Assembly (NCBI GenBank): GCA_029068165.1
Contig: JAIEDA010000018.1
Coordinates: 3,076-67,075, forward strand
Length of the DNA stretch: 64,000 nt
Reading direction: 5' to 3'
From: Clostridia bacterium
GTDB taxonomy: Bacteria; Bacillota; Clostridia; Christensenellales; UBA3700
Part shown: positions 1-64,000 of the stretch, one piece after another
Numbering within the stretch: the first letter of the stretch is position 1
Layout: the number at the start of each line of letters is the position of its first letter
Translations under genes and position numbers: made by a program
The notes under the pieces: generated by a model
Database searches by the model: none
Seen by the model: only the letters and a program-made list of their open reading frames with translations
Told to the model about the DNA's origin: nothing

Positions 1-620
1 AGATTCACGGCTACAACGTAGTGAGTTCAAAGCAAGTTATCAACGCCGCGCAAAACGGACGTAAACTGCCTGAAAAAGCGGTTATGCTGACGTTTGACGA
101 CGGTTATCTCAACAACTTAAAATACGCCGCGCCGCTGCTTGAAGAATACGGCTTCGTAGGTCTATTCTCAGTCGTGGGCGACTACACCGAGTTTGACAAA
201 GAGCATACCCCTAAAGGCAGCGACTTTGTCTATTTCGGTTGGGACGATATGAAAGAGGCAAATTCCAACGACTTTATCGAAATAGGACTGCACTCTTATT
301 CGTTGCATTACACCAAACCTCGTAAGGGCGTTGGCAAGATAAGCGGCGAGAGCGGCGAAGAGTATAAGAGTATGCTCTTGGAAGATACGGACAAGCTTTT
401 AGGCGCTTTGCGCAAAATCGGTATCAGCTCAAACGTATACGCCTATCCTTTCGGCGAGTACTGCAAAGAAAGCGAGCAAGTCCTTAAAAGCAGGGGGATA
501 GTTATGACGTTGACTTGCAACGAGGGAGTAAACCATATCTATACCGCTGAAGATTTGTATCTTTTGAGGCGATTTAATCGCGACGCTACCAAAGCCGAAT
601 TGCGAGAAATAATAGGTTGA
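1..620 (+). CDS. polysaccharide deacetylase (NodB/CE4 type), 5' end outside window
   Basis: The frame stays open from nt 3. Motifs LTFDDG, GLHSYSLH and YAYPFGE are present. The listed ORF start (GTG 21) is probably internal. Confidence 0.8.
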   Translation, partial: IHGYNVVSSKQVINAAQNGRKLPEKAVMLTFDDGYLNNLKYAAPLLEEYGFVGLFSVVGDYTEFDKEHTPKGSDFVYFGWDDMKEANSNDFIEIGLHSYSLHYTKPRKGVGKISGESGEEYKSMLLEDTDKLLGALRKIGISSNVYAYPFGEYCKESEQVLKSRGIVMTLTCNEGVNHIYTAEDLYLLRRFNRDATKAELREIIG

Positions 621-692
621 CGTAGCGAGAGAATTGCGAGAAATAATTGAAAAATTACTATATATCCGATATAATAAATACGAGGCATATTT

Positions 693-1007
693 ATGAGTTT
701 TTACGACGAAGTTTATTCAGTGGTAATAAAAATACCAAAAGGCAAAGTCGCGACTTACGGTCAAATTGCAAGGCTGTTGGATTCTCCTCGCGCTTCGAGA
801 GCGGTGGGATACGCTTTGCACTTCAATCCGTCGCCTATCGTCATTCCTTGCCACAGGGTAGTAAATAGGGACGGAAGGCTGGCGCCCGCTTTTGCATTCG
901 GCGGGCAGGAAGTCCAAGCTAAGTTGTTGAGCGACGAGGGCGTAACCGTAAACGACGACTTTACCGTCGATTTAAGTAAATATCTTTGGGAAGTCGACGT
1001 AAAATGA
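693..1007 (+). CDS. MGMT-family DNA-binding domain protein (stand-alone Ogt C-terminal domain)
   Basis: 104 aa with YGQIA...RAVG...PCHRVV, so the active-site Cys motif PCHR is intact. There is no N-terminal Ogt domain. Its stop overlaps the next start (ATGA at 1004-1007). Confidence 0.8.
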   Translation: MSFYDEVYSVVIKIPKGKVATYGQIARLLDSPRASRAVGYALHFNPSPIVIPCHRVVNRDGRLAPAFAFGGQEVQAKLLSDEGVTVNDDFTVDLSKYLWEVDVK

Positions 1008-1894
1008 GTGGCGTACGCAGGCTGGAATATACAGCCGAATTTGACGGCAGCGTAGACGATTTGCTTTCGGCGGCAGGTATTTCGTCAACCGTTAGGGTTA
1101 GACTTAGAAAAGAGTTTGGACTAATTTGCAAAGTAAGCGAGGGCGGCGAAGAGCCGATAAAAATAATCGATTGCGTAAAACGCGGCGAGAAGTTTTGTAT
1201 TTATCTCAAGGATTTGGACGTCAAACCTATACCTAAGTGGGATTATCCTATCAATATAGTCTATCAGGACGAGGATATTGCAGTGATTGACAAGCAAGCG
1301 GGAGTAGCGGTCATACCCACGAAAAGGCATTACGGCAAAAGCCTTGCCAACGCCTTAGCAAGCGTATGGGGAGATTTTGTCTACCGTCCCGTCAACCGCT
1401 TGGATAGAGATACTTCAGGTCTTATGATAGTCGCGAAAAACCAACTTGCGCACAGCGTACTCGCTGCGGCGCATATCTATAGAGAGTACGTCGGTCTTTG
1501 CCAGGGCGAGTTTGTCGGCGAGCCTAGCGGAGTAATTGACGAACCGATAAAGCGAATAGGTTTGGGTATGAAGAGGGCGGTCGCGCCTGATGGAGATAGA
1601 GCCGTTACGCATTACGAAGTGATTAAAAGCTACAAAGAATATTTCGCCTGTCGATTTATTTTGGATACGGGTCGAACTCACCAAATAAGAGTACATACGG
1701 CGCATATCGGTCATCCGCTTTGTTGCGATAGATTGTATAATCCCGGCGCCCGTTCGATAATTTGTCCCGACGGCAAAGTTCTAGACAGGCAAGCATTGCA
1801 CTCTTGCAGGATACGCTTTACTCACCCGATAGACGGCAGGAAAATGGAGTTGACAAGTCCGCCGCCGTTTTTACCCCAAAACGATTTAGATTAA
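1004..1894 (+). CDS. RluA-family pseudouridine synthase
   Basis: RLDRDTSGLMIVAKN (catalytic Asp motif) and GRTHQIRVH. ATG 1004 overlaps the upstream stop and is preferred over TTG 986. Confidence 0.85.
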   Translation: MSGVRRLEYTAEFDGSVDDLLSAAGISSTVRVRLRKEFGLICKVSEGGEEPIKIIDCVKRGEKFCIYLKDLDVKPIPKWDYPINIVYQDEDIAVIDKQAGVAVIPTKRHYGKSLANALASVWGDFVYRPVNRLDRDTSGLMIVAKNQLAHSVLAAAHIYREYVGLCQGEFVGEPSGVIDEPIKRIGLGMKRAVAPDGDRAVTHYEVIKSYKEYFACRFILDTGRTHQIRVHTAHIGHPLCCDRLYNPGARSIICPDGKVLDRQALHSCRIRFTHPIDGRKMELTSPPPFLPQNDLD

Positions 1895-1993
1895 GGAGAG
1901 AATATGACAGCGTTGCGCTCGCCGCGTTGGACGACGAACGGCTTTTGCAGTTGGCGGATATATCATATCAAAGAGCGCTTGAAAAACTTTAAT

Positions 1994-2022
1994 TGACAAT
2001 ATAAATATAATAATCTATAATA
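1994..2022 (+). promoter_or_regulatory. sigma-A type promoter for the alcohol dehydrogenase gene
   Basis: TTGACA (1994-1999), a 17-nt spacer, then TATAAT (2017-2022), about 50 nt upstream of ATG 2075. Confidence 0.6.
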
Positions 2023-2074
2023 TTAAAGGATTTATCTCGTATCAAAGGGAAATCAAAAGGAGAGCTGTTGCTTT

Positions 2075-3280
2075 ATGAATATTTTTCAAAAATCTTGGTG
2101 TAGATTTTATCAAAAGACTATATACGCGGTTTCGCCGTTCTTGCCTTGGCGCCAACCTAAGCTTTTGGACTTAAAGGAAGGAATCAAGGACCTGCCGAAG
2201 TTTATAAAGGACAAAGGTTTTAAATGCGCGCTTTTGGTCACCGACCCTATGCTCATAAATTTGGGTATGCCTAAGCCGTTTGTCGACGCTTGCGAAGAGC
2301 AGGGGCTTAAGCTCGCAATCTTCGGCGACGTTGTACCAAATCCTACTATCGACGTGGTAGAGAAGGCTTTGCAAACTTACAAGGACGAAAACTGCGAATG
2401 TATCGTTGCTCTCGGCGGCGGTTCGTCAATGGACTGCGCTAAGGCAGTGGGCGCAAGAGTAGCTTGTCCCAAGAAGCCTATCGCGAAGATGAAAGGTATT
2501 CTCAAAGTAAGGAAGAAACTTCCTATGCTCGTAGCAATTCCTACGACGGCAGGTACGGGCAGCGAAACGACTCTAGCGGCGGTTATTTCCAACGCCGAAA
2601 CGCACGAAAAATATTCTATCAACGATCACGCGTTGATACCCGAGTACGCGGTGCTTGACGCTTCGCTTACGTTGGGACTTCCCAAGCACATTACGTCGAC
2701 TACGGGAATGGACGCGCTTACTCACGCGGTAGAGGCGTACATAGGAAAGAGCAATACAAAGCAAACTAAGCAAATGGCGGAAAAGGCTGTCAAATTAATT
2801 TTCGACAATATCTTGACCGCGTACGAGAACGGAAGCGATTTCGCTGCAAGAGAGAATATGCTCAAAGGCTCTTTCTACGCGGGCGCGGCGTTCACTAGAG
2901 CGTACGTTGGTTACGTACACGCTATTGCGCATACGCTGGGCGGCTTTTACCACACTCCGCACGGTCTTGCAAATTCGGTCATACTACCCGTAATTCTGGA
3001 TTTCTACGGCGCAAGTATTTATAAAAAGCTTGCTAAGCTTGCCGATATCGTAGGCATTAGCGGCGAAAGCGACGAGCAAAAGGCTAAAGCGTTTATTCAA
3101 AAGATTAAGGATATGAACAAGCAAATGAATATCCCCGAAAAGTTTGAGGGCGTAATCAAGGAAGAGGATATTCCGCTTATGGTTGAGCGCGCTTACAAAG
3201 AGGCTTGTCCGCTCTATCCCGTGCCTAAGTTTATGAGCAAGCAACAACTTGCCGATACGTATCGCAGCCTGATGGGTTGA
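2075..3280 (+). CDS. iron-containing alcohol dehydrogenase
   Basis: 401 aa with GGGSSMDCAKAV and a His-rich metal site (HAIAHTLGG...TPHG). SD AAAGGAGAG lies upstream. Confidence 0.85.
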   Translation: MNIFQKSWCRFYQKTIYAVSPFLPWRQPKLLDLKEGIKDLPKFIKDKGFKCALLVTDPMLINLGMPKPFVDACEEQGLKLAIFGDVVPNPTIDVVEKALQTYKDENCECIVALGGGSSMDCAKAVGARVACPKKPIAKMKGILKVRKKLPMLVAIPTTAGTGSETTLAAVISNAETHEKYSINDHALIPEYAVLDASLTLGLPKHITSTTGMDALTHAVEAYIGKSNTKQTKQMAEKAVKLIFDNILTAYENGSDFAARENMLKGSFYAGAAFTRAYVGYVHAIAHTLGGFYHTPHGLANSVILPVILDFYGASIYKKLAKLADIVGISGESDEQKAKAFIQKIKDMNKQMNIPEKFEGVIKEEDIPLMVERAYKEACPLYPVPKFMSKQQLADTYRSLMG

Positions 3281-3900
3281 GTATGTCCAAAAAGTGTATT
3301 TTGGTAGGCGGCGGAGAATTTTGCCGCGAAAAGTTCAAGGTCGAAAAAGACGTACCCGTGGTGGCGGTAGATAGCGGCTACGAGTACGTAAAAGACCTAG
3401 TCAAACCTTATCTCGTAGTAGGCGATTTCGATTCGCTGGGTTATTTTCCTAGCGGCGAAAAGTTGGTTATACGCGACCCCGTCAAGGACTTTACCGATAT
3501 GTATATAGCCGTTGAGTATATGGCGGAGAGAGGTTACTGCGAGTTTGAGATATACGGCGGATTGGGCAAACGTTTGGATCACACCGTCGCCAATTTTCAA
3601 ATGGCTCGCGGTTTCGTAGAGAAAGGTCTTAAAATCAAATTTATAGGCTCGACGGAAGAGGTAGAGTTTATTACTGACGATTTTTACGCTAGAGGCGAGG
3701 CAGGAGAAACGTTTTCGCTGTTTGCGTTTGGCGATTGTAAGGGCGTCACTATTCAAAACGCTAAATACAATCTTGAAAACGCTTCGCTTTCCGACTCTTT
3801 CCCTTTGGGCGTGAGCAACGAATTTATAGGCGAGTGGTGCTATATCGCCGTAAAAGAGGGCGTATTGATTTATATCCGTTTGGATAAAGGCGTAGAGTAG
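3277..3900 (+). CDS. thiN: thiamine diphosphokinase
   Basis: 207 aa with the VVGDFDSL motif and TPK-like length. The start is either TTG 3277 (overlaps the adh stop) or ATG 3283. Confidence 0.75.
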   Translation: MSMSKKCILVGGGEFCREKFKVEKDVPVVAVDSGYEYVKDLVKPYLVVGDFDSLGYFPSGEKLVIRDPVKDFTDMYIAVEYMAERGYCEFEIYGGLGKRLDHTVANFQMARGFVEKGLKIKFIGSTEEVEFITDDFYARGEAGETFSLFAFGDCKGVTIQNAKYNLENASLSDSFPLGVSNEFIGEWCYIAVKEGVLIYIRLDKGVE

Positions 3901-3903
3901 ATT

Positions 3904-4557
3904 ATGAACAAGCAAAAGATAATAGCGTTTGACTTAGACGGAACAGTACTCGATACGTTGCCCGACATCGCGACGGCGGCGAATTTCGCGCTCAAAAGTT
4001 TGGGCTTTCCCGAACAGTCTTTGGAGAGCGTGCGTACGTATATCGGTCGAGGGATACGCAATCTTCTCAAAGACCTTATGGGTTGCGACGACGAGGAGGT
4101 CTTGGAAAATTGCAGGAGCATTTTCAAAGACTATTACGATAAAAACAAATCCGTTACGACGAAGCCTTACGACGGAATTATAGACCTACTTAATGCGCTC
4201 AAGCAAAAAGGTTATTTGCTTTATCTAATTTCCAATAAGTACGAGTTTGCGACCAAGCAGCTCGTAGAGCAGTTTTTCGCGGGGGTATTCGACGGGGTTT
4301 ACGGAAGTTTAGACGATAGACCCGCCAAACCCGATAGAGCGATATTCGATTACGTTTGCGATATTCACGGACTTTCAAAAGACGGTATAATCTACGTGGG
4401 CGACAGCGAAGTGGATTACGAGTTTGCCAAAAATTGCGGTATGGAATTTATTGCCGTAAGTTGGGGCTTTAGGACGAGAAGCCAACTGGAGAATTTGGGA
4501 GTTAAAGTTATCGCTGACAGCGTAAAAGAACTCGCCGACCTCTTGAATTTGTTTTGA
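3904..4557 (+). CDS. HAD-family hydrolase (phosphoglycolate-phosphatase-like)
   Basis: IIAFDLDGTVLDT (motif I), LISNK and YVGDSEVD (motif IV). It starts 3 nt after thiN. Confidence 0.75.
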   Translation: MNKQKIIAFDLDGTVLDTLPDIATAANFALKSLGFPEQSLESVRTYIGRGIRNLLKDLMGCDDEEVLENCRSIFKDYYDKNKSVTTKPYDGIIDLLNALKQKGYLLYLISNKYEFATKQLVEQFFAGVFDGVYGSLDDRPAKPDRAIFDYVCDIHGLSKDGIIYVGDSEVDYEFAKNCGMEFIAVSWGFRTRSQLENLGVKVIADSVKELADLLNLF

Positions 4558-4642
4558 CGGGCATTTCAATTAGTCAAATTGGTTGGAGCGAAGCGCGGTC
4601 GAAACAACTTGCTATCGATTGGGAAACGGGTCGCTTAAAAAC

Positions 4643-4671
4643 TTGACTATATAGTATTAATATAGTAAAAT
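4643..4671 (+). promoter_or_regulatory. promoter of the TPP-riboswitch/thiD transcript
   Basis: TTGACT (4643-4648), a 17-nt spacer, then TAAAAT (4666-4671), just upstream of the riboswitch. Confidence 0.55.
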
Positions 4672-4693
4672 ATAAACAACTGAATAATAAATT

Positions 4694-4790
4694 GCAGGGG
4701 GACTTGCGCGCGGCGAGCCGCGTAATAGTTGAGAAGGTAAAACCTGACCCTTAGAACCTGATACGGTTAGGACCGACGTAGGAAGCATTG
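4694..4790 (+). promoter_or_regulatory. TPP (THI-box) riboswitch
   Basis: GGGGAC...UUGAGA...ACCUGACCCUUAGAACCUGAUACGGUUAGGACCGACGUAGGAAGC matches the conserved UGAGA and ACCUGAU...CGUAGGAA thi-box core. It sits upstream of thiD-tenA-thiE. Confidence 0.9.
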
Positions 4791-4804
4791 ATTATAATTT
4801 AGAT

Positions 4805-4833
4805 ATGACTTGCTATGCGGCAAGTCATTTTTT
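4805..4833 (+). terminator. riboswitch expression-platform intrinsic terminator
   Basis: A perfect 9-bp stem, ATGACTTGC / GCAAGTCAT, followed by TTTTTT. It ends 17 nt before the thiD ATG. Confidence 0.8.
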
Positions 4834-4849
4834 ATAGGAGAAAAAAGCA

Positions 4850-5641
4850 ATGAAAACAGCGTTGACAATCGCAGGCTCGGACTGCAGCGGCGGAGCGGGA
4901 GTTCAGGCGGATATAAAGACAATGTCCGCAATCGGCGTATTCGCAATGAGCGTTATAGTTTCGGTCGTTGCCGAAAACACTAGCAGGGTTATATCTATCG
5001 AGGACGTGTCGCCTAAGACTATAGCCGACCAAATCGACGCGGTATTTGAAGATATTTCCGTCGACGCGGTCAAAGTAGGAATGTTATCTTCGCCCGACTG
5101 TATGAAAACGGTAGCGGAAAAACTTACGCAGTACAAACCTAAGCATATCGTTATAGACCCCGTTATGTACGCGAAAAACGGTTGTCCGCTAATGCAAGAG
5201 TCGGCAATAGACACGCTTATAAAGACGGTGATACCTATCGCTACGCTTCTCACGCCGAATATTCCCGAAGCGGAGAAAATATCTGGGATGAAGATAGAAA
5301 CGGTTGAGGATATGAAAACTGCCGCTCGCAAGATCGTAGAGCTTGGAGCTAAGGCGGTACTCGTCAAAGGCGGACACTATATCGGCGACGCGCGCGACGT
5401 GCTGTACGACGGCAAAGAGTATAGAGAGTACGTAAGCAAGCGCATCGACACGAAGAATACTCACGGAACGGGTTGTACGCTCTCGAGCGCTATCGCGTCG
5501 TATTTGGCGTTGGGAGAGAGTTTAGACAGCGCGGTAGAAAATGCCAAATCGTACGTCACCGGCGCTATTGAAAACGCTTTGGAACTGGGCAAGGGTTGCG
5601 GACCTACGCATCACTTTTTCAAATATTATAAAAACAGCTAA
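4850..5641 (+). CDS. thiD: hydroxymethylpyrimidine/phosphomethylpyrimidine kinase
   Basis: ALTIAGSDCSGGAGVQADIKT and GTGCTLSSAIA. SD AGGAGA lies upstream. Confidence 0.9.
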   Translation: MKTALTIAGSDCSGGAGVQADIKTMSAIGVFAMSVIVSVVAENTSRVISIEDVSPKTIADQIDAVFEDISVDAVKVGMLSSPDCMKTVAEKLTQYKPKHIVIDPVMYAKNGCPLMQESAIDTLIKTVIPIATLLTPNIPEAEKISGMKIETVEDMKTAARKIVELGAKAVLVKGGHYIGDARDVLYDGKEYREYVSKRIDTKNTHGTGCTLSSAIASYLALGESLDSAVENAKSYVTGAIENALELGKGCGPTHHFFKYYKNS

Positions 5642-5653
5642 GGAGAAACGGCT

Positions 5654-6310
5654 ATGAAATTTATGGACGGAATTATCAAAAATTCCTTGCGTCTTTGGGA
5701 AGACGCGGCAAACGAAACTTTTCTTGAAGAAATGGGAAAGGGCACGCTGGATAGGCAAAAGTTTTTGGACTATATCGTTCAAGACAGCATATATTTGAGA
5801 GATTATCTCAAAGCGTTTGCAATGGCAATGTACAAGAGCGATTCGCTCAAGCAAATGCAAGTATTCTATTCAATTTTAGGCTTCGTCAACGACAGCGAAA
5901 ACGCAACGAGGCTAAAGTATTTGCAAGATAACGGTATGACCGACGACGACGTGGAAAAGATCCAAAGAAAGCCCGCTTGCAAAGCGTATACTCAGTTTTT
6001 GCTTGACACTGCAAAGGATGAGGAAATACCCGAAATACTTATGGCAGTTATGCCGTGTATGTTGGGATACTATTACGTGTTCAAGTCCGTACTCGATAGA
6101 TATCCGTCCGTTATGCAGTCGTATTTTGCGCCGTTGGTAGGAGATTATACGAGCGAGTTTTATAAACAGTGCTGCGAGTATTGGACGGAGTACTGCAATG
6201 AAATTTGCAAGGGAATCGAGGGCGAGAGAAAAGAAAAACTCAACAAGCTTTTTGAAGAGGCAAGCGCTCACGAACTCTACTTTTGGCAAATGGCTGGAGG
6301 CAAAAATTGA
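5654..6310 (+). CDS. tenA: thiaminase II / aminopyrimidine aminohydrolase (TenA family)
   Basis: 218 aa with [20 protein letters not shown], typical of TenA. SD AAGGAGA. Thiamine gene context. Confidence 0.85.
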
Positions 6311-6942
6311 TAGATAAGAGTCAAGTCGATTACTCGCTGTATCTTTGCACGGATAGGCAGCTTATGAGCGACGCGACTATCGAAGAGTGCGTTGAAAAAG
6401 CGCTCAAGGGCGGCGTTGGCTTAGTCCAGCTAAGAGAAAAGGACTGCTCGAGCAAGGAGTTTTATAATATCGCTTTGAGCGTAAAGCGCGTGACCGATAG
6501 TTACGGCGTTCCGCTGATTATCAACGATAGAGTGGATATAGCGCTTGCGGTAGGCGCGGCGGGAGTTCACGTCGGGCAAAGCGATATTCCTTGCGAAAGA
6601 GTGAGAGAAATCGTAGGCGACGATATGATAATCGGCGTATCCGCCGCTACCGTTGACGAAGCTATCAAAGCGGAGCGGGACGGCGCCGACTATATCGGCG
6701 TAGGCGCTATGTATTCCACTTCAACAAAGAGTAATACTAGAAGCGTGAGTATAGAGCGGCTTAAAGAGATTCGCAAAGCTGTAAGGATACCTATCGTCGC
6801 AATAGGCGGAATAAATAAGCAAAGGGTCGGCGACTTTAAAGGTACGGATATTGACGGAATAGCCGTAGTGTCGGCAATCGTCGCGCAAGACGACGTAGAG
6901 AGCGCGGCAAGAGAACTCAAAAACGCTGTGAGCGAACTCTAA
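6307..6942 (+). CDS. thiE: thiamine-phosphate synthase
   Basis: LYLCTD..., VQLREKD and [11 protein letters not shown] 6307, preceded by GGAGG (6295-6299), is preferred over the listed ATG 6283. Confidence 0.85.
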
Positions 6943-6955
6943 TTTCGCTCCTTAA

Positions 6956-6977
6956 TCGAAATATCTCAACGGTGTGA
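6956..6977 (+). repeat. partial copy (3' half) of the dispersed intergenic repeat
   Basis: TCGAAATATCTCAACGGTGTGA shares the TCGAAATATCTCA core with 7199-7211, 20988-21000 and 56103-56115. Confidence 0.6.
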
Positions 6978-6994
6978 TATTAAGTTTTTGCTTA

Positions 6995-7103
6995 TTAAGC
7001 GGGTTTGCCCAATAAGCGCACATATTTTTTGGCGTAACGCAACTAATATTCAATAGCAAGAGGCGTCAAAAATATGTAGGTTATTTTAGCAAACCCCGCT
7101 TAA
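6995..7103. repeat. long imperfect inverted repeat (about 40-nt arms, about 29-nt loop)
   Basis: TTAAGCGGGTTTGC...ACATATTTTTTGGCG (6995-7034) pairs with CGTCAAAAATATGT...GCAAACCCCGCTTAA (7064-7103). Confidence 0.6.
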
Positions 7104-7170
7104 CCGCTCAAACCGAGTAAGTATCTTCGTCACCCTGAGTGTAGAAATAACGAGCGAAAGCAATACAACT

Positions 7171-7214
7171 CGTCATATTGAGCGAAGCATAGCGAAGTCG
7201 AAATATCTCACACC
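7171..7214 (+). repeat. full-length copy of the dispersed intergenic repeat
   Basis: CGTCATATTGAGCGAAGCATAGCGAAGTCGAAATATCTCACACC. It is nearly identical, apart from a 5-nt indel, to the reverse complement of 61431-61466. Confidence 0.75.
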
Positions 7215-7325
7215 TTAATAATTTTGCCATTGATTAAATTTGTTAGTCATGATTGTGACTTGTCAAGACATTAGCTCTTGTATATGATAATATTTACCTA
7301 TAAATAAATTATGGGGAGTAAAAAT

Positions 7326-7547
7326 ATGCAAGACAACGAAACAAGGACCAAATCAAGACTAAACGAACGAATTATACTCAACTATATCAAAGAAAATAAT
7401 CTTACGATACAAGAATTTTGTCAGCGATGTAAAATCAGCAAATCTACTTATTACAAAATAATGAATAGAGAAAATATCCGGTTGTTGTCTTTTATAAAGA
7501 TTGCAAGCATTATAAAATTACCGTTTAATAAATTTTTTGAAGAATAA
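7326..7547 (+). CDS. small XRE/Cro-type helix-turn-helix protein
   Basis: LTIQEFCQRCKISKSTYYKIMNRE...LSFIKIASIIKLPFNKFF fits an HTH_XRE layout. GGGGAG (7313-7318) lies 7 nt before ATG 7326, and the listed start 7311 is also possible. The gene is visibly AT-rich. Confidence 0.65.
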   Translation: MQDNETRTKSRLNERIILNYIKENNLTIQEFCQRCKISKSTYYKIMNRENIRLLSFIKIASIIKLPFNKFFEE

Positions 7548-7583
7548 AAAGACCTCGCAAATTTCGCGAGGTCTTAAGTTTTT
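7545..7583. terminator. bidirectional intrinsic terminator (XRE gene / fba)
   Basis: AAAAAGACCTCGC-aaatttc-GCGAGGTCTTAAGTTTTT, with an A-tract and a T-tract flanking a 9-bp stem between convergent genes. Confidence 0.8.
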
Positions 7584-7595
7584 AGCGGTAATAAA

Positions 7596-8549
7596 TTACT
7601 TGCCGAGGATTTCGCTAGCCTTGCCTGCGCAACCGAGTACGTTTACAAGCTTGTGCTTAACGATTGCCTTGATGTTGGCTCTAGCGTCGCCGAGGTATTG
7701 TCTTGGGTCGAAGTGGTCGGGATGCTCTACGAAGTGCTTACGGATACCTGCGGTGCAAGCCATTCTAAGGTCGGAGTCGATATTGATCTTACATACTGCC
7801 ATAGAAGCTGCTTGACGGAGCATATCTTCGGGCACGCCGATTGCATCGTTGAGCTTGCCGCCGTTTTCGTTTACTATCTTAACGAACTCTTGCGGAACGG
7901 AAGAAGCGCCGTGCAATACTATCGGGAACTTCGGAAGTCTTTTGCTTACTTCTTCAAGAATGTCAAAACGAAGTTGCGGCTTCGTGCCCGGCTTAAACTT
8001 GAAAGCGCCGTGCGAAGTGCCGATAGCGATAGCAAGAGAGTCGACGCCGGTCTTGGTAACGAATTCTTCAACTTCTTCGGGACGGGTATAGGAGCTGTCT
8101 TCAGCGGAAACCTTAATATCGTCCTCAACGCCTGCAAGACGTCCGAGTTCGCCCTCAACGGTTACGCCGTGGTCGTGAGCGTAAGCTACGACTTTCTTAG
8201 TAAGCTCGATATTATCCTTGAAAGAGAGGTGGCTTCCGTCTATCATAACGGAGTTGAAACCGCCGTCGATACAGCTTTTGCAAAGTTCGAAGCTGTCGCC
8301 GTGGTCAAGGTGCAAGCAAATAGGAAGATGACTAACTTCTTCGGCAGCCTCTACCATTTTGCGAAGATAAGTCGGGTTAGCGTACTTTCTTGCGCCGGAA
8401 GATACTTGAAGGATGAGAGGAGCGTTCTCTTCGGTAGCGGCTTCTACGATACCTTGGATAATCTCCATATTGTTTACGTTGAAAGCGCCGATAGCGTAGT
8501 TACCTGCGTAGGCTTTTTCAAACATTTTCTTTGATGTTACAAGTGGCAT
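7596..8549 (-). CDS. fba: class II fructose-1,6-bisphosphate aldolase
   Basis: 317 aa with YAIGAFNVNNMEI, LHLDHG and HGASS, typical of FbaA. SD GGAGGT. Confidence 0.95.
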   Translation of the reverse strand: MPLVTSKKMFEKAYAGNYAIGAFNVNNMEIIQGIVEAATEENAPLILQVSSGARKYANPTYLRKMVEAAEEVSHLPICLHLDHGDSFELCKSCIDGGFNSVMIDGSHLSFKDNIELTKKVVAYAHDHGVTVEGELGRLAGVEDDIKVSAEDSSYTRPEEVEEFVTKTGVDSLAIAIGTSHGAFKFKPGTKPQLRFDILEEVSKRLPKFPIVLHGASSVPQEFVKIVNENGGKLNDAIGVPEDMLRQAASMAVCKINIDSDLRMACTAGIRKHFVEHPDHFDPRQYLGDARANIKAIVKHKLVNVLGCAGKASEILGK

Positions 8550-8579
8550 AAAATAACCTCCAAATTTATTATCAACTAG

Positions 8580-8608
8580 ATTTTATCACACGCGAGGATA
8601 AATTGCAA
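8580..8608 (-). promoter_or_regulatory. fba promoter
   Basis: On the minus strand, TTGCAA (8608-8603), a 17-nt spacer, then TAAAAT (8585-8580), preceded by TGa (extended -10). Confidence 0.55.
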
Positions 8609-8791
8609 GCGGTTTTTTGCTCGTGCGACCGAAAAGGCGACTTCGATAAGAGTTTTGCCAAAAAATAGCAAAACTTTGCAATACGGTTTTACAAAACCCT
8701 TTCAAAAGGATATAATAAAAATATATTTAGTGCGCGACAATTTGCTTCAATCATGCTCAAAGCGACGTTTGAATAGTGTTAACAGCTTTTT

Positions 8792-8840
8792 CGTAACGTT
8801 GAGCGAAGCGTAATGAAATGAAGCGAAGTCGGTATATCTA
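8792..8840 (+). repeat. copy of the dispersed intergenic repeat
   Basis: CGTAACGTTGAGCGAAGCGTAATGAAATGAAGCGAAGTCGGTATATCTA has the same TTGAGCGAAGC...AGCGAAGTCG..ATATCT architecture. Confidence 0.65.
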
Positions 8841-8883
8841 ATAAATATGGAATATAATATATAACGGCAAATCGGAGGCGGAT

Positions 8884-10002
8884 ATGTTGATCGACGAGAG
8901 AATAAAATTACTTGCAAAAAACCTTATAAATTTTTCTTGCGAACTCAAAAAAGGCGAGAATATACTTATTGAAGCGACGGGGACTGACTACCAACTCGTA
9001 AACGCTCTCGTTGAAGAAGCGCGAAAAGTCGGCGCGTACCCGTTTGTAGAGCTTTACGACAACCGCGTGCAAAGACAGCTTCTTATGGGTATGGACGGAG
9101 AGTTTGCCGACAGGATGCGCGATTTTGCTTGCTACCGTATGGATAAAATGCAAGCGTATATAGGAATAAGGGGCGGGGAAAACGCTTACGAGCTTTCGGA
9201 CGTACCCGAAGATAAGCGCAACGCGTACAATATAAGATACTCTCACCCCGTTCACCACGAAAGACGGGTAGCGCATACGAAATGGTGCGTTCTTAGATAC
9301 CCCACGCAAGGAATGAGCCAAATGTCGGCGATGAGTACCGAGGCTTTTGAAGACTTGTACTTCAACGTATGCAATTTGGATTATTCAAAGATGGAAAGGG
9401 CGATGACCCCGCTCGTTCAACTTATCAACAAGACCGATAAGGTCAGGATAGTTTCTCCCGATACCGAATTGAGCTTTTCTATCAAAGGCATAGGCGGCGT
9501 AAAGTGCGCGGGTAGAAGAAATATCCCCGACGGCGAAGTCTATACCGCGCCCGTCAAAGACAGCGTAAACGGCGTTATTACTTACAACACTCCGTCGGTG
9601 AGCAACGGAATTAAGTTTGACAATATACGCTTAGAGTTTAAGGACGGCAAAATAGTCAACGCTACTTCCAACAAGAGCGAGGCTATCAACAAGATTTTCG
9701 ATACCGACGAGGGCGCGAGATACGTCGGCGAGTTTGCGCTCGGCGTAAATCCTTATATCACTCAAGCTATGGGCGATATACTCTTTGACGAGAAGATAAG
9801 CGGTTCTATACATTTCACGCCCGGAGCGTGCTACGACGACGCCTACAACGGCAACAATTCGGCGATACACTGGGATTTAGTGCTCGTACAAACTAAAGAA
9901 ATGGGCGGCGGAGAGATATATTTCGACGACAAACTTATAAGAAAAGACGGCTTGTTCGTCCTGGACGAACTTAAATGTCTTAATCCCGAAAATCTAAAAT
10001 AG
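8884..10002 (+). CDS. M29-family aminopeptidase (AmpS/PepS-like)
   Basis: 372 aa. The N-terminus LAKNLINFSCELKKGENILIE and the C-terminal HFTPG...HWDLV are typical of thermophilic-metalloprotease M29 aminopeptidases. Confidence 0.8.
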   Translation: MLIDERIKLLAKNLINFSCELKKGENILIEATGTDYQLVNALVEEARKVGAYPFVELYDNRVQRQLLMGMDGEFADRMRDFACYRMDKMQAYIGIRGGENAYELSDVPEDKRNAYNIRYSHPVHHERRVAHTKWCVLRYPTQGMSQMSAMSTEAFEDLYFNVCNLDYSKMERAMTPLVQLINKTDKVRIVSPDTELSFSIKGIGGVKCAGRRNIPDGEVYTAPVKDSVNGVITYNTPSVSNGIKFDNIRLEFKDGKIVNATSNKSEAINKIFDTDEGARYVGEFALGVNPYITQAMGDILFDEKISGSIHFTPGACYDDAYNGNNSAIHWDLVLVQTKEMGGGEIYFDDKLIRKDGLFVLDELKCLNPENLK

Positions 10003-10115
10003 GAAAATGCAGGGATTTTTTGGCATTAATTTATTTATTGACTTTTGTGGAATCTTGTAGTAAGATGTAATAAAATATATTAAGATATATTTGTAAAGAT
10101 GGAGTTTTGAGAAAA

Positions 10116-10772
10116 ATGGCTACTAGAAAAGACGAAAGGCCCGCAGCAGGTCGCAAAGCGCCCGCTGCGAAAAACGCGACTTCGAGAAGCGCCGCTTCAA
10201 GCAAGTCGAAAACGACTACGGTACATTACAACAAAACCGAGGGAAAGAAAATGTCGCGAAAAGAAAAGAAGATTGAGAAAAAACTGGCTAAGTTCAACGA
10301 AAGAGATTTAAGAAGCTATCCTATGACCGTAGGAAAGTGGATAGGTACGTACATACTCTTGGCGATACCTCTTGTAAACGTTATTTGCTGTATTTGTTGG
10401 TTCTTCGGCGCAGGCAACAAGAGCAGGGCGGCGTGGATTCGTTCGCACGTCGTAAGATTTTTGATTATCATACTATTGATAGTCGCAATCATAGGCTCGG
10501 GTTGGTTGGTGCTCAAAAATCAAGCGAGCAAGAACGCCGGCGCGGAAACGCCTCAGGAAATTGCGTTCTACGGCGTTGAGCAAATTGCCGACCTAATCGG
10601 CGGTATTGCAGGCGAAGAAACGGCTGATATGATAAAAGCAATGTTTGCTGAGATGCTTGGTATTCCTTATGAAAGCGAAAACGGCGGAGAAAACGGCGGC
10701 GGTAATGGCGACGAAAACGTTTTTGAGGGCAATTTGGGCGACGAGGGCGACCAAGGCTACGAGTGGAACTAA
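10116..10772 (+). CDS. hypothetical membrane protein (basic N-terminus, 2 TM segments, acidic Gly/Asn/Glu tail)
   Basis: ATG 10116 with GGAG at 10101-10104 is preferred over TTG 10107. TM helices are WIGTYILLAIPLVNVICCICWFF and FLIIILLIVAIIGSGWLVL. A terminator follows. Confidence 0.65.
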   Translation: MATRKDERPAAGRKAPAAKNATSRSAASSKSKTTTVHYNKTEGKKMSRKEKKIEKKLAKFNERDLRSYPMTVGKWIGTYILLAIPLVNVICCICWFFGAGNKSRAAWIRSHVVRFLIIILLIVAIIGSGWLVLKNQASKNAGAETPQEIAFYGVEQIADLIGGIAGEETADMIKAMFAEMLGIPYESENGGENGGGNGDENVFEGNLGDEGDQGYEWN

Positions 10773-10812
10773 TTAAGGTTCGCGCTTGAGCGCTAATAAG
10801 TAATTGATAATT

Positions 10813-10848
10813 AAAACGACGGAAATATGATATTTTCCGTCGTTTTTA
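10813..10848 (+). terminator. intrinsic terminator
   Basis: ACGACGGAAA-tatgatat-TTTCCGTCGT followed by TTTTT. Confidence 0.8.
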
Positions 10849-10872
10849 TCGTTTGTCGGAGCAGTCCAAATC

Positions 10873-10904
10873 GGCATTTTGAGCGATAGCGAAGAATTTT
10901 ATCG
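10873..10904 (+). repeat. degenerate copy of the dispersed intergenic repeat
   Basis: GGCATTTTGAGCGATAGCGAAGAATTTTATCG. Confidence 0.45.
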
Positions 10905-11092
10905 TTTGTAAATGTTAATTAATATAACGTATCAATTATCTAGATTGTCAAATATTTATCAAAAAAGCTCTACGTAGAGAGGAAATTTATAAAAAGTACT
11001 TGCCAATTAATGGAAAAATTGTTAAAATACTAGTTGTATGAAATAATTTCGCATACGCAAATAGATATTTATTTTTGGAGGAACAATATATT

Positions 11093-12145
11093 ATGGCAAA
11101 CGTAAAAGTTGCAATCAACGGTTTCGGACGTATCGGACGTCTTGCATTTAGACAAATGTTCGGCGCAAAGGGATACGACGTAGTAGCAATCAACGATTTG
11201 ACAAGCCCTAAAATGCTTGCTCATCTTTTGAAGTACGATTCTACGCAAGGCAACTACGCTAACACTCACACTGTAGAAAGCTGCGAGGCTGTTCTCAACG
11301 AGGACGGAAGCGTAAAAGAGGACGGCTACATTGTTGTAGACGGCAAGAAAATCACTATCTACGCTAAGGCTAAGGCTGCTGAACTTCCTTGGGGAAAACT
11401 CGGCGTTGACGTAGTACTTGAATGTACAGGTTTCTATACTTCCAAGGCTAAAGCTCAAGCTCACATCGACGCGGGCGCTCGTAAGGTAGTTATTTCCGCT
11501 CCTGCAGGCAACGACCTTCCTACTATCGTTTACAACGTAAACCACAAGACCTTGAAACCGAGCGACAATATCATTTCCGCCGCTTCTTGTACGACCAACT
11601 GTCTTGCTCCTATGGCTAAGGCTCTCAACGAGTACAAACCTATTATGTCCGGTATTATGACCACCGTTCACGCTTACACGGGCGACCAAATGCCTCTTGA
11701 CGGACCGCAAAGAAAGGGCGATTTGAGAAGAAGCCGCGCTGCAGCTTGCAATATCGTTCCCAACAGCACCGGCGCTGCAAAGGCTATCGGTTTGGTTATA
11801 CCTGAACTCAACGGCAAACTTATCGGTTCCGCTCAAAGAGTTCCCACCCCGACCGGTTCTACCACGATTTTGGTAGCAGTCGTTAAGGGCGAAGCTACTA
11901 AAGACGGTATCAATGCCGCTATGAAGGCTGCCGCTACCGAGTCTTTCGCTTACAACACTGACGAAATCGTATCCAGCGACATTATCGGAAGCAGGTTCGG
12001 TTCTATCTTCGACGCAACTCAAACTATGGTTGCTCCGATGGAAGACGGCAATACCCAAGTTCAAGTAGTATCTTGGTACGACAACGAGAATTCTTACACC
12101 AGCCAAATGGTAAGAACTATCAAATACTTTGCTGAATTGAAGTAA
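11093..12145 (+). CDS. gap: type I glyceraldehyde-3-phosphate dehydrogenase
   Basis: INGFGRIGR and SCTTNCLAP (catalytic Cys). ATG 11093 with GGAGG at 11077-11081 is preferred over TTG 11075. Confidence 0.95.
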
Positions 12146-12152
12146 AACTTTT

Positions 12153-12189
12153 GGCGGGAAGGATGGTATCAAAAACCATCTTTTCCGCC
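12153..12189 (+). terminator. hairpin downstream of gap (no clear U-tract)
   Basis: GGCGGGAAGGATGGT-atcaaaa-ACCATCTTTTCCGCC (G.U wobbles), beginning 8 nt after the stop. Confidence 0.5.
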
Positions 12190-12333
12190 GACTAACCGCT
12201 TTGGCTCGCGCTCATCGTACGGCAAGTGCGACTAGTTCGCCTATCGGTAATTTGACTATAATTTATCTTTTATTATTTGACTATCTTTCTTGCTTCTAAA
12301 AAGGTTTGAGATAGGATAGTTGCTTTGCTGAAA

Positions 12334-12356
12334 CCGCCGACAGGGCGGCTTTTTTA
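12334..12356 (+). terminator. orphan terminator-like hairpin plus T-tract
   Basis: CCGCC-gacag-GGCGG followed by CTTTTTT. There is no annotated gene between the gap hairpin and this element. Confidence 0.45.
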
Positions 12357-12373
12357 TATTGCTTGCTTTGGTG

Positions 12374-12402
12374 TTGCTTTTATTGTATCTATATGGTATA
12401 AT
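12374..12402 (+). promoter_or_regulatory. promoter of the MFS/GPH transporter gene
   Basis: TTGCTT (12374-12379), a 17-nt spacer ending in TGg, then TATAAT (12397-12402). Confidence 0.6.
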
Positions 12403-12445
12403 TAAAATGTTTTTAATAAAAGGATAAACTTCGAGAGGAGGGAAT

Positions 12446-14116
12446 ATGCGCAAAAGCAAGGAAAAGCGAATGACCGAAACGCCGACCGTGGACAGCATAG
12501 ACTCTAAGAAAAAACATATTTCGACTTACGAACTCGTATCGTACGTCATTGGAACGGGTTTTTACGGAATGTTCCTCGGTATGATAAATACTTATCGTAC
12601 CGACTATATAAACAACGTACTTTTTTTAAGTAGAACCAATCAAATCATTATGAACGTAAGCACGGCTATCGCCAGTTTTTTGATAGGCTTCATCATAATG
12701 CGTTTTATCGACAACTTCAACGGCAAACGGGGCAAATTTCGACCTATAGTGCTCGCCTCGGCAGTCCCTATGGCTATAATGGGCTTTTTGATGTTCTTCA
12801 CGCCGTTTTCCAACGCCAATTCTTGGCAAGCTATGATTTATATCGTAGCCGTTAGTATCGCGTACAACAGTATGCTTATGCTAGCCAACACCGCTACGAG
12901 CACGGCTATCGTTATGACGCCCAACGAGCAGGAGAGGAACACTTTGTTTTCAGTCAACGGTTTCGTAACCGCCGTTATGAGTTCCGCGCCTCTTTTGATT
13001 ATTTTGATACTCGGATTTTTCGTCTACCAAACGGACGAGGACGGCAACGTCGTAAGCGGTTATTTCTCTAAAAATACTATGTTTATCATAGCGATGGCTA
13101 TATGCGCAATCTGTTACGTAATAGCTATGGTCAACGCTATGCTCAAAGTCAACGAGCGCGTTACGTACGTGGACAAGAAAAAGTCTAAGGTCGACGGCAC
13201 GGCGGAAGTAATAAAGAACAAGAATTTTTGGTTCTTAACGCTCTCCAACGCAATCAGAGATATTCGTTTGATAGGCTCAGGTTTTGGAATATACGTAGCT
13301 GTTGCTCTTTTAGGAAGCACGTCTAAATTTATGTTGATAGGACTTCCTACCGCGCTAGGCACGCTTGCGGGTATGCTTATAGTGCAAAAGCTTATCAAAA
13401 AGATAGACGTAGTCAAAGTATATTTTATTTTCGGCGTGTATTCGCTGCTTGCAAATATACTTGCTTTCGGCTTGGCGCTCGCGTACTTCAAGTTTGGCGG
13501 AGTGGGACTGCAAATTGCGTTTATAGGCGCGCTTTTCCTTATAGGTTTTCAATTCGGTTCTACGAATATTATCCCCAACATTTTTCAAGCCGACGTACTC
13601 AACGACATCGAGCTTCAAACTGGCGGCAAGAGATTGGAACAAACTTTGAGTTTTTCCTCGTCTATCGTTACTACTATGCTCACGATTATATCGGGAATTG
13701 CCACACCTACGATATTGCTTGACGTATGCGGATACGTGCAGGGTAGCGACGTGCAGTCGGAATCGACGAAAATAAAGCTCGTATTTCTATACACGGTATT
13801 CGTCGGTATATTCTTTGCGCTGTCGCTGATACCTATGATAGGTTATAGGCTAAACAAGAAGAGGAGAGCGGAAATAACCTCCAAGCTTGACGAAATGAGA
13901 GCCGCGCGTATTTTAGCCGAAGGCGGTAGCGTTGACGGCGAAAGCGTACCCGACGGCTTAGAGGGCAATGCCGACGGTATAGTAGACGGAAGCGCTGACG
14001 AAGCGACTGACAACGTCGTTGATGACAGCGTCGCCAACAGTGTAGAAGCCCAAACTATAGATAATATAGAGGTCGGCGAGGATTTGTTGAGCGGAAAGCG
14101 GCCGAACGAAGAGTGA
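12446..14116 (+). CDS. MFS transporter, glycoside-pentoside-hexuronide (GPH) symporter-like
   Basis: 556 aa with about 12 hydrophobic segments and a GPH-like N-terminus (ISTYELVSYVIGTGFYGMF). It has a long acidic C-terminal tail. SD GAGGAGGG. Confidence 0.7.
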   Translation: MRKSKEKRMTETPTVDSIDSKKKHISTYELVSYVIGTGFYGMFLGMINTYRTDYINNVLFLSRTNQIIMNVSTAIASFLIGFIIMRFIDNFNGKRGKFRPIVLASAVPMAIMGFLMFFTPFSNANSWQAMIYIVAVSIAYNSMLMLANTATSTAIVMTPNEQERNTLFSVNGFVTAVMSSAPLLIILILGFFVYQTDEDGNVVSGYFSKNTMFIIAMAICAICYVIAMVNAMLKVNERVTYVDKKKSKVDGTAEVIKNKNFWFLTLSNAIRDIRLIGSGFGIYVAVALLGSTSKFMLIGLPTALGTLAGMLIVQKLIKKIDVVKVYFIFGVYSLLANILAFGLALAYFKFGGVGLQIAFIGALFLIGFQFGSTNIIPNIFQADVLNDIELQTGGKRLEQTLSFSSSIVTTMLTIISGIATPTILLDVCGYVQGSDVQSESTKIKLVFLYTVFVGIFFALSLIPMIGYRLNKKRRAEITSKLDEMRAARILAEGGSVDGESVPDGLEGNADGIVDGSADEATDNVVDDSVANSVEAQTIDNIEVGEDLLSGKRPNEE

Positions 14117-14246
14117 TCGCTATTCGTACGTCAAATTAAGCGTTACGAACGAGAGTGGATTTTGTTATAACCGTAATAGAATTGACGAAACTTACGTAAG
14201 GGATATAACGCAAAAGAACTAAGTATAAGTAAATATATGAATAAAT

Positions 14247-14284
14247 AAAAGTAGAGGGAAGCGATTGCTTCCCTCTACTTTTAT
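14247..14284. terminator. bidirectional intrinsic terminator
   Basis: AAAAGTAGAGGGAAGC-gatt-GCTTCCCTCTACTTTT between convergent genes. Confidence 0.85.
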
Positions 14285-14309
14285 TTATTACGATTTGATT
14301 TATATTAGA

Positions 14310-15593
14310 TTAATTATATTTTTTATCAAGGAGCGCAATTACTTCCTTAACGACTTCAAAGCTCTTTTCCAAAGTATCTATTCTAAGGTTATCCATTCCG
14401 TCTTTGGTGGTGTGGTAGTAGTCGGTGGGGCGAGGGTCTTGCGCGTTGAGCGTAACCGTCTTAAAGCCGAACTTTGCAAAAGCGGTGGAGTCGCTTCCTC
14501 CGACCGGATTTTCAATTAGGTGCGACTGTAGTCCGCAGTTGTCAATAGCTTGCTTGGAAATTTCGATAAGCTCTTTATCGAAAGGAACAAACTGAAGCGA
14601 GTCTTTGGTTACTACGTTGAAGTGATCCATATCTCTAAAGGAATCGAGGTTTATTGCGTAAGTGTTTTCGTTGAACAAGTTTTTATCGTCTTTGTGAGCT
14701 TTGACGAAAGCGAGCGCGCCTACTAGACCGCTTTCTTCCGCGCCCGTGCCGAGCACGATAAACTGCGCGTCTTTAGCGATTTCGCTTTCTTCCTCGGCGA
14801 AGTGCTTTGCCACTTCTATAGCCGTAGCTACGCCGCTTAAGTTGTCCATTGCGCCCGGAGCGGCTATTTTCTTATCATAGGACATATATCCCACTAGGAA
14901 CGAAAATCCGGGGAGACAAATCAGCGGCAAGCAGTAGAATACGAGTAACGCTACGTCAAGACCGCTCTTAGAGCTGCCCGTGATATTTGCGAAAATTCTT
15001 TGCAAAGCCATAAAGGAAATAGAATGTCCGGCTTTTGCTTCAAGAATGACGCTTACCAGCGAAACTACCAACAAAATTATTACGCTTACCACGCCGATAG
15101 CCGTTTTTATAATCATAGTGTTAGCGTTTTTGAGAGAATGCATCCAACACCAACTGCTATCCATATGCGCGCTGAGCATAACGTTATACTTAGCTTTTCC
15201 CGACTTGGGCGGTATCACCGCGTAAACGTTTTGCGATTCGTCTTTGGGGAAGAGAAAGTCTAGCATATGCGAGTAGTAGAAGATATGCGTAAGCGCAAAG
15301 AAGAGCAAAAGCGCCGTACCTATCAAAGATACGATAGGCGAGAGGTAGAACAAGACGAAGCAAGCGAAACTTGCCCAGCCAAGCCACGGAATAGCGCTGA
15401 TACAAGCATGCCTAGGCGTCTTGAATTTTTCAGTGACGGGAGTCGCGTTGAGTTCCCTCTTGATTTGGTCGGCTACTATCTTAGCGCCGAGTTTTTCTTC
15501 TTCGCTGCCGGGAAGTCGGGGACCCGTTACGTCGACGACTTCTTTGACAAGGTCGTAAATTTTTTGCCCTTTCGGGTACTGCGTGTTTTCCAT
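14310..15593 (-). CDS. M28-family metallopeptidase with internal transmembrane segments
   Basis: LSAHMDSSW and GTGAEESGLVGA (M28 metal-ligand motifs). Several hydrophobic helices lie between the two halves. Confidence 0.7.
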   Translation of the reverse strand: MENTQYPKGQKIYDLVKEVVDVTGPRLPGSEEEKLGAKIVADQIKRELNATPVTEKFKTPRHACISAIPWLGWASFACFVLFYLSPIVSLIGTALLLFFALTHIFYYSHMLDFLFPKDESQNVYAVIPPKSGKAKYNVMLSAHMDSSWCWMHSLKNANTMIIKTAIGVVSVIILLVVSLVSVILEAKAGHSISFMALQRIFANITGSSKSGLDVALLVFYCLPLICLPGFSFLVGYMSYDKKIAAPGAMDNLSGVATAIEVAKHFAEEESEIAKDAQFIVLGTGAEESGLVGALAFVKAHKDDKNLFNENTYAINLDSFRDMDHFNVVTKDSLQFVPFDKELIEISKQAIDNCGLQSHLIENPVGGSDSTAFAKFGFKTVTLNAQDPRPTDYYHTTKDGMDNLRIDTLEKSFEVVKEVIALLDKKYN

Positions 15594-15783
15594 ATTGACC
15601 TCTCAATTTTTAAGTAGTTTTATTATATCATATTTTATGCCCGATTTACAAACGAAAACCATTTAATTCACAAAATTTCTAAGTTCGTAAATTAATGTAT
15701 TTTTTCTTGACTTTTGTCAATTAAAAATTTTCAAAAATCGGTAAAATTTACTTAAAATATTACGGCGCATATAAAAAACGATA

Positions 15784-15813
15784 TTGACAACTATCTATTA
15801 AATGTGTTAAAAT
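15784..15813 (+). promoter_or_regulatory. promoter of the aminotransferase gene
   Basis: TTGACA (15784-15789), an 18-nt spacer with TGt, then TAAAAT (15808-15813). Confidence 0.55.
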
Positions 15814-15859
15814 TTAATCGTGAAACTTTAACGAAAAGTTTATAATCAAGGAGGCAATT

Positions 15860-17512
15860 ATGAAAGTAACGTATACCGAATTACCCGGTAAAGCAGAAGC
15901 AGGCTACGGCATCACCCGTTGGCCGAACGCGCAGGAGATAAACCAAAGTCTTAAGGAACTCACGGACAAGAATATCTATTCCGTACCTAGAGATACTTAC
16001 GCTGATATTTGCGCAACCTATTACGACGGAAAGTGCGCTAAGTCCAAGGAGATTACTACTGAAGCGAAGAAGTATATCCCCGGCGGCGTTCAACACAACT
16101 TGGCGTTCAACAAGCCGTTCCCTATGTGTATGGTCAAAGCCGACGGCGCTTATCTTACGGACCTTGACGGCAATCAATATATTGACTTTTTGCAGGCCGG
16201 CGGTCCGACTATCTTGGGCAGCAACTACAAGGGCGTTCAGGAAGAGGCTATTAAGCTAATCAAAGATTGCGGTCCTGTTACGGGTCTTTTCCACGAAGCC
16301 GAGCTTTTGATAGCTAAGGAAATCAACAAGCATATGCCGAGCGTAGAGATGTTTAGAATGTTGGGTTCGGGTACCGAATCGGTTATGGCGGCTCTCCGTA
16401 TCGCAAGATGTCAAACTAAGAATAAGAGAATCATCAAAATCGGCGGCGCATACCACGGTTGGTCGGATCAAATGGTATACGGACTTAAAGTTCCGGGCAC
16501 AAGACAGTATCTCGAATCTTTCGGTATTCCTAATACGATCTTCAGCGTAGTAGACGAAATAATGCCCAACAACCTCGATATGCTCGAAGATTATCTCAAG
16601 ACAAACAAGAGAAAGGGCGGCACGGCTGCCGTTATCGTAGAGCCGGTAGGACCTGAATCGGGTACTCGCCCAGTAGATATCGACTACAACGCAAAGGCTT
16701 TGGAGCTTGCTCACAAGTACGGCGCGCTCTTCATCTTCGACGAAGTAGTTACCGGCTTTAGAGTAGGCCTTGGCGGCGCTCAAGGCTTCTTCGGAGTTAA
16801 ACCCGACCTTACCATATTCGGTAAAATCGTTGCCGGCGGTTATCCTGCGGCAGGCGGCGTAGGCGGTAAGAGAGAATACGTATCCCTACTCGCGGCAGGC
16901 GTTGCGGGCGGAGCTAAGAAAGCGTACTGCGGCGGTACTTTGGCTGCAAATCCGCTCTCGGCTATGGCAGGTTACGTGGCTATCAAGAAGATAGAAGAAA
17001 CCAACGCTTGCGTGAAAGCAGGTTTGGCGGGCAATAGACTTACCGACGGTTTGGTATCTTTGATCGAACAATACAATTTGCCTTACGTTGCTTACAACCA
17101 AGGCTCTATCGTTCACCTAGAATGTACGGGCGCAATGAGCTACGACTTCTCGTCCAAACACTTGCTCAGCTCGCTTTTAAGAGTGCTCAAGAAAAAGGAT
17201 ATGATTATGGTAAGAAAAGAGGCTATGGAGCACATGGGCGCGGCTTATATGGCTAACGGTATCGTTACGCTTGCAGGTTCCCGTCTTTACACTTCTATGG
17301 CTGATACCGACGAGATCATCGACGAAGCTCTCAATAAGTTTGAGGACGTATTCAAGCTCGTTAAGGTAAGAGATAGGAGTATGGACGTACAAGTTGCCGA
17401 GTACAAGATAAACAAGGCAAAGTCCACCAACAATCAAAAGAAACTCGCTAAAGCGGAGAAGATGCTTGCAAAGGCTACTGCCGCTGAAGAAAAGAGCAAA
17501 CAACAAAAATAA
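15860..17512 (+). CDS. class-III PLP aminotransferase (glutamate-1-semialdehyde-aminomutase-like) with N- and C-terminal extensions
   Basis: YIPGGVQHN, GSGTES, FDEVVTGFR and IFGKIVAGGYP (putative PLP Lys). About 45-50 extra residues precede the IPGG motif. A 48-aa Lys/Ala/Glu-rich tail follows the domain. Confidence 0.8.
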   Translation: MKVTYTELPGKAEAGYGITRWPNAQEINQSLKELTDKNIYSVPRDTYADICATYYDGKCAKSKEITTEAKKYIPGGVQHNLAFNKPFPMCMVKADGAYLTDLDGNQYIDFLQAGGPTILGSNYKGVQEEAIKLIKDCGPVTGLFHEAELLIAKEINKHMPSVEMFRMLGSGTESVMAALRIARCQTKNKRIIKIGGAYHGWSDQMVYGLKVPGTRQYLESFGIPNTIFSVVDEIMPNNLDMLEDYLKTNKRKGGTAAVIVEPVGPESGTRPVDIDYNAKALELAHKYGALFIFDEVVTGFRVGLGGAQGFFGVKPDLTIFGKIVAGGYPAAGGVGGKREYVSLLAAGVAGGAKKAYCGGTLAANPLSAMAGYVAIKKIEETNACVKAGLAGNRLTDGLVSLIEQYNLPYVAYNQGSIVHLECTGAMSYDFSSKHLLSSLLRVLKKKDMIMVRKEAMEHMGAAYMANGIVTLAGSRLYTSMADTDEIIDEALNKFEDVFKLVKVRDRSMDVQVAEYKINKAKSTNNQKKLAKAEKMLAKATAAEEKSKQQK

Positions 17513-17543
17513 GTAAAATGAGTTTTCACTTGAAAAAACGCTA

Positions 17544-17569
17544 TCGGTTGCGACTTCGTTCGCAACCGA
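17544..17569 (+). terminator. strong hairpin after the aminotransferase gene (no adjacent U-tract)
   Basis: A perfect 10-bp stem, TCGGTTGCGA-cttcgt-TCGCAACCGA. The TTTTT run comes only 11 nt later. Confidence 0.4.
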
Positions 17570-17668
17570 GTTTGAGCGGTTTTTGAGGGTGGAAACCTTT
17601 TTGCGTTTATAAGAACGTAAATTTATCTTACGGTATAGCCTATATAATAGGCGAAGAATGAGGATTTT

Positions 17669-19201
17669 ATGAAATACATAATGGCGCACGATATGGGTAC
17701 GAGTTCCGACAAGGCGGTGCTTATAGACTTTGAGGGTAATATAGTAGCATCGAAAGCGGTGGCTTATCCCACGTATTATCCTGCGCCGGCTTTTGTCGAG
17801 CAAGAGCCGAGCGAATATTGGGATGCGGTTTGTCTTGCTTCAAAGACTATCATCGAACAAACGGGTATTGACCCGAGCGACGTCGAAGGCGTGGTATTTT
17901 CCACTCAAGCGATGGGAATCATACCCGTTGACGTCAACGGCAAGGTTTTGCACCCCAACATTACTTGGGTAGACGGAAGAGCGGAAAAGCAAGCGCAAAC
18001 TTTGATGAAGAAAGTAGGCGGCAAGAAGATATTTACGCTCGTGTCGGGCACTCCGATTATGGGCAAAGACGTAGTATCAAAAATTCAGTGGTTGAGAGAG
18101 GAACGTCCTGACGTTTACAACAATACCAAGTACTTCCTTGACGTAAACGGATTTTTGAAATACAAATGTACGGGAGTTATGGTAGCTGAGCGTTCAGGCG
18201 CGTCGAGTTATGGACTTGATCTCAAGAAAAAGACTTGGCTGGGAGCTTTGAAACTTATCGGCATCGATATGTCCAAACTTCCTCCGCTCGTCAACTCCAC
18301 CGATAAGATAGGCAACGGACTTACAAAAGAAGCCGCCGAGAAAATGGGACTTAACGAGGGTACTGCGGTATTCGGAGGTTGCGACGACACGCAAGCCGCG
18401 GCTATCGGCAGCGGTATGAACGGCGACGGTGAGATCCACATCTATTTGGGTACTTCGGCGTGGGTTGCCGCTACAAGCAGGAACAAGACCAAATTCAAGC
18501 ACGGCGCGGCGGCTATACAGTCGGCTGACCCCGAGATGAATTTGATTTGCGGTATAACCGAAGCGGCGGGTAGCAATATCCAATGGGTATGCGACCAATT
18601 CTTCGCAACTGAGCAAAAGGAACTCGGCGAGGGTATTTACGCGTATATGGATAAAGTTATCGAGTCAATTCCCGCAGGTTCCGATCACTTGATATGTACG
18701 CCTTGGATGTTGGGAGAGAGATGTCCCGTATCGTCCACGACTACGAGAGCTACGCTTTGGAACGTAACCCCGAGCCACACAAGAGAGCATATAATGAGAG
18801 CTCTTTACGAAGGTATCGGCTACAACCTAAGATGGATACTCGAGAATTTTAGAAAAGATTACAAATTCCATAGCAGACAGTTTAGAATTATCGGCGGCGG
18901 AGCGTTGGACGACGCTTGGATGCAAATAATCGCCGACATAACGGGAAGCGAGTTTGCAATCGTGCAAAATCCTCGTAACGCAGGCGCGCTCGGCGCGGCT
19001 ATAATAGCGTTGATAGGACTTGGCGAACTTAAGAGCTTTGCCGACGCGAAGAACTTCGTCGTCGAGAGCAAGAAGTATAGACCCAACCCCAAAAACAAGT
19101 ATATTTACGACGAACTCTTTAAGAGCTACAAACAAATATACTACAGCTTAGAAAAGACTTATAGAAAAGCAAATTCCAAGAGATTTGAAGGAGAAGAGTA
19201 A
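17669..19201 (+). CDS. FGGY-family carbohydrate kinase (xylulokinase-like)
   Basis: 510 aa with N-terminal AHDMGTSSDKAVL and GGGALDDAWMQIIADITG (FGGY C-terminal signature). Confidence 0.8.
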   Translation: MKYIMAHDMGTSSDKAVLIDFEGNIVASKAVAYPTYYPAPAFVEQEPSEYWDAVCLASKTIIEQTGIDPSDVEGVVFSTQAMGIIPVDVNGKVLHPNITWVDGRAEKQAQTLMKKVGGKKIFTLVSGTPIMGKDVVSKIQWLREERPDVYNNTKYFLDVNGFLKYKCTGVMVAERSGASSYGLDLKKKTWLGALKLIGIDMSKLPPLVNSTDKIGNGLTKEAAEKMGLNEGTAVFGGCDDTQAAAIGSGMNGDGEIHIYLGTSAWVAATSRNKTKFKHGAAAIQSADPEMNLICGITEAAGSNIQWVCDQFFATEQKELGEGIYAYMDKVIESIPAGSDHLICTPWMLGERCPVSSTTTRATLWNVTPSHTREHIMRALYEGIGYNLRWILENFRKDYKFHSRQFRIIGGGALDDAWMQIIADITGSEFAIVQNPRNAGALGAAIIALIGLGELKSFADAKNFVVESKKYRPNPKNKYIYDELFKSYKQIYYSLEKTYRKANSKRFEGEE

Positions 19202-19869
19202 TGAATAAGACCGTCCAAACAATTTTAGAGTACGCTCAAAGACTCGTAGACGAAAACGTGGTCAGCGAAAGCGATATGATAAGTATGAGATCGGAACTCA
19301 ACTTTATGTATATCACTAAAGCCGGCGCAAAACTTCGCGAGCTCACTGAAGACGACGTTATAAAGCTCAATATATTCAAGGTTGATAACGAATATAAGTA
19401 TCACGCCGAAATATATAAGGAAAGAGAAGATATCAACGCTATATGTCAATGCTACCCCAAATGGGTAATGCCTATTGCAAAAGCGGGCGTAACCATTCCC
19501 GCAGTACTTGACGATATGGCGCAAATCGTAGGACCGACTTGCAAGACGTCGGCGGACGATATAAAGTCTATAATCAAGACTTTGAAGGGAAGAAATTCCT
19601 GTCTAGTAAAGGACAAGGGCTGCATTACTTCGGGTCGTACGCTCGACGAGGCTTATACTTGCGTACTCGTACTGGATAAGGCGAGCCACTGTTTCGTTGC
19701 AAGCAGCGTTATCGGCGAGAATAAGATAATCAACGGCTTTGAAGCAAGACTTATGAGATTTATTTATAAGACCAAATACAGCAAGAAAAATCAAGAAAAC
19801 CTCTCCGCTAAGGAAGAGGGCGAAAAAGTAAGCGAAGAACTTCCTGCCAAGGAAGAAGGCGAGGTGTAA
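19201..19869 (+). CDS. class-II aldolase/adducin-fold protein lacking the canonical catalytic residues
   Basis: Length and overall pattern parallel the next gene. However GN is replaced by SESDMIS, TPTG by ITKAG, HxH by CQCYP and NHG by KDKG. The start overlaps the kinase stop (TAATG). Confidence 0.6.
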   Translation: MNKTVQTILEYAQRLVDENVVSESDMISMRSELNFMYITKAGAKLRELTEDDVIKLNIFKVDNEYKYHAEIYKEREDINAICQCYPKWVMPIAKAGVTIPAVLDDMAQIVGPTCKTSADDIKSIIKTLKGRNSCLVKDKGCITSGRTLDEAYTCVLVLDKASHCFVASSVIGENKIINGFEARLMRFIYKTKYSKKNQENLSAKEEGEKVSEELPAKEEGEV

Positions 19870-19870
19870 A

Positions 19871-20545
19871 ATGGCTTGGGATAAAGAAACCGAACTCAAA
19901 CTTAGACAGGTAATCAAGGATAGCGGCGTTGCGCTTCTCAACGAAAACCTCGTGCAAGGCACTTGGGGCAACACGGCTGTAAGACTGGACGAGGACCATA
20001 TGTTGGTTACGCCGACGGGTCTTGACTATATCGCGCTTACTCCTGAGGATATGCCAGTAGTACAAATCAGCGATCCGTCGATTTGGAGCGACGGTAAGAA
20101 ACCGACCAGCGAGAGAAAGATTCACGCCGCAATAATGCAAGCTAGACCTGAAATCAACGCTACGATACACTCGCACCCGATTTTTTGTTCGATACTCGCT
20201 TCGGCTAGAATCGAGTTGCCGGTTATGAACGACGAAATGCAAAAACTCGTTGGCGGACCTTGCAGGGTCGGCGCTTACGGTTTGCCGGGCACCAAGAAAC
20301 TCAAAGAGGGCACCGTCGCGGCTATGCAGGGACGTAACGCTTGCTTTATGGCAAACCACGGCGTATTTTGCGCGGGCAAGGATATGGACGAAGCGTTTGA
20401 AATCATTAGAATTATGGAAAAGAGCTGTTATCAGTATATACAAGAGTGTACGCTCAAGGCTACGGGTCAGTCTACTTACAGCGACGAGCTTCTCTTTGAC
20501 TATTTTGTAGCTCAAAAGACAGCTCCGAAAGGCAAAAAGAAGTAA
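19871..20545 (+). CDS. class-II aldolase (fuculose-phosphate-aldolase family), canonical
   Basis: GTWGNTAV, VTPTG, TSERKIH, IHSHP and MANHG: all phosphate-binding and Zn/acid-base motifs are present. Confidence 0.8.
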   Translation: MAWDKETELKLRQVIKDSGVALLNENLVQGTWGNTAVRLDEDHMLVTPTGLDYIALTPEDMPVVQISDPSIWSDGKKPTSERKIHAAIMQARPEINATIHSHPIFCSILASARIELPVMNDEMQKLVGGPCRVGAYGLPGTKKLKEGTVAAMQGRNACFMANHGVFCAGKDMDEAFEIIRIMEKSCYQYIQECTLKATGQSTYSDELLFDYFVAQKTAPKGKKK

Positions 20546-20955
20546 TGAACGATTTTCCGATACTTAGCGATACTTTAAGTACAAAACAAGCGCGAGAGTT
20601 AAATCCTCTCGTGCTTGCCTATATCGGGGACGGAGCGCATACGCTTTACGTCCGCACGAAAGAGGTTAGAAATTCCACCGCCAAGGCGGACAAACTGCAC
20701 GTTCGCGTAACCTCTCAAGTAAAAGCCTCGGCGCAAGCGAAGCATTTGGAAGCTATCCGTCCGCTTTTCAACGAAGAAGAAGAGGGGATTTTTTTACGGG
20801 CGAGAAATTCGCACCAACACTCCACGGCTAAAAACGCAAGCTTAGCCGACTATAAGAGCGCGACGGGCTTTGAAGCTGTGTTGGGATTTCTTTATTTGAC
20901 AGGTCAAACCGAGCGATTAACTTTTCTACTCAATTACGTGACCGACTGCGTATAA
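20545..20955 (+). CDS. mrnC: Mini-ribonuclease 3
   Basis: 136 aa with LAYIGDGAHTLYVR and SATGFEAVLGFLYL. Confidence 0.85.
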   Translation: MNDFPILSDTLSTKQARELNPLVLAYIGDGAHTLYVRTKEVRNSTAKADKLHVRVTSQVKASAQAKHLEAIRPLFNEEEEGIFLRARNSHQHSTAKNASLADYKSATGFEAVLGFLYLTGQTERLTFLLNYVTDCV

Positions 20956-20974
20956 CGGTTCGTTTTCAGCCTGC

Positions 20975-21000
20975 TTAATCGAGCGAAGTTGAAATATCTC
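20975..21000 (+). repeat. copy (3' half) of the dispersed intergenic repeat
   Basis: TTAATCGAGCGAAGTTGAAATATCTC, followed by TTGAGCGATAAATTTCGC. Confidence 0.6.
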
Positions 21001-21093
21001 TTGAGCGATAAATTTCGCAGTCGGTTGACAAATCATATATTATCAATTAAACTATTAATTACTACGCGCTAACAAATTAATACGGAGGACATT

Positions 21094-21852
21094 ATGCCAC
21101 AGGTCAAACCGAGCGTTACGCTCCTTGAATATACGCCCAACCCCGAGAGGACGGTTGCGCTTGCGGCGAAGCTATGCTACAGCGACGCCACGATCGAGAA
21201 TTTGCAGGAGGGACTTGATAAGAGCGATATTACGAAGTTTATCGAAAGACTTCGCTCGTTTGGTCACGCTTCGCCGTTTGAACACGCTAGTTTTACCTTT
21301 GGAATCGAGGGCGTTTCGAGAAGTTTGCTCGCGCAAATTACTAGACATAGAATAGCTTCGTTCAGCGTTAAGTCGCAGCGTTACGTTGCCGCTAACAAGA
21401 AAGACGATACTTTTAATTACGTTATACCCGAGGCTATCGAGGCTTTGGGCGAAGAGGCGATAGAGAAATTCAAATCGCAAATGGCGCAAATGCACGAATG
21501 GTATACCGATTGGCAAACGCAGCTTGGCGGCGCGTGCGAGAAGTCCAACGAGGACGCTAGGTTTGTGCTTCCCAACGCGGCGGAAACGAAAATGGTCGTC
21601 ACGATGAACGCGCGCTCGCTTATGAACTTCTTCCACTTAAGATGCTGCAACAGGGCGCAATGGGAAATCAGGGAAGTTGCTTGGCAAATGCTCGAGTTGG
21701 TACTCAAAGTCGCGCCGAGTATCTTCGGCAACTGCGGAGCTTCGTGCGTATCGGGTCCTTGTACCGAGGGCAAGATGTCTTGCGGCAAGGTAGCCGAAGT
21801 CAGGGCAAAACAAAAAGCTCTCGTAGAAAAGACGACAAAAGATGCAAAGTGA
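21094..21852 (+). CDS. thyX: FAD-dependent thymidylate synthase
   Basis: ThyX signature TRHRIASFSVKSQRY. SD GGAGGA. Confidence 0.95.
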   Translation: MPQVKPSVTLLEYTPNPERTVALAAKLCYSDATIENLQEGLDKSDITKFIERLRSFGHASPFEHASFTFGIEGVSRSLLAQITRHRIASFSVKSQRYVAANKKDDTFNYVIPEAIEALGEEAIEKFKSQMAQMHEWYTDWQTQLGGACEKSNEDARFVLPNAAETKMVVTMNARSLMNFFHLRCCNRAQWEIREVAWQMLELVLKVAPSIFGNCGASCVSGPCTEGKMSCGKVAEVRAKQKALVEKTTKDAK

Positions 21853-22399
21853 AATTGATTTGATAAAAGCTTTTCGCGGCGGCGATAAGCGGGCGGTTGA
21901 ATACCTTATGGAAAGCTACAAGGGCGTAGTCAACAAAATCGCCAGAGTAATGTACGTCAAAGGCGGCGACCGCGACGACGTGGTGCAGGAAGGTATGATC
22001 GCTCTCTATAATGCGATAGTTACTTACGACATAGCCAGTAAAGTGAGTTTTTCCACGTACGCAACCGAATGTATAAAAAATAGGATATTGGACTGTATGC
22101 GCAGCGGCAACAGGCTTAAGAACAAGGCGCTGTCCGAAAGCTTGCCTATTACGTCGCTCGACGATATAAATATCACGGGGCTTTCCCCCGAAGAAATAGC
22201 GATAAGCGCCGAGGAAGTAGACGCGTTGAGAAGCGTTATTGACGAGAAACTCACCAAAGACGAAATTAAAATACTCGACTTGTACTACGAGGGAATGTCG
22301 TACGCGGAAATCGCCCAAACTTTGGACAAAAATACTAAGTATGTCGACAACGCGTTGCAAAGGATACGCCGAAAAATAAGACTCAACGTCAGGATGTAA
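21842..22399 (+). CDS. sigH: sigma-70 family sigma factor, SigH-like
   Basis: GDKRAVEYLMESYKGVV...DRDDVVQEGMIALYNAI...SFSTYATECIKNRI and a C-terminal HTH (MSYAEIAQTL). mrnC/rlmB neighbourhood as in Bacillus sigH. It overlaps thyX by 11 nt. Confidence 0.75.
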   Translation: MQSEIDLIKAFRGGDKRAVEYLMESYKGVVNKIARVMYVKGGDRDDVVQEGMIALYNAIVTYDIASKVSFSTYATECIKNRILDCMRSGNRLKNKALSESLPITSLDDINITGLSPEEIAISAEEVDALRSVIDEKLTKDEIKILDLYYEGMSYAEIAQTLDKNTKYVDNALQRIRRKIRLNVRM

Positions 22400-22403
22400 A
22401 ATC

Positions 22404-22429
22404 GAGAGAAGTGTTTGCTTCTCTCTTTT
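22404..22429 (+). terminator. intrinsic terminator after sigH
   Basis: GAGAGAAG-tgtttg-CTTCTCTC followed by TTTT. Confidence 0.75.
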
Positions 22430-22535
22430 CATAGTCGAAATTCTCTTAATAAAAATCAAGCGATTAAATTAGCTTGAAATGAAGAATTAATTTATTAAAA
22501 ATACCTTTGAAGTTAAAGTAAAATACAGCTGTAAA

Positions 22536-23252
22536 TCAATTCCGTTGACGGGTGACTTCATAGCAAATTATTCCGCACGCAACCGAAGCGTTGAGCGAAT
22601 TGACTTTGCCGTATTGCGGTATGGAAATAACTCCGTTGCAAAGCTTGGAAGTAAGAGCTTTCACGCCGCTGCCTTCGTTGCCTATCACGACGGCTATATC
22701 TTCGTCTAGACGGCACTCTTTGGCAGGCGTTCCTTGCATATCGGCGGCGTAGATATTGACAAATTCGTCTTTGAGTTGGCGGAGAGTATCGTTGATGTTT
22801 CCCACCATTGCGACTTTGATATGATTAGCCGCGCCTGCGGAAGTACGCAAGACAGTCGCGTTTATATTTGCGCTTCTTCGCGAGGGAATAACCACGCCGT
22901 GCGCGCCCATACATTCGCCTACTCGCAAAATACTGCCGAGGTTGTGCGGATCCTCAATACCGTCGAGAATAAGCATAAAGAGTTTTTCCCCCTTTGATTT
23001 AGCGAAGTTGAGTATATCCTCAACGGTTGAATACTCAAAATCTTGCGCTATAGCGATTACGCCTTGGCAGCGTTTGCTTTCGCTTATTTTATCGAGGAAG
23101 TTTTTATCTACGAAGTCGATACGTATATTCTTTTTCCGCGCAACATCGATTATCGGCTGCAAATCGCGCGCAGCCTTAGACACGTAGAGTTTGGAAATTT
23201 TCTTATCCGAGTCAAGAGCTTCCTTGACGGGGTTCTTACCTTCAATATTCAT
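22536..23252 (-). CDS. rlmB: TrmH-family 23S rRNA 2'-O-methyltransferase (RlmB-like)
   Basis: 238 aa with an N-terminal EGKNPVKEAL and a SPOUT C-terminus (VIGNEGSGV...IPQYGKVNSLNASVA). Confidence 0.8.
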   Translation of the reverse strand: MNIEGKNPVKEALDSDKKISKLYVSKAARDLQPIIDVARKKNIRIDFVDKNFLDKISESKRCQGVIAIAQDFEYSTVEDILNFAKSKGEKLFMLILDGIEDPHNLGSILRVGECMGAHGVVIPSRRSANINATVLRTSAGAANHIKVAMVGNINDTLRQLKDEFVNIYAADMQGTPAKECRLDEDIAVVIGNEGSGVKALTSKLCNGVISIPQYGKVNSLNASVACGIICYEVTRQRN

Positions 23253-23256
23253 AGTA

Positions 23257-24606
23257 TCAGTTTTTATTGCTATGCAGCGGAGCGGGGATGCGACCGCCTC
23301 TAGATATGAATTTTGCGGGGCTGTACTTATTGATATTCATAATCGGCGCGCGACCGAGCAGTCCGCCGAACTCGGCGTATTCGCCCGCTTTTTTGCCGTA
23401 TACAGGAATTACTCTCACCGCGGTAGTCTTGGTATTGACGACGCCTATGGCAATCTCGTCGGCGATTATGCCGGAAATCACTTCCGCCGTCGTATCTCCG
23501 GGGATAGCTATCATATCTAAGCCTACCGAACATACTGCGGTCATAGCCTCGAGTTTTTCTAGATTGAGCGCGCCTATCTCGGTCGCTTTGATCATACCCG
23601 CGTCCTCGGATACGGGAATAAACGCGCCGGACAGTCCGCCTACGCTCGAGCAAGCCATTATACCGCCTTTCTTGACGGCGTCGTTGAGCATAGCCAAGCA
23701 GGCGGTAGTGCCGCAAGCGCCCACGCTCTCCAAGCCGATTTCTTCAAGTATGTGCGCAACCGAATCGCCTACCACGGGAGTGGGGGCGAGAGAGAGGTCT
23801 ACAATACCGAAACTAGCGTTTAGTCTTTTGCTCGCTTCTTTTGCTACGAGTTGACCTACGCGGGTGATTTTGAAAGCGGTTTGCTTTATACATTCGGCAA
23901 CTTCGTTCAAATCTCCGTCTACGCTTTCCAAAGCCGTCTTAACTACGCCCGGACCCGATACTCCCACGTTGACGACGGTATCGTCCTCGCCGCAGCCTAA
24001 AAACGCTCCCGCCATAAAGGGGTTGTCCTCAACGGCGTTGGCAAATACGACGAGTTTGGCGCAAGCCAAAGAGTCTTTGTCTTTAGTGCGATACGCGCAG
24101 TCTTTTACGATTTTACCCATAAGAGCGACCGCGTCCATATTTATTCCCGCTTTGGAAGTGGCTACGTTTATCGAAGAGCAAATCTTGTTGGTCGTCGAAA
24201 GAGCCTCGGGGATGGAAAGTATAAACTCCTTTTCATACGGCGTCATAGCCTTATGTACGAGAGCGGAGTAGCCTCCTAAAAAGTCAATGCCGGTTTCGTC
24301 GGCAATCTTGTCCAAAGTGCGGATAATTTCCAAGTGTCCCTTGCTTGCCGCGGAAATGAGGCTGATAGGGGTTACGGAAATACGTTTGTTTACGATAGGC
24401 ACGCCTATCTCGTCGGAAATGTCGTTGCCAATCTTTACGAGGTTGGCGGCTTTTGACATTATTTTGTCGTAGATTTTTTCGCAAGTACGCTTTTTGCTGT
24501 CGGTGATACAGTCGAAGAGCGAAATACCGAGCGTGATAGTCCTCACGTCAAGGTGTTGCTGCGAAATCATATTAATAGTTTCTATTATCTCGTTGCTCGA
24601 ATACAT
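23257..24606 (-). CDS. UPF0210 (PFL-like, DUF711) protein
   Basis: The [14 protein letters not shown]...[13 protein letters not shown]-terminus is typical. ATG 24606 has GAAGGGG upstream and sits 1 nt after the ACT-gene stop. The listed start 24651 would overlap that gene. Confidence 0.85.
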
Positions 24607-24607
24607 T

Positions 24608-24898
24608 TTACAGCCCCTTCTTCGTCGTATCAAGTCTATGCATACTGTCAAAAATGCTTTGCAACTGAATATGTATTTCCAGTCCCAAGTTTTTAGCGAG
24701 AGCGTTGAGGTTGTCCTTTATCGCTTCGAATTTGAGGTTGCTATCGCCGGCGTCGACCGCCATAATCATAGTGAAATAGTCTTGCATAATCGTTTGCGAG
24801 ATATTTTCTATATTGATATTCATTTCATAAAGAGCGGTAGATACCTTGGCAATTATGCCTTTTTTATCTTTACCAACCACGGATACTATTGCTTTCAT
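24608..24898 (-). CDS. ACT-domain protein (UPF0237), usual partner of UPF0210
   Basis: [36 protein letters not shown]. It is paired with the downstream UPF0210 gene. Confidence 0.85.
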
Positions 24899-24928
24899 AT
24901 TTACTCCTTTGCAAAACTTCTTTAGCAG

Positions 24929-25540
24929 TTAGCCGTTGCTTATTACTTTAATTACTTTTCCCATAACGGTGTCTTGGGGGATAGCGCCGTAAATATGCGA
25001 ATCGTTGGACCAGCCTTTGGGAATACTGCGGTTGTCGCCAAGCACGAAGATATGCCCCTCTTCGACGGTAATTCCGTCCGCCGTCAACTCGGGCAGTATC
25101 GACGTGAAATAATCGTTGTTGTATTCGCCTTTGAAGTAGCTTTCCTCGACTTCTTCGCCGTTACGTATCCACTTCATAGTCGAGGTGTCGAAAGATATGA
25201 CGTCGCCGCCTTTTGCCACAACGCGTTTTACTATGACTTCCTCGCCCTCTTCGTTTTCTTTATCTTTGCGGAACACGACTATGTCGCCGTAATCAAGCGA
25301 ATATCCCCATTTTAGAAGTACTAGCTTGTCGCCCTCTATCAAGTTGGGCATCATACTTTCGCCCTTTACGCCAATCAGGGTCAGGGTAGTGGTAAAAAGT
25401 ATAATAGCGATAATAAGCAAGACGATAACTACGCTTAGAACGATGTTAACTATCTTCAAAGCTTTCGACCTTCTAGCTTGGCTTTGGCTATCGCTTTCGC
25501 TTGCGCCGTATTCTTGAATATTGAGAACGTGTTTACGCAT
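24929..25540 (-). CDS. lepB: signal peptidase I
   Basis: N-terminal TM segment, GESMMPNL (Ser box), VKRVVA (Lys box) and GDNRS...S..SH.YG. Confidence 0.9.
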   Translation of the reverse strand: MRKHVLNIQEYGASESDSQSQARRSKALKIVNIVLSVVIVLLIIAIILFTTTLTLIGVKGESMMPNLIEGDKLVLLKWGYSLDYGDIVVFRKDKENEEGEEVIVKRVVAKGGDVISFDTSTMKWIRNGEEVEESYFKGEYNNDYFTSILPELTADGITVEEGHIFVLGDNRSIPKGWSNDSHIYGAIPQDTVMGKVIKVISNG

Positions 25541-25556
25541 AAAACTCCGTTTTGAT

Positions 25557-25748
25557 CTATTCGGTGATTTTCGATTTAATAGATTTTTTCAAGCTCTCGC
25601 TCGGCAATATCACCGTATGAGCGCACTTTTGACATTGCAGTTTGAAGTCCGCTCCCGTCCGCAAAATCAACCATCTATCGTTGCCGCACGGATGTTTTTT
25701 CTTGGTGATTACGGTATCGCCTTCTTTAAGTTCGCTCAACTTCAACAT
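25557..25748 (-). CDS. DUF951-family small protein
   Basis: 63 aa: GDTVITKKKHPCGNDRWLILRTGADFKLQCQKCAHTVILP. Confidence 0.8.
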   Translation of the reverse strand: MLKLSELKEGDTVITKKKHPCGNDRWLILRTGADFKLQCQKCAHTVILPSESLKKSIKSKITE

Positions 25749-25751
25749 AAA

Positions 25752-27410
25752 TTATACCCAAATTATATTGCTTATAAGAGTACCGTTTACGCTTATAAAG
25801 GATAGCTTTTTGACGTTTTTCCAATCTTTTAGAGGGACTCTCTTGTCCGTCTTGAAATCGTTGTGCGAAAGCGATATTTTTTGCCACTCTTTGCCCTTGA
25901 CGTCGATTTCCGCGCGGTAGTATTCATAATTGAATAGGGCTACTTCAATGCACATCTCCACGTATAATTTTCGCGGGGTATCGTTGTAGCAGTCAAATTG
26001 AAAGATACTGTTTTCGCCGTGCTCGTAGATTATATCGCTTATACTGTACGTAGAGAGGTTGCCTTTTTCGGCTGTTACGCCCATAATATCAAAAGCTCCG
26101 TTACGAAGTTCGGGCATAAAGTATTCGCCGTTGTTGTTGTCGACTATCCAAGCGTCGAGTCCTTTCTTGCGTTCGTATACTATATGCGAGCGTTTGAGCG
26201 GTATTCTCTCCATATCTAAGTTTTCCAAATCGAACATTATTGGCAGGGAAGAATAGCTTTGATTGTCCTTGTAGACTACCGAAACGTACGCGAAAATACG
26301 CATATCCTCATTGCGCAGCGGTATTTCTACAGTAGGATTGGCAAGCGAGAGTACGCGCCTGTTCCAATGACGAAGTTCGCTGTTTTTCTCGTTGTACGCG
26401 AAAAACATAACTATGCGGTCGATTTCAAAAGAGTTGTCTATTTCGGCTTTTGCGTACAGCTTTCCTTCGTTTGTTTCGAAAGCCGCAGTCGGAGGCTTGG
26501 GTTTCGCCGTATCGTAGTATACGCTGTCAAGCCATACCGCCATCGCGTCTTTTGCTCTAACGTCCATAGTGTTGGACAGGTTTGCGCACAGACAGGCGAG
26601 GTTGTTGCCTTTGTTATGCGTCAAAGCAAAGGTTTTGTCGACCCTGTCCACACTCGTAAAAGTGGAATTAGTACCTGAAATATAAAGCACGGGGCAGGTC
26701 ACGAACTTAGCGTAAGCCTGCGGCGAGCAAGCGCTTATCCACTTGAGCTTCTTTTCCGAGAAGTTAAATTCGTCGGGACTTTCGTCAAACCTGAATAATC
26801 TCCTGCTTTCCGACCAACCCGCGTTGTCCGAGGCGATAATGCCGTCCACGCGTTTGTCCATTCCCGCTACTTGCCAAAGTATATTTCCGCCTTCTAGCGA
26901 GGATAACATATAAATTTTCTCGTCTTCGCCAAGAAAAGTTTTCAAGAAAGTTATTACGTGACGGCACAACTGGCTCCATACGTACGCGCAAGAATCTTTG
27001 GGAGAGTTTACAAAACTCTTCAAGTGCTTTTCGCTGCGAGCCAAATTAGCGTAATCGTATTCTTTAGGATATAAAGTATATTTTTTCTTGCCTTCGCGCT
27101 CGCCTTTATAGTCGAAACATATTATCGAATAGCCCTTAGGCAGGAAAGTGTCCGTAACGTGACTGCTTAAATCCGTCGTATAGCCGTCGATATAAATCAA
27201 GGAGGCGTTTTTAGCGTTACGCTTTGGAATTTTACCGCGGCAGTATATGAGAGCTGAGCTATCGTCCTCAAAATCACAGTTCAAATAAACTTCAAAATCA
27301 ACGACGCCGTTTTCCGAGGTATCGTATTTTATGAAATTCGATTTGAGTTTTACCGCATTTGCGTCGTAATTTGCCCAAAGTTGATTGGGCGACATCAAAT
27401 TGTTTTCCAT
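25752..27410 (-). CDS. hypothetical protein, N-terminal half alpha/beta-hydrolase-like, C-terminal beta-rich domain
   Basis: A long ORF that leads a six-gene minus-strand operon. ATG 27410 lies 7 nt after a consensus -10 box. No GxSxG motif was found; SSLEGG sits where a nucleophile elbow would be expected. Confidence 0.55.
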   Translation of the reverse strand: MENNLMSPNQLWANYDANAVKLKSNFIKYDTSENGVVDFEVYLNCDFEDDSSALIYCRGKIPKRNAKNASLIYIDGYTTDLSSHVTDTFLPKGYSIICFDYKGEREGKKKYTLYPKEYDYANLARSEKHLKSFVNSPKDSCAYVWSQLCRHVITFLKTFLGEDEKIYMLSSLEGGNILWQVAGMDKRVDGIIASDNAGWSESRRLFRFDESPDEFNFSEKKLKWISACSPQAYAKFVTCPVLYISGTNSTFTSVDRVDKTFALTHNKGNNLACLCANLSNTMDVRAKDAMAVWLDSVYYDTAKPKPPTAAFETNEGKLYAKAEIDNSFEIDRIVMFFAYNEKNSELRHWNRRVLSLANPTVEIPLRNEDMRIFAYVSVVYKDNQSYSSLPIMFDLENLDMERIPLKRSHIVYERKKGLDAWIVDNNNGEYFMPELRNGAFDIMGVTAEKGNLSTYSISDIIYEHGENSIFQFDCYNDTPRKLYVEMCIEVALFNYEYYRAEIDVKGKEWQKISLSHNDFKTDKRVPLKDWKNVKKLSFISVNGTLISNIIWV

Positions 27411-27417
27411 ATAAATT

Positions 27418-27446
27418 ATTATAATCAATATCTTTATAAATTGCAA
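27418..27446 (-). promoter_or_regulatory. consensus promoter abutting the start codon (candidate leaderless transcript)
   Basis: On the minus strand, TTGCAA (27446-27441), a 17-nt spacer, TATAAT (27423-27418), then AATTTAT and ATG (27410). Confidence 0.55.
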
Positions 27447-27540
27447 CTACAAGAATAAAATTCATAGAATTTATCAAACGCTGTCATAATAGCGTCGATT
27501 ATTCAATAAATTATACAAAAGGTTTTATTTAGGAGCGAGT

Positions 27541-28020
27541 ATGCAAGAAGAGTTTGAAATAATGCCCAACGAAGAGCAAATTGCAATGATGAACAAGGAA
27601 TTTAGCGAAAAGGGAGTAGGTACGCAAAAAAGCGCGTCGCATTTGTTTGAATATCCCATTCCAGTGTATACGATAGACGTATGCTCGAAGTTTTGCGGTT
27701 TTGCAAGCGCGGCGGTAAAGATAATATCTACGCTTGATACGGTTTTCGTAAGCCGCAATAAAAAGGCTATAGATTTTATAGCGACCTCTATCACAAAAAA
27801 CCGCATAGCCGTCGCCTCTATCGCCAATCTTACGCAAGAATTTGCAGCCAACGTAACGAGAATGCCTATCAAACAGTCTATGTACAAACTTCTTGAGCTG
27901 CATAATTCGATGAGCGTTATTCTCGGCGAATTATGCGTATACGTAAAGAGCGTTCAAATGCAGGAAATTGTCCAAAGACACACGCTGGCGGGATGCGTGC
28001 TGCACGGGCTGTGTATATAA
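27541..28020 (+). CDS. hypothetical cytoplasmic protein
   Basis: 159 aa. SD AGGAG lies 6 nt upstream and a strong terminator follows directly. No motif was recognised. Confidence 0.6.
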   Translation: MQEEFEIMPNEEQIAMMNKEFSEKGVGTQKSASHLFEYPIPVYTIDVCSKFCGFASAAVKIISTLDTVFVSRNKKAIDFIATSITKNRIAVASIANLTQEFAANVTRMPIKQSMYKLLELHNSMSVILGELCVYVKSVQMQEIVQRHTLAGCVLHGLCI

Positions 28021-28023
28021 AGA

Positions 28024-28058
28024 AAAATTCGCTGCGAGAAATCGCAGCGAATTTTTTT
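28024..28058. terminator. bidirectional intrinsic terminator
   Basis: AAAAATTCGCTGCGA-gaaa-TCGCAGCGAATTTTTTT between convergent genes. Confidence 0.85.
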
Positions 28059-28077
28059 ATTGCCGTCGATAGTATTA

Positions 28078-28332
28078 TTATACTTCGTCGGTGTGATGAC
28101 GGTCGTGCGCCATATCTTCAACAGCGTGAATACGCTTAGGACTAAACTTGTTGTAAATAAGATAAGCTATTAGCCATACGCCCGCGATACCGACTAGCGC
28201 GTATATAACTCTTGCGCCGACGTACGCGCTAGGCGTAAATATCCAGTTGATCACGTTGAAGTTGAAAATACCAACCGCCAACCAGTTCAATGCGCCAAGC
28301 GTTACCAAAATTAGTGCAATAATTGTAATCAT
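28078..28332 (-). CDS. DUF378-family small membrane protein
   Basis: LILVTLGALNWLAVGIFNFNVINWIF, two TM helices. SD AAGGAGAG. Confidence 0.85.
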   Translation of the reverse strand: MITIIALILVTLGALNWLAVGIFNFNVINWIFTPSAYVGARVIYALVGIAGVWLIAYLIYNKFSPKRIHAVEDMAHDRHHTDEV

Positions 28333-28586
28333 AGTCTCTCCTTTTTTAGTTTATGTACGTTTCAAAATTAAATAGTTCCGCTATTAGCGTTTTATTCGTT
28401 TACTTAGGCGGAGAAATATCCTTTGACGTTTTTATTGTGCTCAACGTTACGATAAGAATTACTGCGAGGCAAAATTACCGTATCCGTTGAGTTCTTATAT
28501 ATTGTATATTTTTTATAAAGTTTTATTCACGTGTTGCGCTCGGCGCTAAAATGGTGTAGAATTGTAGTAGCGAAAAAGAGGTGCGT

Positions 28587-29351
28587 ATGGCAAAACGGTC
28601 TAAGAAAAAAAATCCCAATATACTCACTAAGCGGCAAAAAGAGGACGTTCTTTTCAACCAAAATCTCGACGCCCAAAAAAAAGTATGGGATATTCGTCTA
28701 AACGTAACGATGGGAATAGTTATTGCTGTATTCTTGCTTGCGTTTTTGATTTTGCCCGCGTTGAATATGAACTTTACGACTATGCTCAGCGAGCTGTCTT
28801 CCGAAGTGAGCTCCGACGAAGATATGGAATTTGCGGTGACTATCGATATGTCGTTGCTATCTTTCCTTACCGCAGGCGCAGGCGGTTACAAAGACGCTGT
28901 CGAATATCTTGCCGACCATACGGGCACGGGAATGGACAAGTCGATAACTTATCCGATTTTTATGAAAAAAATGACCGCGCAAGACGTAGAGATGCTCAAC
29001 TCGGCGTACGTAACGCTATTGATATTGGCGATTGTAATGATAGTTTGCTGGATATTGCTGTTTTCGGCGGTATGCTCGAATAGAAAAAAGAACGGCGACG
29101 GGAAGTTTTTGTTTTTAAGCGTAGCAGTATTTGCCGCGCTTTGCATAGCGCAGTGGCTGATTTTCTTAGCGGTGGGCATCGCTTCCGTTTCTAAAGGTCA
29201 AATACAGCCGCACATAGCAAGCTATTTGATTTTGGGTTGCGGTATAAGCGTAGCGGCGGTCTACGGTACGTATAGAGCAAAAGTCAAGAAACTGAACCGT
29301 CAAAGAAGAGAAGTACCGACCGAAACCGACTTAGATAGGGAAAAAGGATAA
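28587..29351 (+). CDS. hypothetical membrane protein (4 predicted TM segments)
   Basis: ATG 28587 with AAGAGG upstream (GTG 28581 also possible). Basic N-terminus, one TM segment, a soluble segment, then three TM segments. Confidence 0.65.
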   Translation: MAKRSKKKNPNILTKRQKEDVLFNQNLDAQKKVWDIRLNVTMGIVIAVFLLAFLILPALNMNFTTMLSELSSEVSSDEDMEFAVTIDMSLLSFLTAGAGGYKDAVEYLADHTGTGMDKSITYPIFMKKMTAQDVEMLNSAYVTLLILAIVMIVCWILLFSAVCSNRKKNGDGKFLFLSVAVFAALCIAQWLIFLAVGIASVSKGQIQPHIASYLILGCGISVAAVYGTYRAKVKKLNRQRREVPTETDLDREKG

Positions 29352-29355
29352 GGCT

Positions 29356-30174
29356 ATGGAATGTCCTAATTGCAAACACGATAATAAAGAGGGCGCTACC
29401 TTTTGCGAGCGCTGCGGGGCGCAACTTGAAAGCGAAAAAAAGAGGCTGTCTTTTTTCGAACGCCGACAGGCTAAGGAAAGAGAAAGGCAGTATATTATCT
29501 CCAAAGCCAGCCTGCAAGAAGAGGACGTCAAGGATATCCGCGATATGGATATGGGCGAGGTCGAAGCGGTCGTCAAAGGCGATAAGAGGACTGTCAAAAG
29601 AGATACTACTATTCGTTTCTCGCTGTCAATAGTCGGCGTAATTATCGCCGTCGCTTTGATTTATATAGTCGGAAGAGCGCAATTCAACGATACTGCGCGA
29701 GTAACCGTCATTTTAGCGCTGTTTTTACTTTGTTTTACTGCGGCCGCGTTCGCCATTGATTACGGATATAGACTTAGAATGATAAACGCTATGTGCAAAA
29801 GCTCCTTCGCTGTGAAAAAGATAAGTTACGGCAAGCCGCCGGTTATGCTCTTAAGCGACAAGTTCTATGAGTTGAAGATAAAAACCAAGTGCGATCTATG
29901 CGGCGCTCAAATGCATATAGAAGAATACAACGGGGAATTTATTGCCGTTTGCAACGCCGATAGGGCTCACCTGCGCAGGCTTGACGCCGCCGCTCTCAAC
30001 GTCAAAAACAGCGAGGGAAAGGTACAAGCAAATACGGACGTCGACGCGCAAGCCGACGAAACGAAAATAGAGGAAATAAAAGACGGCGAAGCGAAGTTCG
30101 AGCAAGTAGACGAGAAGCCGGAGGAGAGCGAAAATACCTCATCTTCCCAAGAGTCGGAAAGAGACGCGCAATAG
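29356..30174 (+). CDS. zinc-ribbon membrane protein
   Basis: N-terminal CPNCKHDNKEGATFCERCG zinc ribbon and two TM helices. A second Cys pair, CDLCGAQMH...CNADRAH, follows, then an acidic tail. It starts 4 nt after the previous gene. Confidence 0.7.
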   Translation: MECPNCKHDNKEGATFCERCGAQLESEKKRLSFFERRQAKERERQYIISKASLQEEDVKDIRDMDMGEVEAVVKGDKRTVKRDTTIRFSLSIVGVIIAVALIYIVGRAQFNDTARVTVILALFLLCFTAAAFAIDYGYRLRMINAMCKSSFAVKKISYGKPPVMLLSDKFYELKIKTKCDLCGAQMHIEEYNGEFIAVCNADRAHLRRLDAAALNVKNSEGKVQANTDVDAQADETKIEEIKDGEAKFEQVDEKPEESENTSSSQESERDAQ

Positions 30175-30222
30175 AAAGCGTCGAGTAATTAGTTTAATTC
30201 TTAACAAATGAGTTTATAATTC

Positions 30223-30252
30223 TTTACAAAAAACTACGCGCGGTGATATAAT
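30223..30252 (+). promoter_or_regulatory. pgk operon promoter
   Basis: TTTACA (30223-30228), an 18-nt spacer ending in TGa, then TATAAT (30247-30252). Confidence 0.55.
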
Positions 30253-30294
30253 ACAAGCGTAAATAAATTATATTAAATATTTAAGGAGTTTAAT

Positions 30295-31611
30295 ATGAAC
30301 AAGAAGTCAATCAAAGACGTAAACGTAAAGGGCAAGAAATGTCTCGTTAGAGTGGATTTCAACGTGCCGATGAAAGACGGCGTAATCACGGACGAAAACC
30401 GTATCCAAGGCGCATTGCCTACGATTAAGTATCTTATGGAGCAAGGCGCAAAGGTTATACTTTGTTCTCACATGGGCAAGCCGCACAGCATTTTCAGCGA
30501 AAAGGTTGGCTTGACAAAGAAAGAAAAGAAAGCTATCGCGGCTCTTCCGGAAAGCGAGCAAAAAGCGGCTACCGACGAGGCTATCGCAAAGGCTTTAAAG
30601 AACGATCCCGTTAAGTTGACGCTCAAACCCGTAGCCGACAGGCTTAATCAGCTTTTGGGCGGAAAGGTTGCTTTTGCATCCGACGTTATAGGAAAAGACG
30701 CTAAGGCTAAAGTTGCCGCTCTTAAAGACGGCGAGTGCGTATTGCTCGAGAATTTGCGTTTCCACGCCGAAGAAGAGGGCAGGGACGAAGCTTTTTGTAA
30801 GGCGCTCAGCGAGTACGCCGACGTATACGTAAACGACGCGTTCGGCACGGCTCATAGAAGCCACGCTTCGACGGCAGGTATCGTAGAGTACGGTTTTGTA
30901 AAAGACGCGGTTTGCGGCTTCTTGATTGAAAAGGAATTGAGCGTTATGGCGGACAGCCTCGAGCATCCCGTTCGTCCGTTCGTAGCGGTACTAGGCGGAG
31001 CAAAGGTTGCGGATAAGCTCAAAGTTATTGACAACTTGCTCAACAAGTGCGATACGCTTATAATCGGCGGCGGTATGTCGTACACGTTCTCCAAGGCTCA
31101 AGGCTACGAAGTAGGCACTTCCTTGGTCGACGACGAAAAACTCGATTACTGTAGAGAAATGCTTGCAAAAGCAAAGACTTTGGGCAAGAAAATACTTCTT
31201 CCCGTAGACGCGGTAACGGCTAAGGAATTCCCCAATCCGATAGACGCTAAGATTGACGTAATAACGTATCCTATCGACAAAATCCCCGCTGATAGAATGG
31301 GACTTGACATCGGCGAGAAGTCGAGAGAGCTTTTCGCTAACGCCGTGAAGTCGGCAAAGACGGTTATTTGGAACGGACCAATGGGCGTTTTTGAAAATCC
31401 GATACTTGCAAACGGAACGGTAGCGGTTGCTAAGGCGATGGCTGAAGCAAGCGGAGCTACTACGATAATCGGCGGCGGCGACAGCGCGGCTGCGGTTGCG
31501 CAACTCGGTTTTGCCGACAAGATGACGCATATCTCCACGGGCGGCGGCGCTTCGCTCGAGCTCTTTGAGGGCAAGATTTTGCCGGGTATCGCTTGTCTTA
31601 ACGATAAATAA
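30295..31611 (+). CDS. pgk: phosphoglycerate kinase (with an internal insertion of about 40 aa)
   Basis: [25 protein letters not shown] and STGGGASLE. It is 438 aa, versus about 395 for typical bacterial PGK. Confidence 0.95.
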
Positions 31612-31638
31612 AAAATAAATTTTGGTAGAGGTATAAAA

Positions 31639-32388
31639 ATGAGACAACCTATAATTGCAGGAAACTGGAAAATGAACAATACTATCGCGGGCACGAAAGC
31701 TCTTTTGACCGAGCTTATTCCGCTCGTAAAGGACGCAAAGGCTGAAGTCGTAGTTTGCGTTCCTTATACAAACATCGCGGCTGCTGGCGAACTTATCAAA
31801 GGCACGAATATCAAGCTCGGCGCTGAAAACGTACACTGGGCTGAAAAAGGCGCATTCACGGGCGAAATCAGCGCGGATATGCTCGTAGAGCTTGGCGTTG
31901 AGTACGTAATTATCGGACACAGCGAACGTAGACAGTACTTCGGCGAAACCGACCAAACCGTAAACGCTAGAGTAAAAGCCGCTCTTGCTAAGGGTCTTAA
32001 GCCTATTATTTGCGTGGGCGAAACTCTTGACGAAAGAGAGAACGGTTCAGTCGAGGAAGTGCTCGTAAGACAAACCACCGAGGCATTCAAGGACGTTGAC
32101 AAAGATCAGTTGGAGAATATCGTCATCGCTTACGAACCCGTTTGGGCAATCGGCACGGGCAAGACCGCTACCGCTCAGGACGCTAACGATACTATCGCTA
32201 TTATTAGAAACACTATGGCAAAACTCTATTGCCCCAAGTGCGCTCAAGAAAAGGTTAGAATACAGTACGGCGGCAGTATGAACCCCAAGAACGCTTCCGA
32301 GCTTATGGCTATGGAGCAAATCGACGGCGGACTTATCGGCGGAGCTTCGCTTAAAGCCGTAGACTTCTCGCAAGTCGTAAAATATTGA
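31639..32388 (+). CDS. tpiA: triose-phosphate isomerase
   Basis: IAGNWKMN, IIGHSERR, AYEPVWAIGTG and GGASL. Confidence 0.95.
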   Translation: MRQPIIAGNWKMNNTIAGTKALLTELIPLVKDAKAEVVVCVPYTNIAAAGELIKGTNIKLGAENVHWAEKGAFTGEISADMLVELGVEYVIIGHSERRQYFGETDQTVNARVKAALAKGLKPIICVGETLDERENGSVEEVLVRQTTEAFKDVDKDQLENIVIAYEPVWAIGTGKTATAQDANDTIAIIRNTMAKLYCPKCAQEKVRIQYGGSMNPKNASELMAMEQIDGGLIGGASLKAVDFSQVVKY

Positions 32389-32537
32389 TAGGCATACGAA
32401 AAGCACGACGAAAAGTAAATAGGTAAAATTATCTATTTGCTATGGAAATAAAAACCGTAACGCGACAAAGAAGAGAGAAAGAAATTTTTCTCTTCTTTCA
32501 ACGCGAGCGGCGGCAAAAGTTTAGATAGAGGTAAAGT

Positions 32538-34073
32538 ATGAAATTTACAGGTTTGATAATAATGGACGGATACGGGATAAACGAGTTTGGCGAAAACAAC
32601 GCTATATCCCAGTCGACTTCTCCCGAAGTTCTTAAGATTTTGAAAGAGTATCCGAATACGCAGCTTAGCGCCAGCGGTTTGGCGGTAGGTTTGCCCGAGG
32701 GACAAATGGGCAACAGCGAAGTAGGACATCTCAATATCGGCGCGGGAAGAGTAATTTTCCAAGACTTGCCGAAGATTACCAAGGCTATTCAAGACGGCGA
32801 TTTTTATACCAACAAAGCGCTCCTAAACGCTATGCAAAACGCAAAGAAGAAGGGAAGTCTACACGTAATGGGTCTTGTATCCGACGGCGGAGTACACTCG
32901 CACCTATCGCACTTATTTGCTACGGTAAAAATGGCGAAAGAAGTCGGCGTAAAACAAACGTATATCCACTGCTTTATGGACGGAAGAGACGTGTCGCCGA
33001 CGAGCGGCAAGAGCTTCGTTGAGCAAGTGTCTAATTACTTAAAAGACTTAGGCTACGGCAAAATCGCTACGATAAGCGGAAGATTTTACGCAATGGACAG
33101 GGATAATATTTGGGAAAGAGTTTCCAAGGCTTATAGCGCGCTTGTCGACGGCGAGGGCGTTAAGGAAGTTAATCCCGTCGAAGCTATGCAAAACAGCTAC
33201 GACAAAGGCGTTACGGACGAATTTATGCTCCCAACCGTTATTTGCGAAAATGGCAAACCAGTCGCTACTATCAAAAAAGGCGACAGCGTAATCTTCTTCA
33301 ACTACCGCCCCGACAGAGCTAGACAAATTACGAGAAGCTTTATCTTTGAGGACTTTACCGGCTTTGAGAGAAAGAAAGGATTTTTAGCTCCGGTATTCGT
33401 GTCGTTTACGACCTACGACGCAACTTTTGAGGGAAAACTTGAAGTAGCTTTCAAGAAAGAGCAGTATAAAAACACTCTTGGAGAATATCTTGCAAGCAAG
33501 GGCATTAAGCAGTTTAGAATTGCCGAAACGCAAAAATACGCGCACGTTACGTTCTTCTTCAACGGCGGCGTGGAAGCTCCGAATAAGGACGAGGATAGAA
33601 TACTTATCGATTCTCCTAAGATCGCGACTTTTGATATGAAACCCGAGATGAGCGCTTACGAAGTATGCGATAAAGCGTGCGAAGTAATTAAAAGCGGCAA
33701 GTACGGCGTTATGATTTTGAATTTCGCCAACTGCGATATGGTAGGTCATACCGGAGTAATGAGCGCGGCGCAAAAGGCAGTGAAAGTAACCGACGAGTGC
33801 GTTCGCAAAGTGCTTGACGCAATACTGGAAGTCGGCGGACAGGCGCTGCTTACGGCTGACCACGGCAACTGCGACTATATGTTCGATCCTGTGACCAAAG
33901 CTCCGTTTACGGCTCACACGACCAACCCCGTGCCGTTTGCAGTAATAGGCGCTGACGGCGTAAAGGCTTTGGCTGGCGGCGGGAAGCTTTGCGACATCGC
34001 TCCGACTATGCTCGATATTATGGGAATAGAAATACCTAAAGAAATGACGGGCAAGAGCCTTATCGTTAGGTAG
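32538..34073 (+). CDS. gpmI: 2,3-bisphosphoglycerate-independent phosphoglycerate mutase
   Basis: IIMDGYG, MGNSEVGHLNIGAGR, DGGVHSH and TADHGN. Confidence 0.95.
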   Translation: MKFTGLIIMDGYGINEFGENNAISQSTSPEVLKILKEYPNTQLSASGLAVGLPEGQMGNSEVGHLNIGAGRVIFQDLPKITKAIQDGDFYTNKALLNAMQNAKKKGSLHVMGLVSDGGVHSHLSHLFATVKMAKEVGVKQTYIHCFMDGRDVSPTSGKSFVEQVSNYLKDLGYGKIATISGRFYAMDRDNIWERVSKAYSALVDGEGVKEVNPVEAMQNSYDKGVTDEFMLPTVICENGKPVATIKKGDSVIFFNYRPDRARQITRSFIFEDFTGFERKKGFLAPVFVSFTTYDATFEGKLEVAFKKEQYKNTLGEYLASKGIKQFRIAETQKYAHVTFFFNGGVEAPNKDEDRILIDSPKIATFDMKPEMSAYEVCDKACEVIKSGKYGVMILNFANCDMVGHTGVMSAAQKAVKVTDECVRKVLDAILEVGGQALLTADHGNCDYMFDPVTKAPFTAHTTNPVPFAVIGADGVKALAGGGKLCDIAPTMLDIMGIEIPKEMTGKSLIVR

Positions 34074-34113
34074 GATCGAGTTTATTTGGAAATATAAGAC
34101 GTCATAATTTCTT

Positions 34114-34146
34114 AGCGGAACGCAGTTGCGTTCCGCTATATTTTTA
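34114..34146 (+). terminator. intrinsic terminator after gpmI (copy 1 of a duplicated hairpin)
   Basis: AGCGGAACGC-agtt-GCGTTCCGCT followed by ATATTTTTAT. The same stem recurs at 35880-35903. Confidence 0.8.
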
Positions 34147-34238
34147 TACGGGCAACTACGTTCCTAAATAGGTGAAAGATAATAATAGATAATACGAGGG
34201 AGCAATTTTCTACAAAATAATATTAAGGCAAAAAATAA

Positions 34239-34267
34239 TTGACATAGAAGGAAAATAATAGTATATT
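34239..34267 (+). promoter_or_regulatory. promoter of the queuosine-salvage cassette
   Basis: TTGACA (34239-34244), a 17-nt spacer, then TATATT (34262-34267). The candidate riboswitch starts about 8 nt later. Confidence 0.55.
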
Positions 34268-34274
34268 TGACAGT

Positions 34275-34334
34275 AGGCAGTTCGTAACCATCCTGCCTTG
34301 CGGTAAATTATCGCAAAATCAAAACTAAGGAGAG
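34275..34334 (+). promoter_or_regulatory. candidate preQ1 riboswitch aptamer (preQ1-I-like, with an inserted hairpin)
   Basis: P1 is GGCAG/CTGCC with a 12-nt loop, UUCGUAACCAUC (compare UUC...UAC in Bacillus and UCG..UAAC in Thermoanaerobacter aptamers). The A-rich tail is CAAAACUAAGGAG. An extra hairpin, TTGCG-gtaaattat-CGCAA (34298-34316), separates P1 from the tail. A yhhQ context lies downstream. Confidence 0.45.
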
Positions 34335-34365
34335 AATATAAGCATAGGCAAACTATGCGTATTTT

Positions 34366-34388
34366 GCGTCCTTAGGGGCGCTTTTTTT
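34366..34388 (+). terminator. expression-platform terminator/SD sequestrator
   Basis: GCGTCC-ttag-GGGCGC followed by T7, abutting ATG 34389. The segment TCCTTAG (34369-34375) is complementary to CTAAGGA (34325-34331) in the aptamer tail, giving an alternative antiterminator pairing. Confidence 0.5.
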
Positions 34389-35084
34389 ATGGAAAGATAC
34401 GGAAAGATTAGAGAAAAGAGAAAAAGAGAAATAGTTTTGCTTAGGGGTAGCGGTTGCGCGTACAAAAAATGCGCGTTTTGCGACTATTACTTAGATAGTT
34501 GTAAGAGCGAAAAGGAAAACTTCCTTCTAAATTCCCAAGTATTGCAAAAAGTAGACGGCGAGTTTTCCGATTTGGAAGTCATCAACAGCGGTTCGGTCTT
34601 TGAGCTTGATAAAGACACGCTTGATTTACTAAAGACGATTGCCAAGGACAAGGGTATAAAGACGTTGCATTTCGAAGCGCATTATTTGTACAGGGATAGA
34701 ATACCCGCGCTTAGAAAAGAGTTTGGCGACTTTGACTTGAAGCTGAAGCTCGGTTTAGAAACCTTTGATTACGACTTTAGGGAAACGGTACTCAAAAAGG
34801 GTATTGCGGAAAAAGACCCGCTTGCTATTGCCAAGAATTTTGACGAGGCAAACTTTTTGTTCGGTATAAAGGGACAAACCGTAGAAAGTATGAAAAGAGA
34901 TATAGAGTTGGGGTTGGAGCGTTTCGAACGGATATGCGTCAACATAATGTGCAACAACTCTTCGAGTATAAAACCTGATAGAGAAGTTGTCAGCGCTTTT
35001 GTAAACGAACTTTATCCGAAATACGTCAACGATTATCGTGTGGATATATTGATAGAAAATACTGATTTTGGAGTAGGAGAATAA
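34389..35084 (+). CDS. small radical-SAM-like protein, candidate queuine lyase (QueL-like)
   Basis: 231 aa. The Cys triad GCAYKKCAFCDY is near the N-terminus with CX4CX2C spacing. It starts 1 nt before yhhQ, behind the candidate preQ1 leader. Confidence 0.45.
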   Translation: MERYGKIREKRKREIVLLRGSGCAYKKCAFCDYYLDSCKSEKENFLLNSQVLQKVDGEFSDLEVINSGSVFELDKDTLDLLKTIAKDKGIKTLHFEAHYLYRDRIPALRKEFGDFDLKLKLGLETFDYDFRETVLKKGIAEKDPLAIAKNFDEANFLFGIKGQTVESMKRDIELGLERFERICVNIMCNNSSSIKPDREVVSAFVNELYPKYVNDYRVDILIENTDFGVGE

Positions 35085-35085
35085 A

Positions 35086-35820
35086 ATGAACGAATTTTTA
35101 TTGATAATTTCAGTAGTAGTGATATTCGCGGCTGATTTGCTTGCTTACAAATTTTTCGGCAAGGGCGGATTGTACGTAATGAGCGCGGTCGCAACCATAT
35201 TTGCCAACGTAGAAGCTTTGATACTTGTCAAAGCGTTTGGGATGGAGCAAACCTTGGGCAATATCCTTTTTGCTGCTACGTTCTTGATTACGGATATTTT
35301 ATCCGAGTGCGAGGGAAAGAAATGCGCAAACAAAGCGGTATACATAGGAATTTTCTCGCAGGTGTTTTTCCTGTTGCTTTCGCAAAGCTGGCTGCTATAC
35401 AAGCCGGTAGCTGCGGACGACGAGTTTTTCGCGGCAATCCAGTTGATATTCTCCAATACGCCGAGAATGATTCTAGCTTCGCTTGCAGTCTACGCAATAA
35501 GCCAAATATTCGACGTATGGCTATATCATAAATGGTGGGATTTTACCGAAAAGAAATTCGGCAACCGTCGCGGTTACCTATGGCTTAGAAACAACGGCTC
35601 GACTTTGGTCAGCCAGCTTATAAATACGCTGTTCTTTACGCTGTTTGCATTTATTGGAACATACGACTTCAAGACGTTGCTGTCGATTTTCGGCTCAAGC
35701 TACATAATCTTTATAGTGACGTCGTTGCTTGATACGCCTGCGGTTTATTTGGCGCGTATGATTAAGGAGAAGGGCGGTAAGAAGTTGCAAAAGGCGGATA
35801 CCGACGTTGCGCAACAGTAA
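35086..35820 (+). CDS. yhhQ: queuosine-precursor transporter (YhhQ/VUT family, DUF165)
   Basis: 244 aa with about 6 TM segments. ATFLITDILSE, YAISQIFDVWLYH and NGSTLVSQLINTLFFT are characteristic of YhhQ. Confidence 0.8.
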   Translation: MNEFLLIISVVVIFAADLLAYKFFGKGGLYVMSAVATIFANVEALILVKAFGMEQTLGNILFAATFLITDILSECEGKKCANKAVYIGIFSQVFFLLLSQSWLLYKPVAADDEFFAAIQLIFSNTPRMILASLAVYAISQIFDVWLYHKWWDFTEKKFGNRRGYLWLRNNGSTLVSQLINTLFFTLFAFIGTYDFKTLLSIFGSSYIIFIVTSLLDTPAVYLARMIKEKGGKKLQKADTDVAQQ

Positions 35821-35824
35821 ATTC

Positions 35825-35866
35825 GTCGTTCAGTCGTCAACCTGAGCGTCGTCAAAAAATCTCATA
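35825..35866 (+). repeat. degenerate copy of the dispersed intergenic repeat
   Basis: GTCGTTCAGTCGTCAACCTGAGCGTCGTCAAAAAATCTCATA (compare CGTCACCCTGAG... at 7129 and ...AAATATCTCA). Confidence 0.45.
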
Positions 35867-35879
35867 TTTAGAAAGACCA

Positions 35880-35910
35880 AGCGGAACGCGACTGCGTTCC
35901 GCTATGCATT
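35880..35910 (+). terminator. intrinsic terminator after yhhQ (copy 2 of the duplicated hairpin)
   Basis: AGCGGAACGC-gact-GCGTTCCGCT followed by ATGCATTTTA. Confidence 0.7.
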
Positions 35911-36022
35911 TTAAATATATATGGTTTGGAATCGAAAAAGTGAAATTTCGGCTGATATTGATTTTCTGATTATTTTTTGCTATAATAGCGTTGATATAAC
36001 GCAATGAACGGAGACGAACGAA

Positions 36023-36922
36023 ATGTACAACCCTACGCTTACGACTTTTATAGCGGTGGCGGAAAACGGAAGCTTTACCAAAGCTGCGGATATTCTTTTC
36101 ATTACGCCCACTGCCGTGATGAAGCAAATCAATACTTTGGAAGAAAGACTGGGTATTACTTTGTTTGAGCGTACCAACCACGGTTTGCATTTGAGCGAAG
36201 CGGGCAAGAGTTTTTTGCAGGACGCAAGATATATCAAAGACTATTCCGATAAGGCAATAGAAAAGGCGAAAGATATAGACGACAAATCAAAACAGCAATC
36301 GATAAGAATCGGCACGTCGATTATGACGCCCGTCAAATTTTTGATGGATGAATGGGTGGAAATTCAAAAGTTTAATCCTCGCTTGAAAATCGAACTCGTT
36401 CCGTTTGAGAACACTCCCATAAACTCAGTGGAAATACTCAAAAACCTTGGCAAACATATTGACGTTGTCGCGGGACTTTACGACGATTCCTTCCTTGAAG
36501 AGCGAGGTTGCAAAGCGGCGTATTTATACGATAAGAAATTGCTGTTTGCCATTCCCGTAATTCATCCGCTTTGCGAAAAGTCGAAGATAGAAATCGCGGA
36601 TTTGAAAGGGCAAAAAGTATTGATGATACGCAAGAATTGGAATGAGTACGTAGACCGACTTAGAGAGTACCTAACGACAAACGGCGTAATCGTGGAAGAA
36701 TTCAATTCCTTCAATTTGGCTGCGTATAATAAAGCTGCGCAGGAGAACGCTCCTATAATTACCGTCGAGGGGTGGCAGGACGTGCATCCGCTTCTCAAAA
36801 TTATTCCCGCCGATTGGGAATATAGCGTTCCGTTTGGGATTTTGTATTCGCCAACGCCGACCAAACAGGTAAAAGATTTTATAGATACGCTTATAAAAAT
36901 AAATAAAGATAAGCAAGCTTAG
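36023..36922 (+). CDS. LysR-family transcriptional regulator
   Basis: The N-terminal wHTH LTTFIAVAENGSFTKAADILFITPTAVMKQINTLEERLGITLFER, with a substrate-binding C-terminal domain. Confidence 0.9.
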   Translation: MYNPTLTTFIAVAENGSFTKAADILFITPTAVMKQINTLEERLGITLFERTNHGLHLSEAGKSFLQDARYIKDYSDKAIEKAKDIDDKSKQQSIRIGTSIMTPVKFLMDEWVEIQKFNPRLKIELVPFENTPINSVEILKNLGKHIDVVAGLYDDSFLEERGCKAAYLYDKKLLFAIPVIHPLCEKSKIEIADLKGQKVLMIRKNWNEYVDRLREYLTTNGVIVEEFNSFNLAAYNKAAQENAPIITVEGWQDVHPLLKIIPADWEYSVPFGILYSPTPTKQVKDFIDTLIKINKDKQA

Positions 36923-36963
36923 CAAGCAATATTCTACTTTTTAAATTTATTTGTATAAACTTT

Positions 36964-36982
36964 TAGTTCATACACTGAACTA
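36964..36982. promoter_or_regulatory. perfect palindrome, candidate LysR-type binding site
   Basis: TAGTTCA-tacac-TGAACTA lies between the LysR gene and the AKR gene. It fits the T-N11-A LysR-box architecture. Confidence 0.5.
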
Positions 36983-37056
36983 TTTTGAAATTCCTATTTT
37001 GCTTTCAATAGGTTATACTTATACCGTAAAGAAAAGCAATTAGGAGGAACTTTTTT

Positions 37057-37914
37057 ATGGAATACGTAACTTTACACAACGGCGTTAAAATGCCCAAACT
37101 CGGATACGGAGTGTATCAGGTAAGCAAAGAAGAATGCGAGCGTTGCGTACTCGACGCGCTGAAAGTAGGTTACCGTCATATCGATACTGCGCAAAACTAT
37201 TTCAATGAAGAAGAAGTCGGAAACGCTATCAAAAAATCGGGTATTGCTCGCGAAGAGATTTTTATTACGAGCAAAGTTTGGATTGAGCATTACGGCTATG
37301 AACAAACGAAGAAATCAATCTACGAATCTATGCAAAAATTGAAAGTAGACTATATAGACCTAATGCTCTTGCATCAGCCGTTCAACGATTATTACGGCGC
37401 GTGGCGCGCTTTAGAGGACGCTTACGCCGAGGGAAAAATCAAGGCTATAGGAATATCCAACTTTTATCCCGATAGAATGGTCGACCTTGCGTCGTTTGCG
37501 CGTATCAAGCCTATGGTCAATCAGGTGGAAACGCACCCGTTTAATCAACAAATCGAAGCGCAAAGCTGGATGAAAAAATACGGTATCCAAATAGAGGCGT
37601 GGGCGCCGTTCGGCGAAGGTCGCGGCGGAATGTTCGCCAACGAAACTATTGCTAAGATAGCCGCAAAATACAATAAGAGCGTCGCGCAGGTTATACTTCG
37701 CTGGGAGTTGCAACGAGATATCGTCGTAATTCCTAAGTCGACTCACATTGAGAGAATGGAAGAAAACTTCAACGTATTTGATTTTACGCTATCAAAAGAG
37801 GATATGCAGGTAATGGCAAGCCTTGACAAAAAGCAAAGTTCTTTCTTTTCGCATACCGACCCCGCTATGGTCGAATGGTTTGTGAAAATGATTGACGAAC
37901 GTAGAAAAAAGTAG
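37057..37914 (+). CDS. aldo/keto reductase
   Basis: GYRHIDTAQNY, SKVW, LMLLHQP, GISNF and IPKS, the canonical AKR catalytic-tetrad context. Confidence 0.9.
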   Translation: MEYVTLHNGVKMPKLGYGVYQVSKEECERCVLDALKVGYRHIDTAQNYFNEEEVGNAIKKSGIAREEIFITSKVWIEHYGYEQTKKSIYESMQKLKVDYIDLMLLHQPFNDYYGAWRALEDAYAEGKIKAIGISNFYPDRMVDLASFARIKPMVNQVETHPFNQQIEAQSWMKKYGIQIEAWAPFGEGRGGMFANETIAKIAAKYNKSVAQVILRWELQRDIVVIPKSTHIERMEENFNVFDFTLSKEDMQVMASLDKKQSSFFSHTDPAMVEWFVKMIDERRKK

Positions 37915-37924
37915 GTGATAAAAG

Positions 37925-38560
37925 ATGACGGCGAAGAAATTTTTTAAGATATTTATTTGTATTTTTACGTGCGCGCTTGTAGCGACGCTTGCGGTGGCTT
38001 GCAGCGGCGATGACGGCGGAGATAATCCTTCGTCGGGCGATTTTGTGAGTTCGTCCGGAGTGAACGGGGAAAGCAACGTTCTAGTCGTATATTTTTCGGC
38101 GACGAACAACACTGAGAACGTAGCCAAAAATATCGCTGAAGCAACGGGTGGAGCGACGTTTGAATTGATACCCGTCAATCCCTATTTGAGCGCTGATCTA
38201 AACTACAACAATTCAAATAGCCGCGTTTCGCGAGAGCATAACGACGAAAGCTTAAGAAATATAGAATTAGTATCTACTACCGTAGAAAATTGGGAAAGTT
38301 ACGATACGATATTTATCGGCTATCCGATATGGTGGGGAATTGCGGCTTGGCCCGTAAACGGCTTCGTTAAGAACAACGACTTTACCGGCAAAACGGTTAT
38401 TCCGTTTGCGACGTCGGCAAGCTCCGGTCTTGGGCAAAGCGGAACGTTGCTAGCGGAAATGGCAGGTACGGGAAATTGGTTGACGGGACGGCGTTTTTCT
38501 TCAAGCGCGTCGCAAAGCTCCGTTACGTCTTGGTTGCGGGAACTTGGCTATGTAAAGTAA
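37925..38560 (+). CDS. flavodoxin-fold protein with a lipoprotein signal peptide
   Basis: Lipobox LAVAC at residues 22-26, then a Gly/Ser linker. The flavodoxin motif VLVVYFSATNNTENVA and IFIGYPIWWG follow. Confidence 0.75.
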   Translation: MTAKKFFKIFICIFTCALVATLAVACSGDDGGDNPSSGDFVSSSGVNGESNVLVVYFSATNNTENVAKNIAEATGGATFELIPVNPYLSADLNYNNSNSRVSREHNDESLRNIELVSTTVENWESYDTIFIGYPIWWGIAAWPVNGFVKNNDFTGKTVIPFATSASSGLGQSGTLLAEMAGTGNWLTGRRFSSSASQSSVTSWLRELGYVK

Positions 38561-38596
38561 AACTGTCTTATACTTCACACCTTTCTATATATGACG

Positions 38597-38628
38597 AACG
38601 GGAAGCGTTTTGCTTCCCGTTTGATTTT
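38597..38628 (+). terminator. intrinsic terminator
   Basis: AACGGGAAGC-gtttt-GCTTCCCGTT followed by TGATTTT. Confidence 0.75.
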
Positions 38629-38642
38629 ATAGTTCGCGTCGG

Positions 38643-40628
38643 TTACTTTGACAGGAGTTCTTCTTTATAAGTCTTGGCTTGGTCGAGGATCTTTTCCAAA
38701 TACTCGGCGTCGTGCTTAAACGTAGGAACGAGCGTCTTGAGTTGTTCAACTACCGCGCGCTTATCGTTGGTCACGCAAATAGAACGCATTTTCTCCAGTT
38801 CTTCAGTGAACTTGTCTACGTCCAAAGTCATTTGCTGTCCGACGAAAATCTTTTCGTTGGCAGTCTTTTTCAAACCTTCTTCGCTCATAAGAAGTTCTTC
38901 AAACAGCTTTTCGCCCGGTCTTAATCCCGTGAATACTATATCGATATCGATATAAGGTCTAAGTCCCATAAGCGTGATGAGATTTTCGGCAAGCGTGACG
39001 ATTTTGACTTGCTGACCCATATCGAGTACGAATATCTCGCCGCCGTGCGCAAAAGTTCCCGCTTGCAAAACGAGGCTAACGGCTTCGGGGATAGTCATAA
39101 AGTATCTTATTATGTCGGGGTGGGTTACGGTTACGGGACCGCCGTTTTCAATTTGTTTCATAAACAGCGGAATAACCGAGCCGTTACTGCCCAAGACGTT
39201 GCCGAACCTTACCGCCGCAAACTCAGTCTTTGAACCCTTTTGCGCCATCATTTGGACGATTTCTTCGCAGCAGCGTTTGGTTGCGCCCATAACGTTGGTC
39301 GGGTTGACGGCTTTGTCGGTGGATATCATTATGAATTTTTGTACATTGTGCTTGTCCGCTAGTTTTACTAGGTTGTAAGTGCCGAATACGTTGTTCTTAA
39401 CCGCTTCTTCGGGCACGGTTTCCATCAGCGGAACGTGTTTGTGAGCGGCGGCGTGGAATATGATTTGAGGTCTAAATTCCAAGAATAGCTCGTCCATTTT
39501 ATCGTAGTCGGTGATGGACACGATTTCCACGTGCAAATCGTAATCGGCTCCGTACGCCCTAAGAAGTTCCTGTTGGATATTGTAAGCGCTGTTTTCGTAG
39601 ATGTCGACGATAACTATACGTCTAGGCTTGTATTTAGCGATTTGACGGCACAGCTCCGAGCCTATCGAACCGCCTCCGCCTGTGATCATTACGATTTTAT
39701 CGTAGATATAGCTAGCTACGCCCATATCGTCGAAAGTAATTTGCGCTCTTCCCAGCAAGTCGCCGATATTTATATCGCGCATTTGCTTTGTGATGTTGAC
39801 GTTTTCAATCATTTCGCTCATATACGGCAAAACTTTGACGTTGCACTTGGTTGCGTAACAGTCTTTCAAGATTTGCTGACGGACGTCGCCGCCGAGCGAG
39901 GGGATAGCGAATATAATCGTATCGATAGTATATTTTTGCACGCAAATAGCGAGCTCTTTGGTATTGCCTACGACTTCTATTTCATTGATGATTCTTCCCA
40001 ATTTGTCAGGGTCGTCGTCAATAAGGCAAATAGGTTCGTATATGCTATCTTGACGGGAAATCTCTTCCAATATGACGCTTGCCGTATATCCCGCGCCGAT
40101 TATCATCGTACGTTTTCTCTTGCCGACGTCGAGTTTATCTCTTTGTCTTGCGTAAACGAATTCGTATAATATCCTTATAAGAATAATAGAAGAGGTGGAG
40201 AACATACCAAGCATAACGTACGCAGGGTAGATAATTTGCTTAAACGTAACGATTGTGCCCACTTGGTGCGTGCTCGTAATATCAATGAACTTGCAAACTT
40301 GATCGAGTATTGCAAATGCGACGGTGGCGGTTACGCACGATCCTACGATACGAAGATAATCTTTACCTCTAGCGTATCTCCAAACGACTTTAAAAACTCT
40401 AAACGCTATAAACGTAATGGCGAAAAGCGCAATAATGACGGGTATTCCCCAAAACGCGTTTTTCAATATTGTTTGAATATTTATTCCCTGTTGAGGTAAA
40501 TACGCCTGCGAAAAGACTACCGCCGCCATATAGCATATAATAGCCGTTATGAGGTCTACCGCTAAAATTCCCCATTCTCTTAGAGTGCGGATAGTAAAAG
40601 ATTTCGTCTTTAGTTTGGGTCGTTTCAT
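38643..40628 (-). CDS. membrane-bound nucleotide-sugar 4,6-dehydratase/epimerase (CapD/PglF/WbpM family)
   Basis: 661 aa with four N-terminal TM helices and two Rossmann regions (IIGAGYTAS; ITGGGGSIGSEL). The SDR Yxxx K region is present. Confidence 0.85.
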   Translation of the reverse strand: MKRPKLKTKSFTIRTLREWGILAVDLITAIICYMAAVVFSQAYLPQQGINIQTILKNAFWGIPVIIALFAITFIAFRVFKVVWRYARGKDYLRIVGSCVTATVAFAILDQVCKFIDITSTHQVGTIVTFKQIIYPAYVMLGMFSTSSIILIRILYEFVYARQRDKLDVGKRKRTMIIGAGYTASVILEEISRQDSIYEPICLIDDDPDKLGRIINEIEVVGNTKELAICVQKYTIDTIIFAIPSLGGDVRQQILKDCYATKCNVKVLPYMSEMIENVNITKQMRDINIGDLLGRAQITFDDMGVASYIYDKIVMITGGGGSIGSELCRQIAKYKPRRIVIVDIYENSAYNIQQELLRAYGADYDLHVEIVSITDYDKMDELFLEFRPQIIFHAAAHKHVPLMETVPEEAVKNNVFGTYNLVKLADKHNVQKFIMISTDKAVNPTNVMGATKRCCEEIVQMMAQKGSKTEFAAVRFGNVLGSNGSVIPLFMKQIENGGPVTVTHPDIIRYFMTIPEAVSLVLQAGTFAHGGEIFVLDMGQQVKIVTLAENLITLMGLRPYIDIDIVFTGLRPGEKLFEELLMSEEGLKKTANEKIFVGQQMTLDVDKFTEELEKMRSICVTNDKRAVVEQLKTLVPTFKHDAEYLEKILDQAKTYKEELLSK

Positions 40629-40634
40629 ACCGTT

Positions 40635-41648
40635 TTACTCTCCGTAACCGTTAGGATTTTGGCTTTGCCATCTCCAGCTGTCCTCGCACATATCTTTGAG
40701 GTCATACTTACATTCAAAGCCGAGTTCTTTTTTAGCCAGCGCGGTGGAAGCGAAACATTCAGCGATATCGCCGCTGCGTCTTTCGACTATGGCGTAAGGC
40801 ACTTTTCTTCCGCTTGCCGCCTCAAACGCTTTGACCATATCAAGTACGCTGTAGCCTTTGCCCGTGCCGAGGTTGTAAATAACCAAACCTGAGTTTGTAG
40901 CGAGTTTCTTAAGCGCCAAAATATGTCCGCGAGCAAGATCGAGCACGTGGATATAATCTCTCACGCCTGTGCCGTCGTGGGTAGGGTAGTCGTTGCCGAA
41001 AACGCTGAGCTGCTTGAGCTTTCCGATAGCCACTTGAGTGATATACGGCATAAGGTTGTTTGGAATTCCGTTGGGGTCTTCGCCGATAAGTCCGCTCTTA
41101 TGCGCTCCGATAGGATTGAAATAGCGAAGCAACGCGATATTGAAAGTCTTGTCCGCCTTGTAAATATCTTTCAAAATTCCCTCGATGTATAGCTTCGTCG
41201 AACCGTACGGATTGGTAGTAGATAGAGGGAAGTCCTCCAAAATAGGCACGGTCTTAGGCTGACCGTAAACGGTTGCCGAAGAGGAGAATACGAGATTTTT
41301 ACAGCCGAACTCTTTCATTACCTGTACAAGATTTAGCGTGCTTATCAAGTTGTTTTGATAGTACTCGAGCGGTTTTTGGCAGGATTCGCCCACGGCCTTA
41401 AGTCCTGCAAAGTGTATGCAAGCTTCGATACTTTCGTTTTTGAAGACCTCGCGAAGTTTGTCAATATCGCAAAGGTCGTATTGATAAAATTTGATTTTCT
41501 TGCCGACAATTTTCTCAACTCTTTCTACGGCAGTCTTTTTGCTATTGCAAAGATTGTCTACAATTATCGGTTCATAACCGTTTTCGATAAGTTCAATTAC
41601 CGTATGCGAGCCGATATATCCGGCTCCGCCCGTTACCAAAACGCTCAT
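40635..41648 (-). CDS. galE: UDP-glucose 4-epimerase
   Basis: VLVTGGAGYIGSHT, SSSATVYG, YGSTKLYIE and RDYIHV. Confidence 0.9.
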   Translation of the reverse strand: MSVLVTGGAGYIGSHTVIELIENGYEPIIVDNLCNSKKTAVERVEKIVGKKIKFYQYDLCDIDKLREVFKNESIEACIHFAGLKAVGESCQKPLEYYQNNLISTLNLVQVMKEFGCKNLVFSSSATVYGQPKTVPILEDFPLSTTNPYGSTKLYIEGILKDIYKADKTFNIALLRYFNPIGAHKSGLIGEDPNGIPNNLMPYITQVAIGKLKQLSVFGNDYPTHDGTGVRDYIHVLDLARGHILALKKLATNSGLVIYNLGTGKGYSVLDMVKAFEAASGRKVPYAIVERRSGDIAECFASTALAKKELGFECKYDLKDMCEDSWRWQSQNPNGYGE

Positions 41649-41664
41649 TTTAATTCTCCTTATA

Positions 41665-42750
41665 TTATAATTTACAATTTCTTGCTATTTCTAACAGTTT
41701 GTCGCTCATTTGCTCCATTATCCCTACGAGCTTAAACTGCGTGCGGCATCTTACGAGGTTGTGCTCAGCGTATTTTGTCTTGAAGTATTCGTCGCCGTCA
41801 AGATAGTCGGTGAGGAATCTTATTCCGCACTCGAGCGTTATGATTATTGCGCCCAAGTGGAGCATATCTATCTCTTTTTGCGTAATTTTATCTCCGATAC
41901 CTTTCAAAAAGCCCTTGCAAAACGCTTCATAGAGCGATACGTTGAAATCCACTTTAGAAAGGTCGCGTTCATCCTCTTCGGCGGTGTTGCACCCCGAGCG
42001 AATGGAGTCGCCGAAGTCATATAAAAGACTGCCCGGCATAATCGTGTCTAGGTCTATAACGCAAATAGCTTTGCCGCTTGCTTTGTCGATAAGTACGTTG
42101 TTTATCTTCGTGTCGTTATGCGTAACGCGCAATGGTATTTGCTTTTTATCGAGCGCGTCGACGATAGCCGAAAGCATATCCTTGTGCGCTTTAACGAAAG
42201 CGATTTCTTGCTCGGCATTTTTAGCTCTTTTCATTTTATCCGCTTCCAACGAAGCCGAGAATTTGCGATACCTGTCTACCGTGTTGTGGAAGTTGGGAAT
42301 TACTTCGACTAGCGTGCTTGCGTCGAAGCCGTCCAATCTTGCGATAAACTTTCCGAAAGCTTCGCCCGTGTTTTGGAAAATAGTCGGGGAAGAGATGACT
42401 TGATAGACTTCGGTATTTTCTACGAATATGTAAGCTCTCCAACAGTCTTCGCCGTCCATATAGTACGTTTTTCCGTCCAAAGTAGGCACTAGAGTCATAC
42501 ATTCTCTTTTAGCGTCGCCGCCTTCATTGACGATGATCTCGCGCAAAGACGAAGTAACCTTGAGGATATTGTCCATAAGTCCGACGTAGTTTTTGAAAAC
42601 TTTGGTGTTGAGTCTTTGTAGAATAAACTTATTATCGCTTTTTTCAAGCGTAATCAAATAAGTATCGTTGATATGTCCGTTGCCGTGCGGCGTTGCGGAA
42701 ACTGCTTTTCCGCCAAAGTTGAAAAACTGAGTTATTTCTATTGCATTCAT
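41665..42750 (-). CDS. nahK: N-acetylhexosamine 1-kinase-like phosphotransferase (NahK/LnpB family)
   Basis: 361 aa with GNGHINDTYLITL...FILQRLNTKVF and VTHNDTKINNVLID...VIDLDT (APH-type catalytic loop). It resembles the Bifidobacterium NahK layout. Confidence 0.7.
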   Translation of the reverse strand: MNAIEITQFFNFGGKAVSATPHGNGHINDTYLITLEKSDNKFILQRLNTKVFKNYVGLMDNILKVTSSLREIIVNEGGDAKRECMTLVPTLDGKTYYMDGEDCWRAYIFVENTEVYQVISSPTIFQNTGEAFGKFIARLDGFDASTLVEVIPNFHNTVDRYRKFSASLEADKMKRAKNAEQEIAFVKAHKDMLSAIVDALDKKQIPLRVTHNDTKINNVLIDKASGKAICVIDLDTIMPGSLLYDFGDSIRSGCNTAEEDERDLSKVDFNVSLYEAFCKGFLKGIGDKITQKEIDMLHLGAIIITLECGIRFLTDYLDGDEYFKTKYAEHNLVRCRTQFKLVGIMEQMSDKLLEIARNCKL

Positions 42751-42930
42751 AAAGTGTCCTTTGCGTTTATTGCAAATAAAGATTTTTATATATCAATATA
42801 TGAAAATAAATCTATATTTGCTATATAAAAATCTCAATTTACTGCGTCGTGGTTTTGCCGCGTTACGCGTTATAAGTTTTTTGCTACGCGCGAGGTAATC
42901 TCACGCGTAGCAATTCAATCAGCTTATATT

Positions 42931-44328
42931 TTATTTATAATCTTCCCAATCGAAAGAGTATATGCTGTTGAATCTGTCAGCCAAATAGTTGGCTACCGGC
43001 TTATAATTTTCGAAAGTATCGTATTCGCTAAGGTTGAGTTTGTAGTCGGTGGAAACTTTCTTCTTCGTGAAGATTTCGTTTTGTCCGAGTTCAGGCCAGT
43101 AGAGAGCTACGTACTTCAAAGGATCGCAGTCGTCGTTGTCGTAGCTGAACGCGTAGGTTATTCTATTCGAAGCCGAACCGCCTTCTTTACAGTCGCCCGT
43201 AAGAACGGTAAGTTTACACGATTCGTTGGACTCCAAAGTATCCATTTTTTGGATAGATTTGATAAGACCGCTTCCGTATACTTCAATCGTAGCAGTGGAC
43301 TTAGTGTACTTAGCGTTGGTAAGTTCAATATAGTTCTTCGTATCTTTTACGAGAGCTCCCATTGTGAAGTCGCTTGCCAAGTCGGCGTATTCGTCGAGAA
43401 GAGTAATACTGATAGTATACAAATTAAGGTTTGCATCGTAATCGATAGTCGTAAGATTTTGGTCGAAATACTTAGGATTGCTGAAGTCGCTGGTAGCCCA
43501 ACCTGTGCCGTACGTACCTTGATAGTAGGTAGTGTTGGCTACAACGTCTTGGGCAGTTTCCAATCTATCTAGTTGCGACCAAGCGTATTTTCTTTCGGAT
43601 ACGAACTCATCCTCGTCGGGAGTTTCTTCGTCGCTATTTTCGGATAGGTTCATCTTGCTAATCTTCATATCCGTAAGGTCGGGGTTGTGAGCGCCCATTA
43701 TGTATTTGAGCACGTCCTTATTGTCTTCGCCGTAGAACTCAGCGCCTGGGGTGAAGCCTGATTTGGAAGCGCCGATATTTTCGTCGTGATATTCGGCAGT
43801 GTTCCAACCGAAGTTGCTTCTCAAGCTTTCGCCGAGCGAGCCAAGACCGCCTAGCATCGTAACGCCAGAGATAGTTTGCGTATAGCTTGCATTGCCTTTA
43901 TTGAATATCGAGTACGTGCTTCTTACGCCTACGTTTGCGGTAATGCCTGCGAGAATAGAGCAGTTTTTAGCGACTATCGAAGCGTCGGTCATAATCAGCA
44001 TAGCCGAGCGGGATACGTTGCTGTAGTTGGTAACCGCCAAAGCGTAGATGCCTGCAATAACTTCGTATTTGTTGTTTTCCAAAGTCCAACCTTCGGTTTC
44101 AAGCATCTCTTTGACGCTTACGAGTTTCGTTCCGTTGACCATAAGCGTAGCGAGGTCGGCTTCGTTCGTAACGTCTTTTTGGAAGTTGCCTACAAAGAAG
44201 ACCGACTTAGGCGTAACTCCGACCGAGGGGGAACAGCCTGCCATAGAAACCGTAAGAACGCACGCGACGAGCATAACCGCGATGACGCTTACGATCATCT
44301 TAGCTTTTTTTGTTTTGAAAGATTTCAT
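42931..44328 (-). CDS. hypothetical lipoprotein
   Basis: The signal peptide has lipobox SMAGC (Cys32). 465 aa, Asn/Thr/Ser/Tyr-rich, no recognised domain. SD AAGAGGAG. Confidence 0.7.
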   Translation of the reverse strand: MKSFKTKKAKMIVSVIAVMLVACVLTVSMAGCSPSVGVTPKSVFFVGNFQKDVTNEADLATLMVNGTKLVSVKEMLETEGWTLENNKYEVIAGIYALAVTNYSNVSRSAMLIMTDASIVAKNCSILAGITANVGVRSTYSIFNKGNASYTQTISGVTMLGGLGSLGESLRSNFGWNTAEYHDENIGASKSGFTPGAEFYGEDNKDVLKYIMGAHNPDLTDMKISKMNLSENSDEETPDEDEFVSERKYAWSQLDRLETAQDVVANTTYYQGTYGTGWATSDFSNPKYFDQNLTTIDYDANLNLYTISITLLDEYADLASDFTMGALVKDTKNYIELTNAKYTKSTATIEVYGSGLIKSIQKMDTLESNESCKLTVLTGDCKEGGSASNRITYAFSYDNDDCDPLKYVALYWPELGQNEIFTKKKVSTDYKLNLSEYDTFENYKPVANYLADRFNSIYSFDWEDYK

Positions 44329-44441
44329 AATTTTCTCCTCTTATTTTTTGATATATAATTATTATAATATAAACCAAGCCGTTTGTAAAGGGGATAATCA
44401 AAAAAAGCAAAGCAAGTTTCAGCGAGCGGAACTTTACGCTC

Positions 44442-44470
44442 TTGACACGAATAAATATTAGGCTTATAAT
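44442..44470 (+). promoter_or_regulatory. nagA promoter
   Basis: TTGACA (44442-44447), a 17-nt spacer, then TATAAT (44465-44470). Confidence 0.6.
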
Positions 44471-44516
44471 TTATATGAAATTTAATACAGTAGAAAACTT
44501 TTAAAAGGATCAGGAA

Positions 44517-45677
44517 ATGGTACTTACTGTCACTAATGCAAAAATTTATACGCAAGGCAAGTTTGTTCAAGGCAACTTGACCGTAGACGGCGGCGTAATT
44601 ACCGCAATAGGCAATCAAGTCGAGGGCGAAGTCTTTGACGCAAAAGGAAAGATAGCCGCGGCGGGATTTATAGATATACATACGCATGGCGGTTGGGGCA
44701 AAGACTGTATGGAAGCGAACGTCGATGCTATCGAAACGATTTGCAAATACCATTTATATACGGGTACTACGACTTTCGTTCCCACGACTATGACCGCGAG
44801 CGTAGAAGATATAAACGCAGCCGTGGGGAATATCCGAAAATATAAGAGCAATTACGCCAAAATTGCGGGCGTACATTTGGAAGGACCGTATCTCGCTCAA
44901 AAGAGCGCCGGAGCGCATCCGCCAAAGCTTTTGATTACTCCCGAAGATTGCGATTCGTTCGTTTGGGAAAACGCTGATATAGTAAAGAGAATCACTATCG
45001 CTCCCAATCTCAAGGGCGCGGCAAAATTTTGCGAGAAAGCCGTTAAGGCGGGTATTCAGGTGTCTATGGGACACGACGACAGTATTGACGACGAGATATA
45101 CGCTTGCGCGGAGAATGGCGCCAACAGCGTTACGCATCTATACAACTGTACTTCCCGTCCGTCAAGGCGGAGTACGCCTAAGAAACATCTTGGACTGACC
45201 GAAGTCGGGCTGATAGAAGACGGAATAGTAGCCGAAGTCATAGCCGACGGCAGGCACGTGCCCGATAAGCTGTTTGGGATGATATACAAACTCAAAGGAA
45301 GCAAAGGTATTTGCTTGGTGTCCGATTCTTTAAGCGTTGCGGGAATGAGCGACGGCGATTACTTTATCGGAAGCGGCGAGAGCAAACAGCGCATAAGAAT
45401 AGACGACTCGGTTGCGATATTGCCCGACCTCAATACTTATGCGGGTTCGGTCACTTCCGTAGGCAAAATGGTAGAGAGATTGGTCAAGCTGGGTTATTCT
45501 TTAGCCGAGTGCGTGGATATGTGTACGAAGACCCCCGCTAGACTTTTAAAGCGTAACGATATAGGCGATATAGCCGTAGGAATGGCGGGAGATATAAACC
45601 TATTGGAAGAGGACGGAAGGATAGCCGCGACTATACTCGGCGGAGAAGTAGTAGACAAAAAGTCGCTTGAAATTTAG
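44517..45677 (+). CDS. nagA: N-acetylglucosamine-6-phosphate deacetylase
   Basis: GFIDIHTHGG, HLEGPY, HLYN and an amidohydrolase fold of about 386 aa. Confidence 0.9.
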   Translation: MVLTVTNAKIYTQGKFVQGNLTVDGGVITAIGNQVEGEVFDAKGKIAAAGFIDIHTHGGWGKDCMEANVDAIETICKYHLYTGTTTFVPTTMTASVEDINAAVGNIRKYKSNYAKIAGVHLEGPYLAQKSAGAHPPKLLITPEDCDSFVWENADIVKRITIAPNLKGAAKFCEKAVKAGIQVSMGHDDSIDDEIYACAENGANSVTHLYNCTSRPSRRSTPKKHLGLTEVGLIEDGIVAEVIADGRHVPDKLFGMIYKLKGSKGICLVSDSLSVAGMSDGDYFIGSGESKQRIRIDDSVAILPDLNTYAGSVTSVGKMVERLVKLGYSLAECVDMCTKTPARLLKRNDIGDIAVGMAGDINLLEEDGRIAATILGGEVVDKKSLEI

Positions 45678-45694
45678 ACGTCTTGAGGTGGAGT

Positions 45695-46765
45695 ATGAGC
45701 GAGGATAGGGAAGTTAAAAAGCAAGAAAAGAAAAATAAAAGACTTTTGAAGAAGTGGAAAATAAATACTTCTAAAGTCGCAAAGATTTTATTTGATTTAG
45801 ACGACACTACGAAAAGCTGCGTTACGAATAAATACAAGAGCAGCAACAAGATTTTAACCGACCGCGACGTAGTATACTGCGCCGAAGAGTCGGATATTTG
45901 CAAGTTGGATATTTTCAAGCCCGAGTTGGTCGTCGACGCCAAAATGCCTGTGCTCATCAACGTGCACGGCGGCGGCTGGATAACGGGCGACAAAAAATGG
46001 CGCGTTGCGCAGGGACATTTGTTTGCCGATATGGGTATGACCGTAATAAATATAAATTACGGACTTTGCCCGAAGTATAAATATCACGAGTCGATTAGGC
46101 ACGTTGTCAAAGCTATGCATTGGGTGGAAAACAACGCCGAAGAATACAATTTGGACTTGGACAACGTCTTTTTGATGGGCGATTCCGCAGGCGGTCAAAT
46201 TGCCTGTCTAATATGCGCGGTTTTGCACAATCAAGCGTTTTTGGACAAAATCGGGGAGAAGCGAGTAAATTATCAAATTAAAGGCGCGCTATTGCATTGC
46301 GGAGCTTACGACTTTGAAGATATGCTCCAAAATTCTCTCGCCTACGATATAATCTATGATATGACGGGCAAGCAGCACGACCAAATCGACGACTATGAAT
46401 ATAAAGATATGATGTATACGATACCTTGGATAGACGCGGACTTCCCGCAAAGGGTATTCGTCGCATACGGCAAAAACGACGTGTTTGTCGGCAGACATCA
46501 CTTGCCGCTCTTAGCTCGGTTAAAGGAACTCGGCAAGGACGTCGTCGAATACAAGGGAACTTTCCCAGGTGTACACTGTTTCCACTTATACTATAAGACG
46601 CGCGAGTCTAGAAGAATGTATAGAGCGGAGAAGCAATATCTTATGGAAGTCGTAAGAAACCGTTTTCCAAAAGATATCGAATCTTCCGCTGACGAAAATA
46701 CTGCCGCAACGAACGACGGCGACGCCGTAAAAAGTTTATCCGAAGCGAAAGATAGCCAAGAATAA
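45695..46765 (+). CDS. alpha/beta hydrolase, family IV (HSL-like) esterase
   Basis: HGGGW oxyanion motif and GDSAGG nucleophile elbow. ATG 45695 follows GAGGTG (TTG 45683 also possible). It starts about 18 nt after nagA. Confidence 0.8.
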   Translation: MSEDREVKKQEKKNKRLLKKWKINTSKVAKILFDLDDTTKSCVTNKYKSSNKILTDRDVVYCAEESDICKLDIFKPELVVDAKMPVLINVHGGGWITGDKKWRVAQGHLFADMGMTVININYGLCPKYKYHESIRHVVKAMHWVENNAEEYNLDLDNVFLMGDSAGGQIACLICAVLHNQAFLDKIGEKRVNYQIKGALLHCGAYDFEDMLQNSLAYDIIYDMTGKQHDQIDDYEYKDMMYTIPWIDADFPQRVFVAYGKNDVFVGRHHLPLLARLKELGKDVVEYKGTFPGVHCFHLYYKTRESRRMYRAEKQYLMEVVRNRFPKDIESSADENTAATNDGDAVKSLSEAKDSQE

Positions 46766-46766
46766 A

Positions 46767-47831
46767 TCACTTTAGAGAAATTTTCACTTCAACTTCCAAC
46801 TTGATTTTATCTATATAATCGGGGTCTTTGTACAGTTCGTTTTCGTAGGCGTAGCACCGCTGACCGAGATAGAACACGTCAAGACCTGCCGACTTGCACT
46901 GTTCGTAACATTCGTTGACGTATTCGGTAATCTTGTTGCCCACGTATTTTTTGCACTCTTCGTCGTTGATTTTTCCGGCGACGTAGGTTTTGTTTTTGAC
47001 GGTAGTCTTAATTTGCAGTTTGGCAGTGTCGGCGGTCTTTTCGATTTTAATATCGGCGGATGATTTAACTAAGTTCACTTCACCCATAGACGTTTCGGTA
47101 TCAAAGGGTATAGAGCCGTGTCCGACGCCGTTGTTGAGGACTAGACTAAGTCCGCGCGTCGCCGTTTCGGAGAGTATAACGCCGGTTTTACCGTCGCTTA
47201 TATAGCTTTCCGTAACGTCGAGGTATTTGGAATCGCCCTCTTCTTTGTAAGCTACGCACGGCAAGTATATGCAAGAGCCGATACGGAATTTATTCTTGAA
47301 ATAGTCCTTGATAGTCATAGGTATTACGCCCAAATCGCCGCCTACGTTCCTGAGCATAGTCCCCAAATAATATCCCGCGCCTATGCCGTTGGTCAGCGTG
47401 GGCGAGAGTACGTCTTTAGGGTTGTCCTTTGCGGCGACTACCATAGTGTTGTTGCAAAGGATTTGTCCCTCGAAGAAAAATCTCATAGCTTTGTCGTCGT
47501 CCTGATTTAGCACGTTTTGACCGAGTATCAGCACCATTGCGTGGCACAGGGTAAGAGTATTACCCGTATCGTAATTGAGTTTTTCAATAATATCGCTCAA
47601 GTTGTCGCCTTTTGCAAAGTAGGAAATAAATTCCTGTTTTTCCGTTTCCGTAGTCTTGAGAGCTTGAACTCCCATTTCATACTCGTCGCCGTTTTTGTCG
47701 AGCGAGAGAGCAAGCACTATCGTTTGCGCGTTTATGCTTTTTTGCTCGTTAAGGAAAGAAAATACTACGAGTACCAAAGCGATAACGGTAATTACCAACC
47801 ATTTTTTGTTGATGAATTTAGGCTTTTTCAT
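46767..47831 (-). CDS. Ger(x)C-family spore germination protein (no lipobox Cys)
   Basis: Third gene of a gerA-type operon. ATG 47831 has AAGGAG 7 nt upstream. The N-terminal hydrophobic segment has no L-x-x-C. QTIVLALSLD is reminiscent of the GerxC AIGID region. Confidence 0.7.
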   Translation of the reverse strand: MKKPKFINKKWLVITVIALVLVVFSFLNEQKSINAQTIVLALSLDKNGDEYEMGVQALKTTETEKQEFISYFAKGDNLSDIIEKLNYDTGNTLTLCHAMVLILGQNVLNQDDDKAMRFFFEGQILCNNTMVVAAKDNPKDVLSPTLTNGIGAGYYLGTMLRNVGGDLGVIPMTIKDYFKNKFRIGSCIYLPCVAYKEEGDSKYLDVTESYISDGKTGVILSETATRGLSLVLNNGVGHGSIPFDTETSMGEVNLVKSSADIKIEKTADTAKLQIKTTVKNKTYVAGKINDEECKKYVGNKITEYVNECYEQCKSAGLDVFYLGQRCYAYENELYKDPDYIDKIKLEVEVKISLK

Positions 47832-48942
47832 ACGCTTCTCCTTGAAACTGCATTGAAGATTGAGATTTCTTTCGTTTCTTGTTTTCGCTAATACGCATCG
47901 CAATATACGCGGCTATCGTAACGCCTATCTCAGTGAAGAAAGTAAAGTATCTCAACCAACTCGTGGCTAAGGCGTAATTGGTGTTGAGGTTGCCTATGCC
48001 GAAGACTATTATAGCGTAAACTATGATGCCGCAAACCACGCTGACCCACGCTTTATTGCCGAAGAAAAATTTTGCGCATACCGCCATAGCGTAGAGCAGC
48101 AGCGAGAGTTTGATTACAAACATTATCAGCCAACTTATTACCGTAGGCAAGTCTACCGAGCCTATCATATAGGAAATTTTGTTGAGCGACGATACGTTGA
48201 GGAAAGCGTTGCCGACCAACGCGCCGCTGTCGCCGAATATGCAAATAAAGGCTATCATAAGTCCTACGGTGCAAATAAGCGCTGCGATAATCGCTATTAT
48301 TATCCATATCGCCATAACGCTTTTTTTACGGTTACGCGAAGAGCAAACCGGCATAAACAGCAACGGAGTGAAGTCGCTGAACCACATAAGATATTTATCG
48401 CCAGCTACCGCAAGCTTGGGGGAGATTTTGAACGGCATCAGGTTTATCGTATCAAACTTCGTATCGGAAAATACTCCGTAGAAAATCATTGCGAAAATCA
48501 TTACCCAAAACAAGATTTGCACCGTTCTACCCAACACTTTGCCGCCTTTATGCGCTAAGTAAACGCACGCTATGATTAGCGCGAGCGTAATAAACGACCA
48601 ATTCACGTTGGCGTAGAGCGAAGTAGAAACGTACGCTACGCCCTCGCTGCCCAGCACCGTGCTTTTTATCAGCGACGAGGAAAAGACGAGTATCGCGAAT
48701 ACTCCTTTGAGCCACTTTGGAATATCGAGCTGAAGTATCGAGCCGTTTTTGGTTATTCCGTAGACTACGGCAAGCATCATAATCTCGATAGCAACGAGGA
48801 AGAACATAGTCATATAACTTTGACCGCCCGCTGTTGCGACGAAGTACTGCGGCAGCATAACAACCTTAAAAGTTATGATTGAGATAAACGCCAACAGCAA
48901 AAACTGTTCGTTGTAGATTTTATCGTTGAGTTTGTTTTGCAT
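47818..48942 (-). CDS. spore germination protein, GerAB-type (APC-superfamily permease-like)
   Basis: 374 aa with about 10 TM helices, positioned between the GerAA- and GerAC-like genes. SD AAGGAG. Confidence 0.8.
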   Translation of the reverse strand: MQNKLNDKIYNEQFLLLAFISIITFKVVMLPQYFVATAGGQSYMTMFFLVAIEIMMLAVVYGITKNGSILQLDIPKWLKGVFAILVFSSSLIKSTVLGSEGVAYVSTSLYANVNWSFITLALIIACVYLAHKGGKVLGRTVQILFWVMIFAMIFYGVFSDTKFDTINLMPFKISPKLAVAGDKYLMWFSDFTPLLFMPVCSSRNRKKSVMAIWIIIAIIAALICTVGLMIAFICIFGDSGALVGNAFLNVSSLNKISYMIGSVDLPTVISWLIMFVIKLSLLLYAMAVCAKFFFGNKAWVSVVCGIIVYAIIVFGIGNLNTNYALATSWLRYFTFFTEIGVTIAAYIAMRISENKKRKKSQSSMQFQGEAYEKA

Positions 48943-48945
48943 TTA

Positions 48946-50436
48946 TCACTCCTTAGGTTGATTTTCTTGTTTGCTCTCGTCGGGGAGCATATTCTCGGCG
49001 AGTTGCGAGCGTTGACGGGTACGGTTGGCTGTGGGTATAGAATAGGGTCTTTCGCTCATCTCTTCGATTTGCGCTTTGAGCGGTCCGTCCTTCCAATCGT
49101 GCATAATCGACGGAGCGAACGGGGTCATATACGACACGCCGTAACTGTTGATTGAACACATATATCCGACCAGCGCTATCGAAGCCAACAGTATACCCGC
49201 AAGACCGAGTACGCCGCCTATCGCTACGAAGCCAAGTCGCAGTATATTTGAAGAGTTTATCTCGTCGGGTACGCTGTAAAGTCCTACCGTGGAGATTGCT
49301 ACGATTATTACCGACGACGTGGAGAACAGACCTGCGGTGACGGCTACTTCGCCGAGTATGATTGCGCCCACTACCGAGAGAGCCATACTCACGTATCTAG
49401 GCATACGGATAGACGTTTCGTTGAGTATCTCGAATATCACCAGCACGAGCAGCATTTCCAGCGTGGGCGATAGAGGTATATTCGTGATAGAGCCGAGTAC
49501 GGATACGAGGAATTTTATAGGAAAGAGTTGGTACTGATGTTCTTGCAGCGCCACGTAAATTCCCGGCATCAATATAGAGAAAATTACGGCGAACAGCCTA
49601 ATTATTCTCAACATCGTAGCTCTATAGCTTTTGATATAATAGTCCTCGCTCATTTGGAAGTTTTCATAGAGTAAAAAGGGCAGGGTCAGTACTGACGGCG
49701 AACCGTCGACTATGATAGCTACGCGCCCCTCGAGCATTTTGCCTACTACGGTGTCGGGTTTTTCGCTCGAACCTACTCCCGAGAACAGCGAGAACTTGTT
49801 TTCTTCCAAGTATCTCGCAATATACGACGAATCAATTATACCGTCGATTTGTATGCTTTCAATCTTGCTTTTGATTCTCCCGACGATTTCGCCGTCGGCT
49901 ACGCCGTCAATGAAGCACATAGCGATTTTGGTTTGCGTATACTTACCCACGCTCATAAGGTCAACAGTGAGTTTGGGACTGGCGAGCCGTCTTCGAATCA
50001 GGAACATATTTGTTTTGAGATCTTCTACGAAGCCCTCTCTCGGTCCGCGCAAAACGGTAGACACGGGCGGTTCGGCGATAGCTCTTTGCGTATATTTTTT
50101 CTCGCTGTATCGGAAAAAGCTGTCGCTGCCGTCGACGAGTAAAACTATCTCGCCAGCGGCAATTTCGGCAATGGCTTTGTTGGCGTCCTCAAGCTCTTCG
50201 ATAGGAGTAGTAAACATAGTGTTGGCTTTGAGAATTTCCAAAGTAACCTTGTCGACGTTTTGAACTTGCTTAAGAGGCTTGAGCATATTGTCCTCGAAAA
50301 GCAAAGTGTCAATATATCCGTCGATAAAGAAAAAGCAAGCGTTTTTGCCTGATATTTGCAACTCTATAGTCCGCAAATCGCAGGTGTTGCAAAACTCATT
50401 GTTTATTTGATCGTATACTTCTTGATAGTTTAGCAT
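48946..50436 (-). CDS. spore germination protein, GerAA-type
   Basis: 496 aa with RAIAEPP...VLRGPREGFVE...N..LIRRRL and a C-terminal cluster of 4-5 TM segments, typical of the GerA family. Confidence 0.9.
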   Translation of the reverse strand: MLNYQEVYDQINNEFCNTCDLRTIELQISGKNACFFFIDGYIDTLLFEDNMLKPLKQVQNVDKVTLEILKANTMFTTPIEELEDANKAIAEIAAGEIVLLVDGSDSFFRYSEKKYTQRAIAEPPVSTVLRGPREGFVEDLKTNMFLIRRRLASPKLTVDLMSVGKYTQTKIAMCFIDGVADGEIVGRIKSKIESIQIDGIIDSSYIARYLEENKFSLFSGVGSSEKPDTVVGKMLEGRVAIIVDGSPSVLTLPFLLYENFQMSEDYYIKSYRATMLRIIRLFAVIFSILMPGIYVALQEHQYQLFPIKFLVSVLGSITNIPLSPTLEMLLVLVIFEILNETSIRMPRYVSMALSVVGAIILGEVAVTAGLFSTSSVIIVAISTVGLYSVPDEINSSNILRLGFVAIGGVLGLAGILLASIALVGYMCSINSYGVSYMTPFAPSIMHDWKDGPLKAQIEEMSERPYSIPTANRTRQRSQLAENMLPDESKQENQPKE

Positions 50437-50537
50437 ATTAGAGTTATTGCAAACTTTAAAGTTTTTATACGTATTCGATTGTATTAGGCTGACAAAATTA
50501 TGATTATGATCAAATACAAAAGAAGGTTTTTATAATG

Positions 50538-50571
50538 AAAAAGGACGCGTAAAACTTACGCGTCCTTTTTT
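50538..50571 (-). terminator. intrinsic terminator after the GH38 gene (bidirectional shape)
   Basis: AAAAAGGACGCGTAA-aact-TTACGCGTCCTTTTTT. Confidence 0.85.
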
Positions 50572-50587
50572 AAGTTTGTTGTTTTGT

Positions 50588-53563
50588 TTATTTTTTGAGA
50601 TAAACGGTCTTTATCTCAAACGGCTTAAACTCGAAACTCTTACCCTTAACGAGTTTTTCTTTGTTCTCGAGCATATCGCATTCATAGATATTGGACGGGG
50701 CAAAACTTAGCGCAAGCGAAGTCTTGACCTCCTGACCGTAGCACTCGTAAGCTCTTACGATCAAGCCTTCGTTGTCTTCGGCTACTTTAATAGTTTCGAT
50801 TACGATATTCTTGCTATCGAACTTAGCCAACGTGTCCAAGCTCAAGTCTTTATCAACGACTTCGATCGGGTTGTTAAAGCAGTAACCCTTCGCCATAAGG
50901 TCTGTTTCTTCAAACTTTTGCTTGTGAGGATATATAGCGTAACTAAAAGTATGGTTGCCTCTATCGCAAGTCGGGTCGGGGAAGATAGGCGAGCGGAGCA
51001 GCGCGAGCGAGAGAAAACCGTTCTTTGCTCTATGTCCGTACTTGCCGTTGTTGAGCAGCGCCAAGCCGTAGTCGTCGCCGTCTAGGTTGACGAACTTATG
51101 CGCGCACACTTCGAATTGCGCCCACTGAACTCTATCGTCGGTATGCGTAGTTCTATCAAAGTTGCCGAATTGGATATTGCATTTTACGTTGTCCGCGAAT
51201 ACGGTAGGAACGAAGTCGGCTCTAAGCATCTTGAGCTCTTCGCGCCAGTCAACCGTCGTGTCAAAGCGTACCATATCGCCGTCTACGGCTAGTACGACCT
51301 TTTGCACGAGCGAGGACTTGCCGTATTTGTAGGAGTTTTCTCTTATCAAGTTGCCGCCGTCGATATAGGTGTTGGAAGAGGTGAGTTTGAACTCCCATTT
51401 TTTCATATCGAGATAGTTGATGTCTATATCCCAAGCGTTGTAATACTTGAACGGGTCGGAATAAACGGTAAGTTTGTTGAAGTATTCCTTTACGAGCTCT
51501 TTGTTTTCATTCTTATCAATTAGCGAGATAATTTCGCCGTTTTCGCCAAACGTAACTTTCAAGTTTGCGTTTTCGATAGAATTTTCGGTGTAAACGAGTT
51601 GCTCGGTATTGATTTGGGCGGGTACGAGCCTTCCGATAGAGTGAGCCTTGACGTCGGCGGTAAACCATTCGCCGTCCACGCTCACGAGTTCTTTTCTATC
51701 AAAGTCGACGGGGTTGAGCGCGCTCTTGCCGCCGTCGGCTGCAATCGCTTGTATTAGCGTAGCTTCGATTTCTTGAAGTTCGTTGTACAATATTTGATAT
51801 CTAGCGTACGCTTCGTCGTAAACTCTCTTTATGGACGAGCCGGGCAGTATATCGTGGAATTGATAGAGTAGTACCTCTTTCCAAATCTCTTCGACTTTAG
51901 CCCTATCGTAAGATATGTCTAAGAGGAAAGCCGCAGCGCCGAGCCATTCGATTTTGTGCAGCTGCTCTTCTATACGCCTGTTCCACTTCTTTGCGTTGGC
52001 TTGCGAGGTGTAACAGCCTTGATGTCTTTCGTAGTATAGTTCGCCGTTATGCGTCGGAATAACGTCCGTCATATCCTTTATATCTTCAAAGAGATTGACT
52101 GCGGGAGAAGGTTTGCAAGGAGCTAAGCCGTCTATATTTTTTTGGTGACGCATCATATATTCCAAGTGACCTTCGCCAGGACCGCCGCCGCCGTCGCCGT
52201 CGCCGTAGATGAGAAGCGCCTTGTCGCATATTTCTTTTTCCGAATATCTAGCTTCCGATTTCTTGATTGCAAGCGGCGAGTTGCCCGCGTTGTAATCGCC
52301 TAGCGGTTCCATGTGCGCCAAAAGCTTGGTTCCGTCAAGACCTACCCAGTTGAACGTGCGGTAGGGGAAACGGTTGAAATCGTTTGACGAAAGTTTGATT
52401 GTCATAAAATAGTCCATTCCGCTTTTCTTCAGCACTTGAGGCAAGGAAGCGGGGAAGCCGAATACGTCGGGAAGCCAACACATTTTCGATTTGAAGTCAA
52501 ACTCGTCTTTCCAGTATTTTTGACCGTAAAGGCACTGTCTTATCCACGATTCGCCGCCTGAGAGATTGCAGTCGGACTCTACCCACATACCGCCTTGAAG
52601 TTCTATTCTTCCTTCTTTGACGTAAGCTTTGACTCTTTCAAACAGTTCAGGATATTCTTCTTTCAGCCAAGCAAACATTTGCGGTTGGGATTCGGCGAAA
52701 TAATATCCGTCGTAGATCGCGAGGTTGCGAATTTGGTTGGCAAAAGTCCTCGCGACTTTTCTCTTGGTTTCGCGTATCGGCCACAGCCAAGCGAGGTCGA
52801 TATGCGCGTGTCCTATGCAGTAATATTCGGTAGCCTTGTACTCGGGTTTCTTCTCAAGCGTAGGACGGAGGAATTCTCTTGCCGCCGCAGCGCCTTGCTT
52901 TTTGTAGACCTTGTAACTTTGCTTGAGAGCTTTGTCGATCTCGATGAATCTTGAGCTTTTTTTATCGAGTATCATCATTATGAAGAACAAGTCGATATAA
53001 TCGTAGTAGTATTGATTTATCTCCTCGTCGTGTATGCAAATATCTGCGCGTCTTAGGTGAGCGGTGCACTTTTTAATACGGAATTTTCCATTGAAACCTG
53101 CGTCCACGTACAAGTCGATTTTCTCGTCGCCCGTGGAGTTGTCGGTAATATCTATACGCTGCTTTGCGATAAGGGAGTGGAATACGTCGCCTTTGCTGAG
53201 CACTTGAGTTATGCCTTGCAAGACTATGCCGTCGGGATTAAAAACCAAACCTTCGCCCTGAAGCTTTATACGCAGTATCACGCTCTTGCCCTTAGCTTTT
53301 TGCGGCACTTGACCGGTGAAATGGAACCAAGCGCAGTCGAAGCTGTCCGCGTATTCTTTACGTTTTCCCCAAGCCTGCCATTGACGAATAGGCTTGAAAG
53401 CCGACTTGTCTAAATCTTCCCATTTGATAGGCTCGGCGCTCTTGATGACTTCGGCTTTAAGATTGCCGACCTTTTGATTTATCGAACACTTCAAGTTCCA
53501 AATATTAAAGACGTGTCCGCGTTTGTTAAAGGCTTTTCTTACTAATTCTTTGTCGTAACCCAT
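50588..53563 (-). CDS. GH38 alpha-mannosidase
   Basis: GHAHIDLAWLW, WLPDVFG and YFELHRG-like ERHQGCYTS. ATG 53563 has AAGGAG upstream and is preferred over the listed 53632. Confidence 0.9.
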   Translation of the reverse strand: MGYDKELVRKAFNKRGHVFNIWNLKCSINQKVGNLKAEVIKSAEPIKWEDLDKSAFKPIRQWQAWGKRKEYADSFDCAWFHFTGQVPQKAKGKSVILRIKLQGEGLVFNPDGIVLQGITQVLSKGDVFHSLIAKQRIDITDNSTGDEKIDLYVDAGFNGKFRIKKCTAHLRRADICIHDEEINQYYYDYIDLFFIMMILDKKSSRFIEIDKALKQSYKVYKKQGAAAAREFLRPTLEKKPEYKATEYYCIGHAHIDLAWLWPIRETKRKVARTFANQIRNLAIYDGYYFAESQPQMFAWLKEEYPELFERVKAYVKEGRIELQGGMWVESDCNLSGGESWIRQCLYGQKYWKDEFDFKSKMCWLPDVFGFPASLPQVLKKSGMDYFMTIKLSSNDFNRFPYRTFNWVGLDGTKLLAHMEPLGDYNAGNSPLAIKKSEARYSEKEICDKALLIYGDGDGGGGPGEGHLEYMMRHQKNIDGLAPCKPSPAVNLFEDIKDMTDVIPTHNGELYYERHQGCYTSQANAKKWNRRIEEQLHKIEWLGAAAFLLDISYDRAKVEEIWKEVLLYQFHDILPGSSIKRVYDEAYARYQILYNELQEIEATLIQAIAADGGKSALNPVDFDRKELVSVDGEWFTADVKAHSIGRLVPAQINTEQLVYTENSIENANLKVTFGENGEIISLIDKNENKELVKEYFNKLTVYSDPFKYYNAWDIDINYLDMKKWEFKLTSSNTYIDGGNLIRENSYKYGKSSLVQKVVLAVDGDMVRFDTTVDWREELKMLRADFVPTVFADNVKCNIQFGNFDRTTHTDDRVQWAQFEVCAHKFVNLDGDDYGLALLNNGKYGHRAKNGFLSLALLRSPIFPDPTCDRGNHTFSYAIYPHKQKFEETDLMAKGYCFNNPIEVVDKDLSLDTLAKFDSKNIVIETIKVAEDNEGLIVRAYECYGQEVKTSLALSFAPSNIYECDMLENKEKLVKGKSFEFKPFEIKTVYLKK

Positions 53564-53753
53564 ATTGCTCCTTAAGATGCTATAATAATTATAATGCGCA
53601 CCCACAACTATTTTATTGTAGCATAACAGCATAAATTCGTCAACAATACTTTCAAATACTTTATTTTAACTTAGCCGTCGATTTATTTACGTTATAGAGT
53701 ATTGCCAAAAAGCGTTGAAAACACTTTCTTTTCTATGCTAAAATATAACGGAT

Positions 53754-54482
53754 ATGGTAGAGAAGAGAAGTTTGGCTGTAGGCGAGCTGATAATAAACTA
53801 TGATTTCACGAGGCGGAAAAAGATGAAAAATATCCGCCTGCGAATTGCCGGCGACGGAACGCTTTGCGTGTCCGCCCCAATGCGTACGCCTATAAGCGAA
53901 GTGGAGAGAGTCGTTGTCAAAAACGTAGAATGGATAAAGAAGGCGACCGCCAAAACCGTCGCCCAAAGACCGACCGAAATAAAGCGGGAATACTATACGG
54001 ACGAGAAATTTCTCTATTTGGGCGCGGAGCGTACTCTCGTGGTTGCGCAAGGCAGGCGCGAGGGCGTGGAAATACAAGACGATTATATATTTTTGACAGT
54101 TGCCAAACTAGACGATTTCGATAGGAAAAAGAAGCTGCTCGACAAGTGGTATAGAACGCAAACCGAGCAAATCTTGAGCCAAAGATTTTACGCGCAAGTA
54201 GAGAGATTCCGCGCCCTTTTTCCCGACGAATACGCGTTGAAAATTCGCTCTATGGTCGGGCGTTGGGGAAGTTGTATGATAACTAAAAAGACCGTGACTT
54301 TAAATTCAAAACTCATTTACGCCGATGCGAGCCTTATAGATTTCGTAATTTTACACGAGCTTTGTCATTTCAAGTACAAGAATCACGACAAAGATTTTTA
54401 TACTCTCTTGTCAAGGCTTTGCCCGCGTCATAAGGAGTGTCGCAAAGCGTTGACGAATAAAATTATTTACTATAGCCACTGA
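53754..54482 (+). CDS. DUF45/YgjP-family zinc metallohydrolase (M48-like)
   Basis: INYDFTRRKKMKNIRLRI..DGTL.VSAP (typical N-terminus) and the HELCH zinc motif. Confidence 0.8.
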   Translation: MVEKRSLAVGELIINYDFTRRKKMKNIRLRIAGDGTLCVSAPMRTPISEVERVVVKNVEWIKKATAKTVAQRPTEIKREYYTDEKFLYLGAERTLVVAQGRREGVEIQDDYIFLTVAKLDDFDRKKKLLDKWYRTQTEQILSQRFYAQVERFRALFPDEYALKIRSMVGRWGSCMITKKTVTLNSKLIYADASLIDFVILHELCHFKYKNHDKDFYTLLSRLCPRHKECRKALTNKIIYYSH

Positions 54483-54589
54483 AAACGCCGTATTTAGCGA
54501 AGCCAAAATTCGATTAGGCGGAGCATTTTAATCGTCGTGTTGAGCCTATTGAAGAACCTCTCAAAAACATCGTTGTTATAAACTCCGTA

Positions 54590-54618
54590 TTGACATTTTC
54601 GCAAATTTTTAATATAAT
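54590..54618 (+). promoter_or_regulatory. promoter of the tandem paralogue pair
   Basis: TTGACA (54590-54595), a 17-nt spacer, then TATAAT (54613-54618). Confidence 0.6.
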
Positions 54619-54651
54619 TTAAATGAAGGGAATAGTAAGGGGGAAACTACT

Positions 54652-55314
54652 ATGACCAAAGCGAAGAAAATCGCAGTTAAAGCCGTAGTGATTACAGTAT
54701 CGGTTCTTGTAATATTGGCGGTAATAATACTTTCAATAATTTGGGCGATTTTAAACAGTGGCAATTATCCCGCAGAGGCGTTTACTGACCATGAATATTT
54801 ACAAACGGTAATGGCTGACGACGTGGTCTACTTATCCGACGATTTCGTTACGGGCAATTCTTTGGAATGGTTGCCTCGCGAATTTGGACCTACTTCTATT
54901 TCGACCGACGTCGAGCTAGAGTATAATAGACGAAAATACGACGTGCCAATCTATGTTACCAAAAGGGCGGAAGTCGTATATTGTTATAGATATTCGTTAA
55001 GAAGTTCGACGGATTATGACGGAATTCCTGTGATTGTGCATGTCATGGCTAAAGTAGGCAAGGACAGCGGCGGCAATATGAGGAAATATATCAACGAGTA
55101 CGGCGGGTATAAATATCGTTATTACATAGATGCTTCCGATGCTGAGAGAAGCGTATATGATATAAAGACTACCCCCAAAAAGTTTAAGACGTGTATACTT
55201 ACAATAAGTATTAAAATCCAAAACGACAGCAGTTATACCGACGAACAAATACAAGCGAGAAGCGAGGAGATATTTAAGTCGGCAGTTGATAACATTGTGA
55301 AGTATCAAGGTTAA
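54652..55314 (+). CDS. hypothetical N-terminally membrane-anchored protein, paralogue 1
   Basis: 220 aa with MTKAKK plus one TM segment. It is a paralogue of the next gene. SD AAGGGGGA. Confidence 0.7.
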   Translation: MTKAKKIAVKAVVITVSVLVILAVIILSIIWAILNSGNYPAEAFTDHEYLQTVMADDVVYLSDDFVTGNSLEWLPREFGPTSISTDVELEYNRRKYDVPIYVTKRAEVVYCYRYSLRSSTDYDGIPVIVHVMAKVGKDSGGNMRKYINEYGGYKYRYYIDASDAERSVYDIKTTPKKFKTCILTISIKIQNDSSYTDEQIQARSEEIFKSAVDNIVKYQG

Positions 55315-55351
55315 ACTTACAATAAAATCAAAAGATAAGGGGGAAACGGCT

Positions 55352-56038
55352 ATGACCAAAGCGAAGAAAGCTGTAGTTATTACGGTATCGGTGATTTTAG
55401 CGTTAGCGTTGATTGCCGGGCTGATTTTAGGATTGATACTGTGGGGGATTGCCAACGCTTATATTCCCGAAGAGGTATCTACAAACCACGAATATTTGCA
55501 AACGGTAATGGCTGACGACGTGGTCTATTTATCCGACGATTTCGTTACGGGCAATTCTTTGGAATGGCAGCCTTTGGAATTAGTAACGCCTCCGCAGGAC
55601 TTACAGCCTTCGGGAATTGTAACGCCTCCGCAGGACGTTTGGCTAGTTTATAATAGTCATAAATACGACGTGCCTAGTTACGCTACCGAAAGGGCGAAAG
55701 GCGTAGAAAGCTATAGCTACAGGTTGAAGAGCTCAGAAGATTACGACGGAATTCCTGTAATAGTTGGTGTTACAGCTAGTGTCAAAAACGATAGAAATAA
55801 TAGAAAAAAGTACATCAACGAGTACGGCGGTTATAAATATCGTTATTACGTAGATGCTTCCGATGCTGAGAGAAGCGTATATAATATAAAGACTACCCCC
55901 AAAAAGTTTAAGACGTGTATACTTACAATAAGTATTAAAATTCAAAACGACAGCAGTTATACCGACGAACAAATAAAGGCGAGAGAAGAGGAGATATTTA
56001 AGTCGGCAGTTGATAACATTGTGAAGTATCAAGGTTGA
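55352..56038 (+). CDS. hypothetical N-terminally membrane-anchored protein, paralogue 2
   Basis: 228 aa with the same N- and C-terminal blocks as paralogue 1. It contains a VTPPQD duplication. SD AAGGGGGA. Confidence 0.7.
   Translation: MTKAKKAVVITVSVILALALIAGLILGLILWGIANAYIPEEVSTNHEYLQTVMADDVVYLSDDFVTGNSLEWQPLELVTPPQDLQPSGIVTPPQDVWLVYNSHKYDVPSYATERAKGVESYSYRLKSSEDYDGIPVIVGVTASVKNDRNNRKKYINEYGGYKYRYYVDASDAERSVYNIKTTPKKFKTCILTISIKIQNDSSYTDEQIKAREEEIFKSAVDNIVKYQG
55583..55636 (+). repeat. 18-nt direct repeat (x2, 36-nt period) inside paralogue 2
   Basis: GTAACGCCTCCGCAGGAC occurs at 55583-55600 and 55619-55636. It encodes VTPPQD twice. Confidence 0.85.
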
Positions 56039-56053
56039 GCGGACGAATTAAAT

Positions 56054-56091
56054 CGACGGGAACGCAAACTGTTCCCGTCGTTGTATTTTTT
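56054..56091 (+). terminator. intrinsic terminator
   Basis: CGACGGGAAC-gcaaact-GTTCCCGTCG followed by TTGTATTTTTT. Confidence 0.8.
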
Positions 56092-56120
56092 CCGTAGCGA
56101 AATCGAAATATCTCACCGTG
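56091..56120 (+). repeat. copy (3' half) of the dispersed intergenic repeat
   Basis: CCGTAGCGAAATCGAAATATCTCACCGTG. Confidence 0.6.
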
Positions 56121-56122
56121 TT

Positions 56123-57286
56123 TTATTCATTTTTAGGGTTGGTTATTTTCTCGTGAAAATCTAAAAGATACCTGTCCGTCATCGAAGCGACGAAGTCCGC
56201 CGCCATACGCTCAGGGAATTTAAGGTTTTCATTGAAGTATTTTTCCACGCTGCTAGTATTAGGATAGATATACGGTTGATAGTATTTGTCTACCAGGCTT
56301 CTATCGCCCGTTATATCGTCGTAGACAATCGCGTAGACTTCGTTGACTATCTTTTGCAAATCGTCTTTGCCGTAGCCGTCTATTTTGGATACGGTATAGA
56401 TTTTTGCGTAGTTGTCTTTCATAAGCGAGGTGAGTTCCTCGTACGCGCTATCGCTCAAGGCGATATGGTTTTTGCCAAGCGAATTGTTGATTATATCTAT
56501 TGAAAGATTTGCGATAATCTCGTGATTGAACTTGCCTAAAGCGTTGCGTTCGTAATTAGAGAAGTCTACGAGCTTGAGCTTTTGCGCGTCCTGCCTGTCT
56601 TTACCCACGTATGCGATTACGTCGGCTATTCGCACAAGACACCCTTCCAACGTGCTTGCCATAAGGTTTTCGTCGTTGAGTTCGCCGCGATAGGCGAGTT
56701 GCAGCTTATCTTCAAGTTCGGAAAAACTCTTACAGGAGTTTTTATTGGGAGCGTAGTGTTGCAGCACTTTTTCTCCGTTGTGACAAAGGACGCCGTCGAC
56801 TACTTGAAGGGAAATATTGCTTTTTACGATTTCGTTTAGGTATCTTGCGCCTTGAACGTGGTGGGCAAATCTATACGAGCGGGTTTGTGCGGCGTTGTCA
56901 AGCAGCTTTTCGCCTAGGTGTCCAAACGGGCAGTGACCCAAATCGTGCGCCAATGCGATAGCTTCTATCAGGTCGACGTTGAGCGAAAGGGCGGAGCCTA
57001 TCGTACGGGCTATTCTCGACACCAGCTGAACGTGATACGCTCTAGTCGACACGTCGTCGTTGCCCGAGAGAGAAAAAACTTGGGTTTTGCCCGCGTATCT
57101 ATTGAAAAGAGGCAGGTTTATCACGACTTCGCAATCGCGGATAAACTGACGTCTAAATAGTTTGGGCGAGTACGCTTCCTTGCGTATTGCGGCGCCGTCT
57201 TTGGTCGCGTACGCGGACAAAAGACCGTCTTTGTGTTCGTAGAGCCTTTGAAGCTCTTTTTTAGCGTTTTCGTTTAGATCCGTCAT
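56123..57286 (-). CDS. HD-domain dNTP triphosphohydrolase-like protein (dGTPase family)
   Basis: TRAYHVQLVSRIAR, ALAHDLGHCPFGHLGE and a downstream DxxxY-type region. 387 aa. Confidence 0.75.
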   Translation of the reverse strand: MTDLNENAKKELQRLYEHKDGLLSAYATKDGAAIRKEAYSPKLFRRQFIRDCEVVINLPLFNRYAGKTQVFSLSGNDDVSTRAYHVQLVSRIARTIGSALSLNVDLIEAIALAHDLGHCPFGHLGEKLLDNAAQTRSYRFAHHVQGARYLNEIVKSNISLQVVDGVLCHNGEKVLQHYAPNKNSCKSFSELEDKLQLAYRGELNDENLMASTLEGCLVRIADVIAYVGKDRQDAQKLKLVDFSNYERNALGKFNHEIIANLSIDIINNSLGKNHIALSDSAYEELTSLMKDNYAKIYTVSKIDGYGKDDLQKIVNEVYAIVYDDITGDRSLVDKYYQPYIYPNTSSVEKYFNENLKFPERMAADFVASMTDRYLLDFHEKITNPKNE

Positions 57287-57308
57287 CTTATTACCTCGTG
57301 TTTACCTC

Positions 57309-57343
57309 AAAAAAGCCGCCGACAAAATGGTATTGTCGACGGC
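57309..57343 (-). terminator. intrinsic terminator after the dipeptidase gene
   Basis: On the minus strand, GCCGTCGACAA-taccatt-TTGTCGGCGGC followed by TTTTTT (one mismatch in the stem). Confidence 0.7.
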
Positions 57344-57366
57344 TATATTATAGCATATTATTTTTA

Positions 57367-58665
57367 TCAGGTAAACAACAATTTCTTGATTGCGTGATAA
57401 TAAATATCGTACATCTTTCTAAAGTCTTCGATAGAAACTCTTTCGTCTTTTTGGTGTATCGTGCTTTCCATATTCGGGAACATCGGACCAAACGCGACTC
57501 CGCATTTAAGCGCTCTGGCGTAAGTTCCTCCGCCTATGGTTATCGGAGAGAGGTTTTCGCCCGTGACTTCGTTGTAAGCCGAGAGCAAATTTTGCACGAG
57601 CGGATTGTCTTTGTCGATATACAGCGGGTCGTGGAAGTTACGCACTTTCGCGTCTTGCGTTTTAAGCGATTTTTTGAGCCGTTCGAGTATCTCTTCTTTG
57701 GTGTAAGTTACGGGGTGGCGAATATCTATAAGAAGTTTCAACTTGCCGTCTTCGCCCGTTTGCGCAACGCCTACGTTGAAAGTGAGCTTGCCGCTCTTTT
57801 CGTCGCTGAGTTTGACGTCCGCGCCGCTACCGTCGGTATGGCAAAGTCTTTGCTTGAGAAGCGTATATTCGCCGCCCAAAGCGCTAGACAAATATTCAAG
57901 GACTTTCCAAAGCGCGTTGTCGCCCTCGTTGGGGGTGGAAGCGTGCGCGGGTTTGCCGTAAGCGGCGATATACGTTTTGCCGTCTTTTACCTCGACTTTT
58001 ACGTTTTTATCTTCGGGTTTTAAGGTAAGTTCGCAGTCCATTACGCAAGTACATTTAGCCATAACTATATTGACTCGGCTTCCGCCGTTCATTGACAGCA
58101 TTTTAGGCGGAGTATCCAGCACTATTTCGTAGCCGACGAGTCCTTTTTCGCAGTTGATCACGGGAAAATCTCCGTCGGGAGAAAAACCTTTCTCAGGCAT
58201 AACGTCCACTTCGTTGTATCTTTCAATGCATTTCCAACCGCTTTCTTCGTTGCCGCCGAATATAAAGCGTATCTTGCAGTTGGGTTTGTATCCCTCGTCG
58301 AGAAGTCTTGCCGCCGCGTATAGACAGCAAGTCATAGGACCTTTGTCGTCGAGTATGCCTCTGCCGTATATGACGCCGTCTTTTATTTCGCCGAGCGGGT
58401 TGGCAGTCCAATCGTCGTCGTAGGGCACTACGTCGATATGACCGAGTATCCCAAACGTTTCGCCCTCGCCTATATCGCAAGTGCAATAATAGCCCTCTTG
58501 ATTGTGGACTTTCATACCGAAATTTTTCGCCGTTTCGCATACGAGTTCCAAGCATTTCGCAACGCCTTCGCCAAAGGGCGAAGCGGGACAGGGGGAGGAC
58601 TGTACGCTGTCAATGGCAATCAGTTGCATAGTTTTATCCAACATCTCGTTGAAGTTGTCTTTCAT
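57367..58665 (-). CDS. M20-family dipeptidase (PepV/Sapep-like)
   Basis: GILGHIDVVP, GRGILDDKGP and GGNEESG. 432 aa. Confidence 0.8.
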   Translation of the reverse strand: MKDNFNEMLDKTMQLIAIDSVQSSPCPASPFGEGVAKCLELVCETAKNFGMKVHNQEGYYCTCDIGEGETFGILGHIDVVPYDDDWTANPLGEIKDGVIYGRGILDDKGPMTCCLYAAARLLDEGYKPNCKIRFIFGGNEESGWKCIERYNEVDVMPEKGFSPDGDFPVINCEKGLVGYEIVLDTPPKMLSMNGGSRVNIVMAKCTCVMDCELTLKPEDKNVKVEVKDGKTYIAAYGKPAHASTPNEGDNALWKVLEYLSSALGGEYTLLKQRLCHTDGSGADVKLSDEKSGKLTFNVGVAQTGEDGKLKLLIDIRHPVTYTKEEILERLKKSLKTQDAKVRNFHDPLYIDKDNPLVQNLLSAYNEVTGENLSPITIGGGTYARALKCGVAFGPMFPNMESTIHQKDERVSIEDFRKMYDIYYHAIKKLLFT

Positions 58666-58782
58666 TTACATTTTTCTCCTGACGAAACTTTTTTGATTTA
58701 TTGTATAAATATTATACACAATTTAGAGAAAATATGTTATATTATTATTCGAAATATAAGAATATTTTTGAAAGGAAGCGTT

Positions 58783-60228
58783 ATGGAAAAAGTAAGAACT
58801 AGATTTGCCCCCAGTCCGACGGGTTTTATGCATATAGGTAATTTGAGGACCTGTCTTTACGCCTATCTTTACGCTAAAAAGCGCGGCGGCACTTTCGTGC
58901 TAAGAATCGAGGATACCGATCAAGAAAGATACGTTGAGGGCGCGGTGGACGTAATATACAACACTTTGGAGAAAGCGGGTATAAATCACGACGAGGGACC
59001 CGATAAGGACGGCGGCTACGGTCCGTATATCCAAAGCGAGCGCAAGTCGCTGTATTTGGACTACGCAAAGGAGCTTGTCGACAAGGGCGGAGCGTATTAC
59101 TGTTTTTGCTCTAAGGAAAGACTCGACGGTTTAAAGGACGGCAACGGCGTAGCAAAATACGACAAGCACTGTCTTTCGCTTTCAAAAGCCGAGGTTGAAA
59201 AAAGACTTGCCGCGGGCGAGCAGTACGTGATTAGACAAAACGTTCCTACGAGCGGCGTAAGCGAATACGAAGATATGGTATTCGGACACATCGCCGTGCC
59301 CAACGAAGATATGGAAGACAATATTCTCATCAAGTCGGACGGTATGCCCACTTATAATTTCGCCAACGTCGTGGACGACCACTTGATGGCAATTAATTAC
59401 GTAATTAGAGGCGTGGAGTATCTCTCTTCAACGCCCAAGTACAATCTTATGTACGATTCCTTCGGATGGGAAAGACCTCGTTATATGCACTTATCTCCAA
59501 TAATGAAAGACGCGCAACGAAAGCTTTCCAAGAGATACGGCGACGCGAATTTCGAGGATTTTCTAGACAAGGGGTATTTGCCAAAGGCGATAGTCAATTA
59601 TATCGCGCTGCTGGGTTGGTCGCCTAAGGGCAACGAGGAAAAACTTACTATGGAGCAGCTTATCGAGCAGTTTGACGTGGACGGCATATCCAAATCGCCG
59701 AGTATTTTCGACGAGGCGAAAATGCGCTGGCTCAACGGCGAATATATCAAGCAAATGAGCGTTGACGAGTTCGTCGAGGTTGCAAAACCGTTTTTTGAAA
59801 AGAGCAAGGTCAAAGATAAGTACGACTACAAGGCTTTGGCGAAGCTTCTAATTCCGAGAGTGGAAATATTGAGCGAGATACCCGAAAAGGTTGACTTCTT
59901 GGAAGAGTTCGGCAAGTACGATACGGCAATGTTCGAGCATAAGAAAATGAAGATAACCAAAGAGCTCGCATACGGCAACTTGCTTGCAATACGACAGGAT
60001 TTTGAAAGCGAAGACGATTGGCGCGACGAAAACTTGAAACAACGCGGTATGGCTTTGGCTGAAAAACTTGGCTGCAAGAGCGGACAAATATTCTTGCCGC
60101 TTAGGCTTGCGCTTACGGGAGCAGCTACGACTCCGGGCGGAGCTACGGAAATGGCGGAACTTCTCGGCAAAAAAGAGAGTATGGCGAGGTTGGACTTTTC
60201 TATAGAGCTACTCAAAAACGAGCTTTAA
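58783..60228 (+). CDS. gltX: glutamate--tRNA ligase
   Basis: VRTRFAPSPTGFMHIGNLRT (HIGH) and KLSKR (KMSKS). ATG 58783 has GAAAGGAAG upstream. The listed ORF start 58438 is an artefactual upstream extension antisense to the dipeptidase gene. Confidence 0.95.
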   Translation: MEKVRTRFAPSPTGFMHIGNLRTCLYAYLYAKKRGGTFVLRIEDTDQERYVEGAVDVIYNTLEKAGINHDEGPDKDGGYGPYIQSERKSLYLDYAKELVDKGGAYYCFCSKERLDGLKDGNGVAKYDKHCLSLSKAEVEKRLAAGEQYVIRQNVPTSGVSEYEDMVFGHIAVPNEDMEDNILIKSDGMPTYNFANVVDDHLMAINYVIRGVEYLSSTPKYNLMYDSFGWERPRYMHLSPIMKDAQRKLSKRYGDANFEDFLDKGYLPKAIVNYIALLGWSPKGNEEKLTMEQLIEQFDVDGISKSPSIFDEAKMRWLNGEYIKQMSVDEFVEVAKPFFEKSKVKDKYDYKALAKLLIPRVEILSEIPEKVDFLEEFGKYDTAMFEHKKMKITKELAYGNLLAIRQDFESEDDWRDENLKQRGMALAEKLGCKSGQIFLPLRLALTGAATTPGGATEMAELLGKKESMARLDFSIELLKNEL

Positions 60229-60369
60229 AAGCATTATTTTGTAGGAAAATTCGTCGATTTTTCTTTACAAGACTATTTTAATATGTTATTATTCTAATGT
60301 ATTTTTATAAATACACACCCTTGTTCGACGAAAATAAGTCGAACCGGTAGACCATAAGGAGGTACAAAA

Positions 60370-60651
60370 ATGAACAAATACGAATTGTTGTATATCGTTA
60401 AGAACGATATTTCCGACGAGGCAAAACAAGAAGTAGTTGACAAGATGGAAGCGCTTATCACTTCCAACGGCGGCGAGATCGAGAGCTCCGACAAGTGGGG
60501 TACGAAGAAGTTTGCTTATCCTATCGACTACAAGACGGAGGGTTACTACGTATTGGTAAACTTTTCCGCGCCCGCAAACGTTCCGGAAGAAATCAAGAGA
60601 TTTAATCGTATTACCGACGCGCTCGTTAGAAGTATGATTATCAAGAAGTAA
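60370..60651 (+). CDS. rpsF: 30S ribosomal protein S6
   Basis: MNKYELLYIV...WG.KKFAYPI...G.YVL. SD AAGGAGG. Confidence 0.95.
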   Translation: MNKYELLYIVKNDISDEAKQEVVDKMEALITSNGGEIESSDKWGTKKFAYPIDYKTEGYYVLVNFSAPANVPEEIKRFNRITDALVRSMIIKK

Positions 60652-60668
60652 AGAGTAAGGAGAAATTT

Positions 60669-61070
60669 ATGAACAAAGTAATTTTGATTGGAAACCTTAC
60701 TAGAGATCCGGAGTCGGGAAACACGCAAAGCGGCGTAGCGTATTGCAGGTTCGGTTTGGCGGTAAACCGTAGATTCAGCAGGGAAAACAACGAAGTTGAC
60801 TATTTCAACGTCGTATGTTGGAGAGGTTTGGCTGATAATTGCGCAAAGATTTTGGCAAAAGGCAGGAAAGTTTGCGTAAGCGGTTCTATCCAAACTCGTC
60901 AATACGAGCAAGACGGCGCTAAGCGTACCGCATTCGACATCGTTGCCGAAGAAGTAGAATTTCTTCCTTCGGGCAATAGAAACGACGACGGCGCACCTCA
61001 GGAAACTGAGAAAAGACAATCGGTAGGCAACAGCGGTCTTACCCCTGTCGAAGAAGAATTACCATTCTAA
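60669..61070 (+). CDS. ssb: single-stranded DNA-binding protein
   Basis: [17 protein letters not shown]-fold and a C-terminal acidic tip, EEELPF. Confidence 0.95.
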
Positions 61071-61087
61071 TTAAGGAGATTAGGACA

Positions 61088-61342
61088 ATGAGTGAAGAAA
61101 AAGTAGTAAAACGCCCTAGCGGCAAAAAACCTATGTCGCGCAAGAAAGTTTGCGTATTTTGCGTTGACAAGATAGATACTGTAGACTATAAGGACGTAGC
61201 AAAACTTCGCAAGTATATTACGGAAAAGGGCAAGATAGTTCCTAGACGTATGAGCGGCGTATGCGCTAAGCACCAAAGAGTCGTAGCCGAAGCTATCAAG
61301 AGAGCAAGAGAAATGGCTTTGCTTCCTTACGTAGCCGAGTAA
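61088..61342 (+). CDS. rpsR: 30S ribosomal protein S18
   Basis: CVFC..KID.VDYKDV..LRKYITE.GKI.PRR.SG.CAKHQR. Confidence 0.95.
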
Positions 61343-61366
61343 TCTAACGATATTAAATATAATAAT

Positions 61367-61400
61367 AAACTCCCCGCAGGTTTTGCGGGGAGTTTTTATT
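61367..61400 (+). terminator. intrinsic terminator after rpsR
   Basis: CTCCCCGC-aggtttt-GCGGGGAG followed by TTTTTATTTTTT. Confidence 0.85.
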
Positions 61401-61430
61401 TTTTATAAAAGTTGGCTTTTATATTGTAAA

Positions 61431-61466
61431 GAGATATTTTGACTTCGCTACGCTCAATATGACGAC
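61431..61466 (-). repeat. full-length copy of the dispersed intergenic repeat (inverted orientation)
   Basis: The reverse complement reads GTCGTCATATTGAGCGTAGCGAAGTCAAAATATCTC. Compare 7169-7211. Confidence 0.75.
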
Positions 61467-61503
61467 AAAGCTTTTTGCAAAATGAAACGCGATATTCGAC
61501 ATA

Positions 61504-63042
61504 TTAGTTTGTAAGCAAAAACATCAAAATAAACAACGCCGATATTACGTACGTCACAGGCGAAATCTCTTTTATTTTACCCGTGCAAATCTTGATTATT
61601 ACGCAGGAAATCAAGCCGATACCTATTCCGAACGAAATGGAGTAGCCGAACGCCATAACCGCAATCGTCAGGAATGCGGGGAGAGCTGCCGCGGGGTTCG
61701 CCCAGTTGACGTTTTTGACTGCGGAAATCATAAGCACGCCTACCCATACCAAAGCGGCTGCGGTCGCGCAGTCGGGAATGATTTGAGCTATCGGACTTAA
61801 GAAGGTCGCCAAGAGGAAACATATTCCCGTTACGAACGCTGCGAAACCCGTTTTGCCGCCCGCGGCTACGCCAGACGAAGCTTCGACGTAGGTCGTGACC
61901 GTAGAAGCGCCACATACCGAACCCACGCAAGTGGCGATAGCGTCGGAGAGCATACATTGGTTCATTCTAAGCGGATTGCCGTCCTTGTCGATAAGTCCGC
62001 CTTTGGAGCAAGCTCCGTAAAGCGTGCCGAGCGTGTCAAACATATCTATCATACAAAGCGATAGCGCGGAAGTGAGGATCAATACTACCAAAGTTCCGCC
62101 GTTGTTGCCTTCGATTGCCAAATATTTGGAAAAGTTGAAGCCGTTAGCGAACACTTGTCCTACTGAGTACTTGCCCCAACTGCCGAATGCCTTGAACGGG
62201 TTTTCAATGGTCATACCCGAGAATTTTGCGATACAGTCGGGGTCTTTCCAAGCGCAACCCAGTCCTGCAAAAACAAAATAGAGTACGGTCGTGCCTAAGA
62301 TGCCCCAAAGTATCGCGCCGTTTACTTTCTTTGCCGCGAGTATCGCAATCGCGATTACGCCCAACAAAGTCAGTACCGCCGCTACGGTGCTCAAATAGCT
62401 GAGGTTGCCGCTGAGTACGTTGAAAGAAGCGAAGCCTATGCTGCCTTCGGATAGCTTTACGAGTCCCGCGTTGTTGAATCCGATAAACGCGATAAACATA
62501 CCGATACCTACCGGTATAGAAATCTTGACTTCTTCTGGGATTGCTTGAAGTATCTTTTTCCTAATACCCGTAGCGGTCAATACGATAAAGATTATACCGT
62601 CCAAAAGCACGAATATCATTGCGTTTGCGTACGTCAGTCCGCTGCCCGCCGCAAGCAAAGTGCCCGTCACGTACGCCGTTGCTCCAAGACCCGAAGCCTG
62701 CGCGAGCGGCATTTTTGCAAGCAGCGCCATAAGCATTGTGCCTACGATTGCGCCCAAAGCCGTCGCTATATATACCGCGCCGAACTCAACCGCGTCGCCG
62801 TACATACTCGGAACTACCAACAGCGCGTAGACCATTGACATAAACGTCGTCAAGCCTGCGATAATTTCCGTCTTGTAATTAGAGCCGCTTTTACTTATTC
62901 CAAAGAACTTATCAAACTTGTTTTGTTTTTTATTTGAAGGCGCTTCAGTCGGGGCAGTAACCTCGTTTTCTTGCGGCTTACGTTCCTCGACGGCTTCGTC
63001 GGTTGTTGCTTCATTCATTAGCAAATCGTTGTCGTTTTCCAT
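61504..63042 (-). CDS. NCS2-family purine permease (AzgA/PbuG-like) with an acidic N-terminal extension
   Basis: KTEIIAGLTTFMSMVYALLV and more than 12 TM segments. About 40 Asp/Glu/Thr-rich residues precede the conserved start. It lies downstream of hpt. Confidence 0.8.
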   Translation of the reverse strand: MENDNDLLMNEATTDEAVEERKPQENEVTAPTEAPSNKKQNKFDKFFGISKSGSNYKTEIIAGLTTFMSMVYALLVVPSMYGDAVEFGAVYIATALGAIVGTMLMALLAKMPLAQASGLGATAYVTGTLLAAGSGLTYANAMIFVLLDGIIFIVLTATGIRKKILQAIPEEVKISIPVGIGMFIAFIGFNNAGLVKLSEGSIGFASFNVLSGNLSYLSTVAAVLTLLGVIAIAILAAKKVNGAILWGILGTTVLYFVFAGLGCAWKDPDCIAKFSGMTIENPFKAFGSWGKYSVGQVFANGFNFSKYLAIEGNNGGTLVVLILTSALSLCMIDMFDTLGTLYGACSKGGLIDKDGNPLRMNQCMLSDAIATCVGSVCGASTVTTYVEASSGVAAGGKTGFAAFVTGICFLLATFLSPIAQIIPDCATAAALVWVGVLMISAVKNVNWANPAAALPAFLTIAVMAFGYSISFGIGIGLISCVIIKICTGKIKEISPVTYVISALFILMFLLTN

Positions 63043-63061
63043 AGTATATACGTCCTTTTAT

Positions 63062-63613
63062 TTAATTCTTCTTTTCGTATATTTCTCTCTTGAGTACGCC
63101 TATGTAGGGGAGCGATCTATATTTTTGAGCGTAATCAAGTCCGTATCCTACGATAAACTCGTCCTCGATCTCGTAGCAAGAATAGTCGGCTTTTATATCG
63201 ACTTTTCTACGCGAGGGTTTGTCGAAGAGCGTTACGACGGTGAACGAACTTGCTCCGCGCCCGAGTATCAAATCCCGCATTTTCACGAGAGTGTGTCCCG
63301 AGTCTACAATATCCTCGACCAAGATTACGTCCCTGCCTTCTACTGAACTCGCTAAATCCATTACTATCCTCGGCATACCCGAACTTTGAGAAGAATTGCC
63401 GTATGACGAAACCGTCATAAAGTCAAGTTGAACGGGAGTTTTCATCGCCCTAACTACGTCGCAGAAAAAAAAGACGCTGCCCTTGAGTACGCTTATCGCA
63501 AGAGGCAGGGTATTTTTGCCCTCGAATCTCTTGTCTAGCCACTCGGCAGCTTCCTTGACTTTGTTTTCGATTTGCTCGGCAGTCAAAACTATGCTTTCCA
63601 AATCTTTATTCAT
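63062..63613 (-). CDS. hpt: hypoxanthine phosphoribosyltransferase
   Basis: VILVEDIVDSGHTL (PRPP loop) and GYGLDY. SD GGAGGA. Confidence 0.95.
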   Translation of the reverse strand: MNKDLESIVLTAEQIENKVKEAAEWLDKRFEGKNTLPLAISVLKGSVFFFCDVVRAMKTPVQLDFMTVSSYGNSSQSSGMPRIVMDLASSVEGRDVILVEDIVDSGHTLVKMRDLILGRGASSFTVVTLFDKPSRRKVDIKADYSCYEIEDEFIVGYGLDYAQKYRSLPYIGVLKREIYEKKN

Positions 63614-63759
63614 ATTGTCCTCCGTATTTTATACGTTTTATCTTTTATGTTTTCACAAGCGTTTGACCGTCATTATGATTTGTGCCGTCGGATTGAGCGT
63701 CGAACGTTTTGGTCAATTTTAATAATTATATCACGAAATAACTATCTACGCAATGCGCA

Positions 63760-64000
63760 TTAGGTCACTTGCAACACGAAAAATTTTAGGTATAGGCTTT
63801 CTTCGGTGGAGAGCGTCGACGGGTGGTCGGGCGATTGCGTGCGTATCTCGACGATACGGACTTTTCTACCGCATTCTCTCGCGCTTTCAGCCAACATATT
63901 TTGAAATAGCGGGAAAGTCATATAATGCGAACAAGACGAAGTAACGAGATAGCCGCCGCTCTTTACCAGTTTCATTCCTAAAATATTTATGTCCTTATAT
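63760..64000 (-). CDS. class I SAM-dependent rRNA methyltransferase (RlmI/YwbD-like), 3' portion only
   Basis: LVKSGGYLVTSSCSHYM...RTQSPDHP is a typical C-terminus of this family. The ORF runs off the window end. Confidence 0.7.
   Translation of the reverse strand, partial: YKDINILGMKLVKSGGYLVTSSCSHYMTFPLFQNMLAESARECGRKVRIVEIRTQSPDHPSTLSTEESLYLKFFVLQVT

What the first reader, a model, noticed from the sequence alone, without database searches (positions are those of the whole stretch)
15860..20545. Unrecognised cassette: extended class-III aminotransferase + FGGY kinase + two class-II aldolase-fold proteins
Four same-strand genes make up the cassette. The first is a 550-aa PLP aminotransferase of the glutamate-1-semialdehyde-aminomutase type. 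It carries about 45-50 residues ahead of the IPGG motif and a 48-aa Lys/Ala/Glu-rich tail (…KAKSTNNQKKLAKAEKMLAKATAAEEKSKQQK), neither of which I associate with this family. The second is an FGGY sugar kinase, and the third and fourth are class-II aldolase-fold proteins. The kinase stop and the next start overlap (TAATG, 19199-19203), and the two aldolase-fold genes are 1 nt apart, so at least three genes are translationally coupled. A kinase plus a class-II aldolase is the 'phosphorylate then cleave' logic of the fuculose, ribulose and rhamnulose pathways. An adjacent aminotransferase would fit an amino-sugar or amino-polyol substrate (transaminate, phosphorylate, retro-aldol). I do not recognise this combination as a characterised pathway. 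One caveat applies: a 156-nt gap with a strong hairpin (17544-17569) separates the aminotransferase from the kinase, so co-transcription is uncertain.
Basis: partly seen in the sequence, partly recalled or inferred. Interest (0 to 1): 0.6.

Follow-up and report, generated by a model that had tools for sequence, protein, structure and literature searches.

The report
Uncharacterised aminotransferase–kinase–aldolase catabolic cassette
Four adjacent genes form a real gene module, conserved across several bacterial phyla, that no one has characterised; it most likely removes the amino group from an amino-polyol, phosphorylates it and splits it, and the best candidate substrate is the phytosphingosine-type backbone of sphingolipids.

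Summary
The window encodes a GSAM-like class-III aminotransferase (AT), an FGGY kinase and two class-II aldolase-fold proteins at the stated coordinates.

- **Conservation:** AT sits beside the aldolase genes in 41 of 51 fully flanked species-level loci, in at least four gene orders.
- **Spread:** the module recurs in Actinomycetota, Spirochaetota and on a Burkholderia plasmid.
- **Fusions:** Aldolase–AT fusion proteins exist (at least 120 clusters). AldA–AldB fusions exist in both orders.
- **Aldolase pair:** AldB keeps every FucA catalytic and phosphate-binding residue. AldA has lost them but keeps one invariant Asp. This suggests a heteromeric aldolase.
- **No match to known systems:** no curated family or paper describes the cassette.

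My best reading is transaminate, then 1-phosphorylate, then DHAP-type retro-aldol. That chemistry needs a 2-amino-1,3,4-triol. Several context clues point to 4-hydroxy sphingoid bases such as phytosphingosine:

- a neutral ceramidase lies next to the operon in Leptonema illini;
- ALDH3-like aldehyde dehydrogenases, TetR regulators and other amide hydrolases lie nearby in other lineages;
- the predicted (3R,4R) stereochemistry matches FucA.

The substrate is inferred, not shown.

The parts
14310..15593 (-). M28-family metallohydrolase with a multi-TM insertion. It is a recurrent neighbour of the cassette and a candidate N-deacylase. Its membership is uncertain.
   Evidence: Peptidase_M28 E=4.3e-24. 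Hydrophobic segments are visible in the translation. It is adjacent to AT in 19 of 80 genome loci, in either orientation, and in loci reached through AldA or AldB.
15784..15813 (+). Sigma-70-type promoter-like site upstream of AT (TTGACA-18-TAAAAT with TG extension)
   Evidence: 11 of 12 matches, the best in the region. No TetR gene lies upstream here, unlike 38 of 80 related loci.
15860..17512 (+). GSAM-like class-III PLP aminotransferase (AT). It has a family-specific N-terminal subdomain (residues 1-70), an extra helix (435-465) and a clade-specific Lys/Ala/Glu helical tail (about 503-550).
   Evidence: Aminotran_3 E=4.6e-50. Best NCBIfam hit is GSAM at 280 bits, below the 398 cut-off. GSAM Arg32 is absent. 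K322 and D294 are invariant. AF2 model and Foldseek. At least 585 species-level relatives.
17525..17593 (+). Strong extended hairpin followed by a T-run: a terminator or attenuator-like element between AT and the kinase
   Evidence: MFE -30 kcal/mol, z=-3.63. The core stem at 17544-17569 is flagged. Non-homologous GC hairpins lie at the same place in L004, L007, L011, L012 and L022. No Rfam family matches.
17669..19201 (+). FGGY-family kinase (type 1), xylulokinase-like but below the equivalog cut-off
   Evidence: FGGY_N and FGGY_C. XylB 322.7 bits versus cut-off 380. 68-93% identical orthologues lie in cassette-bearing loci. In L035 and L103 it is replaced by a 30%-identical FGGY type 2.
19201..19869 (+). 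AldA: a degenerate class-II aldolase-fold protein, probably a non-catalytic partner subunit that supplies an invariant Asp (LDDMAQ motif)
   Evidence: Aldolase_II at only 64.5 bits. The phosphate pocket is lost, and His92/His94/His155 are lost in this clade. Asp occupies the FucA Tyr113 position in 61 of 62 sequences. It is fused to AldB in both orders.
19871..20545 (+). AldB: catalytic FucA-like class-II (metal-dependent, DHAP-type) aldolase subunit
   Evidence: Aldolase_II 149.5 bits. N29, T/S43, G44, S/T71, E73, H92, H94 and H155 are invariant in 44 orthologues. Best PDB hits are FucA 4c24 and DrdA 6btd.
20545..20955 (+). Mini-RNase III gene (mrnC), translationally coupled to AldB. It is a co-transcribed housekeeping passenger, not part of the pathway.
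   Evidence: Ribonuclease_3 E=3.2e-15. TAATG overlap at 20543-20547. The same AldB-mrnC adjacency is seen in L004, L022, L024, L094 and metagenome loci. thyX downstream has its own promoter-like site at 21025.

Best explanation
The cassette is a catabolic or detoxifying module for a primary amine whose head group is a 2-amino-1,3,4-triol.

Proposed steps (all inferred):
1. The GSAM-like aminotransferase converts C2-NH2 to a ketone, giving a 1,3,4-trihydroxy-2-one, that is, a ketose-like head.
2. The FGGY kinase phosphorylates C1-OH.
3. A heteromeric class-II aldolase cleaves C3-C4 to dihydroxyacetone phosphate plus an aldehyde. AldB supplies the metal, the phosphate pocket and the catalytic Glu. 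AldA supplies an invariant Asp in trans.

The most likely natural substrates are 4-hydroxy sphingoid bases (phytosphingosine type). These would be freed from ceramides by a neighbouring amide hydrolase and would yield DHAP plus a long-chain fatty aldehyde (pentadecanal from t18:0). Where AT occurs alone with a TetR regulator, deamination alone would neutralise the toxic cationic lipid.

What is shown: gene content, catalytic-residue patterns, cross-phylum synteny and the fusions. What is inferred: the order of the steps, the heteromer and the substrate.

I put the generic transaminate-phosphorylate-cleave logic at about 0.55 and the sphingoid-base assignment at about 0.35-0.4.
For: **Functional linkage**
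- AT is next to Ald genes in 58 of 80 species-level loci, and in 41 of 51 loci with at least 4 kb of flank on both sides. At least four gene orders occur.
- Reciprocal searches starting from AldA and AldB always recover AT when enough upstream DNA is present.
- The triad recurs in four further groups:
  - Thermoleophilia.
  - An Acidimicrobiales MAG, as TetR-[Ald-AT]-FGGY with a 4-nt overlap.
  - Leptonema illini.
  - A conjugative Burkholderia ambifaria plasmid.
- Aldolase_II-Aminotran_3 fusion proteins exist, in at least 120 clusters.

**Heteromeric aldolase**
- AldA-AldB fusions of 415-450 aa and AldB plus AldA C-terminal half fusions of 299-345 aa both exist.
- AldB keeps all FucA metal, phosphate and Glu residues (44 of 44). 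AldA loses them but keeps Asp at the FucA Tyr113' position (61 of 62).

**Direction (amine to carbonyl) and N-acylated precursor**
Different amide hydrolases flank the module in different lineages:
- a neutral ceramidase lipoprotein, 214 bp away and divergent from the operon, in Leptonema;
- a CE4 de-N-acetylase in Thermoleophilia;
- a membrane M28 hydrolase in Christensenellales;
- an amidase-signature enzyme about 6 kb away in Burkholderia.

**Hydrophobic aldehyde product**
- ALDHs of the same MdlD/ALDH3-like type lie in or near the operon in L054/L061, B. ambifaria and Butyrivibrio.
- An Fe-ADH lies next to AT in L070.
- TetR regulators are present in 38 of 80 loci.
- Small membrane proteins are embedded in the operon: GtrA-like in 16 loci and DUF202.

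**Chemistry (established knowledge plus inference)**
- DHAP-type aldolases need C3-OH and C4-OH, so the amine must be a 2-amino-1,3,4-triol.
- D-ribo-phytosphingosine (2S,3S,4R) becomes (3R,4R) after C2 oxidation. That is the stereochemistry of FucA, which is AldB's closest relative.

**Not already explained**
- All NCBIfam hits are below their cut-offs.
- Ten literature searches found no description.
- PMC11893366 states that the product of bacterial sphingosine metabolism is unknown.
Against: - No biochemical or genetic data exist.
- FGGY kinases and FucA-family aldolases are known only with small polar sugars. Both kinase types score best against xylulokinase.
- AT, the kinase and the aldolases look like ordinary soluble enzymes with no lipid-binding feature.
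- The ceramidase neighbour was seen in a single lineage.
- In some Christensenellales the module is followed by a true GPH glycoside symporter and lies near GH20 and other glycosidase genes, which hints at a polar substrate.
- In the window clade there is no regulator. The kinase-aldolase genes are translationally coupled to a housekeeping RNase gene, which is unusual for an inducible catabolic route.
- A direct Aldolase-AT fusion suggests consecutive steps, whereas this model places the kinase between them.
- A 43%-identical family member sits behind a reductase-terminated NRPS, where it probably aminates an aldehyde.
- Common sphinganine and sphingosine lack the C4-OH that the aldolase step requires.
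Confidence: 0.4

Rival explanations
1. The enzyme logic is the same (deacylate, transaminate, phosphorylate, retro-aldol), but the substrate is a small polar amino-polyol or amino-sugar derivative, for example a 2-amino-2-deoxy-alditol or an amino sugar acid released from N-acetylated glycans. It is not a lipid.
For: - Both FGGY types are closest to xylulokinase and gluconokinase.
- A bona fide GPH glycoside symporter follows AT-AldA-AldB (302 bits, above the 231 cut-off). GH20, a GDE_C-like glycosidase and a Gfo/Idh/MocA oxidoreductase lie upstream in five or six loci.
- A CE4 NodB-type de-N-acetylase lies next to the fusion in Thermoleophilia.
- An NSS-type transporter lies next to AT in L083 and L085.
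- The enzymes look soluble.
Against: - To my knowledge, no abundant natural polar 2-amino-1,3,4-triol is known.
- The neutral ceramidase neighbour, the ALDH3/MdlD-type aldehyde dehydrogenases, the TetR regulators and the lipid-metabolism surroundings in Leptonema fit a hydrophobic substrate better.
- The glycosidase genes are separated from AT by a 1250-aa surface-protein gene.
Confidence: 0.2
2. The order is reversed. A ketose is phosphorylated by the FGGY kinase and cleaved by the aldolase, and the aminotransferase then aminates the released aldehyde (retro-aldol then transaminate, as in guanitoxin GntG/GntE). The product is an amino alcohol or amine that is exported or used.
For: - Aldolase-AT fusion proteins suggest consecutive steps and channelling of a reactive aldehyde.
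- AT's best characterised relatives after GSAM include GntE, an aldehyde transaminase (223 bits).
- A 43%-identical member follows a reductase-terminated NRPS.
- AT stays 50-70% identical while the kinases and aldolases diverge to about 30%. This would fit a common small aldehyde.
- A second GSAM/GntE-like AT lies next to a split transketolase in L042, L051 and L087.
Against: - An ALDH encoded in the same operon (B. ambifaria), or next to AT (L054, L061), would compete for the same aldehyde.
- Amide hydrolases flanking the module imply that a free amine is the input, not the output.
- No isomerase is present to make a ketose from a common aldose.
- TetR-AT pairs occur without any aldolase in 10 of 51 loci.
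Confidence: 0.15
3. The module runs in the biosynthetic direction. The aldolase condenses DHAP with an aldehyde, AT aminates C2, and the product is an aminotriol (a sphingoid-like base or amino-polyol) made without serine palmitoyltransferase, for the cell envelope.
For: - In the window clade expression looks constitutive: a strong promoter, no regulator, and coupling to mrnC.
- GtrA-like and DUF202 membrane proteins are embedded in the operon.
- A published claim that the clostridial species Flavonifractor plautii produces phytosphingosine comes with no genetic basis (PMC11914097).
Against: - A kinase has no obvious role in this direction.
- The TetR-repressed, IS-flanked, plasmid-borne copies with an ALDH look catabolic.
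- The ceramidase neighbour is a degradative enzyme.
- Whether F. plautii carries the module could not be checked.
Confidence: 0.07
4. The adjacency is fortuitous. The kinase and aldolases form an ordinary pentose or deoxy-sugar pathway, and the aminotransferase is an unrelated HemL-like enzyme.
For: - A terminator-like hairpin separates AT from the kinase in the window clade.
- AT occurs alone in some genomes.
- The kinase is missing from some loci (L107, and the AT-AldA-AldB loci without a kinase).
Against: - Synteny holds across four phyla and several gene orders.
- AT-FGGY gaps are only 13-24 nt, and 4-nt overlaps occur elsewhere.
- Covalent Aldolase-AT fusions exist.
- AT fails the HemL cut-offs and lacks Arg32.
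- No isomerase for a fucose, rhamnose or arabinose route is present.
Confidence: 0.03

Closest known systems
L-fucose / L-rhamnose catabolism (FucI-FucK-FucA; RhaA-RhaB-RhaD)
   Same: An FGGY kinase is followed by a class-II metal-dependent aldolase of the FucA fold. The logic is phosphorylate then cleave, giving DHAP plus an aldehyde. AldB keeps all FucA catalytic and phosphate-binding residues. In some loci the aldehyde is handled by an ALDH or Fe-ADH.
   Different: There is no isomerase. A GSAM-like aminotransferase takes its place, so the ketose-like intermediate would come from an amine. The aldolase is a two-gene (or fused) heteromer with a degenerate subunit. FucA Tyr113 is replaced by Asp/Glu. 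All scores fall below the equivalog cut-offs.
Glutamate-1-semialdehyde 2,1-aminomutase (HemL)
   Same: It is the closest sequence and fold relative of AT (280 bits; Foldseek TM about 0.8). The PLP lysine, the Asp and the SGTE phosphate loop are conserved.
   Different: AT scores below the cut-offs (263 versus 527 for TIGR00713). It lacks the substrate-carboxylate Arg32. It has a roughly 47-residue ordered N-terminal subdomain and an extra helix. Its genomic partners are kinases and aldolases, not heme genes.
DHAP shunt / 5-deoxyribose disposal (MtnK/DrdK, MtnA/DrdI, Ald2/DrdA)
   Same: A class-II FucA-fold aldolase releases DHAP plus an aldehyde. DrdA (6btd) is nearly as close to AldB as FucA is. 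In the window clade the genomic setting looks housekeeping.
   Different: The kinase is FGGY rather than MtnK-type. There is no MtnA-type isomerase. An aminotransferase is present.
Eukaryotic sphingoid-base degradation (sphingosine kinase, S1P lyase, ALDH3A2)
   Same: The proposed overall outcome is the same: phosphorylation at C1, PLP chemistry at C2, C-C cleavage that releases a fatty aldehyde, and oxidation of that aldehyde by an ALDH3-type enzyme. A ceramidase lies upstream in Leptonema.
   Different: The enzymes are unrelated, and the cleaved bond differs (C3-C4 by a metal aldolase rather than C2-C3 by a PLP lyase). The products would be DHAP plus a C15 aldehyde rather than phosphoethanolamine plus a C16 aldehyde. 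A 4-hydroxyl is required.
Fumonisin detoxification (FumD esterase, FumI class-III aminotransferase) and P. aeruginosa sphBCD
   Same: These are bacterial systems that neutralise sphingoid-like amines. From my own knowledge, FumI is a class-III aminotransferase that deaminates a 2-amino polyol lipid. The sph genes metabolise sphingosine, sphinganine and phytosphingosine to an unknown product (PMC11893366).
   Different: Those systems have no kinase or aldolase step. sphBCD encodes a periplasmic oxidase, a cytochrome c and a PLP aldolase, which are different families. Homology of AT to FumI was not tested here.

Membership tests
Class-III (fold type I) PLP aminotransferases, Pfam PF00202 | Significant match to Aminotran_3 with a conserved Schiff-base Lys and a PLP-binding Asp | tested here: met
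   170.9 bits against a cut-off of 30.5. K322 and D294 are invariant in 34 homologues. Foldseek matches GSAM, D-PhgAT and omega-TA.
Glutamate-1-semialdehyde 2,1-aminomutase (HemL) | Score above the curated equivalog or subfamily cut-offs | tested here: not met
   TIGR00713: 263 versus 527.3. NF000818: 280.3 versus 398.
Glutamate-1-semialdehyde 2,1-aminomutase (HemL) | Arg in the PGGVNSPVRAF motif that binds the substrate carboxylate (Arg32 in Synechococcus numbering, from my own knowledge) | tested here: not met
   The window has PGGVQHNLAF, which is invariant in the family.
FGGY carbohydrate kinases | Both FGGY_N and FGGY_C domains at full length | tested here: met
   171.4 and 100.4 bits, with profiles covered end to end.
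Xylulokinase XylB (equivalog) | Score above the TIGR01312 cut-off | tested here: not met
   322.7 versus 380.25. The type 2 kinase scores 298.5.
L-fuculose-1-phosphate aldolase (FucA) | Zn triad His92/His94/His155, catalytic Glu73 and the phosphate pocket Asn29/Thr43/Gly44/Ser71-72 | tested here: met
   For AldB, all are invariant or conservatively substituted in 44 orthologues. AldA fails every one in the window clade.
L-fuculose-1-phosphate aldolase (FucA) | Tyr113' from the neighbouring subunit, and a score above the equivalog cut-off | tested here: not met
   That position is Asp/Glu in AldB (30 of 44) and Asp in AldA (61 of 62). TIGR01086: 85.3 versus 400. NF005302: 115 versus 264.
Fucose/rhamnose/arabinose-type operons | An aldose-ketose isomerase gene (FucI, RhaA or AraA) accompanies the kinase and the aldolase or epimerase | tested here: not met
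   No isomerase is present in the window neighbourhood or in any of the related loci inspected.
DHAP shunt (MtnK-MtnA-Ald2) | An MtnK-type kinase and an MtnA-type isomerase next to the aldolase | tested here: not met
   The kinase is FGGY and there is no MtnA-like gene.
Proposed heteromeric AldA/AldB aldolase | Physical association of the two gene products | not testable with these tools
   Support is indirect only: fusions in both orders and complementary residue conservation. Multimer modelling was not available.
Sphingoid-base catabolic system (proposed) | Enzymatic activity on phytosphingosine and its derivatives | not testable with these tools
   Context only: ceramidase, ALDH3-like enzymes, TetR regulators, and stereochemical reasoning.

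The most novel reading that the evidence does not exclude
This is the first described bacterial route for complete breakdown of 4-hydroxy sphingoid bases (phytosphingosine). It is oxygen-independent and widespread in gut and rumen Clostridia, and it also occurs in soil Actinomycetota, Leptonema and Burkholderia.

The proposed steps are ceramide deacylation, C2 transamination, C1 phosphorylation by an FGGY kinase acting on a lipid, and C3-C4 cleavage by an obligate heteromeric FucA-like aldolase. The products are DHAP plus an odd-chain fatty aldehyde.

A sibling module (a second GSAM-like aminotransferase plus a split transketolase) would handle 4-deoxy bases. AT alone would act as a TetR-controlled detoxifier of antimicrobial sphingoid bases.
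Probability: 0.33. Interest if true: 0.85.

Novelty: new variant of a known kind. Interest (0 to 1): 0.7.

Why it matters
- **Scale of the gap:** the aminotransferase family has relatives in at least 585 species-level genomes, mostly uncultured gut and rumen Clostridia. With its kinase and aldolase partners it spans four phyla, yet it has no assigned function. That is a sizeable gap in gut-microbiome metabolism.
- **If the sphingoid-base reading is right:** it would explain how anaerobic gut bacteria remove and feed on dietary, host and Bacteroidota sphingolipid backbones. These compounds are antimicrobial and bioactive in the host. How bacteria metabolise them is an acknowledged open question (PMC11893366).
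- **New enzymology that would follow:** FGGY kinases and FucA-type aldolases acting on lipids.
- **Independent of the substrate:** the AldA/AldB pair would be an unusual heteromeric class-II aldolase with one catalytic subunit and one degenerate subunit. Aldolase-aminotransferase fusion proteins have not been described.
- **Testability:** cultured carriers exist, namely Burkholderia ambifaria CF3, Leptonema illini DSM 21528 and Butyrivibrio fibrisolvens D1.

Tried and rejected
**Searches that gave nothing useful**
- Rfam scan of 15400-21200 for a riboswitch or leader in the AT-kinase gap: nothing found.
- Ten full-text literature searches for the gene combination, for heteromeric class-II aldolases and for bacterial sphingoid or aminopolyol catabolism. 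None described the cassette. The methionine-salvage review had nothing relevant.
- PDB sequence searches for the unknown proteins of the neighbouring AT2/transketolase module: no hits.
- Pfam and NCBIfam on several conserved unknown neighbours (the 431-457 aa protein after the GPH symporter; the 138, 387 and 278 aa proteins near the AT2/transketolase module): nothing except a borderline SCP2 hit.

**Functions considered and set aside**
- True HemL: below cut-offs and no Arg32.
- Methionine salvage or 5-deoxyribose disposal: wrong kinase type and no isomerase.
- AI-2/Lsr-type processing: the LsrK model is only the third-best hit, and there is no LsrF or LsrG.
- OtnK/OtnC-type acid-sugar routes: weak hit.
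- Ethanolamine or aminopropanol assimilation by aldol addition: the kinase would have no role.
- Sphinganine or sphingosine as aldolase substrates: they lack the C4-OH needed for a DHAP-type retro-aldol.

**Adjacencies seen in one lineage only and treated as probably coincidental**
- RACo/enoate-reductase/AOR genes next to AT in L001-3.
- The LMW-phosphatase and fructosamine-kinase pair upstream of the Acidimicrobiales operon.

**Not possible with these tools**
- Multimer modelling of AldA/AldB.
- Checking whether Flavonifractor plautii carries the module.

Full report
**1. The observation**

- AT, 15860-17512: Aminotran_3, E=4.6e-50.
- Kinase, 17669-19201: FGGY_N plus FGGY_C.
- AldA, 19201-19869: Aldolase_II, only 64.5 bits.
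- AldB, 19871-20545: Aldolase_II, 149.5 bits.

No curated NCBIfam model claims any of them. AT scores 280 bits against GSAM (cut-off 398). The kinase scores 322.7 against XylB (cut-off 380). AldB scores 115 against a FucA model (cut-off 264).

The junctions are as described: TAATG at 19199-19203 and a 1-nt spacer between AldA and AldB. thyX downstream has its own promoter-like site.

A near-consensus promoter (TTGACA-18-TAAAAT) precedes AT. The hairpin after AT is strong (-30 kcal/mol, z=-3.6). No Rfam family matches the gap.

**2. The aminotransferase family**

AT has very many close relatives: 70-92% identity among the best 120 protein clusters and at least 585 species-level genome hits. The nearest are Christensenellaceae and other Clostridia MAGs from gut and rumen.

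- The roughly 47 residues ahead of IPGG are a conserved family feature (Y16, W21, I27, L31 and L34 are nearly invariant). They are modelled as an ordered subdomain, together with an extra helix at 435-465.
- The Lys/Ala/Glu tail occurs only in the TetR-less, window-type loci, with one exception (L076). Its sequence varies but its composition is constant, and it is modelled as two long helices.
- AT keeps the PLP machinery (K322, D294, SGTE). The GSAM motif PGGVNSPVRAF is replaced by an invariant PGGVQHNLAF, so the Arg that binds the glutamate-semialdehyde carboxylate is lost. It is therefore not HemL.
- Fold comparison gives GSAM, D-phenylglycine aminotransferase and omega-transaminases at TM about 0.8.

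**3. Synteny**

In 80 species-representative loci fetched through AT:

| Neighbour | Loci (of 80) |
|---|---|
| Ald gene within 6 kb, same strand | 58 |
| FGGY kinase | 46 |
| TetR regulator | 38 |
| GtrA-like membrane protein | 16 |
| M28 hydrolase | 19 |

Of the 51 loci with at least 4 kb on both sides, 41 have Ald, 34 have the kinase and 10 have neither (TetR-AT only).

Architectures seen:
- (a) [M28] AT-FGGY1-AldA-AldB-mrnC, the window type.
- (b) [TetR] AT-AldA-AldB, sometimes followed by a GPH symporter.
- (c) TetR-FGGY2-Ald(fused)-GtrA-AT, in Lachnospiraceae and others.
- (d) TetR-AT alone.

L035 and L103 have the window-type cassette but carry the other FGGY type (about 30% identical), so the two kinases are interchangeable. 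L107 has no kinase.

Searches that started from AldA and from AldB in metagenomes found AT upstream whenever enough DNA was available.

The hairpin after AT recurs at the same position in close relatives, but with unrelated sequences. In other lineages the AT-kinase gap is only 13-24 nt.

**4. The two aldolase-fold proteins**

- The 44 AldB-type sequences keep Asn29, Thr/Ser43, Gly44, Ser/Thr71, Glu73, His92, His94 and His155 without exception.
- The 62 AldA-type sequences have lost the phosphate pocket and never have His155.
- In the window clade AldA has also lost His92 and His94 (CQCY in place of VHNH).
- AldA carries Asp at the position of FucA Tyr113 in 61 of 62 sequences (LDDMAQ motif).

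In FucA-family tetramers this residue reaches into the neighbouring subunit's active site, and in the related L-ribulose-5-phosphate 4-epimerase (AraD) the equivalent residue is a catalytic Asp (both points from my own knowledge).

Natural fusions exist in both orders: full AldA-AldB proteins of 415-450 aa in six loci, and AldB plus only the C-terminal half of AldA (299-345 aa) in the type (c) loci.

I infer an obligate heteromer. AldB provides the metal, the phosphate site and the Glu. AldA provides the trans-acting acid/base.

**5. Beyond Clostridia**

An exhaustive representative search showed that the family, N-terminal extension included, continues down to about 32-45% identity. It also revealed Aldolase_II-Aminotran_3 fusion proteins. 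At least 120 clusters of these exist, annotated as Thermoleophilia.

Contexts:

| Lineage | Arrangement |
|---|---|
| Thermoleophilia | DUF202-[Ald-AT]-CE4 de-N-acetylase, with FGGY and MFS a few kb downstream |
| Acidimicrobiales MAG | TetR-[Ald-AT]-FGGY with a 4-nt overlap |
| Leptonema illini DSM 21528 | Neutral ceramidase lipoprotein, divergent and 214 bp from FGGY-AldB-AT(56%)-AldA-MFS, amid thiolase, acyltransferase and MaoC genes |
| Burkholderia ambifaria CF3, conjugative plasmid | TetR divergent from FGGY-AldB-AT-AldA(annotated hypothetical)-SDR-ALDH, flanked by IS5 |
| Butyrivibrio fibrisolvens pNP243 | FGGY-Ald-GtrA-AT |

AT is 50-57% identical across phyla, whereas the kinases and aldolases are about 30%.

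**6. Mechanism**

AldB retains the DHAP-type phosphate pocket and enediolate machinery, so the aldolase substrate should be a ketose-1-phosphate-like molecule with C3-OH and C4-OH.

Several observations favour the amine-to-carbonyl direction and an N-acylated, hydrophobic precursor:
- Four different amide hydrolases flank the module in four lineages: neutral ceramidase, CE4, membrane M28 and an amidase-signature enzyme.
- ALDHs of one and the same MdlD/ALDH3-like type lie in or next to the operon in three lineages. An Fe-ADH does so in another.
- TetR regulators are common.
- Small membrane proteins are embedded in the operon.

The only abundant natural 2-amino-1,3,4-triols I know of are 4-hydroxy sphingoid bases. 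D-ribo-phytosphingosine (2S,3S,4R) becomes (3R,4R) once C2 is a ketone. That is the D-erythro configuration made and cleaved by FucA, AldB's nearest relative (inference from established stereochemistry).

The products would be DHAP and pentadecanal. TetR-AT alone would detoxify the cationic lipid.

The habitats of the carriers all contain such lipids: gut and rumen (plant, fungal, host and Bacteroidota sphingolipids), soil and rhizosphere. Leptonema illini belongs to a family I know as fatty-acid specialists.

The literature I could search describes no such pathway. It states that the product of bacterial sphingosine metabolism is unknown (PMC11893366).

**7. Caveats and rivals**

Nothing here is biochemical.
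- FGGY kinases and FucA-type aldolases are known only with polar sugars.
- The enzymes look soluble.
- The ceramidase neighbour is a single lineage.
- One clostridial group places a true GPH glycoside symporter after the module, with glycosidases nearby.
- The Aldolase-AT fusion, AT's resemblance to GntE, and a 43%-identical relative behind a reductase-terminated NRPS keep alive the reverse order, in which the aldolase comes first and AT aminates the aldehyde.
- In the window clade the absence of a regulator and the coupling to mrnC suggest constitutive expression.

I therefore put the generic transaminate-phosphorylate-cleave logic at about 0.55 and the sphingoid-base assignment at about 0.35-0.4.

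**8. Verdict**

It is a new variant of the kinase plus class-II-aldolase pathways, with good experimental handles in cultured carriers.

Noticed in passing
L042:18435-20679, L051 (about 18700-21400), L087:10456-15357: A second module lies a few kb from the TetR-AT-FGGY-AldA-AldB cluster in three Oscillospirales/Lachnospirales loci. It contains another GSAM/GntE-like aminotransferase (426-429 aa), a split transketolase and unknown proteins, one of which gives a borderline SCP2 lipid-carrier hit (21.1 bits against a cut-off of 21.3). It could cleave the ketol made from 4-deoxy sphingoid bases, but this is speculative.
   Followed up: partly
window 20543-20955: The mini-RNase III gene overlaps the AldB stop codon (TAATG). 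A housekeeping rRNA-maturation gene is therefore translationally coupled to the metabolic genes. The same arrangement is seen in L004, L022, L024 and L094.
   Followed up: yes
window 14310-15593 (-): The M28 metallohydrolase has several hydrophobic, TM-like segments inserted between its N-terminal part and its catalytic domain. It travels with the cassette in Christensenellales in either orientation. Its function is unknown.
   Followed up: partly
L124/L125:6807-8191: In an Acidimicrobiales MAG, a low-MW phosphatase and a fructosamine-kinase-family gene lie immediately upstream of TetR-[Ald-AT]-FGGY. From my own knowledge, this pair is known for ketoamine deglycation. It was seen in one lineage only.
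   Followed up: no
P0336, P0369 (distant AT relatives); L128:3479-9266: Other fusions occur in more distant GSAM-like relatives: a Prok-JAB domain fused to AT and an NAD_binding_7 domain fused to AT. A 43%-identical member with the same N-terminal extension sits directly after an NRPS ending in a reductase domain, where it probably aminates a released aldehyde.
   Followed up: no
L130 (Burkholderia ambifaria CF3 plas1 54674-76104); L131 (Butyrivibrio fibrisolvens pNP243): The module is mobile. In Burkholderia it is flanked by IS5 elements on a conjugative plasmid. In Butyrivibrio it sits next to an IS66 insertion on a 243-kb plasmid or chromid.
   Followed up: partly
window 17366-17509 and 19780-19866; P0241 residues about 205-270: The basic Lys/Ala/Glu helical tail of AT and the acidic Glu-rich tail of AldA occur in the same clade. 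The linker of the Thermoleophilia Aldolase-AT fusion has a similar Ala/Glu/Lys/Arg-rich composition. The tails may be docking elements between AT and the aldolase. This was not tested.
   Followed up: no
window 21842-23252: The sigH-like gene overlaps the end of thyX by 11 nt. The rlmB-type methyltransferase lies on the opposite strand, whereas relatives (L004, L094) have thyX-rlmB-sigH all co-directional. This is a local rearrangement.
   Followed up: no
window 10107-10772 (+) and 25752-27446 (-): Two sizeable ORFs (221 aa and 564 aa) have no Pfam hit. The 564-aa ORF is conserved next to the signal peptidase gene in related loci (L007, L035).
   Followed up: no
L001-L003:9618-15560: In one Oscillospirales lineage, TetR-AT is followed by a RACo-like activator, an enoate-reductase-type flavoprotein, a ferredoxin and an aldehyde:ferredoxin oxidoreductase. 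This was not seen in any of the 80 genome loci, so it may be coincidental.
   Followed up: partly

Follow-up and report, generated by a model that had tools for sequence, protein, structure and literature searches.

A predicted riboswitch-controlled queL-yhhQ operon for queuine salvage in a member of the Clostridia

We analysed a stretch of 64,000 nucleotides from a member of the Clostridia (here referred to as the window) and found that two adjacent genes in it very probably form a riboswitch-controlled queuine salvage operon, queL-yhhQ. Judging from its homology and its modelled fold, the 231-aa product of the first gene is an orthologue of the queuine lyase QueL, with predicted lyase activity. 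The pair represents a known enzyme family and a recurring module, and it is preceded by a putative riboswitch that standard Rfam-based annotation misses. The features of the operon are compiled in Table 1.

Table 1. Predicted features of the queL-yhhQ operon, in window positions.
Feature	Coordinates	Strand	Details and basis
Promoter, sigma-70-type, predicted	34239..34267	+	TTGACA, 17-nt spacer, TATATT; consensus scan 11/12
Putative preQ1-I-type aptamer with inserted hairpin	34276..34330	+	weak RF00522 match, conservation, covariation
Intrinsic terminator, predicted	34366..34388	+	GCGUCC-UUAG-GGGCGC and U7 tract; terminator scan, MFE fold
queL, predicted radical-SAM queuine lyase orthologue, 231 aa	34389..35084	+	homology and fold match to 6P78
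yhhQ/QPTR, queuosine-precursor transporter, 244 aa	35086..35820	+	PF02592, TIGR00697 above cut-off
Operon-closing stem-loop	35880..35903	.	AGCGGAACGC-GACU-GCGUUCCGCU; terminator scan

The predicted promoter looks strong, and boxes resembling TTGACA/TATAAT are found at the equivalent relative position in many related loci. The stop codon of queL (TAA, 35082-35084) is separated by one base from the ATG of yhhQ at 35086, which is preceded by AGGAG. The initial annotation, made from the letters of the DNA, had already placed the end of the first gene 1 nt before a clear YhhQ/VUT gene, and this description was correct. The 1-nt gap and the AGGAG look like an arrangement typical of translational coupling.

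Sequence and predicted structure of the QueL protein

The first gene had been described as an open reading frame with a single N-terminal CX4CX2C cluster, and this was confirmed. Residues 22-33 of its product, GCAYKKCAFCDY, contain Cys23, Cys28 and Cys31 in C-x4-C-x2-C spacing, and these three residues are the predicted ligands of a [4Fe-4S] cluster. All three are retained without exception by 27 close homologues and 40 diverse relatives (26-68% identity), so this spacing is not a product of chance. Searching the PDB sequences with phmmer, we found chain A of 6P78, deposited as "Queuine lyase", with an E-value of 1.8e-51 and 178 bits. The alignment runs from end to end, covering residues 1-231 of the window protein and residues 23-251 of the 6P78 chain, and a profile built from the 40 diverse relatives finds the same entry at E 1.4e-83. 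The motif of 6P78 is CIWGKCSFCDY, with identical CX4CX2C spacing. Because 6P78 and the 40 relatives share the motif, the unusual cysteine spacing and the small size are traits of the QueL family and not anomalies. Both had been flagged as deserving verification, and both are real; they are the norm for QueL and no sign of novelty.

We then modelled the protein with AlphaFold2, using the alignment of diverse relatives, and obtained a mean pLDDT of 97.5 and a pTM of 0.92. In Foldseek this model matched 6P78, whose title reads 'queuine lyase from Clostridium spiroforme bound to SAM and queuine', with TM scores of 0.96/0.96 and an rmsd of 1.2 Å over 231 columns at 44% identity, without notable insertions or deletions. 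The next matches are generic radical-SAM enzymes, such as SuiB, HemN and lipoyl synthase, with TM scores of 0.5-0.6. Since many radical-SAM structures are matched at a Foldseek probability of 1.0, the fold is that of a radical-SAM protein even though the PF04055 profile misses it. The proposal of the initial annotation that the gene encodes a queuine lyase or a relative of one is therefore upheld by both the phmmer and the Foldseek matches, and what it says of QueL in C. difficile agrees with the literature (PMC11570991, PMC11477304, PMC11130926).

Curated family models, by comparison, contributed little. A Pfam scan of the 231-aa protein with E-values up to 1 matched no family, including Radical_SAM PF04055; one close homologue has a precomputed PF04055 match. 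Among the NCBIfam models, the sole match and the only curated model with any similarity was RaSEA TIGR01210 (E 1.1e-10), which covers residues 12-155 only and scores 41.3 bits against a cut-off of 212.15. RaSEA is a radical-SAM protein of archaeosine biosynthesis that acts, together with ArcS, on a 7-deazaguanine derivative on tRNA. Its model is about 313 positions long, and the window protein, far below the cut-off, is not a member. As neither Pfam nor NCBIfam names the protein, the assignment to QueL rests on PDB homology and fold. In NCBI records the homologues are called just 'radical SAM protein' or 'hypothetical protein'. A specific function can thus be assigned to a gene that databases leave with such names, and a family model, which neither Pfam-A nor NCBIfam holds for QueL, would fix many annotations.

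At 50% identity the family falls into 462 clusters (E up to 1e-3), a good part of them fragments, and it appears to be compact, without visible paralogous split. In the host genome queL is single-copy and intact; all family-invariant residues are retained, and the close homologues are 64-79% identical. We also considered Cys183 and Cys188 as ligands of an auxiliary cluster and rejected them, for they are invariant among the close homologues only and are absent from the wider family and from 6P78. The sequence gives no sign of a second Fe-S cluster in the protein.

Queuosine pathway of the host

The host genome (1.67 Mb, 32 contigs, 96% complete) contains tgt (517 bits), queA (422 bits) and queH (216 bits). 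The contig of the window also carries queH, about 35 kb past the window's end; tgt and queA are located on a different one. Conversely, queC, queG, QueT and IU_nuc_hydro (the QueK-type hydrolase) were not found in this 96% complete genome, nor was queF, whose weak match is the GTP cyclohydrolase I FolE. The statement of the initial annotation that the window holds no tgt, queA or queG is in line with these locations. A search for Qng1 (PF10343) gave no match in the host, a negative of little weight because the control likewise matched in no genome.

The host is hence a predicted preQ1 auxotroph, having tgt, queA and queH, with queC and queF not found. A class of auxotrophs with "QueA, QueG/H and TGT only" is common in the gut (PMC6593275), and the host matches it because tgt, queA and queH are present and genes of preQ1 synthesis were not found. 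Such a host must acquire preQ1, and queuine would therefore be useful to it only after cleavage. Published work assigns the cleavage of queuine to preQ1 to QueL (PMC11570991, PMC11130926, PMC12632869). The host Tgt retains DEC and GLSVGE, which we take to mark the bacterial preQ1-type and not the queuine-type pocket (Cys158 and Val233 in Z. mobilis TGT).

In the host's order, QueL was detected in 9 of the 151 sampled genomes, and QueC exceeded its cut-off in just 4 of the 151, too few for a comparison of QueL presence with QueC absence to be informative. One genome of the host's own family (G107) carries both QueL and an above-cut-off QueC, so the lyase is not confined to preQ1 auxotrophs.

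These results also bear on the substrate. Since neither QueK nor Qng1 was found, the host could probably use only the free base and not the queuosine nucleoside, unless another hydrolase exists. A nucleoside-accepting lyase would be useful in such a genome, and 44% identity to 6P78 leaves room for a shifted substrate; moreover, RaSEA, a distant relative of the family, has another 7-deazaguanine adduct as its substrate. The protein might accordingly be a QueL-family enzyme that cleaves another 7-deazaguanine compound (queuosine nucleoside or nucleotide, epoxyqueuine or another N-substituted preQ1) and still yields preQ1 or a related base. We regard this as improbable, as the fold matches the queuine-bound 6P78 almost perfectly, the lyase is paired with a family of base transporters, the QueL family is compact without visible paralogous split, and the genome holds a single copy. 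Cleavage of queuine itself is the preferred reading.

The transporter and its pairing with queL

The product of yhhQ, the sole copy in the host genome, matches PF02592 Vut_1 with an E-value of 2.7e-45 (154.9 bits against a cut-off of 27.2) and the queuosine precursor transporter model TIGR00697 with 159.1 bits (cut-off 50.95). It shares these two families with the QPTR proteins of E. coli and Chlamydia trachomatis and differs from the former in failing the E. coli-type equivalog NF008406, where it reaches 24.9 bits against 252. The substrates of QPTR proteins vary, the one of E. coli carrying preQ0/preQ1 and not queuine, and the one of Chlamydia queuine only (PMC11130926). Import of queuine by the YhhQ of the window is suggested only by its pairing with QueL.

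To describe this pairing, we collected 80 related loci from species-representative genomes, with the close-homologue alignment as query and QueL proteins that are 64-79% identical; they include Ruminococcus bromii, Pseudoruminococcus massiliensis and Acetatifactor. A YhhQ homologue lies immediately 3' of queL in 77 of the 80 loci, and at least two of the three loci without it stop at a contig edge. The cluster listings of diverse relatives comprise Succinispira, Leptotrichia, Clostridium sp. and several MAGs, and the distant queL relatives (33-52% identity) likewise adjoin Vut_1 or QueT. The order is Vut_1 then QueL in Leptotrichia, QueL then Vut_1 in Succinispira and in P0159, and QueL then QueT in Clostridium sp. 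No C. difficile orthologue was present among the members of the two homologue clusters listed. Pairing with a queuosine-precursor transporter is conserved both in the close loci and in the distant members of the family. The retention of gene order and tight spacing in 77 of the 80 loci suggests that the lyase has been kept for a function coupled to that of the transporter.

The same conservation, together with the intact gene, its complete set of family-invariant residues and its 64-79% identical close homologues, makes it highly improbable that the operon chiefly imports preQ1 through YhhQ and that the radical-SAM protein is an accessory or decaying gene that takes no part in cleaving queuine here, for all that the E. 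coli-type QPTR carries preQ0/preQ1 and not queuine (PMC11130926), that imported preQ1 alone could sustain a preQ1 auxotroph, and that most relatives, by the above counts of QueL and QueC in the order, manage without the lyase. Two observations, a fold near-identical to that of the enzyme with queuine bound and a gene pair that is tightly conserved, speak against both this explanation and that of a shifted substrate, and queuine salvage by QueL and YhhQ is retained in what follows.

A preQ1-I-type leader with an inserted hairpin

In the leader of the operon, a preQ1-I-type aptamer appears to precede a terminator, and the two would make up a riboswitch. Its P1 stem has 5 bp, with GGCAG (34276-34280) paired with CUGCC (34293-34297), and encloses the 12-nt loop UUCGUAACCAUC (34281-34292). 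Between P1 and the A-rich tail, which ends in CUAAGG (34317-34330), an additional hairpin is inserted at 34298-34316, and a further small hairpin (34342-34358) separates the aptamer from the terminator. The 5-bp P1, the 12-nt loop near the model consensus, the A-rich tail ending in CUAAGG and the terminator platform are all shared with RF00522, and the covarying hairpin between P1 and the tail is what distinguishes the window leader from it. As a result of this insertion the RF00522 score falls to 12.8 bits, and because the gathering score is 39, Rfam-based annotation misses the leader. In Rfam scans of the window region and of 17 + 4 related loci, no preQ1-I, -II or -III was reported at gathering level. 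A preQ1-III leader, a type reported in Oscillospiraceae (PMC11477304), was also considered and was dropped, there being no gathering-level Rfam match in the window region or the related loci. The initial annotation had spoken of a preQ1-like leader. Such a leader is there; a canonical Rfam match does not come with it.

Comparison with other loci was informative in three respects. First, the aptamer core was found 5' of the lyase gene in 72 of the 80 related loci, and it occurs in one copy only in the host genome. Second, the core also occurs without the insertion: L070, which lacks it, reaches 35 bits (E 1.1e-5) with the RF00522 model covered in full, and the queL-queT locus of Clostridium sp. 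(L089, 3790-3835) has the core GACAG, UUCGAAACCAUC, CUGUC, AUAAACAAAACUAUGG without insertion, a core also unreported at the Rfam gathering threshold. Third, we aligned 73 leaders, taken from the regions 5' of the match in L006-L085, in which P1 and the loop are nearly invariant. The inserted hairpin, by comparison, ranges from about 10 to 60 nt across related leaders, and 7/7 of its pairs change on both sides. It covaries with a score of 0.321, compared with an average of 0.138 for shuffles; 0/500 shuffles are as high, and the slid controls all score lower.

An apical sub-motif, CC(A/G)AUAGG flanked by AUA/UUU, was noticed in many of the inserted hairpins (columns 55-62; for example in L010, L011, L017 and L055). 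Its conservation raises the possibility that the tip takes part in a tertiary contact.

The tail CUAAGGA (34325-34331) is complementary to UCCUUAG (34369-34375), which belongs to the 5' arm and the loop of the terminator, whose U-tract extends as far as the queL start codon. Of 52 leaders examined, 19 show this complementarity, either exactly or over 5/6 bases, and the terminator type is kept in related loci. The logic of the leader would be that of a classical preQ1-I transcriptional OFF switch, where the anti-terminator is inferred from the complementarity. Known targets of preQ1 riboswitches include queL, queK, yhhQ and queT (PMC12519234, PMC11477304).

The 3' arm of the terminator, GGGGCGC (window 34376-34381), lies 10 nt 5' of the queL ATG. 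As a speculation, this arm could double as the ribosome-binding site of queL, accessible only when the leader adopts the anti-terminated fold; apart from it, nothing 5' of queL obviously resembles a Shine-Dalgarno sequence.

Proposed function and relation to known systems

We propose the following scheme for the operon. Queuine from the gut, and perhaps preQ1 as well, would enter the cell through YhhQ. QueL would hold a [4Fe-4S] cluster at Cys23, Cys28 and Cys31 and, with a radical derived from SAM, would break the C-N bond that joins the cyclopentenediol ring of queuine to its aminomethyl group, and preQ1 would be released. Tgt would insert this preQ1 at position 34 of tRNAs with a GUN anticodon, and QueA and QueH would complete queuosine. 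Accumulated preQ1 would bind the aptamer, so that the CUAAGG tail is sequestered, the terminator forms and the operon is turned off; without ligand, the tail would pair with the 5' arm of the terminator and permit transcription to read through.

The closest known system is that of C. difficile. QueL and the C. difficile queK-qrtT-queL operon were reportedly presented by Yuan et al. in 2019 (cited in PMC11570991 and PMC11477304). With the QueL represented by 6P78 and C. difficile, the window protein shares full-length homology, the fold at a TM of 0.96, the CX4CX2C motif and a length of ~230 aa, and its gene likewise stands beside one for a queuosine-precursor transporter, under a preQ1-I-type riboswitch. 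In C. difficile QueL converts queuine to preQ1 (PMC11570991, PMC11130926), and the operon is given as queK-qrtT-queL behind a preQ1-I riboswitch (PMC11477304). The two operons differ in three points. The transporter of C. difficile is the ECF S-component QrtT, whereas that of the window belongs to YhhQ/QPTR; C. difficile has QueK, whereas none was found in the window operon or the host genome; and the window riboswitch has an extra hairpin. The window operon looks like a leaner version of the C. difficile module, one that uses another transporter family and does without the hydrolase.

That riboswitches act on queL and yhhQ has already been described in general terms (PMC12519234), and knowledge of the chemistry is unchanged by the present finding. 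Its value lies elsewhere. The finding indicates that the two-gene queL-QPTR cassette without QueK is a common salvage module, and it would explain how this small-genome gut member of the Clostridia, with tgt, queA and queH only, can make queuosine, by recycling queuine from its neighbours or from its own host. In addition, the 73 aligned hairpin-bearing preQ1-I variants could extend the Rfam model. In the literature searched, outside of which lies the main survey (McCown et al. 2014), no description of the hairpin insertion was found.

We tentatively suggest a broader reading, which may well prove wrong. The leader might represent an undescribed architectural subclass of preQ1-I, invisible to Rfam, that marks a minimal queL-QPTR cassette in Clostridia, the gene pair occurring also in Negativicutes, Fusobacteria and a fourth lineage, and QPTR might then serve as a queuine importer in free-living gut bacteria and not just in intracellular pathogens. 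A bolder version, in which the inserted hairpin alters the ligand preference, for example towards queuine, is less likely.

Flanking genes and hairpins

Judged by eye from their translations, the upstream neighbours (31639-34073) resemble triose-phosphate isomerase and cofactor-independent phosphoglycerate mutase, and the downstream neighbours (36023-38560) resemble a LysR-type regulator, an aldo-keto reductase and a flavodoxin-like lipoprotein. By the same inspection, none of the genes in the two regions is queuosine-related.

The stem-loop that closes the operon has a sister copy at 34113-34138, which closes the gene upstream of the operon. The stem-loops at both ends (34113-34138 and 35880-35903) are near-identical, with the form AGCGGAACGC-NNNN-GCGTTCCGCT, and hairpins of this type (34115-34136, 35881-35902) occur twice in the window against 0 expected. 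We considered them as boundaries of a cassette and rejected this idea, since the stem type is present 43 times genome-wide. These 43 GGAACGC...GCGTTCC hairpins of the 1.67-Mb genome are mostly followed by T-rich tails, and the stem looks like the organism's usual terminator.
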